Positions 1 through 64,000 of a DNA stretch of 64,000 nucleotides are shown here, in pieces. The DNA lies in contig JBEWZL010000239.1 in the NCBI GenBank assembly GCA_045837725.1, positions 682,001-746,000 of the forward strand, given 5' to 3'. Made by a program: the position numbers and the translations under genes. The notes beneath the pieces are model-generated. The model saw nothing but the letters and a program-made list of their open reading frames with translations. It ran no database searches and had not been told where the DNA came from. This stretch comes from Vermamoeba vermiformis. Its lineage: Eukaryota. How positions within the stretch are numbered: position 1 is the stretch's first letter; every line of letters begins with the position of its first letter.

Positions 1-46
1 AACTTATGATAACTTAGTATTAATATAATTATGTAGCTCGACTTAC

Positions 47-2805
47 CCTTCACGTGCTGCCATTTTGAAGTTGACATCTTGCACATTGATCGAGGGCTTC
101 CAGTCATCGAGACATTTGGGTCTAAATGTCACAAGCACTTGTTGCGTGGTTTCGAGTAGCACTGCGTCATTGGTGGTGGCATTCATCGCTAAGACCAGTG
201 TGACATTAGTGCCGAGCAGTGACTCGTCGTCAGGCACGGTCAGTTCGAGCTGAATAGCGCGCGTGCTCTGTGATTGAAGTGTCACGAGAGCTGTGCCAGT
301 GACATTTCCAGCGAGTTGTTCTTTGCTGTCGATCCACTGATACGGCCAGGCAGGGGACAATACGCGCACGTCAAACTGCTGCTCTTCACACGAGAATGAA
401 TGCCCATTCTCCAGTGTGATGTCGATGGTAAGCTGCAAGCATTAGTTTGATGCTTAATAAGAAGGGTATGGCTTACCTTTCCACCGATCCTGGCCAGTGC
501 CGTGCTGTTCGTTATTATTGCCGGCGGGTTCTTTTGACACGTGTCAGGAAAGACAACGCCAAGTGTCAACATCGAATTGTGTGAAGTGGAGTTGTAGCTG
601 TTAGTGCCATTCAAATGAAACTTGAATGCAGATAGTGTCAATGACGATGTGCCTTGATAACTGAACTGACACTCGACATTGCAAGTCTGTTGCGGCAACA
701 AGAACAACGAATTGGGCGTGCATTGAACGTCCCAGTCTTGGATCTGACTGAAATAAAAGTTGTAATTCAATGGCACGCACGTCATCGTGTCAGCATTGGT
801 CACGGAAAGTGTCACATTGAATTGACTTCGCGTGTCCTTCAAATGAATGAATTGAGTCGTGCTCGTGCTCAATGTGTTGTTCATATCTGCTGCCCAGAGT
901 GTCATGTCGGGAATATAAGAACGCTTCTTTGATGGCGGCAGCAACGGATATTCACCCGTTGTAGTTGTCACGAGTGACGTTGGCAAGAAGTAATCGGAGT
1001 GCGGCAGCACTGTGCTGTATGAATTGCCTAACAAGGAAATATTAGAACGTGTTGGTTTCTCGGTTAGTGACGTACTAATGGTGCAGTAGAAGTGTATGGT
1101 GACGGTGAGTTCGGCTTGATTTTTGTTGAACGTTCTCAAGCTGTCATAACGAATGCCAAAGGTCACCGCTGGATCACGATAAAACTCGCCAGGTCTCAAT
1201 TCAGTCACGTATTGCGTCGGTGCGTTGAAGTAATTCACATGCACAATCAAGCTACAAGTCGTTAGTCAGACATACTTTGTACTTGTTGGTGCGTACCTGT
1301 CTTCTGACACGACATTTTCTCCGTGATAAAACGAGAAAAAGAAGTACGGTAGTGGATTTCGATTGTACTCATCGGCCTTCTTAATCTTCAGTGCCATGTA
1401 CGAGCTATTGGCTGAGTTTTGTGGCAATTGATTGGCCGGTGACAGCGTGTACGTGCCTGCTGTGCTGACTTCTAAGACCTTCTCTGGCGGTATCCAGCCC
1501 AGTTGGACTATAAATAGAACATGTTAATTTGCATCCACGTGTCGTGTAGCGCACGTACTTCTGTACGGGGCGATGAACTGAAATATTTCTGCGTGCTCCA
1601 CCACTGATTGCCCATCCAGCCCGTAGGATCGCCGTACTCGACGAACTCGCCGCTCAACATTAATTTCCTGCCGGCGTGTCGCAGTCCAAAGTTGTGGCCG
1701 AGCTCGTGAACATACACACCGAGATTGTCACAGTTGGACACCCACGTGCGACACAACTCATTGCAGCCTACATTGCCGAGACCATTCCACTTGCACAGCT
1801 AATGAATCGGATTAATATGAAGTCTATTGGCAGTGATGAGACGTACCGTTAAGTGAAGGTGCGGACTGCTGGGCAACACGAAGATGTGATGTTCGTAGCG
1901 ACTGAACTCAACGCCATCACGTTCACGCGCCATCTGAGTAGCTCTGTCAGCCCAGTAGTCTGGCCTGCAATAAGGTTCATCGGCTATTTTTAGATCAAAA
2001 TCATAAGGACCGTAGACATCCATCGTGTCAACTGCAGATCGAGCATTAAAAAAAACAGATCAAATAAATATGTTCTACGTACGGTTATATTGCCTAAATG
2101 AGACTTTGCCAAATGACTGCAGCTCATAAATGCGTTTGTTGCTGAGCTCTGTTATGTTTGAGGTGATCTGAGTGTTCCATAAAGTACGCGCGACATCTTG
2201 GCGCGAACACGAGACCTTAAAGCCAACGGTTAGTAAAGTATTACAGTAGTGTAATAGATTATTTAGAGCTTACCTGCTCGTCAATGAAGTTTATTATAAT
2301 CGCCACCGCTCGTCTAACCGTAACTGCATTTGATGGTGTGTCGAGTGTCGCTCGTTTATTGATGGAACCTTCGATATTATGCTGCGATATGTAAATTAGA
2401 AACGTAATTTCTCTTCAGTAATGCCGTGCTAGCCAGATGTAACGATTTAAAATTTCTTACCAGTTTTATGGACGTTACATTAAATAATTTGTGACTTTTG
2501 TCGATTTTAGTAATATTTGGTAGTGTATTTTCAGCTATATGATGGCCTTGAACAGTTAGAATCATGCCAGATCGCAGGTCATACGACACTTCGCTATCTA
2601 CATTGAGCAGTTGATATTCACCACCGCCATTATTTTTACTGCCTTTAATTATGTGTATTATTTCAGCATGCTGAGTTTCAAAATTATCTGCTTGGTAGAT
2701 TTGGAGTTCTCCAAAGATCTCATTGTAGGCGGTTACTGTACATAATAAATTAAAATATATTACAAATATACACACTACTCGAGAGAGTAATGTGTATTTC
2801 GCCAT
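47..2805 (-). CDS. Secreted peptidase M11 (gametolysin-like) metzincin with C-terminal beta-rich repeats; multi-exon, 3' end runs off the window
   Basis: Signal peptide MAKYTLLSRVVCIFVIYFNLLCTVTA; zinc motif HELGHNFGLRH followed by EYGDPTGWMG (Met-turn); GT-AG introns join ORFs 2377-2805, 1799-2023, 1508-1756, 282-1250 and 43-438; a donor at 46 leads out of the window. Confidence 0.85.
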
Positions 2806-2937
2806 GGCGAACTGATTAAATAAAAAAAGGTGAAAGGAATTTTGGCTCGTGACTCGTACGCGTGACCTAAAAACACAGGTTTGTCAACAAATGTAGTGGG
2901 TAAGATAGGCACAAAGAGGTTCAAAAATACAAGTTTA

Positions 2938-4102
2938 TTATTGTGCCGGCGCGTCTTTCATCTCAACATCAGCAGCGTTGCTATTGCTGGGCTGCGCAGT
3001 GTCTGATTGGCCGTTGTGTTCACTCGTCGTATTCGCGTCGTCTTTAACAGCACCCGGCTCGCTACCATCTTCTTTCACGTCCATTTTCTCGTCTTCAATG
3101 GCACCCTCTTCACTCGGTCTGTCATCATTCTGCGCACTCGTGTCAGGATTTGACGCCACTTCGCTGTCAGGGCGCTGACTCGACTCGTCCATGGGCAAGT
3201 CAATCTGTTGTGTCTGTTGCATCAATAACTCGCGTAGTTGTTGCTCGCGATCGAATTGTTCTTCCATATTCAACTCTCGTTCGAGCTCGTTGATAGAATA
3301 CAAGAGCAATTGGAACTGTTTCGTGCGCAAATCTAGCTTTGAATTTACAACTGCGCTCTCTGATTCAATGAGTGAAAGTTCTTTGCTGACTTTATCCAGG
3401 TCCCTATTGTCACATATTAGCACCATATCGATAATACTAATCGGCGTGCGTCTTACTTTTGCAGTGTTTCTCTTGATGGTAATTCGTTTATTAATTTTGC
3501 TATGGCGTCGTATTCTTCTTTATTCTTCCTAATTACTTTTTGTTTTTCTAATTCTTGTTTGAGCGAGACTATATCTTGCTTCACTATATTAATCTCATTT
3601 TCTAAAGGACAGAGAATTAGCACGAAAAATTCTATCAATGTTATAATCAGTAGTGGACCGTACCTGTTTCGCCAAATGATTTTTGATAATTTTTTGCTTC
3701 TCTTAAGCACGCAGCTGAAATTAGACTCGTGCGTTCGTGGGAATATTGATATTGTTCGAGTTCTCTGATTAACTCGTTGAAAACTTGCGTGCTACTCGAT
3801 TAAAAATTAGAACAGGCATATACAAATATAGTTATTGAATATTCTCAACTTTTGTCCCCTCTCATAATTAAATAAAAATTATGGCAATTATTTTTTCTTT
3901 TGGATCGCGTATTTACCTCTGTTCGGCATCTTCACCGTCTAAAACTATATCTGAAAATGAAATGAATTTTTCCAAGCACGAATTTAAAGGTGTTTCGTTG
4001 TATAACAAGCGCGAGACGATCGCATCTAAGACATGAAATTAGTGGCTAGGTAGCTTTATTTTATATCATACCGTTGATTTCTTGATCTTCTCGTTGCGCC
4101 AT
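2938..4102 (-). CDS. THOC7: THO complex subunit 7 (THOC7/Mft1 family), spliced
   Basis: LKQELEKQKVIRKNKEEYDAIAKLINELPSR and SKLDLRTKQFQLLLYSINEL match the THOC7 pattern; acidic low-complexity tail; ATG at 4102. Confidence 0.85.
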
Positions 4103-4240
4103 TGTATATAGATACTATGAATATAACAAAATAAAACTTGAGCAAAAATTTTGACCGCGCCAGAAACATTCGTCCAAAAAAGGAAACATTTTGTACTGGC
4201 TGTGTTCATTTTCAAATCAACTTCGTACAAGAGACCACAA

Positions 4241-5210
4241 ATGGACTTTGAAGCTCTAATCGGTCAAATCGGCGACCTCGAACGAATCAATCGCGACGAA
4301 GAGCGCAAGTTGATCGAGGAAAAACAAAGGCATGACTCAACCAAGCGAGAACTCGATAAAGGTACAAGCAGCATAATAAATAAGATATACTAATTCTTTA
4401 TGCAGCTTCGACGGAGCTCAAGAGCCAGAAAGAGAAAGAAGTCTTGCTGCTCGAGCGCGTCACTGCGCTGATGACGGAGAAAGAAACGGAGTCCAAGACT
4501 GTTCGTCAGCTTAAGGAGACCATCAAGAGCTTGAAGAAGGAGAATGAGGTGTTAAAGGAGCATAGCGCTAATGAAATCAAGTTGACTAGAGAGAAGCGGT
4601 AAGATCGCGTAACGGATCGTAACGACGCTAATTAAGTTGTAGCGAGGAATATATTGCTGGCTTAACCTTGGCTAACGAGCAACTGCGCAAGATTCGCGAG
4701 CACCAAGCCATCTATGGCATCAACAAAGACGAGAGTCCCGTTATTAAAGAAGTCGCGCACGTGGTCGATCCAGCGCTGGTTGCCGAACGAGATCAGGCTC
4801 TTCGCAGAGTCAACGAGGCCGAACGAAAGGTTCAAGGTCTGGAATCGACTGCCAAGGATCTTGAAGAGACAGTACAAGGCCTAAGAGAGCTTTTGGCTAC
4901 CAAAGAGGAAGAGATCCAGAACTTGCGCGAGCAATCGTCAAGACCTCCAGCGGCTGCCGTGGAACCAGCACCGCCCCAAGTACAAGCACCCAACTTGTCT
5001 GCTGAAGTCGACGCCCTCAAGAAGGAAGTGACTCAAAAAGAGGCCGAAGTCGCGATGGTGTACAAAGAACTCGAGAAGTTGGACCAGTACTGCAAGACCC
5101 TCGAAGAGAATGTCACCAGCTTCCACGAGCTATTCGCGCAGGTCCAAGCTTCAGCCCAAGAGTTGAAGTGCCCGGGCTGTGGTGCTGCAGTGCCGTTCCC
5201 AATCTCGTAA
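4241..5210 (+). CDS. Coiled-coil protein of unknown function with a C-terminal CxxC (KCPGCG); 3 exons
   Basis: Heptad-rich E/K/L sequence in ORFs 4151-4393 and 4668-5210 joined by short GT-AG introns. Confidence 0.7.
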
Positions 5211-5288
5211 TTGTCGCGACAAGTGTTGGTTGGGCATTGTTTCTATTAGAACAAAATTTACTTAGTTAATAAAACACTTACAAGACGC

Positions 5289-6914
5289 TTATCGTCTTTG
5301 TTTCTTCTTATGTCTGTAATCGTCTTCGTCCGAGTCCTCATCGCTGAAACTACCTTCTGACACGTCATCATCGTCCACCACAAATCCCGCGAGGTCTTTC
5401 TCCATCTTACGTTCATTACGCAACACTGCACCTCGTGCTTTGGTCTCTTTGGCTGCGAGAATTCGTCTCTCGACAGCTTCTTCGTCCTATAGACATGGTT
5501 AAAACGATGCAATTAAATGAATCGAGCACGTACGTCTTTATCCCCCACGCGTCTGTATTGAGCCTTAATAGCACCGACGTTGCCCTCATTATCAGAGTCG
5601 TCGTTCAAATAGTCTTCGTTGAACTCTTGTCCTCGTGAAGTTCGTCGCGAGGGTTTCATTCCGCCCTTCTTTAGTGACTCTTTGCGCGCTTGTTCTTGTG
5701 TAAAGTCCTCAGGATTGACCAAACGAGTAAACACTGCAGCACGTCAATATCACAACCGAAGCTGACATCCTTGCTTGACTTACATTTACTGCTTCTCTTT
5801 TTGGTTTCTTTCGCGTCCAATAACATGGCTCGCTTTCTCTTGCCGGCCACTGCGACAGGCACGAAGTTCATCTTGCGTTGCAGTTTCTGATCCATTTCAA
5901 TATAGCCCTTTTGTCGCACGAAAACATGGCGGTGATCACTAATCTGTTGGTCGCGCACTTCAAATGGCGTGTTACCCACAAACAGGTGCATGCTGCCATC
6001 GGACCAACGGACAAGGCGTGTGTTCGTTTGTTTCTGAATGATTATTAGCGTTGCTTAATATCCTGTACTCGACTTACTGTTTGAAGTGATGTGTCGGTCT
6101 TGTCATTTGAGCCTCTAGGAGTCCATCGCCATCGAATGACGCTCTCTGATTTAAACCGGATCTTATCGAAACCTTCCTCTCTGTGGTTGTTACAGTTAGC
6201 CACTAATGATCAAATATCGATGTTAACGTACACATATAATTCCGGTTGTTGATCTACGCCATCGTATGTGCTCGGGTCATAAGGGATGTTTTGCACACCA
6301 ACGATTGAGGGTTTAATTCGGACGAAATGGATCTTGCCAAAACAAATTAATTTGAGCCACAAAAAATATAATATGTATAGTTCGCAACACATATAACAAT
6401 AATCCATCAATAAAAAGGCAATAGAATTGTTCAGGAATTTTTGTTAATTTTTCAAATTACCTTAGCGTTTTCTGGAATGTGTGGAACAGGTTCTGAAGTA
6501 ATAAGTGTGACGCCAGTCGTTTGCGTTTCTTCTCCTGTAAGTCTTTGTGCACCTTTTTTGTTTGTAGTAAAAGTTGAGGTGGTCAGTTTGGCATCTACTT
6601 CATCCTCATCCGAGTGCAAGCTCACATCATCATTAAACAATGCATCGACATTTGTCTCGTCAATATTGTTATTATTGTTAATATTTCCATTGCTGGTTGT
6701 AAGTGGGACTTCAGATTTAAACTCCTCTTGCTCTTCTTCCGAATCTGCACCAAATAAATCTTCCAATAATTTTTGCTTATTTACCTTTGGCGTCTCATCC
6801 TAAATTTACATTATAATTAGCATTATTATTTTTTGGGATGGAATAAATGGATCAAATCCAATTGCAACGGTCATTTACCCTTTCAATCTCCATACTATTC
6901 TCGTCTTGCGACAT
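5289..6914 (-). CDS. LEO1: Paf1 complex subunit Leo1, spliced
   Basis: Acidic N-terminus (DLFGADSEEE); Leo1 core SVIRWRW...TNTRLVRWSDGSMHLFVG; acidic/basic C-terminus. Confidence 0.9.
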
Positions 6915-7069
6915 CGTTGTGTTGGATGAGATTATATTGCAAGAGCGAATAAAGAACTTCAGTTTGTGAAATTTTAGCTCGTTCGCAGTCAAACGTGGTC
7001 AAGCGATATTAAAAATGCAGTTGTTCCGTATTTACAATTACAATACATCAATTTCGTTCGCGTAGTTAT

Positions 7070-8866
7070 TTACAAAGTGATGATTTGAAGGTCAGGCAGT
7101 AGAGTGATTAATTGAGCCACAACTTCTTTTTCTAACGTGCTGCCGATGTCGAGAGTGAGACGCAACAGACTGAGTGACGTCAAGCACGACAGCAGGAGCA
7201 GACCTTGCGAGTTAGGTTCGCTCGAGACGGGAGAGAATACTTTCAGCTTATTAAGCTTGGTTAGCGATGTGAAGAAGTGCAGATCGTCCAAACATATCTG
7301 CTGGGCCCTCGAGGTGGAGGACACAGCATTCAGCGTAATGGCCAAGGACTTCAAGTGCGTTAAGTGTGACAATAGATTGAGACCCCAGAGTTGTTGTGGG
7401 GCTGTGAATGTCAGGTGTTCGAGGCCAGTCAGGCGTGTCAACTCCATCAATGCCGCGGGTCTGCTGTACTTGCCAAACAACTTGAGGGTGCGTAGTTGTG
7501 TGGCATCGGCGACAGCACGTGCCACGTTTGATTTGAGATAGCATGGCATGTATAGCTCTAATCGTGTCAGTTGAGAGATCGGACTCAAGTACGGTCCGCA
7601 GCTGTTGAACTTGGATGTGAACTCGAGCTTGAGACTGCGCAGTGAGGTCATGTATTGAGCCCAGGGAACATTGCCGATCGAGCATCGTATGCCTGATGTG
7701 AGATGAGTCAATATTCAGTTCTGAGTTAGTATTTTCAACACGCACCAGTGACTTCGAGTGCCGCGAGGTTCGACAGCACGGCCATGTCCATCAATGACTC
7801 GTGATGCAAGTGATGAGCCGAGTGAAGATTCAGCTCGCGCAAGTTAGTCAAGTGAATCCAATTCTCCCAGTTCCAGCCGTAGATTGGTGAGAAATGTACT
7901 CGTCTGCAGTCCCAAATGTCCAGTGTCTGAAGTACCGTCAAATGTGACACTGCTTCAACGAATATACTCGGGTCAGCATAATTGATTGACACTTGTAGTT
8001 TTCTAAGATTTTGCAATGCCGCAATGGATCCCCAATTGAATGCCATAATCAGTTCACCTACGCGAAGTGTCAATGCCAAAGTGTCATTTGATGGCATGTA
8101 CTAACCTGTATTCAGACTGACTAAATTGGTCAACGGCGCGAATAATCCCGGTGATACATTGAAGTAGCTGTAATATGAATTTGAAAAGCCCTTCAACTTC
8201 TTCAACTGCGTCAGTCTATTCAGCTTGAGAATGTTCTGAGAGTACTGTCCTTGCCACGAGAGATCAATCAGATTGGTGGCACGTGTCAAGATGTCAATGA
8301 CAATGTCTGAGTTGAAGTCCATCGAGTCCAAATGAAACACGCGCAGTTGTGTCGCAAAATGATCGAGCAAACTGACCGCGAACTTGAATGCATAGCGGTC
8401 ATCAGAGGTGTCAATCTTCAAGCTCGTCAAGTGGCTCAATCGTTTCATATTGTAGAGTGAATAGGTCGATAAATGTGCCGCACCAAAATTGATGCTTTGA
8501 AGTTTGTAACCAGTCTTCAATAATACGCGGTAAAAATTGTGATCTGTGAGAGGCATGCCGAATTCTGATTGAAAATTTCTTAAATCTAATCTCCATCGTT
8601 GATCCCAGCATAACACCTTCCATAGTTTGCACACAAGCTCGATCCTGTATTAAAAAAATAAAATTAATTTAATTACAAAATTAATATTTCTTCATAAAAA
8701 ATCGTTATTAGCATACAATGGGTCGTAATTTAATGATGAGCCGTATTTATTTTGGTTTCATGGCCTCTATCTTTTCTCTTCATGAAAGATGCGATAAGTA
8801 CCTTAACAACGTCCTGAACGATAGACGTGCAAATACAGCTCGCCATAAATCATTAGGCAGCTCCAT
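7070..8866 (-). CDS. F-box/leucine-rich-repeat protein, 4 exons
   Basis: Exon 1 MELPNDLWRAVFARLSFRTLLR spliced to LVCKLWK forms an F-box; many LxxLxxLxL repeats in ORFs 8101-8634, 7735-8097 and 7070-7711. Confidence 0.85.
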
Positions 8867-9127
8867 ATATTTTTTTGGTTTTTTTTCTTATTGGATGCAC
8901 TGCTGCTATCGTGTGTCGTCGATGAGCTCACTCCAAGTTAATATAATAATGATATACTTATGTGCGCCATGTATTGTATACAGATGAGTTGATACGAGAT
9001 TAACTACGATCGAAAGGCGGGACAATAGATTCCCACCAGGGAGGAAATCGACATGTGTCGGATCGGTTTGTACAATTCGCTCTTTTATTTATCGGCTATA
9101 ATTGATTGATAACAACGTATATAACAT

Positions 9128-9958
9128 TTAGTGGCTTCCTTCCAAGAACTTAAGGACGTTTTCGGCGCTGGATTGACCGTAGCCTTTGGAGGGAGATTTG
9201 TTAGCAAAATAATACGCGAGCATTGATTTGAATGAGTTTTTGTTGTGCATAAAATAACTTACCAGTTTCGTCAACAGCAACAAACTTAACAGTCAAGTCT
9301 TCAATGTACATAGCGTAGCGCTTGGATCGGAGGCCCAAACCACCACCGGTAGCGTCCTTAACCAAACCAACAGCCTTGGCCAAGTCACCGTTACCATCGG
9401 CTGTAAATTGTATCAGTAATTAATTATTTGAATCGGTTTCGGATCTTCGGGATCGAAAAACTTACCAAGCATCAAGATGTGTCCGTCGGTCTTTTGGTCG
9501 TGAGCCCAAGCGTCCATAACCCAAGCATCGTTGACTGAAGTGCAAGCGACGAGATCCACCTAGGTGGTTTTGCCGTCAGAAAAGTTTACAGACAAGTCAG
9601 ATTGCGACTTACGCCCTTAGCTTTGAATGCCTTAGCCTCGCGGACGAAGCTAGGGCAGTGGTCCTTGGAGCAAGTGGGAGTGAAAGCTCCGGGAACAGCG
9701 AATAAAACGACCTGCCAGGAGAAAATTAGTTACGCGATTAATGCTAAAGATATTTGAAAATTATTCAAATGCAATGATTTGCCTTAACAAAATTGATACC
9801 ACCAATATGTCACACATATTAATTTTATAAAATTAAGAGCAATATACCTTCTTGCCCTTAAAAACGTCGGTGGTTTGAACACCCTTAGGCTTGTTGTCCT
9901 CTAAGGTGAAGACTTTAACGTCAGGGAAATGAGCACCAGGTTGAATTTGACCGGCCAT
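9128..9958 (-). CDS. Type II / Prx5-family peroxiredoxin, 5 exons
   Basis: Spliced translation [23 protein letters not shown]...[11 protein letters not shown]...MLADGNG...[11 protein letters not shown]. Confidence 0.93.
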
Positions 9959-10304
9959 TGTTTATATGAATGAGTTGTTGTTAATACGTGTTTTGTTTGA
10001 ATGAGAGATCGCAAACATTTCGACCATTTTTATACCTTCCCCAGCGCAGGTTCTAGAAGTAATTGGAAGAGTCACGGAATTCACAGTACACATATAACAC
10101 CGAGGGGTCTCGCGGCGCATGTGAACTCCTTGAAGCATTCGTAAGTTCGTTACTCGCGAACCTCGTTGTTCCTAAAGATTCTGTAAACATTATGCCGCGG
10201 CATAGGTCAAATAGGCATTGTATAATACTATTCTTTTACTTATAAAGTACAAAAAGCTAGAAGGTTCGAGATCTGCCCACGCAAACGGGCCCGAGGTTTC
10301 TCGC

Positions 10305-11053
10305 TTAATCCCACTTGAGCCAGTTCATAAACTCGTTGAAATCAATTTGTCCGTCCTTGTTAGCGTCCAATTTGGTCAAGCCGGAGTAGTAATCACGATC
10401 ACTAAAGAAGATCAGACATCGAGATCCCGTTTTTGGTAAAATTGGGGAGACTTACGATTGATTAACCTGACCCATAGCGGCACATAAAGCCTTGTATTCT
10501 AATAATCAAAACAATGGTTAGTACAAACTGTTATGCACGAAATTTTCCGAGGTCAACCCGAGATTAAAATCAGCAGTTGAAATTAACAAAAAAATTTAAA
10601 TAGATTATTAAAGTGCCGTAGCTTTAACCTTCTAATATACTACGATCGCGAACCGATCGAAATTAATTATAGTAAAAAATTAAAAATTAAATTTAATTTA
10701 ATTTTGGGTTCTTTACCTTCAAAGCTAATCTTGCCCGACAAATCCTTGTCGTAGGACTTGAACATTTCAATTGCCTTGCTCAGGACCGGATCTTCAATGG
10801 CTGAGGCGATAGCCTGGAATCTGTCGTGAGACTGGTACCAGTTGTAAAACTCGGTCCAGCTAATCCAACCAGAGTGATCCTTATCCAATTTTCTCAATAC
10901 TGCTTGAATCTCCACTGGATCTGTGATCGCATAACCGAGATCATAGCACAAATTGTTGAGCTCTTTGATATTGATTTGATCGTTGCCATCGACGTCGTAC
11001 TTTTTGAAATATGATTTTACAACGACGTCGCGAGGGCTGGTAGGGGTGGCCAT
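10305..11053 (-). CDS. Four-EF-hand calcium-binding protein, 3 exons
   Basis: EF loops DVDGNDQINIKE, DKDHSGWISWTE, DKDLSGKISFEE and DANKDGQIDFNE. Confidence 0.88.
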
Positions 11054-11184
11054 GGTGGTGGTTTGTTGGGCGGTTATAAATCAAACGTGGCTGAAAGCAA
11101 TTTTTCCTTCTGAACAAATTGCGTTCACCGGTTTTTGAATAGTTCAAATTTCAGCAAACAGTAATACACAATAAGAGCAAAATA

Positions 11185-12440
11185 ATGGAGTTTCCTACTC
11201 TCGGTAAACACTGCTCGGTCAAAGAGTGTAAACAATTAGGTACATCTAAAAACTTAATTGGTCGCGTCCAAAAATATTTAATCGAGTTACAAAAAAATAG
11301 GCATATTTTTTTTAAATAATTATGAACCGCATTATTTTGAATTTTAATTTTTAATTCTCAGATTTCCTACCGTTCACTTGCGTGCAATGCAAGAAAGTTT
11401 TCTGCCTTGACCACAAAGATTTTAGTGCTCATAAGTGCGAATACCAATATGACGTAAGTAATAGCCGCTAATTATTCCGACTCGCAAATAATTGTAAATA
11501 AAATTAATTATTTTTCGAACTGACATAATTCTTATTAAATAGAGAATAGCGCCTGAATGTCCTATATGCCACCAAATTCTTAGTATACCGAACGGTGCCG
11601 ATCCAAACCTAATTGTAAGACGTAAAATAATTTATGCTCGGGTCTGACACTTGTTTTAGATGAATCAACACATTGACGCAGGCTGTCCCAAAACTCAAAA
11701 ACAATCGACTAATTATCCATGCAGCTATAAGAATTGCAAGAACAACGAACTCGTGCAGATCTTGTGCGACAAATGCAAGCATCAATTTTGTGTCCAGTAC
11801 GTGAAAGAGAATATTATCACTATTCATTTTAGATATGAATTGGCATTAACATGTGTTGTGATATAGTCACAGATATGCAGATAATCATCTGTGTCCAGCT
11901 TTGAACGCGGATGTGGCTAAAAAAGAAACCAAAGATCATGGCGGCTGGAGACAAAATATTCAGGAGCGAATCACCAAATATTTAAATTCGTCAAACCCTA
12001 CAGCCAAAACAGTTAACTTAATGCGAATGAAGAATAAGGCAATCGTATGTAACGGTTGGTCTTTTACAACCGGATCGCTAATTTTATTGAATTAGGGCAA
12101 TAACAAGATACCTGCAGATCAGCGATTCTATTTAGAAGTTATATATCCAATCGACAGTAAAATAGAACCGAAGATGATGTTCTTTGATAGAGAAAATTCG
12201 ATTGGAAAAGTGTTGGATCTAGTGGCTGACGCTGGTAACGTTAAGAACGAAAATAATAAGCCCGATGCACCGGTAAGAGACGCTGTAATAATTATATTAC
12301 GAAGTGTATGCTAATACAATGATTAGAAACTGCATTTAATCTCGTTGAAGTCTGGTGAGCCGATCCCGAATAGTTCGCTGTTGAAAGACCTTAGTGCGAC
12401 ACTACAAAGTGGCGATCCTATTCTATTAGAACGCATTTAA
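11185..12440 (+). CDS. AN1-type zinc finger protein (two AN1 fingers, central CxxC-H-C finger, C-terminal ubiquitin-like domain; ZFAND1/ZFAND2-related)
   Basis: MEFPTLGKHCSVKECKQLDFLPFTCVQCKKVFCLDH; CPICHQ...HIDAGC; CDKCKHQFCV; RMKNKAIGNNKIPADQRFYL...SIGKVLD. Confidence 0.88.
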
Positions 12441-12641
12441 TAAATACCAAGTAAAATAAAGAGCGTTACAATTAGCAGGACAAGTACCAGCCGACATCCG
12501 ATCACTTACCAAGTAACGTGCTAATCTTGAAGCAATATTTTAAGTCCTTTATTGGTAAATGCCACGTGCTTGTTGAGAAACCACGTTTTCAGATATTTTT
12601 TGTTTCAATTTCACGGTAAGTCAGATCGCACACAAGGCAAT

Positions 12642-13375
12642 ATGGCTCGTACTAAGCAAACAGCACGCAAATCAACTGGTGGCAAAGCTCCTAGAAAGAA
12701 AATTGCCGTAGCAGCTGCAACCAAAGCCGCTCAGCCTATGTTCGGAGGCATTAAGAAACCTCACAGATTTCGTCCTGGTAAGGCGTTTATTAATTAAAAT
12801 ACGGATAGATATATTAAGTAAATTATTTTGATCGCATAATATCGCCAAGGAAGCTTATATTTAATTAGTAATTGAATTTATTTCGAAGAAATATTTTTAG
12901 TAAATCTGCTTCTTGGCCTTCTATCGCCATTGTTGGCAATCTAACAACTCTATAAATTCGAGTAACAAATAAAGATGTAATATTGTATGCTTTAGCTAAT
13001 TAGCAGTCTTTATTAAATTCCGTTTATCACATCAGGAACCGTTGCCTTGCGAGAGATCAGAAGATATCAAAAGTCCACTGAATTATTAATCAGAAAGCGT
13101 CCCTTTGAACGTCTCGTCAAAGAAATCGCTCAAGATTACAAAACCGATCTCAGATTCCAAACTGCCGCTTTGGCCGCGATCCAAGAAGCCACTGAAGCTT
13201 ATTTGGTTGGTTTATTAGAAGACAGTAACTTGTGTGCTATTCACTCCAAGCGAACTACTATTCATCCCAAAGGTAAGTCTTTTCTGGACGGATCCAATCA
13301 TATACGAGGACAGGCAATTAATTTTTTCAACTAGATGTTCAATTGGCTCGTCGTATTCGTGGTGAACGTTCTTAA
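12642..13375 (+). CDS. H3: Histone H3, divergent intron-containing variant (exons 12642-12777, 13036-13272, 13335-13375)
   Basis: [19 protein letters not shown]...[29 protein letters not shown]...[10 protein letters not shown]; two GT-AG introns; AATAAA near 13455. Confidence 0.97.
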
Positions 13376-13617
13376 GTGCGCGTCATACTTAGATAACACA
13401 GCTCCAATCCCAGTTGTAAATACCTCGCTAGGGCACGGATGTGGTTTCAACTTAAATAAAGCGTTATTAGTTTAACGATATGCCAATAGAGTGCATTCGA
13501 ACTCAGCAAGCACGACCTCTGACACCTATTAATCATGGCAGGGTCACAGCAAGTACCTGTACGAGACTCGCCCAAAGCCAACAACAAACACGCGGTGGCT
13601 TTGAAGTATTTATTCAT

Positions 13618-16169
13618 TTACACCTCACAACGGACCACACGCTTGTAAATGTAAGCACGTGCACTGACGAGACAAAACACTTGATCGAATGCCAAGTGCA
13701 GTTCTCTCAAATCTGCACCACACTCGTGTGGGGTTGAGGCAATCAATCGACCTGTCTCCCATTGGTAAGTCTAATGTGATTAAACGGGTTAGTGCATGCA
13801 TTGATTTTAGCGTGGTATTATGCTTAAAGCTTTTTCTTACGTGGATGTGAGTCTCATCGGCAACAAACAACAAGTGGCTCGTACTGTTGAAACACATTGC
13901 TTTGATTGCACTGCCGCACTTGATCTTCGCTTGCCACTTGCGCAGCGAGACATCGAACACTGTTGCCTTGGGTCCTGACACGAGTATTGCTATGTCTGCC
14001 AGCTAAGTCAGTTCATGAACGGCGTGTCAAAGTGTCAAAACATGCTCACGAAAACTCACTCTTTTTTGGCACCCATTTGATGCGATCGATCTTTGGAATG
14101 GAATATTTGCTGCTCAAATCGTTCAAGTCGATGAATGTCGTGGTGTCAGGTGTGGTGTACACGAACCAATGTCTCGGCACATCTGCAAATGTAGTCACGT
14201 GTTCACTAAACCACGTGATTTTTTTGATTTCTTTCGTCAACTTGATCTCTTCGACGATTTTTCCGTTCATCCAAATATCAATCTAGCAAAGATTAATGGG
14301 ATGATAAATCCAACGCTCTCTATGAAATAGCGCCGTACCTGCAGCTCTTTGCATAAAATAATTTTGTCAGGGTTGTGTTGCACCGCGTAACCAGTAAAAT
14401 AAGAGCTGAAGTGCGTGACGGCACAACTGTAATGTAGTTAATACACTTTCTATCAATGAGGTTGCATACTTCTCTGAGAACTCTATGCACGTTGGAGCGT
14501 CCATTTCGTACATTTTCTTTTTGCTATTGTAGACGAGCCAGCCACAGTGCGTACATTTCTTATTCAGATCAATTATTCCGCAGTACCCAAAATTGCCAAA
14601 CTAAGGTTTATTAACGTGCTGCTACGTTTAATTAAATTATTTGTACTTACCTCTACAGCGTACTTGGAATTCAGCGAAAAGCGATAATAACTGAAGTGAT
14701 GGATTTTTATCAGTGTTCATATGCACTGCGGGGTCCCATATGACATAGTAGCGGTAAGAGTACAAGTGCGTAGTAAATCTGCCATCACCTGATAGGAGTA
14801 AGATCCAGTACACGAATGAAGTTGGTACTTACGATCTATTCCATGGGAGTCTGTATGGTACATATACACCCATAAATTATGAGGCAGCTCTACGACATCA
14901 CTCTTGTTTTTAAAATCAAGTTGTGAGAGCTCTTGTTTCCAGCTGCATCCGGATGGTCCCGACTCTCCGAAGTAACTGATTAGGCAATAATAAGATATGA
15001 TTGCAATGATTAAAATAAATCACAATTAACTCTTAATAGGTATAAATGAACCGATTGATGATGGTGATGACAGGATTAATAGTAGTAAAACGCCCAGATT
15101 TATCTTTATGGAAGCATGATGGGATGACATGCTTCAACTAGCTCACATGGATCTGTGTCAGCACTAGCAAAACACCTAGATTTATATTTATGGAAGCATG
15201 AATCATTCTCTGCATTCTCATTATCATCCCCTATATATTGTTGTGATTTATTTTAACTATTGCATTTACTGGAACATCAATAACATTCTCATTGTTATCC
15301 CCTAGAATCACACTGAGTTTATTTTAGTAATTGCACTGATAGTTGAGCTAGTATGAAGCATGTTGATTGTCCTTTTAAGGGATATTGGAGAACTGTTTCT
15401 TGCTACTACTTTTGCGCCAGTTCTGTTGATATAAAAGTTAAATCGTGCACTTTATAACAGTCCACGTACTTTAGATCTATGGCAATTATTAACAGGCCAT
15501 AAGTAACAATATGATAGCGTCCTATAATCTGCGATATTTCGCCATTCTCAATTGGCCGAGGTACATTGAACGTAAGCATAGTCGACATGCGTTGAAAGTG
15601 GCTGGTTGGAATTAGGAGTTATCAAGATCTGGATGTGGTCAACTCAACTTACGTCTTCCACTTCATAGCACTCGCCATGGTAAAAAACTATACTTTGTAT
15701 CAATATCGTACATTTCAAGTGCATTGCTACTCACCAACCGTTTCCACTTGAAGTTTGTCGTCAGATCCACCGTCGTTTCAGACAAGGCACCAAAATGCAG
15801 TTCATAGATCTGTTTCCAAATGTGTTTGGTGTCAAAGTACGTGTTCCAAGTCTTGCATACGAGTGAGACGTAAAGCACGTCTTCGAGTGAGAAGTGAGAG
15901 AACACCAGCATGGTCACTTCTGGCGGCAATATGTCCTCGAAGAAGTTCCATGATTCTATAATACAGTGAATATCTATTGGTTATACAGCGATAATTACAA
16001 GGTAAAATTTAAAAAATCAAAAAATTAATAAAAATATGATTTGTAGTTGGTCTATAATTATTGCTCGTCCATTTAAATCTTTTATAAAATATGAGATTCT
16101 ATCCAATATTTTGATCAATAATTTTCCTTATCATTAACTGTCATGCTACTAGCACTTCGTACCTTCCAT
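13618..16169 (-). CDS. F-box protein with a probable C-terminal beta-propeller-like region; multi-exon with a 7-nt first coding exon
   Basis: ATGGAAG|gt at 16169 spliced to SWNFFEDILPPEVTMLVFSHFSLEDVLYVSLVCKTWN (F-box); downstream beta-rich exons; stop at 13618 followed by AATAAA. Confidence 0.75.
14976..15409. repeat. Enlarged (about 430 nt) intron made of degenerate direct and inverted repeats
   Basis: 15081-15119 resembles 15163-15201; 15213-15264 resembles 15284-15335; 15002-15025 is inverted at 15241-15264 (22/24); 15126-15145 is inverted at about 15344-15363. Confidence 0.7.
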
Positions 16170-16442
16170 TGTGGTGCTGTATTATCTGCACAAATATAGT
16201 AGTAGTACTCTACTACTAGAATTGGTAGCGACGACTTTGTGTTCGTTCTTTCAATTTTCTGCGCACATTCGTGAGCCGCTTGAGACACGAGAGTACACAG
16301 AACAGAACCGATATCGCTAACCGGTTTGTACCAAAGCGTGAAAAATCCTTAATTCTAGCATCGTTGGTAAAATGAAGCAATTTTAATTCATTGTTGAAAA
16401 ATTTACAATTGCAAAGCGAGAACAGCTCGTGCAAATCCAGAT

Positions 16443-19400
16443 CTATTTGTTCGGATTTAGGTGTAACAATTCAATTACAAAGCCCTGGAAATCCTTGTCG
16501 ACTCTAAACTTGCTGACGAGGTCTTGCAGCTCTTTCTTGCGCGAAGCAATGGGGCCAAAGTACGCTTCTTGATTGGATCGCACGACAAAGTTGGCGTTCA
16601 TGGCGGTCTGTCTGACTAAAATAGGCAAGAGCTGTTTGTTGACCGTCATGTTGTGGAGTAAGGGCCCAAAGTGACCGATGCCTTTCTTCTTGGCAATCTG
16701 CACGCGGAACAATCCATTCGGCAGCGGATAAATGATGATCAACACTTCACCGAACTGCGACACGATAGTCGAGGTCTTGTAATCGCGGCAGTGATCGGAC
16801 CAGATCACGTGGATGTAATCATTGCCCACGTGACGTTTCTTCAAGATGAATTGCGGGTCTTTCTTGATGGTCGGCATGCGCGTGATTTGATGCACGGCCA
16901 GTTCAGTCGTGGCAGTAGCGTAGTACGGCAGTGACGTGCCAACATTGCCACTGCGATCGAGACCGCCGATGTAGCCGCGGTGCATTTTGATGTCAACGGC
17001 CGCAGCTAATGCGCGCACGACTTCGTTGTAGAGCGGTGATCCCGAGTCATTCGCGAATATTTCACGCTCGTCCTCTTGGCCCAGTGACACGTAAATCAAA
17101 CCGATCTAATGCGCACTGTTAGCTCGTGTCGGGGTGTATTACTTGAGACATACCTTGATGGCCTCGCGACCTGAAGTGTTGCGATCAAATTGGCGGAACT
17201 GACGCATGAACTTGGTGTTGTTGAACTGAATGCGATCAACGAACTGGTGATCAAAGTCAATCCAGCCCAAAGAACCAGCCAACATTCGGCCGAAGTGAAT
17301 CGAGCCGAGTGGTGGAGCAGGGGGCGGCAGTGTATAGCTCTCAGCGGGAACAAGGTCTTGCGCATGTTCAGCCGCTTGAGTGCCCACTTTGCTGTCATTC
17401 TCGGTTTGTTTGGCAATGCGCTTAGCCATTTCTTTGACTTCTAATGCGAATTGCTCTGGAGGCTTGAAGGACGATGAGATTGGCTTGGCAATGTCACGGT
17501 TGTTCGTGGCCAAACTGTGATGATATTGTTAGAGGTACTATGACAAATATGATGCTCATAACAGGACTTACTGATGCAACAACTCATCGAGACTGACAAC
17601 AGGCACCTCTGAAGTGCTCTGTTTGCGTGTCAATTTGACAGATTGACGTGCTCGCTTCTTGTCACGAGGAGTCTTGCCGCTGTTGCTGTTCCTGCGTGAA
17701 CTCTTCGGCGACTCTTTCTTGCCGTCAGAGCTTTCAGTGCGAGGCAAGTTGGTCAACGAGAGTGCAAGGTTCGGATTGGATCCACTTCTACCGACTGAAG
17801 CCAAACTGTTCACTGAATCTCGGTTCGAATGAGAGCCATCGCTCGACTCTTCTTCACCGCTGGCAGACTCATTGATTGCAGGCTTAGGTTTGCTGACGGC
17901 CAGCTTCTCTTCACTGGCACTGCGCATCAAATCACGTTCCATGATCGCAGCTACAGTCGGAGAGTGCTCAAAGCTGGACGTGCGACGCGCTGAGCCAGGT
18001 GTGTCACCACGTGGACTGGCCAGAGGAGACTCGTTGGGATTGACGGGCTGTGTCTGTGGATTGACGGTCAAGTCGTACAAAGTGGCTGCTGGCAAGAACG
18101 GTGATGGCGGAGGTGTGGTCGGCGTGTTAGCAGCGACGTGCCAGGCGTATTTGCCTGTGTACTCGCGCACAACCATTCGTGTCACGCGATCACGAGCAGC
18201 ATCAGTTTGCTCTTCTTTGCTGCGCCACACTTCGAACTGACGGAACAAGTGGACCACGGCCTCGCTCTCTTCGTCCTTCCACAATTCAATGGAAGGCTCG
18301 ACCTTTGAGCGGTAGAAACGAGTTTGGATCTGGTGCCAAGTCTTCACTGATTCATCATCCAAACTTGCCAAGTAACGTTCAAAGATCAAACAAGCACGAG
18401 GATGATTCAACATGGCTTGCAATGCTTCTTTGGAGTCTTTCTTAGCCTCCCAGTCAGTTTCTATCACCATCATAGTCAGTTACATGTGTAAAATAAGAAG
18501 GTCTCACGTACCCGTTGGAATGTCACCGAGACCAAAGATCGTGTCGTTGACAGCGTACATTGACATTTTGTTCTCGCCAAAGCCGTAGTCCTCGTGAATG
18601 TGCGAAGTGACCACATCGTAGCGCTTGTTGTTGGGGAAGTTGTAGAGGAAGTTCAAGACTAGTGCGAGCACTGCTTCAGCTGCCTCGTGCACCGGCGGAT
18701 AAGGACCTGCTTTGACTTGTTCGGTCTCGCCTTTTTCGTCATCTTTAGGCTTGTCCTGCTCGATCGATTAGCTTCAACCCATTGTTGTTAGACAAATTAC
18801 AAACCTCATCCTTGGCGTCCTTCTTCTTCGTGTCCTTTTTGTCCTTCTTGCGCTTGCTCGACTGAGCAGGGTCTTCTTCCTTTTTGTCATCAACTGCGAT
18901 TGCACCCGCGAACTCGTTGGGAGTGAGACCGCGTTCAATGGCCTGGAAGATTGTGCGCAACAACTTCTTGTCGTTGAAGAAGTTAGCAGGAGCTGAGAGC
19001 AACCAGTCACGCAGACAGAAAAAGTGCTCGGACACGGTACGTTCTGCCAATCAATATTAGTGGCTGCTCGGCTCTATCACTCGTGCTCGACGTACCTTTA
19101 TCACCCTTGCGCACATTGTCGTTGATGTTGCCGCACAATGTGGTCACGATGGGTGGAATCATCTGCTCGTCCAATTTGTGCAGCTTGTCGTACATGACCG
19201 CCAAAGTTGATAAACTGCTCAATGCGGCACTTGAGACCGTGACTTCATCGTGCAAAGTGTAATAGAGCAGAGTTTCGACCCACTCATTGACAAGGACTTT
19301 GTTGCACTCGTCACCCAAATAGACCTCTTCGAAGATCATGGCGCACAAGGCTGAGAGACAGAGCGTCAAGTGTGTCGGATTGGGATTGACCTTCAAGACC

Positions 19401-22400
19401 ATCAAGATCAATGAGGACAAGTGGAATGTAATCTCTTTGAACTTCATCGTCTTGCCAAAGCCCGTGTTCTCTTTGAATCGCTTGAGAGCTTCGGGATCAA
19501 CGGGCACTTCGAGGTCACCAAAGTGACGTGAAAATGGAATCAACGAGCCGAGGATCAAAATGCAAAGCTCTTGCACTGAGACTGGTGTCTCGTGTGGCTT
19601 CGAGCACTAGAAACAATCAGTGGTCACAATCGCAGTCAGTTAAATGTTGGACTTACAAGATTTCTGATTTCAAGGAGGTAATAAGGCACCAAGATATTAG
19701 CACCGGGAATGGCCAAACTAAAAAGTGAACTAGTGCTGCGGATAATGTCCCACGAGACCTTCGTGCCACTGCCTTGAGTCAAGCCCTATTGCATATTCAA
19801 TAAGAATTCTATCACGTGACACATGCTCGCCAAACAACTAACCTTCTTAACGATCTCATAGAAGTGCGCCAACAAATCGACAGGCACGGACTCGTCAGTG
19901 TGACGGCAGATCAATCGGCACAGCGCTGAATAAGCCACTGCTTTACCTTCGTCGAATTTTCTGACACTGATGGTTAGTTGACTGGTTCATCAAACAAAAA
20001 CGTCAAAAAGCAAACTTACTCGGACAGCTCAGAAGCCTCAAACAACCAAGGACCCAACACGTTCATTACGGAGATGTGCTGCTTTTCATTTTCAGCTGCT
20101 GGAAAATTAGTCTAAGCTTTGTCAATGTGACAACTATTTGCTTTACCTTCAGCCTTAGGCTTGTAATCAGACTGCTCGTGTGCATCAACTAAGATGTCAA
20201 TGACAGTGCGCAACAGTCTCATGGCGTCACGGTGCACGAGCGGATCCGTGATCTTATTGATAGGTCTGAAAATTTCTGTAGAGGCAAGTGTCAGTGGTTA
20301 TAACAAAGACATTGGCCCCATTGGCACTTTACCGATTAAATTGAGCCAGACCAACCGAGCCAAACTGTAACTCCAAGTAGTCGAGCTCACAGCGCCGTCA
20401 CTGCAAGAGTGTTAACTAGTGTTCGCGTGTCTTTAACTGCTGTCACTTACTTGGGCACTGGCTTCAACTCGCGGAAGTCAGGGGTCTTAGGGAAAGCTAA
20501 TCTTCGCTTGGCATTAGCTCCTCTAAATGCCGTGTTAAAATAACGATTATATGGAACACTTGTCCTAACTTACGCGTTACGCTCTTCAGTTCGCTTGACG
20601 CGTTCAAAAGTGTACATAAAATCTTTCAGCACGACTGTCAAAGGCAGAATTTTGAGTTGAAGTTGCGCCACAGTGTCTTTCTTGCTCAAAAATGTTCCAA
20701 TCGTCTTCTGCAATAATTGCCATAACTCGATGTTGGTCGTGCGAGACTTGATCCACAAAGATAACATCGTCTAAGAGAAATTAGACATTAATTCATATTA
20801 TCAATATCATTACGTACATCAATAAATATCGGCAACAAATTCTTTTCATATTCGGGATGTGCACCGACAAGACATTTCGTGGTCAATTGTGCAAGTGTGG
20901 TTAAAATGACCTCGCTAATAAAATCACATTAATAAATTAAATCAAAAGGAAGATTATTTTAATACGCACGTCAAGTCCTCGTCAAAATGACCTTCGAATG
21001 ATTTAATGACGCGATAGATATGAAGCACCGACATGGAAAAGTCTGCATTGGCTGTGGCCTCGCCGTGCACGGAGAAAGGTAGTTTTTGGAAGAAAAACTG
21101 TGCTTCGTTAGAGCAATACGCCAATTAATATGACTTACGTTTCTATATTTGTGCAAATTTTCCGGGGTAATTTTCTTGGGCGGATCCAGCTGATTTTTTT
21201 TGGTAAGTACTCTAGATAATTAACTTTGGCCGAATGTACTTACCACAAGAACCTTATGATACAAGTTGATGTATTTAATAACCGTGTCGCGATAAGCGAA
21301 CGGCATTTGCGTGCTTTGTCTGAAAATTTCCAACAACAAGCGACTGTTTTGCTCGTTGCCCCACAGCTTGCCAACAGCGGCATCAGACTGCATCCACAAC
21401 TCGAGACGTGTGAACAGGGCTACCATAATATCGTGCGGACAGTTATTGAATCCGAGCTCTACGAACAACATATAAGTATCAAAAAGTATGAGGTAGACAT
21501 TAATATCTTCGACATACTTTCTTCTTTGTCAAGCAATCCGATGTCTTTGCAAATATTCGGGAAGAATATCGTCAAGAAATACGTGCGGAGAATTTTAAAC
21601 CACAGTTCAAAGTTGTTCAAGTGTCGTGAAATAAATTCCAAAAAGAAGCTGAACATCTCAAAGGTCTCTTCTTTCGAGCCACGAGTAGCACCGTTCAATC
21701 GCGGCAAAAAGCACGTTCGATCACCTCCTAAAAGATCGATTAGTAAACTATTACTATGATCACATATCAACCGGCATATCTTAATTGACACGTGTCAAAC
21801 CCAATAAATTTAAACGCGGATGGAAAACCATGTTATGATTGGTGTGATCACAATGAATATAATATTATGGCAGTGAATTTACGATGAGATGCATAGTATA
21901 AAAATAAAATCAATTGAATTTCTAAAAATGGAGTGTCGGCAGTCGGAGAATTGGCCAATCGAATGCAGAATAACTCGCATTGTAACGTACCAATCAAAGG
22001 CTCGTGTTTCAATGGCACGGCAACACCTTCCTCCGCCAGTGTTTGAAAATCAAATGACGCAGGTAACAAGCGTAAAAACTCTTCTTCGGGCTCGCCAAGT
22101 GCATCGTAAAATTGGAGCAATAATTCAAATGCTTTGAATCGCGTCGAGTGCTTATTTGAAAACACTAACAGCTTCTCGAGGAAATTTGCTAGAGAAAAAA
22201 ATGTCAAATCGTTGTCCGAGGGATCCCATCAAAAATCATATCTTGTCTCCTCAATGTTGACAAGAGAATCTCTTTTACGATCGAAATTCTTTTATAGACG
22301 ATTTTTCATTAGCTAGTTGTTGCGGAGTTCAATTAATCAATTAGTTTACCGGATTAGGCAGTAAAAATCAATTCAAGTTGGTTTTTTATAAATAAAACTC

Positions 22401-23033
22401 TATTACTCTTACCTGTATTGCGCACTTGCCATCGTTGTTTAACCAAGCCCGATAATATTGAAAGCATTTTACTTAAAAGCGTTTGAAGGGATGCCAGTTG
22501 CTGATCATTATATTTGGCTATAAATATGGAGTGTTATTTGATTATATTGTATTCAGTACATATACACGGGCTTCTACATACCCTTTTTTGCCTGGGCTTC
22601 GTACAAGTTGAACGTCTCTAAAAACACATCATACACTTCGTGCGAGTGCTCCGTAAAAACCGATGATAGTTCTTGGTCACTACATTTTTCTGTAATAAAA
22701 TTAATTATATTTCGACTCAAAGCATAATGCAAAATTGCAAAAATCAAATAGCTCCGAAATAAAAATTATTAAATAGATCTCAGCATACAAAACAGTAATT
22801 TCTGAGAAAATCTAATCAATATAGCTTTAAAGCAACGCCATAATTAACTTTTGGGGAAATTATACAATTTAAAAATCGGATTTACGGAGCTAAAAATAAA
22901 CCAGCAGCGTTAACATACCAACAATATCAAACAAATATTTGAACCTATTCGGTAATGATAATTCTAAATCTAGAAACTTTTTTAGTTTCTTCTCTTGCTT
23001 CTTTTCAAGCTTTCCCTCCGTTTTATCGCCCAT
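16443..23033 (-). CDS. RALGAPA: Ral GTPase-activating protein alpha-subunit-like (Rap/Ran-GAP domain), many exons
   Basis: C-terminal GAP domain IYVSLGQED...HRGYIGGLD...KKRHVGNDYIHVIWSDH...FGPL with the Asn-thumb retained; long helical N-terminus starting MGDKTEGKLEKKQEKKLKKFLD. Confidence 0.85.
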
Positions 23034-23272
23034 GATCCAAGACTTGAAACGGATGTGAAATCACCCAAATACAATAGGTCTATTGGGTGGCTTGTTACTA
23101 TTTAAATAATCTAAAGAAAGTGAGATTCTTGTGTTCAACGCAGTGAAAAAGATGTGACACGTGCTATCTAAATTTGTGATCATGATAGAAAATTCATTCA
23201 TGTGACATTATTCGAGCTTTATTTACAATGAGGTGGTGTTAAGGGCTATTAATACCCTTATTTACGTCATAT

Positions 23273-26200
23273 TCACTTGATTTGCGCATTGTCGTTGACC
23301 GATAACGAAACCTAGAAAGCATTAGTTAGGCTTCTATATTCAAAATTATAGTATAGTATTACGCACCTGGAACAAATTCTGATATAATTTCGACAAATAT
23401 AGCAACAGCCGTTCAACTTCTTCTTTGTTCTTGAGAACAAACTTGAAAGGCATGCCCGATCCGCTCTTGCCCTCAGTCTCGATATTAATATTGAAATAGT
23501 AGTAGTTGTCATCTTTTTTCCAGTCCTATAACAAAATTATAATAATAAGAATCATGCAAAAATACTTCAATTTTCATCGGATGCGTACCACGCTAGTTAT
23601 ATCGCTCACGGCCTCACGAGCTACTAAAGTGAATTGATTCTCCTTCGGGATTTGTTTGCGGCCATCAGGGTTATCTAACAATGGCCACTTGCCGTACTCT
23701 TCATCAAAAAGTAGCAGATCCTCACTCGTCAAAACTAGCGTGCGCGGGTAGATGGTGCCAACTATTGAAGTTTGATTAGCATATTCTCGATGCAATAACA
23801 CTAGTGTTGGCTTTAGTTACCTGCAGGTGGCAAGTTAAATTGCTTGTACGAATATCCACCGCGAGCTCTGTGGAACAAAGAGCTGTACATTTCAATGATT
23901 GGGCCGTTCAGTGTCGACTGTTTCTCGGGACTACCAGTGCCGTCTTTGGGAACAAAGGTATCCAAGAGATTTCGCATTGTATCGCGATTACGATTGACGA
24001 CCTCGAGTTTAGTTGGCAACTTGAGTGCTGCGTGTTCAGCAGTCAATTTATCAATAAACTCGTGCGTCTTGCAGTGAGAGCGTGTCATCACTACATAGAC
24101 CTTGCCTTTATCAGCTTCAATTCTAAATGGCTTTTAGTATCACGAGAGCGCACTTATTGTATTGTTGAAGTCTTACCTGAACCATTGGAAGAACATGCCG
24201 TAAGTGATTCTACGGATCTCAGCCAGCTTGCACTCGGCAACCAAGTTGTATTCTAAAACTAATTAGATAACTGTACCTCCCTATAAGTATACACGACATA
24301 CCAGGCTGACTATCGGACTTGAAGACATCTAACAGACCAGTCTTTCTTTGCACGATGTAGATGCCCAAAGACGACAAAATGACCGCCACAGCACTAAATG
24401 AAATGTCAATGCAATGCCAAATAGAATGGTATTCGACGTACATTTCTTGTTTGATTGCAGAGTTAAATGGCAAGTACGTGGTTTTGAACGCATAAACAAA
24501 ATTCTCATCGCTCTCTTTGAAGAAGTTCAAGCGGAAGTACAGCTGTTGATTTTGATCATTCAACGAGTTCTCTTCCATTGACATATAATTCTCTTCATCA
24601 GGTATGGCTACGTAACATTAGCCAGTGTGTTCGACTAAACGTAACGAAGTACTTACGGCTGTCCTTGAAACTGCTGCTGAAGGAAGTACCTGCCAAGCTC
24701 ATCGAGTTGCGCTTTTTCTTATCCCTATGACGAGTCATTAATAACATTGCGTGAACGATTAATAACTCTTCTTACTCTTGCTTTTGATCTTCTTCTTTCT
24801 TGTCATAAGCCACGATGAACGTCGAACCACATTTAGGACACTTGTCCACTTTGGAGGCAATGTCAAATGTCATCTCGCAGCCCATGCAGCGCAATTTTTT
24901 CTGCAATCGTATTAGTCTCGCGTGTACATTAGGACTATATCTTACCTGGCCAATGCCGAGCTGTTCTGTAAGAACGTTTAACAACTTGGCCGCCTCGGTT
25001 TGATTCTCCATGCGGTATTGATGGCTGTCAATTTCACCGCCAGATTGGAAGTCAAGTTTAACAATTGGGTGCTCCTCTAAAAGACGATAAGAATTCACTA
25101 ACTATAAAAGACTGACGGCGCGTACCTCCTTTGGGTGTAATTTCCATCACGTTGACGATGTTCTTAATGTGAAGCTTCAACACATCACCGCCGGTATTTG
25201 TATCACCTTCGGAGATGAACTTGTTGGTGACAATGAGAATTCGATCCTCCCATCCTCTCTCGCTTTTTGTCTCGACGAGGAAGTCTTCGTGGATACTACA
25301 TGTCAATTAGTAATGGAGAGGCAAGGTACATGACACTCACGTGATTTGATCCAGGTCCAAATCATTTCCACTGTCAACACGAGGGATTGGCTTCTCGTTG
25401 TTATTATTGATATTGTTACTGCCGTTTTCCTTGTCAACTTGAAGTTGTGCACTCAATAATGACTTGGGCTCAATCAATGTGATTGGCGGTATTGAACCCA
25501 TAGAGTCTATGGGCGATGGGATAGAGTTATCGCTGTTCTCTGAACCCGTTTCCATCGAGTCACCATTGCTAGATGCGAAAGACAACTTGCGTGCTACATC
25601 GGGCTTGTCAACTTCAAGGGCAGGATTTGGCACCAGTGACGGTTGAGGAGCAAAGTCACGAAGGTCGGGTGAAGTTGCAGCGGGGCTAACAGCCTCAGCA
25701 ACTAGGCTACTGCTAACCGTTTGTCGATCATCAAAACTGCCGGGCATCGATGCGTTGGTGTCTCGACGGATTGGCACGGGCAATTGCTTTTGATGCACGA
25801 TTGCTATTGCCGGCACAATCATGCGAGGCTTCTTCTTAATCGGCGAAGGATCAAGACTGCGTTGGTTCTTAGGCACATCCAAACCCTCAGCATTGTCCGT
25901 ACTCTTGTTGAGACTAGTCTCTTTGTAAGACGATGACGGTTTCAACTGCTCGTCAAAAGCCTTGAATGCACTTGCAGGCAGTGAGCTGAAGGTGCCTGCA
26001 GAGTTGCCAATGCGGTCGTAGTTCTCGCTGAAACTGCCCATTGTGGACCGTGGAGACGATAAAGAAGAGTTGCTGCAAGCCGTTAGCTTCGTTAGAGTAA
26101 TAGTTTCGAACACTAACCTGCTATTATCATCCTTCGGGAAGAACGAGTCAGAACTTGGTTGATAACTTGCAGAAATAACGGTGTCGTCATCTTTTGACTT

Positions 26201-28415
26201 ATTTTGACGATTCTTGGACTTGGTTTTACGGCGCTTAATTACGGGATCCTACTCTAATTAGCACGAGGTACGCTAGACTTTATCGAACGCTTTTAACTTA
26301 CTGCGGTGTGTTTCTCGTAAGCTTGGTCAAGCACGACCAACCATCCTTTGCCGTACTCTTTTTTATACCCAAGAATTTCATCACGATACTTCACAAGGTC
26401 TGGGTCTTCAGTGCTGAACATACTCGGCGACGTGGCGACATCTCCTTCTGATTTAGCCTGTCCTGTATCAGTACTAGGCACAGGTAATGCAACAGGCAAC
26501 GGTGCAGTAGAGGCCAAATCTTTTTGACCTTTTCGTTCGGCCTCTGGTGTTTTAACAGGACTTATTGTTTCAATATTAGGTGTTCTCTTAACCTTAGCCT
26601 AACAACATTATTAGATAACTGCATGATTTTTACACGCGACGTACTCTCTTGCGAGGAGCAGGCGCAGGTGCATCACTGGCGTTTGAAGGGCGGCTTTGAG
26701 GAGGGACATTGTTGACATTAATATTGTTCATGCTTGTGCTCGGAGATATTTGGCTTTTGCCAGCAGGAGCTGGTTTGTTGTCTGGTTCTGATTTCGTCGT
26801 AATTGATATCTGCGGGCGAACGGGTTGAGCTCTGTAGTGCGACATTAGTATTCGAAAACTCTGCTTGAAATCACACGTACCTAAAATCAATCGCTTTATC
26901 TGCGAGCTGTTTCTTCATCCACGACAACTCTGAACTTGTAATAGGCTTGCCGTCCAGTACGAACGACTACAAAAAAAGTTAGGTTAGTTACTCAGTGACA
27001 ATATATATTTAACGTACCTCTGACAAGAAATAAAGCAGCGTTTGTTTTCTATAGATTTCTAGGTAACTGATGGGATTGCCTTGCAACCACAACTGTGACA
27101 ACAAGGGTAACTTTCGAATGCGCTTGACTTCTTGCATCGAGCTCAAGACGTTGTCACTCAAATCGAGTTTTTCAAGGCCCATTAATTTCTGTCAAAGATT
27201 AGTACCGCATTCAAAGTGTCAATTCCTCGTGGTATCTTACCTCGAGGCCCTCAGTTGACTTCAAACCGTTGCCTTTCAAAATGAGTACTTTGAGATTGCC
27301 CAAGATCTCGCCGGTGTTCTCTACGCTAGTAATCTTATTTACACTCAAATTCAGGATCTCGAGCGAATAACAAAACTGCAAGTTCTCGATGCGTTCGATC
27401 GAGTTGTAGCTCAGATCTATTCGCTTGACACCACTCAAATGCACCTACAAACTCGTGTTAACTTTGTACTTCGCCGTTACATCCCCCGTATAGCGTACTT
27501 ACCAATGACTCGTCAATAACAGAGATCTTGTTGTGACCGCAATCAAGGTCCTTCAGCTTGGTCCAGTGTTCGCTGTCGTCCTTAATGTCTTCATCAACAT
27601 CAATCTGTAACAGCTCTGCCAATGAAGATATGGACTCGCGCACAATTATCCGCTCGATTTGATTGCTCAATTGACGCTTATTTACAATGCACTTTGGCGA
27701 TATTCGAATAAGCTAGAACAATTCGTTAGCTACCAGGACCATTAAAACTAAACTTGACGACGTACCTCGAGTGTATTAAGTGCTTTAAATAATATAAACT
27801 CAAGCTCTGCTTTATCTTCCAATCCCTCCTGCTTGGCTGGATCAACCTTTTGAAAAATTAGATACTAATTGACGATAGGCATTATAACATTAATTACCCG
27901 TAGGAACCTGACAATCTCTAAGAAATACTTCAAATCCAATACTTCATTATGATTAAGGGGCTGTTTTTTCATGTTCGGAAGTGCACGAGTCAAAGCTAAT
28001 TTATGTTAGACTCACAAGACAGTAATAAGATTCCAATACCTTTTCCTGTGGCACTCAAACGAGTGGTTAAAAATTTGACGCAAGCGGGATTAAGTGTGAG
28101 CTTGAATGTTCCTTGCGTGAGCTCTTTTTCTGTTAATTAAATGAGGGTTAATTAAACCTCCAAAAATTGCCAAAAAATAGACATAACATGTATCAGTAAT
28201 AATTACGCATAGGTTATTTAGATTACACGATAAACAAATTAATCAAAATTTGTAGCGCGCCAAACACGCAATAAAATTTCAGATCTATTCGCTGTTTATG
28301 CTTATTTGTATACAGATAAACTTCCAATTGTCGTATTGGACGTAGGTAACGTACCATGCTTATTTAAATAATCAAGCAGTATACGTAGAAAATCTTCGCC
28401 GTCTACGCTCTGCAT
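23273..28415 (-). CDS. STK11IP: STK11-interacting protein / nischarin-like LRR protein, many exons
   Basis: N-terminus LLDYLNKH..LTQGTFKLTL; SDS22-type LRRs (IDLSYNSIERIENL, LNLSVNKI, LWLQGNPI); Ser-rich middle; CxxC...CPKCGS zinc ribbon; PH-like C-terminal segments. Confidence 0.7.
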
Positions 28416-28737
28416 TGTGTCTCGTTCGTTAAGTACAGCTCTATCTTTATAAATATATAATACTGGTATTAATTATACATCTTATTTTGTTGGTTGTTGT
28501 TCGTTCTCGTAATTATGCTCTGAATGACAAGAACGGAAAATTCGAAAAACAGATCAAATTGTGCCTCCAGCAGCTTGAGTCTGCCAATAAACTTGAATGA
28601 CCGGTAGCCGACAATATTACAAAAGCTTGCTAATTCAGTTCGTAAAAGTTAATTTGTAAGCACACGTCACCGTCCAATAAATTTTGGCTGTTGTTTTGGC
28701 TTTTTTATTACCAAACCGCGAACAATCGGCAACAACA

Positions 28738-30850
28738 ATGGTGACCAAGTATAAGTGGGTCCTCTTTGTTGCATGTTTATTGTCATGCTCTCTATTGAGC
28801 AGCGGGTTCCTTTTATGCTCCCGATTCGAGGCGGTGTCAGCAGATTGGACAATAATCTCAGGCAATTTTACGCAGCAATTCCCATCCATGCCGAAAGTTG
28901 CATTGGAAGTTAGATGTGATTTATCAGCTGGAATATGTTCCCCACTTGGCAAAGGATCAGTATTAATGGTCGATGGCGAGGAGCAGTCTAAATATTATCC
29001 GGAGAAGCCAACCCGCGATTTTAGTGCTGTACACACGCACAGACAGATCACTTATTATGATATGTTCTCATATTGGGTCTCAGTAGCCTCTGCAGACTTT
29101 TCAGAACTTATTAGAGTAGATGCATCTATCTGGTTTTCCCAAACTCCCTTTGAGCCGGAGAACCAATTATTACCCTCAAATTTACAAATGGTAGAAGAAG
29201 GTAAGCCGCGACTAATTATTTAAATTAACGGATAATTTTTGAATTTATTACACGTTGTAGATCCGGCGTAATTGTAAATTTATTAATTGAACGGAAACAC
29301 CACTTATTATTACTATTACGCAATTGCACGTTAAATAATGTTTCGAAATAATTTCATTCTTTGTTACTCAACGTCTAATTTTTTTTTGCAGCGGTTACTG
29401 CTGTCCTACACTTCTCTTACGAAAAACGAGGTGATATTCCTGTCATTGCCGTTAGTAACTGTAAGTACAGAGCATATTCGTGGTTAAACACATTCGGGTT
29501 CTAAATTTTTGATCGATCAGTAAATCTAAATCGATTGAGTGATTGCGAGTCGAATGTAACCTGGTGGAAGCCTAAAATGCATGTACCCGTCGAAGAAGAG
29601 ACGAGAATGCTTTTAGAACTCGATCAACCTACGGATGGCAAAGCTGGAGGCAACCCTGATCCCAGCCTTCGCACGTACCAATCAACCATCTCACCGCACA
29701 ATTCATCGACCCCTGTGCCCGAGTGCGAGACAGGTTACTATGGCCCGACATGTGGCTGCACCGTTGTGCCGCGCATTAGATGCGTTGAAGATCTCGGTCA
29801 AGACAAGAACGGAGTGTTTCGTTATCGCTCTCACTTTGCTTGGAACTTTGCGTAAGTTTGTAACGATAATCACAGTTGCGAATGGTAATTAATACGGTGC
29901 TTAGTTGCCTGGATAAAGCCGAGCCACCAGAGAAGATCACTATCGGGGTGGATTCGCTCAACTGGTATGTCTTGCTTCACCTTCGGCAATTATATAAGAC
30001 TTGCCTACATAACGTAGTTTGATAATAAATTAACACAATGTTATCACCTAGGTTCTGGCCAGGTGAAGAAGATCGCGGACAACCTACATCCTTCAACGCA
30101 TCAAAGCAAGGCGAAGAGTTCACCGTGGAGTGGAGCGGGGAGGTGCTGTACTGGACCCTGGGCATCACTAGCACCGAGAACCAGTTCCATCAATTGTGCA
30201 AGCCTGTGAAGCCAAAGCCCGACAGGTGCGCACGTGACGGATTCAGCTTTTTTTTCTTGATCTGACCCAACTTTTGCAGAGCTTCAACTTTGCTCACTGA
30301 ACTTGAGTTACGCGAGTGGTACAAAGAGATCTTTATGGACAAAATCACCTGGCTGACCGTCTCGACGCACCACACGAACGAGTTTTTCAGTACTAAGGAC
30401 AGCTCGTTGTCATTTTTCCTCGATAACCAAGGCGTACCTTGCTCTAATTTTGATGTAAGTTCTCTAACCTATCTTTAGTAATATATTTATTAATCTCCTC
30501 TCGTTTAGGTTGTGATTGAAAGCGCGACACCTTTCTGCGCGCGAGTAGAGCGTGAGGGCCTCGTGACATCCAAGAAGAAGAGTGAGCGATGCACTGAACA
30601 GCCGAATGAATTTGGTCTATACTCGCGCACGTTTTTATATGATCTTTCGAGACTACCTTACATGCCTGATTGGTAAGCAAAGAGAGATCCAAATGTTCCC
30701 GCCAAAAAATTAAACCAAACATTTAGGGCTTTGACCGTTAAACGAGAACAACCAGGCCTTATCGGTGTAAGCCTCAAGTGCTCTGATGCCGCCACTATGT
30801 TCTCGATGTCATTCGCGTTGTTGATTGTTCTCTGGGCGATTTGGCTGTAA
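28738..30850 (+). CDS. Secreted, probably GPI-anchored surface protein with an EGF-like Cys motif
   Basis: Hydrophobic N-terminus; CETGYYGPTCGC; RCVEDL...DRGQPTSF module; hydrophobic C-terminus SDAATMFSMSFALLIVLWAIWL; about 7 GT-AG introns. Confidence 0.65.
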
Positions 30851-31094
30851 GATCAAGTAATTAATTAGTGCAATTAATTCTTTCTGCTGTTAATTAATAC
30901 TCACCATAATGTAAATAACATCAACTCGAATAAATCATCAATATTTGGGCGATTAAAATGGTATCCGTATACGAAAACTAAATTTTGAGACCGCTTTTGA
31001 AGATCTACCTCAAATTTCAATAAGGTCAATTTTGAGGCCTAAATATGGTGCCTACATCAAGATATCCTACTACTAATCATTACATCGCCCGACG

Positions 31095-32128
31095 ATGTTA
31101 GGTATTAAAAGACAAACCTTCGCAACCACAGCTCTATTAAATACAATGACCACAAGTATCGCAAAAAAATTTGTTCGCGCGTCACTTGCCACTGCTTCGG
31201 CGTTACGGTTCGGCCTTGGAACAAAAGTGATGCCAGGCATGGACACCTTCAGAAGGCCTGAGAAAATGCTGGAGATGTATCAGAAAGAAGCCTGTCCCTT
31301 TAGCAGGTACGGCATTGAGGTATTGCATTCCTAGCCATTAACATTTTGCTCAGAAAAGCTCGAGAGGTCATGACAATGTTGGATCTAGACTGCAAGATCT
31401 ACCCCTGCCCCATTAACGGAAGCAGATATCGACCAGTCCTGGAGAAGCTTGGTGGCCGCCAACAAGTTCCATATTTGGTGGTACGTATCATCATTTACGC
31501 AATTTTTGGGAAGATAGAATTCTTATTTGCTCGACGTCAGGATCCCAACACCGGCGTGCAAATGTATGAGTCATCGCATATTGTTCGATATTTGCTCTAC
31601 GCCTACGGACCTGGGTCTGAGAAGTTGCCATATCTTTTGAGCGAAACAAGATTGAGGTAAGCCACGAGCAACCAACACAACACAGATCCACCACGTACCA
31701 TTGCTATTATTCCAGTACCTTCGTCTCGCGGCTATCAACAATAGCAAGATTTGCGCCATCACGTGGACTGTTCCGTGTTCCGTCAGAGCCACCCTCCAAA
31801 GCAGTACATTATTGGGGCTTCGAGGCGGATGTAGGCTCTAGATACGTCCGTGAGGCGCTCGATTCATCAGAAGTGCCCTACGTTGTACATAACGTTGCAA
31901 AAGGTAACATTGCGTTGCAATACTGTCGACTTTCTGACTTTACCAACCTTAGGATCCCCAAAACGACTTGAATTGAAGAAGCGTTTTGGGCACGTAATGT
32001 TACCGATACTAGAGGATGAAAATACAAACACCGTGCTATGTGGCGGAGAGAAGATCGTCGAATACCTTTACAAGACCTACTGCCTTGATAATGATTTAAT
32101 CGAGGTGAAGCAAGCAGCGATCGAGTAG
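31095..32128 (+). CDS. Tandem GST N-terminal (thioredoxin-fold) domain protein (2GST_N-like)
   Basis: LEMYQKEACPFSRKAREVMTMLDLD...GGRQQVPYLVDPNTGVQMYESSHIVRYL, then a second unit SRYVREALD...LPILEDENT...IVEYLYKTY. Confidence 0.85.
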
Positions 32129-32592
32129 CTAATCTGCAAGAAAGAATTGTAGTGAAATTAATAATGGTCTCGGCCACGAGATTGTTACACATAATCAACC
32201 AGTTCTAGCTCCAGTTCTGGCAACTGTGTGGATCAAATGTTTCTCGTGGATCGACTTTTAGGCAAGATTTCGGTATTTGTGTCGTCAGAAAGCACGGAGT
32301 ATATTCAATATCGAAGAAAAAACGGAGGTAACTACCCAAAACCACCGAGAAGATACAGCGATAAACTAAACACGCAGTAAATTAACTGAAATTTCAGGAT
32401 GTTATTTTCAGCCAAGTCGAATCACACCGTTTACACGAGTTTTCTCTGAGAGTTATGCTAAATCAAGCGCAGTTGATTAGAACGCAGGAGTATAAAATAA
32501 TGCGCGAATAATTTAACCATTCATTCAAGCAAATCAAAGAAGAACAACAAACAAGAACCAACGCTTAATTGTCTCTACAGCGTTCAACAAAA

Positions 32593-34184
32593 ATGGTCTC
32601 AAAATACACTACTACGGCAGTAGTCTTAGGACTGCTAGTTCAATTCATCGCCGCTCAGACTTCTACCTGGGCAATCAACAACAGACAGATCACCAAGGAC
32701 GGTGAAGTCTTTTTGGTCAAGGGTGTCAACTACGCCCCTCTTCCTCCTGGCGCTATTGTTACTGAAAAGACGCAATGGGGTGACTTGTTTCACTCTGAGT
32801 GGTCGCACTTGCACGATCGCGACCTTCCTCTCATGCGCGAAGCTGGTGTCAACGCGATCCGTATTTACCAGCTCCAATTGAAGGACCCTATCACTAAGGT
32901 TGATTTGTAAGTGTTTCATCTTAATTTTATGGCAGATCTGAACCAAAATTTTAGTTCAGTGAAATTCTGTTTTGCCTCGATTACCTTTTAAAGCAATTAA
33001 ATTAACTTATCTCGCCATTCAGGGATCACAAGTCATTCTTTGACAAGTTGTACAACAATGGCAACAACCCAATCTACGTGATGATCACTTACGCCATTGG
33101 CAACGGATTCTCTTACTTGGGTCCCTTCGATACTCAACCTACTGAAGGCGATTCATGGCAAAGTGACGGCAAGTGGTACCAAATCGATCAATCCAAGGAA
33201 ACCGACAACGCTCTTCAACGAGAGATCGACTCCAACATTGTCGCTGAAATTGCTCAAGAATACGGTTCTCACCCTGCTGTCATGGGCTTCGTCATTGGTA
33301 ACGAACAAAACAACGCTCAGACTCGTGGTAACTGCAAGTTCTGGGCATGGATCGACAGCATTGCCGCTCGTGTCAAGCAAAACGCTCCCACCAAATTGAC
33401 CTCCACTACCATCGTCGACGACGACTTCGTCACCGTTAAGGCCGCTCAACAATGCAACGTTTTGTCTCACTTGGACCTCTGGGGCATCAACGCTTATCGT
33501 GGCAGAGTCGACACTGGCTTCGACAAGTTGTTCGACGACTTCGCTGCCAATGCTCCTCAAGGTCTTTTGATCACTGAGTTCGGCTGCCCTGCTAGCACCC
33601 GCGACGGCAACGGCAACTTCATTATGATGCCCGACAACTCCAAGTCTCAAGGTGACTACATGAAGGTTCACTGGGACGACATTGTTGCCCACAACACTAT
33701 CTGCTCTGGTGGCTTCGCTTTCAGCTGGGTCGACGAGTGGTGGAAGCTCAACTCTGAGGACGTTCAAGACGGCCACGACACTCAAAACGGTGCTTTCCCT
33801 GGTGGTTACGCCGACGAAGAATCCTACGGTATCATCGCCTTGAACGTTGATTGCAGCAAGATGGCTGACTGGGCCACTCGTGTCGATCAGCCTTTGCCTC
33901 GCGCCGTCTACTTCATTATGGGTCAAATGTTCGGTGCTTGGTCTGACATGCCCTCGCAAGCCTTGCAACCCATCAACTACCCTCGCTGCAACGGTCAATG
34001 GGTTGGTGTTGAGAACGGTCCCAATGCTGCCACCCCTGTTGCCCCTCAAGAGCCCGTCACCTCTGTGCCCATCTCCACCGGCACTCCTATCACTGGCACT
34101 AACAACAACCAAAACAGCTCTGCCACTGGTGTTGTCGCCAGCGTTGCTGTTGTAGCTCTTTCTCTCATCGCTCTCGTATTCTAA
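32593..34184 (+). CDS. Clan GH-A glycoside hydrolase (GH2/GH158-like, putative beta-1,3-glucanase), signal peptide plus GPI-type tail; paralog 1
   Basis: VKGVNYAP, RDLPLMREAGVNAIRIY, IGNE (acid/base), WGINAY, LITEFG (nucleophile), GGFAFSWVDEWWK; Pro/Thr linker and hydrophobic C-terminus; one intron at about 32907-33022. Confidence 0.85.
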
Positions 34185-34714
34185 GCTGAATTACGCGAAA
34201 AATAACAAGAAAAATTGTATATAGCAACAAATAAATACCATAAATACTTATTTATTAAAGATGCTTCTGTTTATGCATTTTATTTCATTGAAACGGTCGC
34301 AATGGTGCACAACAGCGGAAAATCCATTTATTTCACTATTTGGACCAGTATTAAATTGAAATGCTAGTGTTGAATCGTTTAATTGAATTAGTAGAATTCA
34401 GAAGAAAAAACTTGCAAGCCCAAAAAGCCGCTACTCGGATGCAGATGCTCTCCTTGCTGCTCTCCAAAATAACAACTTGGTGTTGCAAAAATATTCCGGC
34501 GCAAACGTATAACAGTGATAAGTTTCTAAGACTATATATCCTGGACCTGTTTACCAGTAATAATACTACATCTTTTCCCAGTGGACACTCAGGTACCCGA
34601 GAACACAAAATTTCTATTTTTTTGTGTTATTAATTAATTTCAGGGCAAAAAGGTTGTCATTCTTTTCTGAAACACTGATCAAGACATCCGAAGCCCGGAA
34701 AAAAAAGAAGATTA

Positions 34715-35611
34715 ATGCAAGAGCCACTCCCCAAAGATATTCTGGACCTTATTCTATTAGAGGGTCCGTTAGATTGGCTTTTTGTAAACAAGCATTTCCA
34801 CGACCTAGCATTCAAACGGCTACTTACAGACGACAGAGTGGATCCATCTATCAACGACAATCACGCTATTAAAAATGCCGCTGCTCAAGGACACTATGAA
34901 GTGGTGAAGCTGCTATCAACCGACTCACGTGTTAATTGTTCTGAGGCATTATATTACGCTTGCGAAAAAGGTTATGCCGAAATTGCAAAGTTATTGCTTC
35001 CTCTGTCCGAGTTAGATGAAGAAGAAATCACTGGCATCGTCGAAAACGCGGCACAAGACAATAAGGCTGACATTATGGCGCTCTTAATGGCTGACAAACA
35101 TTGGGACCCTGAAGTTTACGGCAAAACAGCTCTTGAAGTGGCAGTCTGTAACAACGCTTATGATACTATTGAGGTATTATTAACGGACTCCGACATTGAA
35201 ACTGATGAAGCACTATATGAAGCCTGTGAGAAACAGGATGCCGTTCTAATCAAACTGCTTCTAGCTGCCCCGCAGTGCAGATTGTCGGACGAATTATGGC
35301 ATTCAGTCGCTGGGAATATTGCAATCGCTAAACTCCTGTTGCAAGACCCTAGAATCGATCCCTTTGTTACTGGGTCGGCCAATCTGCTTGCTGGCGCAGC
35401 AGAGAAAGGAGATTTAGAACTTGTCGAGCTTATTCTCGCCAACAAACACTTCGACCCCAAAAAAGAACATTGTCAACAGATTGTGCACGAAGCAATTACG
35501 GTAGCAAAGCGAAAACAAAATGATGACATTGTTCAAGCTCTGTCGCAATACTCTCAGAGTGCAGGTTCCTCATCGACACCATCGAAAGAGTACAAGTGCA
35601 TTATTTGCTGA
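34715..35611 (+). CDS. Ankyrin-repeat protein with an N-terminal F-box-like motif
   Basis: LPKDILDLIL..PLDWLFVNKHF; repeats AIKNAAAQGHYEVVKLL, ALYYACEKGYAEIAKLLL; DxRVDP linkers; single 298-aa ORF. Confidence 0.85.
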   Translation: MQEPLPKDILDLILLEGPLDWLFVNKHFHDLAFKRLLTDDRVDPSINDNHAIKNAAAQGHYEVVKLLSTDSRVNCSEALYYACEKGYAEIAKLLLPLSELDEEEITGIVENAAQDNKADIMALLMADKHWDPEVYGKTALEVAVCNNAYDTIEVLLTDSDIETDEALYEACEKQDAVLIKLLLAAPQCRLSDELWHSVAGNIAIAKLLLQDPRIDPFVTGSANLLAGAAEKGDLELVELILANKHFDPKKEHCQQIVHEAITVAKRKQNDDIVQALSQYSQSAGSSSTPSKEYKCIIC

Positions 35612-36236
35612 TCTATCCCGATGTTCGTGAACCAGGAGGAAATAAATAGAAAATTATTTTTCATTTTCATCACAAGCGTAAATTATTACAAGCGATACAA
35701 TTATTGCTTGACCATTCCCATGTACCACCAGCACCAGTCCTGGATTGGACAATAGTAACGACAACTCAAGTCGTGTGCAGATTAACTGTCCGAAACTGTT
35801 CAACAGCTTCTGATGCAGTAGAAATGCAATTAATGTCGCAAATAATTACTGGGGCTATTTTTATTTGTTTGCAAAAGGATTTCAACAGGTAGAATATCTA
35901 GATAAATTCGATCTAGCTTCGTGCTGAAATTCTTTGTTTAATATAGTTACGACGAGTACAATCGGATAAAATAGCGACAGAAAGAACAGAAGGCATGTCG
36001 AATCACTTTTATCCGAGTTCTCAACGTATTTTCGGGATCGTCTACCTTGATCCGCCTGTCACTTTGTCAAAAATGGTCATCCCAACGGTAATTTCCGTGA
36101 ATATTGCAACGAGTGTTTTCGTGTAACGACTTTCACAGAGATTCGTTAATGAAGCACGTGGTGAGTCCTCCATAAAAGCGACACGTTGGTGCAACCCCAT
36201 TCATTAACTAATCGTTGGCTAGCAGATCACACAGCC

Positions 36237-37938
36237 ATGAAGGCAACATTATTATTTGTAACGCTCAGTGCGTTATGCCTAGCAATTTATTGTCAATCAA
36301 ACTGGTCCAAGAGCGGCCGACAGATCTTGCTCAACAATCAGCCCTTCACTGTTAAGGGTGTTAATTATGCTCCTATTCCTCCTGGCATTGCGCCTGATGC
36401 AGTCACACAATGGGGTGATGTATTTCATGCTGATTGGGCGCATTTACACGACCGCGACATTCCCTTAATGCGTGCTGCTGGTGTCAACTCGATCCGTATT
36501 TACCAGCTGCAACTAACTTATGCAAATAGCGAAACTGAGTTGTAAGTACTTATAGAAATTTCTTAAGATAGCGATTGCAGTTTGCTAAAGATTTTAATTT
36601 TAGGGATCACACGTCTTTCTTGGACAAGCTTTACAACAACGGAGACCGTCCTATTTATTTAATGATTACCGTTTCTATGCCTGCAAACTTTGATTACATT
36701 GAAGGTGGTGCCACAAGACCGAGCGGGTATGAATACTGTTTCCAAACTGCACCTCCAGAGGTAAGTGAAAGATTAAATATTTAAACTTTGCATTAAATAT
36801 CTTGAAATAGAACAAATGGTGGTGCGTCGATGATGCGAAAGAGCCAGCCAACTCACTCGCTCGACAAGCCAATCTCGAGCACATGCAAGCTGTGGCCCAA
36901 AAGTACGGCAATCACCCCGCTCTGATGGGCTTCGTTGTCGGCAATGAAAACAACAACGCCGTGACGCGCGAGAACTGCAAGTACTGGCAGTGGGTGGACG
37001 ACGTCTCCAAGGCCATCAAACAAGTGGCTCCCAACAAGCTCACTTCCACGACGGTGGTCGATGACTCGATGATGACACCCACCGCCGCGCAAAAGTGCAA
37101 TCCCATGCCCAACTTGGACGTGTGGGGCATCAACTCGTACCGCGGCAACACGCAGAACGGCTTCGACAACTTGTTCGACACGTACAGCGCCATCAGCACC
37201 AAGCCGCTGTTGATCACCGAGTTTGGCTGCCCTGGCACCACACATGCAGCGGACCACGAGATTGTGAACATGCCGCAGAACTCGAAGGGCCAGGCTGACT
37301 ACTTTACCGCGCACTGGAATGACATCGTGGCACACGCGAGCAAGTGCTCTGGTGGCTACGTGTTCCAATGGATTGACGAGTGGTGGAAGGGCGGCTATTG
37401 GGAGGAAATGAACCCGTCACTCTCCGCACCCAATCCTGGCTTCCCTGGTGGCTGGGGTGACGAGGAAGGTTTTGGTCTGTTGGCCGTGATGCCCGACTGC
37501 ACCCAGATCACCGAGTACGCTACTCGCGTTGACGCTGTCGAGCCTCGTGCTGCGTACTACGTCATGGGCCAATTGTTCGGCGGCTTCAACACGTTGCCCG
37601 CTGAGACCTACACTGACTTCGCGCTTGTCAAGTGCCGCAAGGACTTCGATCCCAATCCTCCTGTGCCACCTCCACCACCACCATCGCCCGCCACTGAGCC
37701 TCAAGCCCCTGCTCCTGTTGGCAGCACACCTACTGACCCCAACACACCCGTCACGAGCACGCCTGACACACCAGTGGCTGTCACTCCTATCGGTGGTGAA
37801 ACACCTGTTGCAGCGCCCAACACCATCGTGGTGCCTGTGTCCATCTCTGTCCCTCAGTTCCCGAGCAGAGTTGAGTCTGCTGGCAGCGTGTTGGCACCGC
37901 TGTCAATTTTGTTCTTCGCTTTGGCGTTGATTTTGTAA
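36237..37938 (+). CDS. Clan GH-A glycoside hydrolase (GH2/GH158-like), signal peptide plus GPI-type tail; paralog 2
   Basis: Same motifs as paralog 1 (VKGVNYAP, VGNE, LITEFG, WIDEWWK) and same first-intron position; extra intron at about 36760-36810; poly-Pro/Thr linker. Confidence 0.85.
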
Positions 37939-38003
37939 TTTTCTTGCACTTAACAACTGTTAAGTTGTATGTAAATACTTTATTTATATTCCACTCCCAG
38001 CGG

Positions 38004-38964
38004 CTATTTGAAGCTCAACTTTTCGATGATTTCTTCGTCTTCAGTTTGTTTTGCGTTGTAAATGTACCAAGCCCGTTCAGAAGCAGGCAACTCTTTCACA
38101 TCGATCTTTTTGAGCACACATTTGATCACATTTACGTCCTGCGAGTTCAGTGCCCACATCAACAAGGTGTGCTTGGTGATAGACCCGAGCATGTGACTCT
38201 CCAACAGTTCTTCGACCAGCGGCACCTTCTTGTATTGGATCGCTGCGGGCATAAGTGTGTCGTAATAGTAGAATTCTCTCTAAGATATTAGATAAGTATT
38301 ATGATCTTTTATCTACTTACTCGTCGAAATAGGCCGTAAACTTCGCTGTCGCCGCTCCGAACTGCGGCTCTTAAAATGTCCGTATAATTATACGTAGACT
38401 CGGTTGGCACCGTATCGTTCATTAGCTTGAATATGTAGCGCACCATCTCTTTGTTGTAGCTATTATCGTACCGTGCGAGATAAGCGAAAGCTGATGAATC
38501 CACTATTAAATGTTGCTGCTCGTCCATTTGGCAGAAACCAAGACGTAGCAATTGACGAAACATTTCAAATCGGTTCAACCTGATGGCAGTACGATAAGCA
38601 TCATATATCTCTTCATTGTCTTTGTATTTGTCCCAATCAATGAGGTCGAACAACTCTTTTCGATCGAACTCGACTATGGCAGGTAACGACTTTGCGACGT
38701 CGACGCGAGGATCGTTGATGAGCATTTTGAATGTTTTTGATAGCCCCAAGTTTGCTGCTTTCTTAATGGGTTCATTATCATTTTTGTTTGGGATGACACG
38801 CGAATCTGTCAACAAAAGTTCGCTAGATAGCTGAGAGAATATTTTTGATACATAAATCCAATCAAGTGGAATTAATGGCAATAAATGGTGCTGAATAATA
38901 TCCAACGGCAAACTGAGAAATATTAAATCGGTGATTATTAGTAAGATATAATTTCCTACCTCAT
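38004..38964 (-). CDS. Ankyrin-repeat protein with an N-terminal F-box-like motif, paralog of 34715-35611; 3 exons
   Basis: ATGAG|gt micro-exon spliced to LPLDIIQHHLLPLIPLDWIYVSKIF...LLTDSRVIPNKNDNEPIKKAANLG...NDPRVD. Confidence 0.75.
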
Positions 38965-39242
38965 TACGATGAGTTATTTTCGCGATCGTTTATTGTTGTG
39001 TTAGAGTTGCAAAATCTAAAACAAGATGGAAGGAACTAATAACGAACGTTTCGCATTCGTGTCCCGTGTTCGTCTCATTATCAAATAATATGCTGAACGC
39101 TGTTTGATTATTAGGTTTTCTGAGTTGGCTAATGCTACTCATTTATGCAACAAGAAAATAGTTTTGGCGCGGATCTTTGATGTTCGCAACGTTTTTGCTT
39201 GGACTAACCACTTGTTTTATTACAAAAGGTGAAGGTAGTACC

Positions 39243-41043
39243 CTACAGTTCGTCTCTGAAATTGGATAAATATTCTTCGTCCTTCTTATCATCCGGTTTG
39301 TTATTGTCGTTATTATCGCGCTGTTCACTATCGCTGTCAGTAGTCTTTGCAGTTATTTCTTCCTCTTTTTGTTGCTGTTGCTCGCGTTTCTCTTGAATTC
39401 TTTTGCGAATTCTCTCGCTCTGCGATTCCTCTTTGGCACTCTTTGTCTGATCATTCTCGCTCGTGCCTTGTGCTGTTGTCTGTTCAACGGGCTTAGTTTT
39501 GTCCTCGCCAGTCGTGGCTGCCTGTTTTTGATCCGCTGCAATGGGTTCCTCAAGCACGTTGTTGTGCGTGACGGCGTGCGAGTAACAAGTGATCTTTTCT
39601 GGCTGCATCAACGACTTTTTGAACTTGGGATGGCGACAGATCAGTGGCGTGTCAATGCGCACTGTGTAGCGGCACGTGGCAGGTTCCTAATGTTGCCGTG
39701 AGCGACAGTTCATAACGATTTAACACAGCCGTGCATACCTTGATCTCGGTGATGGCGCTAGTCTCACTGCCAGGCATGCAATAGAAGCGAATCTCAGCCT
39801 CGCGCGGAATATCTTGCACATCACACTGCGTGCCTTTAATGTACTTGATGGCAAAGTAGTCCTTGCCTTCCAATTCTGTGCACATTAATAGCTTGGTTGG
39901 TACCAGTCATCTAATTTGCTTGAATGCACTTACTAGGCTTTTTGCTGCTTGGCTCTTGTTTCTCCGTGGGTGCAGACTTGACTTTGAACTTCTTGACACG
40001 CACGCGCTGTTCGACTTTCTCGTCCTCGTCTCTGTCCGCAGCATCGAGCTGTGCATCAGCATCAGCGTCTTCGTCCTCTTCCAAGTCCTCAATCTTGATG
40101 CCGAGTCTCTCGAGCGTGTTCTTGAGCTCTTCTTCCATCTCTTCATCGCCCGTGTCAAACATGCCACCGCTCTTCTTGTGGCCCTGCGCGCTCAAGCTCT
40201 CGTCCTCCTCGTCGTCTTCGCTGTTCTCATCGCCCTCGTTGTGCGCGCTCAAGTCTGACAGTTGTGGCAACTCACCCACTTCAACGGGGTCGTATCCTAC
40301 ACGAGTAATCAGCACCATATTATGTGATGTATATTATAGTATTAATGCGTACCTAGCGCGAAGTTAGCGTCTTTCGGAATGTTGCCCGCTTTGTCCAAGT
40401 GAAATTGCTTCATGTGCTTGCCGTAGCAGAATTCATAAGTCCACCAGCCTTCCCACTGCATAAATCATATCAATTATAGATATTGGATTGATATAGCAAT
40501 TTAATACGTACCTTGCGCAAACAGTTGCTGAGTAAGGGAACCAAGTAAGGTTCAAATTTTTGATCCAGATCTTCGTCTTGGTTCTCATTGCTGACATCTT
40601 GATACTTGGGAATATAACAAGTATATTTTTTATGTCTCTTCAACATGTCTAATTTACTGAACTTGTCGTCAGGATAATTCTGTCCAAGCAAAAAATTAAT
40701 TATGCGAATATAAATTCCAAAATTATTAATAATTGATAGGAATACTCTATTGGTGCATAATATATCATGTAAAAATTATATTTGATATTATTCGTTTTAT
40801 CTTTTTCGTTTGTGGTAAGAACCAGATTGCCACGTCAGATCATAAAACTCGCTTTAAATCAATGCAACATACCAATAAATTAAATTTCTTGGCATCCTCT
40901 ACCCATACTATTTCATACTTAAGTGGATTTAATGACGCGTCATCCACGAGCTTTGATCCGGTGGCGGATGGGATGCTGGCCATCAATAGACCAGCGCCAA
41001 TAAATACTAAGCACGCACAATAGGTCCTCCACCGCGGGTCCAT
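39243..41043 (-). CDS. OS9: OS-9 / Yos9-like ER lectin (MRH domain)
   Basis: Signal anchor; GWWTYEFCYGKHMKQFH; YIKGTQCDV..PREAEIRFYC; EPATCRY..IDTPLICRHP; C-terminal RDEL. Confidence 0.9.
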
Positions 41044-41182
41044 TGTGAATGTACGTCGATTGTTCAAAAAAATTAGCGTTTAAAGGCCGCCTTTTTTGTT
41101 TTTGACACTAAAATTTTCCAGGGCAAACACCAGAGATCCGCGTCAAAAGGCTATTTACAATTTATTTTACGACTATAGTACA

Positions 41183-43372
41183 TTATTTATAATTGAGCTG
41201 CGACAAGAACAATTCCACATCAAGATTCTCAGGCAGTTTAGTTTCCTCCAGCTTTTGTTTTTTGTTCTGTTGCTCTGTCTCGCCCTGTTAACAAAAATAC
41301 AAACAATTAATTCCGTGTATTAACATTTAATAATATTTAAATATCAACTTACGCCTAAGGTGCTAGCAGTTCGTTTCGTGCCCAAGATCTTCCGTTTTCT
41401 TCGCTGACTCGTTTTGCTCTTGCTGTTCTCATCGCTGCTGTTGCTGTTGTGGTTGTGCACGACCGCGCTGTTGCTGTCAGTGTTCTGCACCGCATTGACC
41501 GTGTTTGAATTGTTCAAAAAGTTGCGCCACTCCGTTGACACGTGTCGCTGCACGTTCTTATCGTGATCTTCAATCTGTTGCGGCACCACAATCGTGGCAT
41601 TGGCATTGTTGTTGTGCAGGTCAGTCACGTGATTGTTGTCGCCTGACTGCGCGGTGGCGTGCACATTGTCGAGCTCTTCGTTCAGCGGTGTCAACGTTTC
41701 AGTCGACTGCAAAATGCTGTGGAAGAAGCTCGCTGTGTTCTGCGCGTGTTGATCGACCTCTTCAGTGCTCGTGTTCAACAGCGCGGCAAAATCAATCTCG
41801 TCGTTGTGCGCGTAAGTGTTGGCCTGATAGCCCTTGTCAAACGTATTGAAGTTCAACAAATTGTCCGTGCTCGTGTTCAGCCGTTCAAAGCTGTCGACGT
41901 TGTTATTGTTGCTGTGATTGGACATGATCGTGTTGTTGTTCGGATTGCTGTCCAGCGTTTGATGTGCCGCATTGACGTTGTTCGATGAGTGCGAGTCATT
42001 GCTTTGATGCGACAAGTTGAGCGTGTCCACGTGTTCTGAATGGAATAGCGGCTCGAACATTGGATCTGCCGTCAAACTATTCAAAATTTCATCGATCGCA
42101 TTTGGCGGGATCCATTCGTTTGGATCAGCAACGACAGGTTCAGGGCTCCTATAATCACTTATTATTGTCACGTACTTGAATCATACATATCTAGTACTTA
42201 CGTCAGTCGACTGTTGATCAAATCGGCGAGTTTCTGCTGCAGCGGCTGATTTTGCATCAACAATTTGAATCCGTTCTCCATGAACTCACGACTCATCTCA
42301 TCGTGCACTTGATTCGAATCTGCATCGGCTTCAAAGTTCAAGCTCTGCTTCGCTTTGGGCGAGGGCGAGTACTTTCTCGGCTTTGGTTTTCGTCGCGGCG
42401 TGGACGTGATTGGCGTGCGTGTGACAGTCTTGTTCGTGCTTGTTGGACTCAATAGCATGGCTGTGTTATCTGTAGCTGCGGCACTAGTCACATTGTTATT
42501 GTTGGTAGTTGCTGCAGACTCTTCAGCTGTTCGTGACACAGCTTGTTTTGGGCCAGGTGACTCGAGAATTTCAATCACAGGCAGCTGTGGCACGGGTCTG
42601 CTGTTCGTATTTGAAGGGCTAGTATTGTTCGCAGTGTCCATCACATTAGTGTTATTCGTGTTTTGAATGTCGTTGTTATGCACTTCCATCACTGGCTGAA
42701 TTTCAATTTGAGGTGGATCTATTTGCATCATCGTTGACGGCGTATTCATGTTCAAGCTCATTGGCGTATTTGCAATAGCAGTCATAGGGGTATTAATAGC
42801 GGGTGTATGCGCAGGAGTAGAATTTTTGTTTGGCTTATTATTAATCGGGATCGGATCGTCTGTCAGTCAACATTAATTTCCATTACATCGCGTTTGAAAT
42901 GCAAATTAATACATACCTAGATCTCGAGCTGGTCGTTGAGGCAAGAACATGTCGCGGTACATTGAGTAATCTTCGAGCAAGTCGTGTAAATTTTGCATTG
43001 TCTTTTTGGTGTGCGGATCTTGTCCAAAAGTGTTGATAAATTTTGTTTTCTTTTTCTCCTCATTTTTCAAGAATATATATTCGTTCAAGATCGAATGGAG
43101 GCTCTTGACTTTCTTGCTTGCCTGGTGAAAAATTAAAATTAATTTCACAAAAATTGATTATTGTAAATAATGGAAATGGCCACGTAATTAAATATTAATT
43201 TGCTTATAATCGTGCTTACTAATTTCATATTTTTGATGACATTTTTGGCTTCTTTTTCAAATATTTCCAAAGTCTGCTTGAACTTCTCTTCTTTTAAATA
43301 CCCTAACACAAGAAATGCAACCTCTTGACGGGTCACTACTTGCGGGTATTTTTTGTTGGGTAATGTGCCCAT
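41183..43372 (-). CDS. NPAT: NPAT-like LisH-domain nuclear protein, about 5 exons
   Basis: LisH EVAFLVLGYLKEEKFKQTLEIFEKE; SLHSILNEYIFLK; LQQKLADLIN; last exon ends KLPENLDVELFLSQLNYK*, resembling the animal NPAT C-terminus as I recall it. Confidence 0.7.
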
Positions 43373-43402
43373 CTTTTGGTCGTTTGAAAAAAATGCTGTT
43401 CG

Positions 43403-43437
43403 TTTGGCGCGCATTTTTATTTATCAAATTTTGGCGC
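43403..43437 (+). promoter_or_regulatory. Two E2F-consensus sites (TTTGGCGC) in the divergent promoter between the NPAT-like and HNH genes
   Basis: TTTGGCGC at 43403-43410 and 43430-43437, 31-65 nt upstream of the NPAT-like ATG; TTTGAA (CHR-like) at 43383-43388. Confidence 0.5.
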
Positions 43438-43565
43438 AGAAACGAACATCACTAAGCAACTAATTAAATGAATAATTATCGCGTGCATTTGAATTACAGG
43501 AATTAATTGGTCGTGTCCGACCATAGATCCGATCAAGCACCGCAGTAACTTTCTGATCTCAAAAA

Positions 43566-45097
43566 ATGTTCATAAAAGAGGTACAACCAACCGCAACCAT
43601 ATAATGTCTTTTCGCATTCGTTTGTGCAATATTCAACTGAGCTGTAATATTGCGTCGATTTTTTTTGTGATTAATTCTTCGCGTCTGGCAATTTAATTAA
43701 AATCGAGCTGATAAACAGTCATACACGAGTATTATGTTCAGCTCAACGGTGCAAAGAGAGTTGTGGTTGCCGAGAACACTCAACGGCGCAGCAGTCAAGC
43801 TGCAGATTCCAAAAGAATGGAGAGATCAAGGTGGCTCGTATCGCATATTATTGCGGTATAATAAGGAAACTTGCGATCCTATTTCAATTGCCTTCAAGAA
43901 CGATAAGTCAGGCGATGATTGGAAGCAAAATTCATATTACTTTACCAATCCAGCTTTCGCAGGTAAATTTATTTATTTGATTTTAAGTTTGCTTTGTGGT
44001 CAAAATATTCAAAACATGTTATATTTACAGTTAAAATATTAATTAAAATACCTGCAGGAACAAAATTTTTGGATGGCTTTCGTGAGTGGACGGTAGCAAT
44101 TAACGCGAATAAAAAATGGATACCAAGCAAGTCTACAGATTATTATGAAGGAAAATTACCACCGTAAGTATTACAAGAAATTTTAAACTTTAGATTCGAC
44201 AAAATATCTAAATGACGTCATTGAAAGCAAACCTGAGAAGCCAAAGACTCCAACTACTCAACGCAAGGCCACGCCTAAGAAAAATAACAATAAAGAAGCT
44301 GATGCAAATAACGCTGAACAGAAAACTAGCAACACTGAAGACGAAGATGCAGCGAAAAAGAAAGCAGAAGAGGAAGAAAAGCTTAAGGCCGAGGAGCGTA
44401 AAGCTAAGCTCGTAAGTACTATTATAAGAAGATACTCGAGTATTGGCTCGTTGTTAGGGAGATAAATCTTTTGATCTGACTTTGTGTTGTCTTAGCTCGC
44501 GAGTGTCAACGCATTAGCCGACAAATATAACCAAATTAAAGAAGAAAATAGCGCCAAAGATGATAATACACTAGCTGCGGCTTTGAAATCTATCGCGCAG
44601 CGTCAAGGTACCGCGAGATTTTGTTCGAGATTGCGTTGGATCCTCAACTCATCGTTACATGCTTAATAGGTGGACTAATTCGCGATGAATTGTTGACGTT
44701 GTACAATAACAAATGCGCTGCAAGTGGATCTGGCTCGAAGATGTTGCTCGAAGTCGCTTGGATCGAGAAACAAGTATCAGAGGAGGAAGAGGGCAGCAAT
44801 GATAAGGATAAATATTATGGTACTAATAACGCACTGATACTCACCTCTGAACTGCACTCGTTGTTCGATCTGTACCACTGGACCTTGTCAGACGAGTACG
44901 AGATCATGCTGAGCGATGCATTGCTGGACAACAGTGGTGACAATGAGGCTGATGCGCGCATTGTGGCATTGGACGGCAAGAAGATCCAATTGCCTGAAAA
45001 CAACGCTGCTTGGCCGTCGTTGGATCACATCCGACATCATCGACTTGTTGCGCTCAAGTTGAACGAGTATACTAAGACCAAAGTGCAAGCGAAATAA
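43566..45097 (+). CDS. Protein with an unknown N-terminal domain, charged linker and C-terminal HNH_2-type domain (first catalytic His replaced by Trp)
   Basis: IRDELLTLYNNKCAASG...LLEVAWI...NNALILTSELHSLFD...KKIQLP...WPSLDHIRHHR; spliced; start codon tentative. Confidence 0.7.
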
Positions 45098-45310
45098 TTG
45101 TAATATTTATTGTTGTATTAAATTAATTGTTGTGCCCGCGGAGGTAGTTGGTGCCTTTCACTGAAAAAATGTCAAGCCGATTTTTCCTTTATTTTCAGTA
45201 GTTCTTATTATATTTGACTAAAGACCACTAACTGTCGATAGTTTGTATTTATTGTAAATTAATATCATCATATTGTGTAACGTTATCGTTTGTATACTTA
45301 TTGAAGCAAG

Positions 45311-48074
45311 ATGGCCAGCGAAAATATTTCTCACACTCCTGAATACGTGGAATTAAAGTTTGGCGATGCTATTGATAAGAGAATAGCTACTTTGTCCAAA
45401 TTTGAAGGTCTTGGAGCACCAGATCTTGTCTGTAAGTTGATATTTCAAATTTTCTAAAATTACATTTAGTTTTTACGAATAAATATGATATCTGGTAAAG
45501 TGTTTCATAGTTTGCATATTATTATAAATTTTAGAAGTATTTTCTATTGCTGATTTTTCCTTCAACCTGTCAGATCTCGTAAAGGAAGCACAAACAACTT
45601 CTAGAATCTTGAACGTATTCATGAAACCTAAAAGTAAGCATACTATAAAGTTGATATATTTATTTAAATGCTAATTAACATCTTTTTCATTCATTTTAAA
45701 GCTTCTGAGGGCTCTTTTCATTGGATCCTCACCAAAATATCTTCAATGAAAGATATTACCGGCTATTGCTCCGTAAGTTTTAAATAAAACCAATATTTAA
45801 ATAGTATTCTCACCGCTTGCATTTAGACCTTATTAGAAAGTCAAGAAAAAGCCTTTGCGTTGAGTCCCACTCGCGCCACACCAACTCAATTTCAATACTG
45901 CACTTACAACGCCTTCAGAAAAGTTGATTTGCACGTCGTCATTGACTCGTTGCCAGTGGTAGCTCCGAGCAATGCACCGAACAATAACAACAATAATACC
46001 AATGATTCCAGCAAGCGCTCAACTGGCCTCGTCATCGGTGACCGTAACAAACTGCGTGCTGTGGCTTATTTCGTCGACAGCACTGGCAACTCGTAAGAAC
46101 ACACTATTATATTCATAATGATGCAAGGACAGGTAATTAAGCGTTATCTATTCAGTAAGCAGGCCCAAGACTCAGATCTGAGTGCCGAATTTTGGAATGA
46201 AATCTACGTGTCCTCAGTGTTGCGCGCACTCGACGCAGGTCCACACACCACACGCCTTGTCAAGCCCTTGAAGTTGGTCGATCCTCTCGTTCATCCACAA
46301 GACGAGCAACAGTTCCTGTCGGCTGCTGAGAAGCTCTTGAGCCACGGCAATGAACTTGGCTCTAACTTCGGCTCGTTGTTCAATCGCCTCGAGGAGATCA
46401 TTGTGCGATATTTCTCGCGTCAAAAGCGCTACGACATTGTGTTGGGATTCTTCCAAAATGGTACGTCAATACTTGTCTTGATCTCCTTTTTTGACACCTG
46501 CGTTTAGTTGTCAGCGAAGATCCCGACTACCAAGCAATCATTGCAAAGATTTATCGCAAGACTGGTCGTGCTGGCAATGCAGTCGACTTGTTGCCCAGCT
46601 ACAAGCCAGGCAATCCATTGAGCCCTGCAATTTTTGTCGAGACTGTTCGCGCGATGATTGCCGACGGACAGAACTCTGCCGCATTGGACTTGGCTCAAAT
46701 TGCTGCCGCCGCTCATCCCGAAGTGTTGAAGGTCAGATTTGCCTTGGCCCACGCACACTTGGCCAACAAGAAGTACGCTGATGTGTTGTTGACGTTGAAC
46801 GACTTGACGCTGCCCAACAACTACACCACTTTGCCCGAAGACAGGTACGAGGTATAGTCGTCGATAAGTGCAGGATTAACGTTGATAATTAATTAGAGTC
46901 GGCAAAGTTAATTTTGTTCGTGAAACCGAGCCCAAGTTGAACATTCCTCACCCTGATTTGTTGCTCGAAAAAGAATTGTTCAATTTCGACGAAGAGGAGT
47001 CCAATGTCGATATTCTGCTCAAGCGCACTGACTTGACCAAAGAAGAGAGCAAGATTTACAAGTTGTTGGTGCACATCTACCGCGAGATTGGCTTCAGACA
47101 AATGTCCGAGCTCTACGTCAAACTGTTCGCCAAGAAGTCCAAGTCATTCTTGCTCGAGAGCGTGTCACGTGCTGGTTACGTACCTCCAAAGCGTAACGAC
47201 GACGAAGAGGCCAAGATCAAATCAGACAACATGGAAAAAGTCAACCTGAATGCTAAGCCGTAAGTGTTGGATTATGGATTTATTATAACGACGTATTAAC
47301 TCGGTAATATAGCAGTGACAATGACCGTGAAGTGAGCATCTTAGTGGACGATGAAAAGGCTCTTTACAACGTCGACTTCAACGCACTGAACATCACCGAC
47401 AAGAAGCCTCTCAGCTTGGCCCTTGAAAATGCCTTCAGATATTTGCAACAAGATCACAAGTACGTGCATTATATGTTAATAGAACACGATGTTAATCCTT
47501 TAATAGGGCGTACAAGGGCTGGGTAGATCTGACCAAGGGCGAGTTTGCCGACAAAGCCGTGAAGAAATTGTTCCCAGCCGAGTTGACACGAATTGGTTTG
47601 ATCGCTCATCGTCTCGAATACCTCAAAGAGAGCGAGCATTTGTTCGCGACTTATTGCGCACAAAAGTTCTGGTCCACCACTGTTTGGCTAGAACTCGTCG
47701 CGATCTACACTGAACGCAAAGACGTCAAGTAAGTATAAGCAACCTGTTATATATAGAGCAACGTTAACTCGATGTCAGGAACGCACTTATTGCTGCCAAC
47801 CATATTCTGAATCACTTGACTCAACTTTATCAGTCCACCAAAGTAAGTTTGACTCGTGTCTGCCAAACTTCCACTTCTATTTTGCTAATTTGCACAATAG
47901 GTTCCTACAGTGATCAAGGTGCATATTTACAACTTAATCTCGTTGACCACCTCCAAGAGAGTTCGTGACGTCGTTCGTCAATTGATCGAGCAAGAAAAGC
48001 TTCCGTTGCATCCGCAGATCCAACAGTTGGTTATTGATGCAACTATGGCCAAGGTCTTCAATTCTGAAAATTAA
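45311..48074 (+). CDS. Exomer cargo adaptor, ChAPs family (Bch1/Bud7-like)
   Basis: TPEYVELKFGDAIDKR..LSKFEGLGAPDLV; GSFHWI; YCTYNAFRKVDL; FWNEIYVSSVLRAL; TPR-like helices. Confidence 0.85.
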
Positions 48075-48211
48075 CAGGAATAAAGATACTCAATTTTGTG
48101 ATCAACGTGTCGTAAAAAGCGTTTCTTTTTCTCCTTCCCATTTTTATGTCAACTCATTCAAAATACAACACAAGCAACAAATTAATAATTTTATTTAATA
48201 CAACATAAATA

Positions 48212-49775
48212 ATGGATAGAAGCAAGCGACGGCACGAGAATCATTCAGATCAACCGCAGAAAAAAGTCAAAATAAATAATAGAAATAATGACAATTTATT
48301 TCCATCGTTGGCAGAGTTACATGACGACATTTTGGACCATATTATTACCAAATTTTTAGGGGTGAGTTCCTTGCTTACCTTGGCAATGACATGCTCCAAG
48401 CTTAACAATTTAGTCAGTTCTCAATATAAGCGAATTATGCGCAGAATATTTCCTTGTCGTATGGATACAACCGAGGAAGTCAGAGATCAGATCCAATCCG
48501 AGTTGAAAAACATCGCAAAGATAGAGAAGGCTTTTAATAACAAAGTGCGAGTTATTGAGGTCGATGATGATCCTCAGCGCAATGTTCCACCAATTTTCAA
48601 ATCCTTTCCAGGGGATCCAAACAAATTGATGTGTGTTACGGCTGGAGCTGACAACAGCCTCGTGCAAATTGTAGACATGGAACAAGGCAATATTTATGCA
48701 GTCAGTATAAACTTCTCAATTCAAGATGTAGCAATGTCTTCCGATCAAAAAGTTGCTTTTCTCGGTCGGGATGGAAGAGTGCAGATCCACTCCGTCAAGA
48801 ATCCAGCGAATTGGACCAAAGTTTGTGCATTCAAAACCGAACTTCTGCGCGCTAATATTGTCTGGATGAGTAAGACGAGTCTGAGTGTAATTTAATGTCG
48901 AGTCTAATCCTCTCCTCCACAGGTTCTACTGGCCACTGGCTCATTTACCACAAGACAGTGGGCAATTATCAAATTGTTAATGAAATGGGCGAAACAATCA
49001 AAGAGGTGCAATACCAAGACAACAAGTGGCGTTTGTTCGCGATATCCGACGATGGATGTGACGCGGTTCTACTTTTATACAGGCGTAAGTGCAGCAATAG
49101 ATGATTCGTAAGTACTAACGTAGTTTATGCAGCATATAAATGTGGCACATTAAGTCGCGTTGATTTATTGACTAATGAAGCTACGTGGTTATCCGACACC
49201 GAAGACGCGGCAGATGATTTTTGCAACTTCAAATTTCTCACTGGCACTGATTGGGTGGCCGTACGAACGCTTTTAACATAGTAGCTGTATTCTAATTACG
49301 TGTTATTTAGTGGCAGAGAATGGGCACAGAGAAGTTTGCGCTGTTCATGTACAACTTGAAGACCGGTGAGCGCTACTGGACGCCAACGAGCTGCGGTCCA
49401 AGGCTATCGTACGGCGGCACAATGGTGTGCCACACAGGCGATAAATTCAAAGTCTTGAAGGTGCATGATCTCTACTCGGATGAGCGTTTCGAAATAGGTC
49501 CTTTTGATAATTGCAGGCTACATTCCGCGGAATGGACGCACCTGTTAGATGAAGACGGCAATGTGAACGAACGCATTGTAGCGACACTTAGTACTATCAA
49601 CCGTGCGATTGGTATAATCGATCCGAGCTCTGGCAAACTGTTAGCTGAAGTGTACAACGCGGGATATGACGTGCAGTGGAAGTTGTACTGCCTCTTGGCA
49701 AACGGTCGCACACTTGTATTTCACGACCAGTATGATCGACACGGCTTGTATTTCATGGTTTGGAACTTGTATTAA
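48212..49775 (+). CDS. F-box protein with a beta-propeller-like C-terminal region, 4 exons
   Basis: Basic NLS-like N-terminus; LAELHDDILDHIITKFLGVSSLLTLAMTCSKLNNLV F-box; beta-strand repeats. Confidence 0.75.
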
Positions 49776-49792
49776 ATCTATATCACATCGAT

Positions 49793-51673
49793 TTATTTAC
49801 TCGTCTTTTTGGTCTTTTTCTTCGTGTTCGTTAGTGGTCGTTTTGATTTCTTCCCTTTGTCGCTAGTTTTGTTGTCGTTGTCGCGCGCTTCTTTTTTCTT
49901 TCCGAAACCCATTTTCTTCGGGGCGCTCTTGAACAAGAGTCTAATCGGTGTGCCTGTGAAGGGATAGTGCTTGCGAATAGCGTTCTCCAAGTACCGTTCG
50001 TAGACGTCATTGATCAGATCGACATTAGTGGCGAAGATTACGAAGCACGGCACGCTCATGGAAATCTGCGTGATGTATTTGATCTTCACTTCTCGATTGC
50101 CATCGTGTGGTGCTCGTTGCAGTAATTGTGCTCGTTGCAGAATGGTGAATAATTCATTGCTGCGCACTTTAGCTTTGCGTTCTTTAGCGATCTGCACGGC
50201 CAGATCGACCAGCTCGGGAATGTTTTTGCCCGTTTTGGCTGAAGTGAACATGATGGGAATGTACGGCCAGTACTTGAAATAGCTGCTCACACCCTCTCTG
50301 TAGCTCTCTTTGGTGACTTGGCCGTTCTGTTCTGCCAAGTCCCATTTGTTGACAACAATGACAGCTGATCGATGGCGTGACACCACAAAGCTGGCAAGTT
50401 TGACATCGGCCATTGAAGGCCCGGTCAGTGCGTCAATCACGATCAACGACAGCGTACTTCTGTCGATCACTTTCAAGGCCCACAACACGCTCAACTCTTC
50501 CAATTCGTCTTCGCGCCGCTTTCTAATGCCAGCTGTGTCGATTAACGTGAGCGGTGTTCCTCGCCACGTGACGAGTTCGTCGACTGGATCGGAGGTCGTG
50601 CCTTCGACCGGTGACACGATGGCACGTTCCACGCCGAGAATTGCGTTCAACATGCTGGACTTGCCGACATTAGGCTTGCCAATGATGCTGATTTTAGTTT
50701 CCCCGGTGTTCAGACTGCTTTCTTCTTCGTCTTCGCTTGCAGGCTTTTCAAAACCAAGCTTCGGGAACAATTCTGTTATTTTGTCGAGCAGATCTATTGT
50801 GCCAAGGCCGTGTGCTGCTGACATATTCAAAGGATCGCCGAGTCCAAGACGTTCGATGCTAATGTTCGTTAGAAGAGTCATTGCATGGTTTGAGAATATA
50901 CGTACTTCATGCCGGCGACAGCTTCAAATCGATCGGGATTGTCCACCTTGTTCATGACCAAAATGACAGGTTTGCGTGCCAGGGAATTTTCTTTTTGTTC
51001 GGCATCGGTCACGCCTTGTTTGCGCAAAATTCGTGCGAGATCTTTGTCGCTTTGCACCGGATTGGCTTTGTAATCTGCGGCGAGTTAGACACGCTTTCTT
51101 AGGCGAGTAGCTGTTAATAATACGTGCCTAACATGTAAATTATGACGTCTGCTTCGGCGATGGCTGCAAGTGCTTGTGCGTGAATGTCGTGCGACCACGG
51201 GTCACTGTCACCAAACATGCCTCCAGTGTCTGCCACGATAAATCTGCGTTCTGTATTAGCGTGTCATCGCAGCATGTAACTCAATTCGACGTACTGCCAG
51301 TCGTGCCACTCGCACACACCGTACACGCGATCACGTGTCGTGCCAGGCGTGTCAGTGATCAGGGCTTTGGATTGGCCCACGAGACGATTGAACAGCGTTG
51401 ATTTGCCTACATTAGGACGACCGACAATTGCCACGAGTGGTTTGCGACTGAGAAAATATTAGCACGTGGTTCTTTAGCAGAATCAATCACCTACCCTGCC
51501 TCGGGTTTGTTGGTCTGAGTATCTGGTTCGCTGAGTACTTCGCGCCGTTGTCTCGGATGGCTGGCTAATGACTCGATATCTTTGCGCTCTAAAATCTGTT
51601 GCTGGTCAGTTTTGATGAATTCACGATCGCGGATCATACATTTTTTACTAAACGTGTTGGTGAGGGCTGCCAT
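49793..51673 (-). CDS. der: Ribosome biogenesis GTPase Der/EngA (double G domain plus KH-like), with N-terminal extension; probably mitochondrial
   Basis: G1 [34 protein letters not shown]; second domain [44 protein letters not shown]. Confidence 0.93.
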
Positions 51674-52086
51674 TCATATTTAATTGGATCATGTGTTCTC
51701 TTTTTTACATTTTTGGTGTCCACCCAACTTTTAATGTCCTCTCGCGCTTAAAAAAAATGTCAATAATTAGATCTATTGTCCTGAAGCTTCTAAAAAATCA
51801 ATAATGCCAAAAATAAAGTATCTAATCATAATAATAACCTAATAGCGTATCTTCAGATTTTTTTGAGGCAGTGTTGGTCTTCTGGTCTTTCTGGATCTTA
51901 TTCTCGTTGGATCGAGCTGGCTTATTGGCACCTTTGGTTGCAGAAGAGCCAATTGCCCTTAAAATTATTGATCTGTACATTATAGACAATAAATATTGAT
52001 GTGCACATCAAGAAAATTTCGTTACAAATGACGGGTTGACTTTTTTCCTTTAGTTCACCTGTGGAGCACAATAGGCAAACCACATT

Positions 52087-53830
52087 ATGAAGTCCGTATT
52101 AGTATTGATCGCCGTTTTATGCTGCACATGCTTTGTGCAAGCTGCTGTTGCGAAGAAGGACGGATGGCAGCCAAACTTCCCCGTTTTTAACTGCTCATCG
52201 TTGCCAACGCCTCCTCCTGCTAATGACGTGCGTCAATTGCGTCCAGGAGTAAGTAATTGTACATTTAAATGGATTGAAACGCATCTGGTGACGTCCTTCT
52301 AACGCTTTTTAGAATATCAAAGTTGTAATGGCAGTTGGCGACTCTATCAGGTAAATAACGATAATTATGCCGAATATCTTAATTATAGGCGTAAATTAGA
52401 CTTTTCATTAGCTATTTCTATTTACTGGTGGTTGAAAATAGTAATCAAGCCCACTAACGTGATCGTACTCGATATTATAGTGCCGGATTTGCCATGAATG
52501 CTGGTCATTTTTGGGACGTAAAAGGTTTCGTCGAGTTTCGAGGGGATGTGTTCTCGATCGGTAAGAGAATCGATTTCTTTTCGCAAGTGCACCCATAAAA
52601 TAAAATAATTATGACAGGTGGCAACCCGAAAGCCAAAACTATTCCTAATTATCTAAAGGTAACCCGCAGACCCTGCGATCTGTCAAAAATATTGACATTT
52701 CTATTTTCAGAACTACAACCCAAATATCGTCGGTGCTTCCGTGGGAGATTCTTTACCCTTGGATGCCTTACAATGGCAAAATCATATCATTCAACCGTTC
52801 GATCCCGAAATTACGCACTTGAACGGAGCGCAATCCATGGCACGTATTGATCACGTTCCTGCTCAAATTGAGTAAGTGCTAATTTACGCTAATATTCTCG
52901 TGTATTAACATATAGCAGCTACATTACACAATCGTTGCAAACCACGTACAAAGATAAAGTGGATTTCAAAAACGATTGGAAAATGATGACCATTTTTATC
53001 GGTATGACGAATATTGATAGCCACTGCATATGCTGACTATTGTAGGTGCTAATAACATCTGCCCGTCGTGCACGAACCGAACGGACGTTACTCCCGAGTA
53101 TTTCGAGCGGGTAAATACTTCAAATTTATTACTGGTTGAGCTAGCTAACTAGGTTAACTTATTGATTTCAGATGATGGATTTCGTAGTTAATAAGATCTA
53201 CACGCAAATCCCTCGCACGTATGTGAACATCGTGCTGTTGTTCAATATTTCACAAGGTACTGTGTTGTGCACCGTTTCTGCTTTGGATCTGACATTTTGC
53301 TCTAGTGCGCCACATTGTTATGCAAAGTGACTACTGCTACTTCATGTGGGACACTTTTTGCAAGGGCGAGTGCGGTTGCATGACAGATCCGAAGACTACA
53401 CCTGCCAACTTGTAAGCCCGTCAAAGAGTCGTGTTAACGTATTATTATCGCTCACTGCTTACTACTTTAGACAAGCCATGGACCAGCACAGCGTTTGGTT
53501 CAATCAAGCCATCAGAAAAGTCGCCAAGAAGTGGCAGTCCAAGAACTTGAAGGAGTTCAACGTCATTGCTCAGCCTTTCATCGAGAACTGTAAGTTACAA
53601 TATCTTCGCAAAGGCGCGTCTAATTCGATCGTGCAGTGTTGATTCAGCCTGAAATTGGCTTGGACTTCTTGAGCAAGCTAGATTGTTTCCACCCCAGCAC
53701 CGTGGCCAACGTCGCGTGGAGCATTGGTCTGTGGAACAACATGTTGACTCCTGAAGGTCAAAAAGAGACCAATCTCGATCTCAACAACTTGTACTATAAG
53801 TGCCCTGATGCCAACACGTTCTTGCAATAA
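52087..53830 (+). CDS. PLB1: Secreted phospholipase B1-like GDSL/SGNH lipase, many small exons
   Basis: Signal peptide; VRQLRPG..IKVVMAVGDSI; DWKMMTIFIGANNIC; QPF; LDCFHPS..GLWNNML. Confidence 0.9.
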
Positions 53831-53845
53831 ATTCTAGTTTTGTGT

Positions 53846-55489
53846 TTACGCGTAGGCCACTGCAAAGTAATAAATCGGCTTGCAAGTCAGCACGATCACT
53901 AGTTGCACGAATCGAATGCGCGGTGAGTTCAGCTTTGGATTGAAACCAAGTACGCCAGTGTGCTCGAATGCCAGCAGCATCACTACAAGAGAGTCAATTT
54001 TCTTTCTATTAAACAGCCTTGACTCACGTACCAACGCCTAACAAGATGCACGACGAATAGGGCATGGTGATCCGTTGATGTACTCCCATGACAGCGTACT
54101 CGTGAAAAAACGCTGAAACAGTGCATGCTGTGATCATGGCCTTTGTCTTTCCAAAGCCAAAAACTCGTTGACTGAAGGAAATAGTTATTAATAAGCTGTC
54201 GGTTACAACGATGAGTTTCTTACCTTTGTTTGTGCGGATACTCGTGCAACCAGCGATGGACCGGCGCGCTCCATTTTTGGAAGAACTTCGTGACAGATTC
54301 CGTCGTGCTTGTGAACGATATGATTAATATATGGCCTTGTAATCCTTTAAATCTGATAAACATACTCAGCGTAGTAATAGTTCTTATGAGGGTATCCAGT
54401 CACATCCGCTAAGAAACTCATGAAGCAGTACCAGAAGGCGTATTTGCTATGCGTGCGTTGGCGTTAACATAAATGGGCAAATATGAACTTACCTTAGCTC
54501 GAAGCACAGCACTATGACCGGGACATGGCTAACGTACAACCAAGCAGAAAAGGGCTGTTCCAGAGCGGGAAACACAATCCAAATATCTAAGCGACTATAC
54601 GTTAAAATAACGTACTAATGCATTATAAAGAGCTCTTACGCAGCCAATGCACGATGCTGAAGCAGCAGACCGCTACAAATAGCTCACGAATAGCTCTGGG
54701 AATATTCGTCTCGATAGTCTTCAAGTTCTGTTCGTAAACTAACGTTGGATACCACACAAATTTTACGAAGCTAATTAAGCAGTGCCGCGCTACAAATCTT
54801 GGTTAGCGCTAGATATCGTTGAAATATCGCGGGTGTACCTGAACCCTCCTGCTTTGACGATTCAAAAGCGTGCAATTTCATGCAAAGTGCAATTGCTTGG
54901 AGAAGTACTAACGAGGCACTTCCTGTTGTGCAAGAAAAATATTGGAATTAAAGGCAGACTAGCGAACGGATAACTTGCCAAGATTCAATCGGAAGTGCGC
55001 AACCCAGTAGAGCGGGGCAATTAAGATTATTAATTGACTCGATGCATATACGATTATCCAAGCGATGTTTTGAGTGAAAGTGAGGCGAAGTAAAAGTACA
55101 CAAGCAACGCAGAGCAGTCCTTGAAGCTAGGTGAATAATCAGAAATTATTCTTATTTTTAATAATACTTGATACACTACCGTAGTCACTAAAATGGCATT
55201 ATGTAAATTATCAAACGCAAAGCGAAGAAAAGAAAAATATTTAGCAACAATTATTGGCGATCTGATTGCGTGTACGACCATGAACGCCATCATAATTCCC
55301 TGGAAAGCAAAATAAAATTAGAATAAATTTTTTTAAGGAATTTGCGCGTACTAAAATGAATAAGCGATGCGCTTGAAGATCTTGATAAAAGTTGTCGAAG
55401 CTTAGATTGTCGTAGGAGTGAAGATATGAGGCCTTTGTGCCAGCTTTGGGCGTATTTGTACGACGGGTGTGTTGTGCCTTGTCTTTCAT
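53846..55489 (-). CDS. MBOAT acyltransferase, divergent ACAT/DGAT1-like; many exons
   Basis: Spliced translation YPTLVYE; KYAFWYCFMSFLADVTGY; FFQKWSAPVHRWL; VSAFFHEY (catalytic His); several hydrophobic segments. Confidence 0.75.
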
Positions 55490-55722
55490 TTGAACGTTGA
55501 GAAAAGGATCTACACGCAGAAACGGTCTCGTTCGGCTACAACCACCGTTACAGTTTCAATTTGATGATTCCTATAAATTACTCGGATAAGGGCGACTGCG
55601 AATAGATAGCGATAATTCTGAGTACTTTTCTTGTTTCATTTTTTAAACTGGTTCGGCGGCACAAACAGTTTTGCAAATAAACAAAAGTGCGGTACCACTA
55701 CAGAAGGCTTAGGAATAATATA

Positions 55723-58141
55723 ATGACTGCTTCGTGGGGTGCTGTATTGAACTGGCGCAATTATTTTCGCACCCAAAGGCTAGACATTGGCGATACCAAT
55801 ACATGTAAGTATAAACGTATAAATATCGTAGATAATAAGATAGGAATTAATGTAATTATTTGGCAGTGTTGGCGAAAGTATTGGGTATTTTGGATCTCAT
55901 CGCTTATGGTGTTGCTAGCACTGTCGGAGTAAGGAATAATATATGTTTAATACCATTATATCTAGATTATAATTATCACCAAATATTATCAAGAATAACT
56001 GAAGTAAGATTGCAAATTGAAAATCGATCAGATCGTGATCAACCGTCCAGGTTCCATTTAATTCAATTTATTGTCCACAATGTTAACAAAAATAAATATT
56101 TTTAGGCTGGTATTTTCGTAATCACGGGCACAGCAGCCAGAGATTTAGCGGGCCCGGGAGTGGTGCTGAGTTTCCTTTTCGCCGCCTTTGCTTCATTGCT
56201 ATCAGCGTTTTGCTACGCCGAATTTGCTGCTAGAATTCCTGGTAATTATTGAGATCGCCAGAAGGAAAAACAAATTTACTAACGTTTTTAGTTGCCGGAT
56301 CTGCATATACTTTTTCCTATGTTGCTCTCGGTGAGATCGTTGGTTGGCTGTAAGTTAGCATAAATTATATTAACTGATGTAACCATTCTTATTACTCAGT
56401 GTTGGTTGGAATTTGACGTCTGAGTACGCCATCAGCGCATCCGGTAAGTACTCGGCGGTTATTTAGCGTCGTAAATTTCTTCTAATGATAACTCAGCCGT
56501 GGCTCGCTCATGGGCCGAGTACTTGGTTGGATTTTTCAAGACCGTTGGCGTGCCTATGCCCGTGTGGTTGTACGAATATGACTTGCCTTGGGAGTGGTCC
56601 AAGGGCTTGTTCTCACTGTCGCCGCTCTCCGTGCTCATTATCTTCTTGTGCACTTTGCTTTTAGTATTCGGTAAGCGCACACATGTCGCAGTACGAGGGT
56701 AGTTGTTAACAAGCTGACAGGTGTCAAGGAATCAGCTACATTCAACAAGATTGTCACCGTGTTCAATATCACTGCAATTTTGTTCATTATTGTCACTGGA
56801 GCATTTTATGTTGATCGCGCCAATTACAAAGAGTTTTTCCCTTACGGATTCAACGGTGTGTTCAAGGGTGCAGCCAAGGTCTTCTTCGCTTACATTGGCT
56901 TTGATGCCGTGTCTACACTCGCTGGTGAAGTCAAGAAACCTAAGCGTGATCTGCCGTTGGGTATTGTCGGTACTTTGGGCATTGCCACCGCCTTGTATTG
57001 CGGTGTCGCTATCGGTAAGTCCACATCAATCACGCGTCTGTTAGTCCCTAACACGCTCGCTCAGTCATCACCGGTATGGTGCCCTACAGTCTCCTTACCG
57101 ACACTCCTTTGGCTGATGCGTTCGATCGTGTTGGATTGCACTGGGCTGCCATTGTCATCGGTATCAGCTCCGTGCTGGCACTCAGTGTCACAACGCTTGC
57201 TTCGTTGCTCGGTCAGCCTCGTATTTTCTTCCAAATGGCACAAGACGGTCTTTTGTTCGCCGCTTTTGGTCGCGTCAACAAGCAGCAGTCTCCTGTCTTT
57301 GGCACGTGGATCACCGGTTTGTTCGCCGGTGTGTTGGCCGCTGTCTACGACTTGGATCAATTGACTGGCATGATTTCTATCGGTACTTTGCTGGCCTTCA
57401 GCGTTGTGTGCGGTGGTGTGATTGTGTTGAGATACCGTGATTCCGCTGTCACTGCTTCATCCGAGCCTTTTTTGCCAAGTAAGTGGCGATCCTAATTGAC
57501 CTGCTTCGAGACTAATATCTGTGCAGAGTACTCCGAGGCTCAACTCCCTTATGCTCGTCCTTCGTTCCGTGGATTTGAAGGCCTGGCTCGTTTCTGTTCT
57601 AAAAATATCTCGCTGGTGATCGTCGTTTATTTCTTGTTCTGCGTCGGTTGGGCTGTGCTCGCCAGCAGTTTGGTAAGTCATAATAACATCGTAAACGGTT
57701 CTAATTGATTCAAAGCAAAACGCTTACGACACCGATCCCGAAAACACTAAAATGTGGGTCCTCGCACCTGCCGCAGTGCCATTGTTGCTCACATATTTTG
57801 CATTGCAAATCATGAAGTAAGTGTCAATTTACGCCACAAATGCCACGAAATCGTACACAATATTGACCCGTATATTAATCAGCCACCGAGATTGTCCCGA
57901 TACCTTCCAAACACCACTTGTGCCTCTCTTGCCAATGCTCGGTGTCTTGGCAAACATCTATTTGATTTGCCGTCTGACTATTGAAGCCGTGGTGCGAGTA
58001 TTGATCTGGTCGGGCATTGGCATTATCATTTACATGACCTACGGCATCCGCCACAGCAAACTCAACAATCCTGCTACTAACGGCTTCGATGAGCGCACGC
58101 CTATTTTGGTCAATGCTAACAACGAAGACAAGAGCGATTGA
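55723..58141 (+). CDS. Cationic amino acid transporter (APC superfamily, CAT/SLC7A-like)
   Basis: DLIAYGVASTVGAGIFVITG, AGPGVVLSF, CYAEFAARIP.AGSAY, FFAYIGFD, GQPRIFFQMAQDGLL, FQTPLVPLLP...YGIRHSKL. Confidence 0.93.
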
Positions 58142-58602
58142 GATTAATGGTGAGGTAATAAAGAACGAATTCACAAAAGCAGGATCCAAATCCAGAATTT
58201 TTACAAATTAAATCTCCGCTGTTGGAATTATTTCTAAATTTAGTCAAAACCTGCGTTTAATAACAATATAATCCACTGACTGATCATAAAATGAACACTT
58301 TGTGTTGCGATGGTTGTTTTTGGCCGAAGATCGCTAAGAAGAACACCACTTGACGGATGTAAGTTGAAACATTTTGCAATTAATATCCACGAACGTTCCT
58401 AAACTTGCTATCGTATCTTAGAGATTATTCGAACGTATCGCAACGGAAAATAGAAAGAAGAAATTTCGGGAAGAATCGAATCTGGTTTGCTCAAATTTTC
58501 GATAAGAAGTGCCGCATAGTACAGTCATCTGGCTATAAGAAGAACGAAATTATTTTGATTCAGTACAACTAGTACTTGCCCAACAACAGACACACGCGCC
58601 GA

Positions 58603-60087
58603 ATGAAAGTAGCATATTTGCTTTTGATCCTTGCCTCGATCTGCCACAGTTACCATGCCCGCTGGTTCGGTAAGTCTCTTGTAATAATATAATACACCGT
58701 AATTAGTGGAAATAATTCTCCTCATTTGTTTCAGATCAAGTCACAAACTTTCAGTCCGGATTGCCTTCCAAAAATTTGAGAGACGTGTCTTTTACAGCCT
58801 TCAATCAAGAGTGGAAAATCAGATTATGGCCCAATACTCACTTCCACCGTAGCAGCGAAAGCGCCTCAGCCCCGATCTCGACTTACTGGATCGGTACCGT
58901 ACTGAGCACTCGAGGAAGCGACTGCAGCGTCACATTAGAAGCAGATGGCTCCATATTTTCAGCTCATATCTTATTTCCTAATGGAAGACAATTTCGTATA
59001 ACAAGAGTCGCAGATTTTGTCGAAAAACACGGCGAGCTTCAAAAAGAAGTGCTGACCCAACTTAAGAACGAAGATCTGATAATTTTTGACGTCAACAGAC
59101 GACAAGGACACGTAAAGAGACAATCGCCGAGTAAGTACTTTGAAATGGCTATTTTCCCGTGCCTTTACTAAAATAATCGTTGTAGCGCGCGAAAATGACG
59201 GAATCGAAGTACGTGGCATTGAACTGCCTCGTGAAATACCCACTACTCCGTCAACTATCTCTATTAACGACACTCTGCCCGCTCCTCGCTGGAATCAAAG
59301 CCTCATCTTGTACGTGGATCAAGCAATGATCGACAGTCACGGAAGCTTCGATAAAGCCGCTCAAATCACGCTTAGCGCAATGAATGACGTAAACTTGATT
59401 ATGCGACATAACGGCCTCCGCGAATGGACCGTCAAAACTGAAGTACGACAAGCAGCTGATGGTGTTGTGACGAGCACTAACACTTTGCGCGACGTCCTTG
59501 ATCAGTAAGTTATTTAACAAAAATTATCGTGCCTGAGAGTCTAATGAGTTTATTTTATTAGGTTCAAGAGCGCGAGAAGCCAAGAGATGCAAGAGTCCGA
59601 TCCCGATTGCTCGCTGTTAGTTACTGGTCGCGATGATCTCAAGACGGGTACGATTGGCTGGGCGTTCGTTGGTACGACTTGCATGAAGTGGACAACTCAA
59701 CAACAGACTCGCGATGATTGGAAAGACGTGGCATCACTCTGCAGTGCCGTCGTTAGTGACATTGGATTGCATCTCTATTCAATTATCACTCACGAGCTTG
59801 GTCATGTGCTTGGTTCTCGCCATATTGAAGACGCATCGGATGATATTATGCATCCTGAAGTACCCCTGGTAGATCTTGCTGCTACTCGCTTCACATGTGC
59901 TTCAAAATCTTCACTTGTTGCTGATTGCTCTGGCAATGTCAAATACACTTGTGATCCTACTGCTCCTTTCAATGAGAATGATCCTGCCTTCAACAATCCA
60001 CAGTTGTACATGTTACTTGGTGCTGGATCCATTTCATCCCCATTCAGCTGGTTGACTGCTGTAGTATGCTTTCTGTTCTTAGTTTAA
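58603..60087 (+). CDS. Reprolysin-like (M12B) zinc metalloprotease, signal peptide plus GPI-type tail
   Basis: MKVAYLLLILASIC; GTIGWAFVGTTC; THELGHVLGSRH...DIMHP (Met-turn); hydrophobic C-terminus. Confidence 0.88.
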
Positions 60088-60399
60088 CTTAATTTATTTG
60101 TAAATGTTGTACATACTGTAATTACTGTAAATAATTGGAGATTTAATGCAAAACCCTTGCCATAACTTGCTGGATAAAACAATAGTAAGTTTCACACCAA
60201 TGGAGATAAATATTTTCTTGCCATTTCTCCTTGGAATAATCTGGCACAAGCTCATGTTTTATTAAAGATTTCCTCAGAATCTGCAACCCCCTCCTCTTGA
60301 AGTTTTGGTTGCTGTTCATTAAGTGCAGTGTTGATATCATTAAAGTCCAGTTGGTTGTTCCAGCACCTACAGGGTCCTGGACAGAATTTGAAGCAATAT

Positions 60400-61930
60400 A
60401 TTCTTTCTTAAGCTTGAGATAGCAAGCACTTGAACCATCTTGACTGAAGTATCTTTGCTTAATTAAATCATTATTAGTAAGTGTAAATTGATATTTCTAA
60501 GCTGTAATTGAATGATAATTGTTGGTAGATCCAGAGCCTGTCAATCCATCTTTTCACCACTACTTGCCAGCAACCTATAATGCAACAATGGCAGTGCCAA
60601 AACAAGAGATTACAGGACAAAGAAGCAACCCAAAAAGTTGATTCTGATGACACACCTGGAGCCAGTTGAACCTGGTTTTGATTTTAGATATTTATTGGAA
60701 GACAATAACACATGTTCTAAACCTGCAGTACCTTTGATTATTTAAGTATAGATATTGAGCAGAGTAGATCTGGATATTTCACCACAATAACCACAAATGC
60801 CTGTTTTTTCAGCCATTGTGTTGTGTAGTGGTACACACTCTGGAGCAATCTGGTATGCATACCAAATTTCCATTTTTAGTCAAGTACATGTTGCAAGTAA
60901 GGTTTGGTTTGGTTTGGAGAGTTCGGTGCCCTTCAATCAACTAGTTTTAAAGAAATCATTAAAGAGTAGTGAGCACTACGAGATAGAAAAGGCTGTGTAT
61001 ACAAAGATCCACCAGTTGGCCATGGAGTAAGTGTAGAAATTGATATATCCCCTCAATAATGATTTTTTAGCGACCTGAAAAGACATTTTCCAGAGCCAAT
61101 TGGTTTTAATGACAAAGAGCACTGCATATTTGTTGGGTTTGAATCACCCACCACCATTTTTACAGCGTTAAAAGCAAAATCACTGGCCCCTTTTGCCAAA
61201 GGGTTAATTGCTCAGTTCTCAAAAGTATTGTGATACATGCACATCTGCATGGATGTACCTTGGGAATATTCTTTACAGAACCTTCTCCTCAGTCACAAAT
61301 TCTATCATTCAGAAGTTGATGGAAAAGTGATCTGAGCCCCTCTGCTCATCTTCATTGATTTCACCTCCAAGCAAGATAATGGTAATATAAACTATTTTAA
61401 ACTCTTATTTGCAGTGCAAAGTATGATCAATCAGGGGCCACCTTATTAAGAGCAACTAAAAAGGTTCTAGAAGGTTTGTGCATTGTCACCTACAGGTTGC
61501 ATTAGGGTTAGGATTAGGATGCTAGTACCTGGAGTGTGGCATTTACTAATTCTATCTTGTGAGTTGACATCGGAGCGTTGCTTCTTGCATAAAGATCTTT
61601 CAAAGCCCTATGAAGAAGGTTGTTTGCTGCAAAATAGGTCATTTTACATCAGGGCTATGTGTTCTATTTTACCTAACAATGGTTGTGTCATCCGCTGTAA
61701 GAACTTCTCTCTTAACGTAACAATATTGTTGCCAACCAGGAAGAAGGAAGCAAAATCTGACAATTGAAGGGTTTTATGAGGGCCTTTGTCTGCTAGATGG
61801 CAGATGCAGTTCACCAAGAGATCTTGAAGTGGAATTGAAAAACACTCCCTAAACTTTGTTAATTGTGGAAGCCAATAGCATTTAGTTATAGTTACCACTT
61901 GAAAAAATGCCTCAAAAGACCCTGGTTCAA
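60400..61930 (-). mobile_element. Heavily decayed non-LTR (L1/Tx1-like) retrotransposon 3' region, tentative
   Basis: Stop-interrupted minus-strand remnants in LINE order: VTITKCYWLPQLT..FSIP (about 61830-61900), GGP*LIILCTANKSLK (about 61395-61442), EIWYAYQ...VPL...GICGYCGE..STLLNIY (about 60745-60875, zf-RVT-like); strongly CpG-depleted. Confidence 0.4.
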
Positions 61931-62085
61931 ATTAGATATGGGCTGTTTTTTTTGGTCCACGTAGAGTTCATGGTTGGACCCTATTATCAGTTGCTGATTT
62001 CCCTCTGTTGAAGAGAAATAAAGAATTTACGAGGGAAAAAGGTAATTCAATGTATTTATTTTTAACGAAATCAAGGAATGACTTG

Positions 62086-62702
62086 TTATTTGAACTTTTT
62101 GAGCAGATCAGGGCAGTCTAATGCCTCTTCAGGTAACCATTCATTGTACTGATTACTCCAACCAGACCACTTCACTAGATATTCATCACCATGAACTCCT
62201 CTACGTTTGTCTACTAAATCTTCTACCTCATATTCTTCAGTTGATTTTACCTCTGCTGCTTTATACTTGACTTTTCCAGTTTGCAAATCTCCAGCAATAA
62301 ATTTGTTGTGACATTGATCAAAATTCCATGCTAAGCATTCTGAACAGAAGCATGGTCTCTTTTGATGTTTGATTGTTCCAATCTTGTTCCGAAAAGATGA
62401 AATCATAGGAAGCCTTGATGCCTTTTAAAGGAGTGCAGTCATCTTCTTCATCATCAGAATCATACTCAACCAAAAAAGTGGGGCCACCTGGAACAGTATC
62501 AAAGTGATCTGCAAGCTCTTGGGCATTATTGATGTGAGCATCATCTTATAAAGTGAATTAGCTCTGGTAAATTAAGGAGTAACTTACTATCTAGTAAAAA
62601 TAACCTAGTATTGGATTTCAAAGTTGCACCTCTGCCATCACAAGAACCTTTTCTATGGTATGCAGGATCTACAGCCCATCTGGGTAGGAGAAAGTTGACC
62701 AG
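62086..62702 (-). mobile_element. Pseudogenised DNA-transposase C-terminus (Sola2-like) fused to a chromodomain, with a spliceosomal intron
   Basis: RWAVDPAYHRKGSCDGRGATLK, intron, INNAQELADHF...PFKGIK (frameshifts), KRPCFCSECLAWNFDQCHN, then YEVEDLVDKR..EYLVKWSGWSNQYNEWLPEEALDCPDLLKKF. Confidence 0.65.
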
Positions 62703-62736
62703 CTAAAATGGTCGTTTATTGACATATGTTATTACA

Positions 62737-63255
62737 AGCATATGACATTGGGTAAATTGAAAGAACAACATAGGCTATTTAGCTAATAGCATATGCTATT
62801 TACAGCCAAGTACACCCTTTTGGCTGGCCCAGGACAAGGATTTCAGGGAAAAAATGTACTGCCCCTCTGCTTGTTTTTAGCATTGTGATTCATTACACAC
62901 TCACAAAAGCATATGCTCTGAAAAACGTCCACATGAAAAATAGCATATGCTGTTGCATCCGCTCCGCTGATGTTTGCTGCCCTGGTCCATTTTTTGTTGT
63001 TTTCTTCTTTTTCAATGTATTCATATATGTAAGTGGGCTTGCCCATATAGGGCTAGCCCTGTCACCCCCCCTCAAAAAAATAAAGAATATTCTACCCGAT
63101 CATTTTTTACTTAAGCAAAATTTTACTTTGGAAAATTATCCACAGGAAAAAAGAAGTCTCACCCTGAGTGACTCTCAAAAAAACAAAGTCCTGCAGGTCG
63201 TCTCCACACGGAGACGATCTCATAAAAAAACAAAGTCCTAGTAGGTCGTCTCCAC
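62737..63255. repeat. Cluster of short palindromes and a tandem repeat with a hairpin; possible element terminus
   Basis: AGCATATG(CT) at 62737, 62788, 62908, 62942 (perfect 16-bp palindrome 62785-62800); about 35-nt direct repeat 63173-63207 / 63218-63255; hairpin TCGTCTCC-acac-GGAGACGA 63198-63217. Confidence 0.6.
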
Positions 63256-63325
63256 GTGCCCTAAAAGAGGCTTCAACGCGCTCCATAATAATTCCACTAT
63301 TTTTACGCCCTCTCTCTTATTAATA

Positions 63326-64000
63326 ATGGATCGAAATTCCCGAAAGGCGAAGGATTCGATCAAAAAGAAGGTAAAATTATTTTCGCCTTTAGCCCGCTTT
63401 CTCAACCAATTCCCGGCCATTATAATATTATAAATTTTAATTATATTGCATATTTATTGCTGTACTAATTTTTACTTTAGGAGAAAAAGAAACAACTTAA
63501 TCCGGATGTGATCGAGGACGTAAGAACTTACGTGGAATTCTTAGTTCTTGCCCGTAATCGATCCACGCCGAGTAGAACGGTCAACGAGTACATGCAGAAG
63601 CTTTTCAAGTCCTTGCCGTACTATGCACCGTTTTGTCACCGAGCGGATTTCGTTTTTTTCTACGTGGTGTTCGACTTCCACGGGATGCTTCCCCCAACCC
63701 CTGAAGCTACCATGGCGTATCCAAAGTGGCTCAAATCCTACCGGCAATTGGTCGCCGAAGGCCTTGGTACCGTCGTTGGAGCGAATCCGGTGTGGCAAGG
63801 CTTCATGGAGCTCATGCAGCGATTCCCGAAGCTCCTAGCGTCTGCGCAACAAAATATCTGCATGCCAAACGTCACGAAGAGCATCGTCAACAACATCGCA
63901 ACGTCAACCATTCACGAAGAGTGTGCCAAACTTTGGTGCGCGATGCGGTACAACCCGAAGTACTGGGTTTCGCTGGAGCGTTTAAACGAGCTCCTCAAAG
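63326..64000 (+). CDS. Hypothetical protein, 5' part (exon 63326-63370, intron 63371-63480, exon open to window end)
   Basis: ATG...AAG|gtaaa and ttag|GAG splice in phase 0; frame EKKKQLNPDVIEDVRTY...YWVSLERLNELLK has no stop for 520 nt; CpG-rich again; no family recognised. Confidence 0.55.

Follow-up and report, generated by a model that had tools for sequence, protein, structure and literature searches.

What is the broken reading frame on the minus strand at positions 62086-62702 of this Vermamoeba vermiformis sequence, and what might a chromodomain do at the end of a transposase? The window, hereafter, is the whole stretch of DNA that was analysed, 64,000 nucleotides in length. An earlier note made from the letters alone had described the feature as the relic of a DNA transposase fused to a C-terminal chromodomain, and had suggested a family of DNA transposons that reads methylated histones to choose its targets. 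Our analysis indicates that the feature is very probably a dead fragment of a Sola2-type DDD transposase gene, with a C-x-C-x2-C-x7-C module and an HP1-like chromodomain at its end.

Structure of the relic and its closest copies

Reading the minus strand recovers the elements that had been listed for this locus: the W-x5 motif, a 43-nt GTAAGT...AG intron, INNAQELADHF and KGIK in the translation, the Cys motif and the chromodomain. The features are given below in the order of the minus strand, with the evidence for each in brackets; X1 designates a run of DNA contigs carrying the same organism label.

about 62683: 5' limit of the relic, where the family homology ends (tblastn, breaks in read-derived contigs, rise in depth)
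62678-62616, minus strand: W-x5-Y-HRKGSCDGRGATLK (read from the strand)
62589-62684, minus strand: exon 1 remnant PRWAVDPAYHRKGSCDGRGATLKSNTRLFLLD (29 of 31 residues identical to the relative P0001)
62545-62587, minus strand: intron GTAAGT...ATAAG, 43 nt, phase 1 (GT..AG borders and collinearity with the relative P0002)
about 62384-62544, minus strand: first part of exon 2, in the upstream frame, DAHINNAQELADHFDTVPGGPTFLVEYDSDDEEDDCTPLKGIKASYDFIFSEQ (blastp and alignment with the relative P0167)
62380-62383, minus strand: single frameshift, GATT, with the extra base at 62382 (one Val codon at this place in P0167)
62362-62364, minus strand: CAA (Gln) codon, Arg in eight relatives (alignment with relatives; the X1 contig has TGA)
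62311-62352, minus strand: Cys motif C-x-C-x2-C-x7-C (CFCSECLAWNFDQC), CFCSEC-x7-C followed by HN (read from the strand)
62089-62232, minus strand: HP1-like chromodomain YEVEDLVDKRRGVHGDEYLVKWSGWSNQYNEWLPEEALDCPDLLKKFK (Pfam PF00385, E 2.5e-13)
62086-62088, minus strand: stop codon TAA (read from the strand)
59888-63198: the window's only CpG-depleted block, which holds the relic and its flanking repeats (observed/expected CpG)

The relic is the last ~184 codons of a larger transposase gene. Judged against the aligned relatives, the first ~156 residues of the catalytic core, including two of the three catalytic aspartates, are absent from the window copy, and only the third Asp of the triad is retained. 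The final core strand and the helix bearing this third Asp (codon 62639-62637) are encoded by the exon 1 remnant. A word search with the 53-residue open reading frame found at this end led to P0001 (89% identical over the best local alignment) and its cluster mates P0151 and P0152, all three of which extend ~156 residues upstream of the relic's match. They read HGKGSCDGRGATLK, with HGKG where the window has HRKG: the window's Arg codon AGA (62654-62652) occupies the Gly position of the relatives' motif, and the proposal that HR was once HG is thus borne out at the protein level. The tblastn match of P0001 is confined to 62681-62604 of the window, and when the 167 family proteins were searched by tblastn, their 65 HSPs without exception fell within 62080-62696, which gives one copy in the window.

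Splicing of the intron joins a split codon (a|at = N) and leaves the frame intact, and the spliced relic then runs for 25 residues from the K of 'TLK' to 'DTVPGG', an exact match to the intron-less P0002. The intron is supported because the open reading frames of P0001, P0151, P0152 and P0167 are all interrupted at this very site and the spacing equals that of P0002. From two RNA runs labelled with this species came 5 and 3 partial reads on the relic, all less than 95% alike; as the flanking genes drew none, these reads bear on neither expression nor splicing. Downstream of the intron, the first part of exon 2 is 40% identical to residues 253-305 of P0002 (blastp, E 1.6e-10); past the frameshift, the relic continues as GTIKHQKRPCFCSECLAWNFDQCHN...

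The 112-residue open reading frame that holds the chromodomain found no match among longer proteins in the word index, and a search restricted to near-length proteins led to P0167 (159 aa). P0167 is a single unbroken open reading frame from inside the intron through the chromodomain to the same KKFK stop, and reads ...KGIKSSYDFIFSEQVGTIKHRKRPCFCSEC... When the relic is read through, with an X at the split codon and another at the shift, 121 of 151 residues are identical to P0167 with a single one-residue gap. Two frameshifts near 62395-62430 had been assumed earlier; one is enough, since a single extra base at 62382, once read through, makes the relic collinear with P0167. The distance from KGI to the Cys motif then equals that of the relative P0010, and in the sole X1 unitig covering 62296-62653 base 62382 is missing, so that the frame is restored. 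The same unitig carries two adjacent substitutions at 62363-62364, giving TGA for the window's CAA; CAA and TGA are exactly the pair that deamination of a CGA codon can yield. The differences between X1 and the window could stem from another copy, from allelic variation or from an error of assembly. The window copy itself is inactive, because two catalytic aspartates are lost, HRKG stands in place of HGKG, Gln replaces a conserved Arg and the reading frame is thrown off by the extra base.

Between the core and the chromodomain lies the Cys motif, presumed to form a zinc-binding module. Its cysteines (C223, C225, C228 and C236 in alignment A2) are conserved in at least 90% of the sequences, and a CxCxxC motif occurs ~100 residues downstream of HGKG in many relatives.

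As two broken frames had to be joined to read this gene, and the surrounding block is a patchwork of repeats, one might imagine that a fragment of a separate HP1-like gene has simply come to lie beside a transposase fragment at this locus. P0167, in which both parts stand in one open frame, and six more distant relatives that share the order of core, Cys motif and chromodomain refute such a chance adjacency, to which we attach a practically negligible probability.

Transposase family and fold of the catalytic core

Searched by phmmer against a database of 1.84 billion representatives, P0001 retrieved 1067 representative clusters at E <= 1e-3, 48 at <= 1e-10 and 4 at <= 1e-30, and many family members are 600-800 aa long. 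The core had no Pfam match in the best 150 proteins scanned of the 1067 clusters, and the rve integrase core (PF00665) was likewise without a match in the 150 family proteins scanned, the similarity to integrases being restricted to the level of the fold. Pfam searches of the two upstream relic pieces and of P0001 returned nothing meaningful; the non-transposase assignment that the earlier note had allowed for the upstream motifs thus did not emerge from the profile searches. In alignment A1, which comprises 112 of the 167 proteins (short fragments and near-duplicates omitted), D155, N159, H209, D239, G275, K276, D280 and K287 in the numbering of the relative P0003 are conserved in at least 90% of the sequences. 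The last four of these columns, G275, K276, D280 and K287, map to the exon 1 remnant of the window copy.

An AlphaFold2 model of P0003, computed with the 112-row alignment, reached a pLDDT of 86.2 and a pTM of 0.77. The order of its strands and helices is, as we take it, that of the RNase H fold; of the three catalytic aspartates, D155 sits in strand one, D239 immediately past strand four, and D280 opens the helix that follows strand five. When the model was compared with 48,161 PDB chains by VIA-align, all 22 chains with Z of at least 8 were DDE transposases or integrases: Mos1 (Z 10.2, rmsd 2.8, 164 residues aligned), foamy-virus integrase (Z 10.2), simian, mouse and avian retroviral integrases (Z 9.9-10.0), Metnase (Z 9.7), IstA (Z 9.5), Sleeping Beauty (Z 9.0), TnsB (Z 8.7) and Ty3 integrase (Z 8.2). 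Foldseek also placed the IstA transposase first (E 1.1e-3, probability 0.96), and the remainder of its matches were mostly chromodomains. In this model, the core of P0003, a relative and not the window fragment, is predicted to be an RNase H fold of the transposase/integrase type. This fold and the three conserved aspartates uphold the designation of the feature as the relic of a DDD transposase.

Sola2 is reportedly, after Bao et al. in 2009, a superfamily of eukaryotic DDD cut-and-paste transposons, and the earlier note had given this name to the present family. According to Muszewska et al. 2017 (PMC5751038), Pfam has no model for Sola, and their Supplementary File S1 contains a profile named RNase_H_Sola2, which has 218 positions and is derived from 45 sequences. 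The comparison with this profile was made by eye, unscored, on 160 of its 218 positions (1-58 and 84-185). Within this range, the profile consensus at 27-58, 84-89 and 110-150 recurs, by eye, in P0001 and in alignment A1, in the same order and with similar spacing. The consensus blocks vlilgDfaeny, qdevqskhw, qatlh, h-d-x3-v, vnffsDgcaaqyknkknf and whFfatsh of this part of the profile have as their P0001 counterparts, with the order kept, iitraDFIENW, aQEpSSAHF, QTSIF, H-x4-V, inlTDGASQHFKNRKAMF and RWAVDPAYH. The first and second aspartates are separated by 88 residues in P0001 and 83 in that profile, and the D-to-H distance is 35 in both. Positions 151-185 of the profile look as though they derive from a single sequence, and the profile itself appears to end at the H of HGKG. 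In short, the family and Sola2 have in common five conserved blocks, DFxENY, QS.HW, H-x4-V, sDG...QYKN and W.F...sH followed by GKGxxDG, with their order and spacing, as well as an RNase H-like fold, three acidic Asp and the want of a Pfam model. They differ in that the present branch adds one or two C-terminal chromodomains, and in that the motif of the third Asp is often CD[SA]RG in this family rather than CDGxG. The Sola2 label thus appears to hold at the level of motifs, within the limits of an eye comparison of 160 of 218 positions. A link between the HGKG motif and transposases was not found in the literature searched.

P0003, P0166, P0025 and many others carry a second CxCxxC in a Cys/His-rich stretch upstream of the core, and this N-terminal stretch is presumably the zinc-binding, DNA-recognition part of the family. 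An Atlas search with P0003 gave, as a lead only, scores of 0.84-0.85 with clusters of unnamed animal proteins as the nearest neighbours; DUF7869, which Atlas named, matched none of the family proteins scanned with Pfam.

Genomic setting, CpG depletion and copy number

The relic lies in a CpG-eroded block, as the earlier note had it. The observed/expected ratio of CpG is 0.22 in 60088-63300 and 1.11 in the rest of the window, and TpG and CpA are raised in the block (1.30 and 1.28, against 1.16 and 1.14 elsewhere). The relic has 2 CpG (ratio 0.09). Across 60001-63000, the 1-kb bins give 0.06, 0.19 and 0.22, whereas all other bins of the window fall between 0.76 and 1.43, and there is no CpG at all between 59887 and 60924. 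The block is flanked by the open reading frame of a reprolysin-like peptidase and by an unknown one, and the rest of the window is gene-dense (Rap-GAP, ankyrin, EngA-type GTPase and amino-acid permease, among its genes). The CpG-free zone starts ~200 nt inside the 3' end of the peptidase frame (59888-60087), so that the depletion reaches into the final part of a host gene.

The read-derived contigs of X1 give a second view of this block. A 31.7-kb contig is identical to 60000-61965 (1966 nt) at a depth of 296; this segment is single-copy in X1 and yet CpG-depleted. The relic is represented by short unitigs at a depth of 496-576, about twice that of the flank, which are broken at the relic's edges. 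Beyond the truncated end, the depth rises to ~1946 at 62680-62813 and 4000-5900 at 62948-63349 (1900-5900 across 62680-63349 as a whole, versus 296), which places the relic against high-copy repeats. The decayed element that had been proposed next to the relic stands to this extent, as repeated DNA at 62680-63349; its nature as a recognizable element does not, as the 15 open reading frames of the repeat block between the flanking host-gene frames (17 scanned in all) contain no Pfam family above cut-off. Only one inverted repeat around the block came into question (60454 / 63099, 21 nt, 81%), and it may have arisen by chance.

The copy number of the relic sequence in the host looks low, at about two. 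This figure, the fact that transposon ends were not observed, the spliceosomal-type intron, which would fit a host gene, and the chromatin function that a chromodomain and a nuclease-like core could jointly serve would agree with a decayed duplicate of a domesticated gene, that is, a pseudogene copy of an immobile, transposase-derived chromatin protein. We nevertheless judge such an origin improbable. The three catalytic aspartates and the H, G, K and K columns are at least 90% conserved in the 112 sequences, the chromodomain branch included, and the family, 1067 clusters in size, shares its motifs with a transposon superfamily. Among the cluster members of P0003 and P0010 there are 8 and 7 variants, respectively, of at least 90% identity, on separate contigs and with differing N-termini, and the window fragment is itself truncated against high-copy repeats in a CpG-depleted block.

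In run X3, a water metagenome, the flanks are present with zero depth over 61742-62679, and the contigs part from the window at 61643 and 62683 and continue as different sequence. As no joint spans this gap, its reading as an empty site was set aside, and it is regarded instead as a structural difference. Searches of public contigs yielded no confirmed occurrence, whether with P0004 against metagenome contigs (30 pattern matches) or with alignment A3 against viral (25 pattern matches) and metagenome contigs (224 pattern matches).

Some further small features were observed in this region. A degenerate telomere-like run of the TTAGGG type, cctaatcctaaccctaat on the minus strand, lies at 61500-61530, inside the CpG-poor block. 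Directly upstream of the relic's truncation, 62764-62954 holds four copies of a 16-nt word around the palindrome GCATATGC within 190 nt. At 63170-63260, a short unit AAAAAAACAAAGTCCT..GGTCGTCTCCAC is present in two copies 48 nt apart, with a GGAGACGA/TCGTCTCC hairpin; its depth in the read-derived contigs is 4000-5900, against 296 in flank that is single-copy, and loose ends and variant joints are numerous there. The unit is a small repeat of high copy number and may be a MITE or a satellite.

The chromodomain, its distribution and its proposed role

The chromodomain is complete and in frame, as had been stated earlier. It occupies residues 65-112 of the 112-residue open reading frame and scores 50.2 bits against a cut-off of 25.1 (Pfam PF00385). 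The closest solved structures are those of CBX5 (1.3e-12) and CBX1 (2.9e-12), then CBX3 and Drosophila HP1, with Polycomb-class CBX and CDY proteins next. The three aromatic positions claimed for the window copy are confirmed by alignment: its Y (EEY), W (KW) and W (GW) align with Y, W and F of CBX5 (HP1alpha) and CBX1 (HP1beta), which we take to be the aromatic cage for methyl-lysine. Aromatic residues are kept at these columns in P0167 and most relatives. Likeness to the HP1/CBX proteins (CBX5, CBX1, CBX3 and Drosophila HP1) thus extends from the best structure matches (E 1e-12 to 1e-9) to the aligned cage and an LDCP[DE]L tail. Unlike them, the relic bears its chromodomain on a transposase, without a chromoshadow domain or hinge, and the Glu that follows Trp in the HP1 motif TWEPE is replaced by Leu (EWLPE).

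The fusion is confined to a part of the family. The possibility, raised earlier, that the chromodomain is fused in all copies does not hold, for among the 149 relatives scanned with Pfam, Chromo exceeds its cut-off in six (P0003, P0004, P0005, P0010, P0015 and P0025), all of one branch. Two chromodomains are found by Pfam in P0010 and P0015, a second is seen in P0025 by alignment, and the sequence of P0002 ends inside a chromodomain. The chromodomain relatives share the order Cys-rich N-terminus, core, R-K-x-P-C-x-C-x2-C-x7-C, linker and chromodomain. In a tree of the core (quick IQ-TREE search, unrooted, 102 of the 112 rows, the 10 with fewer than 120 core residues having been dropped), the nine chromodomain rows fall together with P0002, P0001 and P0151 in one group of 20 rows, with an SH-aLRT of 88, below the tool's star level. 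The tails of the remaining eight rows are too short to judge for a chromodomain. Intact copies of this branch do carry the domain, as had been anticipated: besides P0167, every relative in the group that retains its C-terminus bears one or two. Conversely, 35 rows have at least 150 residues after the core but lack a chromodomain, and all of them lie outside the group. This pattern fits, without proving it, a single gain of the chromodomain in one branch.

Based on the above data, we propose the following explanation, which as a whole we consider probable: the feature is a dead fragment of a Sola2-type transposase gene, the intact members of its branch would cut and paste their element, and their chromodomain would tether them to silent chromatin. 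In such members, the RNase H-fold DDD core would carry out the excision and insertion of the element, and the one or two C-terminal chromodomains would most likely anchor the transposase to methylated tails of histones, the mark probably being of the H3K9me kind. As a result, insertions would fall in chromatin that is already silenced and gene-poor, in the manner of the chromodomain-bearing Ty3/Gypsy integrases. We propose targeting because the cage is intact, the sequence is HP1-like and one address is known, in a CpG-poor block; a single locus carries no statistical weight as to insertion bias. We infer both the mobility of this branch and its binding of methyl-lysine. Taken by itself, the targeting role, for which the single CpG-depleted locus and the analogy with chromoviruses argue, seems to us evenly balanced.

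The chromodomain of a genuine Sola2-type transposon could serve ends other than the choice of targets: it might modulate activity or DNA binding, bind a partner, or recruit a silencing that limits the element itself. A precedent is the chromodomain of Tf1 integrase, which is reported to modulate integrase activities and promote cDNA binding, according to the titles of works cited by PMC5803895. The tandem chromodomains of P0010, P0015 and P0025 moreover resemble readers with other modes of binding, and the Leu that stands for the Glu of TWEPE in the window copy points the same way. Against these indications, the window copy, P0167 and most relatives retain aromatic residues at all three cage positions, HP1-class readers of H3K9me are the nearest matches among solved structures, and the relic itself sits in a repeat block depleted of CpG. 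On this balance, we hold a non-targeting role to be rather unlikely, although it retains appreciable weight, and continue to favour tethering to silent chromatin. Still more specific, and accordingly offered as a tentative and somewhat doubtful reading, is the full scenario in which one Sola2 branch would have gained an HP1-like chromodomain once, doubled it later in some lines, and used it to steer integration into H3K9me- and 5mC-marked chromatin.

To our knowledge, targeting by a chromodomain has been established only for the integrases of LTR retrotransposons. Maverick/Polinton elements are DNA-based and their integrase is said to carry a chromodomain; theirs, however, is a retroviral-type (rve) integrase on giant virus-like elements, whereas the present one is a small Sola2-type transposase. 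Chromodomain-bearing Gypsy integrases target silent chromatin (Gao et al. 2008, as cited in PMC6839031 and PMC12477816). The chromoviruses and other Ty3/Gypsy elements share with the relic's family the C-terminal chromodomain and the expected insertion into silent chromatin. In contrast to them, the family has neither rve nor reverse transcriptase, uses a DDD core with HGKG, and would move as DNA by cut and paste, not via RNA; the fusion in a Sola2-type branch would be an independent, convergent gain. In the literature searched, we found no description of a chromodomain fused to Sola2 or to another transposase of the cut-and-paste type; Repbase or the original Sola paper may record such a fusion. 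The authors of GingerRoot sought a chromodomain in their transposases and found none (PMC6839031), and a survey of Ectocarpus reported chromodomains and a Tudor domain on Gypsy elements only (PMC12477816). If true, chromodomain-guided targeting by a classical DNA transposase would be undescribed and convergent with that of chromoviruses.

Very different mobile elements would then have converged on the reading of silent chromatin to find safe landing sites, and this might help to account for the survival of DNA transposons in genomes as compact and gene-dense as that of Vermamoeba vermiformis. Transposases with and without the reader would also form a two-part system in which the redirection of DNA integration by histone marks could be tested. 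The window copy is a fossil, and its value is that of a pointer to the chromodomain clade.

Lastly, residues 561-685 of P0034, a family member outside the chromodomain branch, gave a weak match to an OTU cysteine protease (E 5.4e-4, below cut-off), which hints that other C-terminal add-ons may occur in the Sola2-type family.
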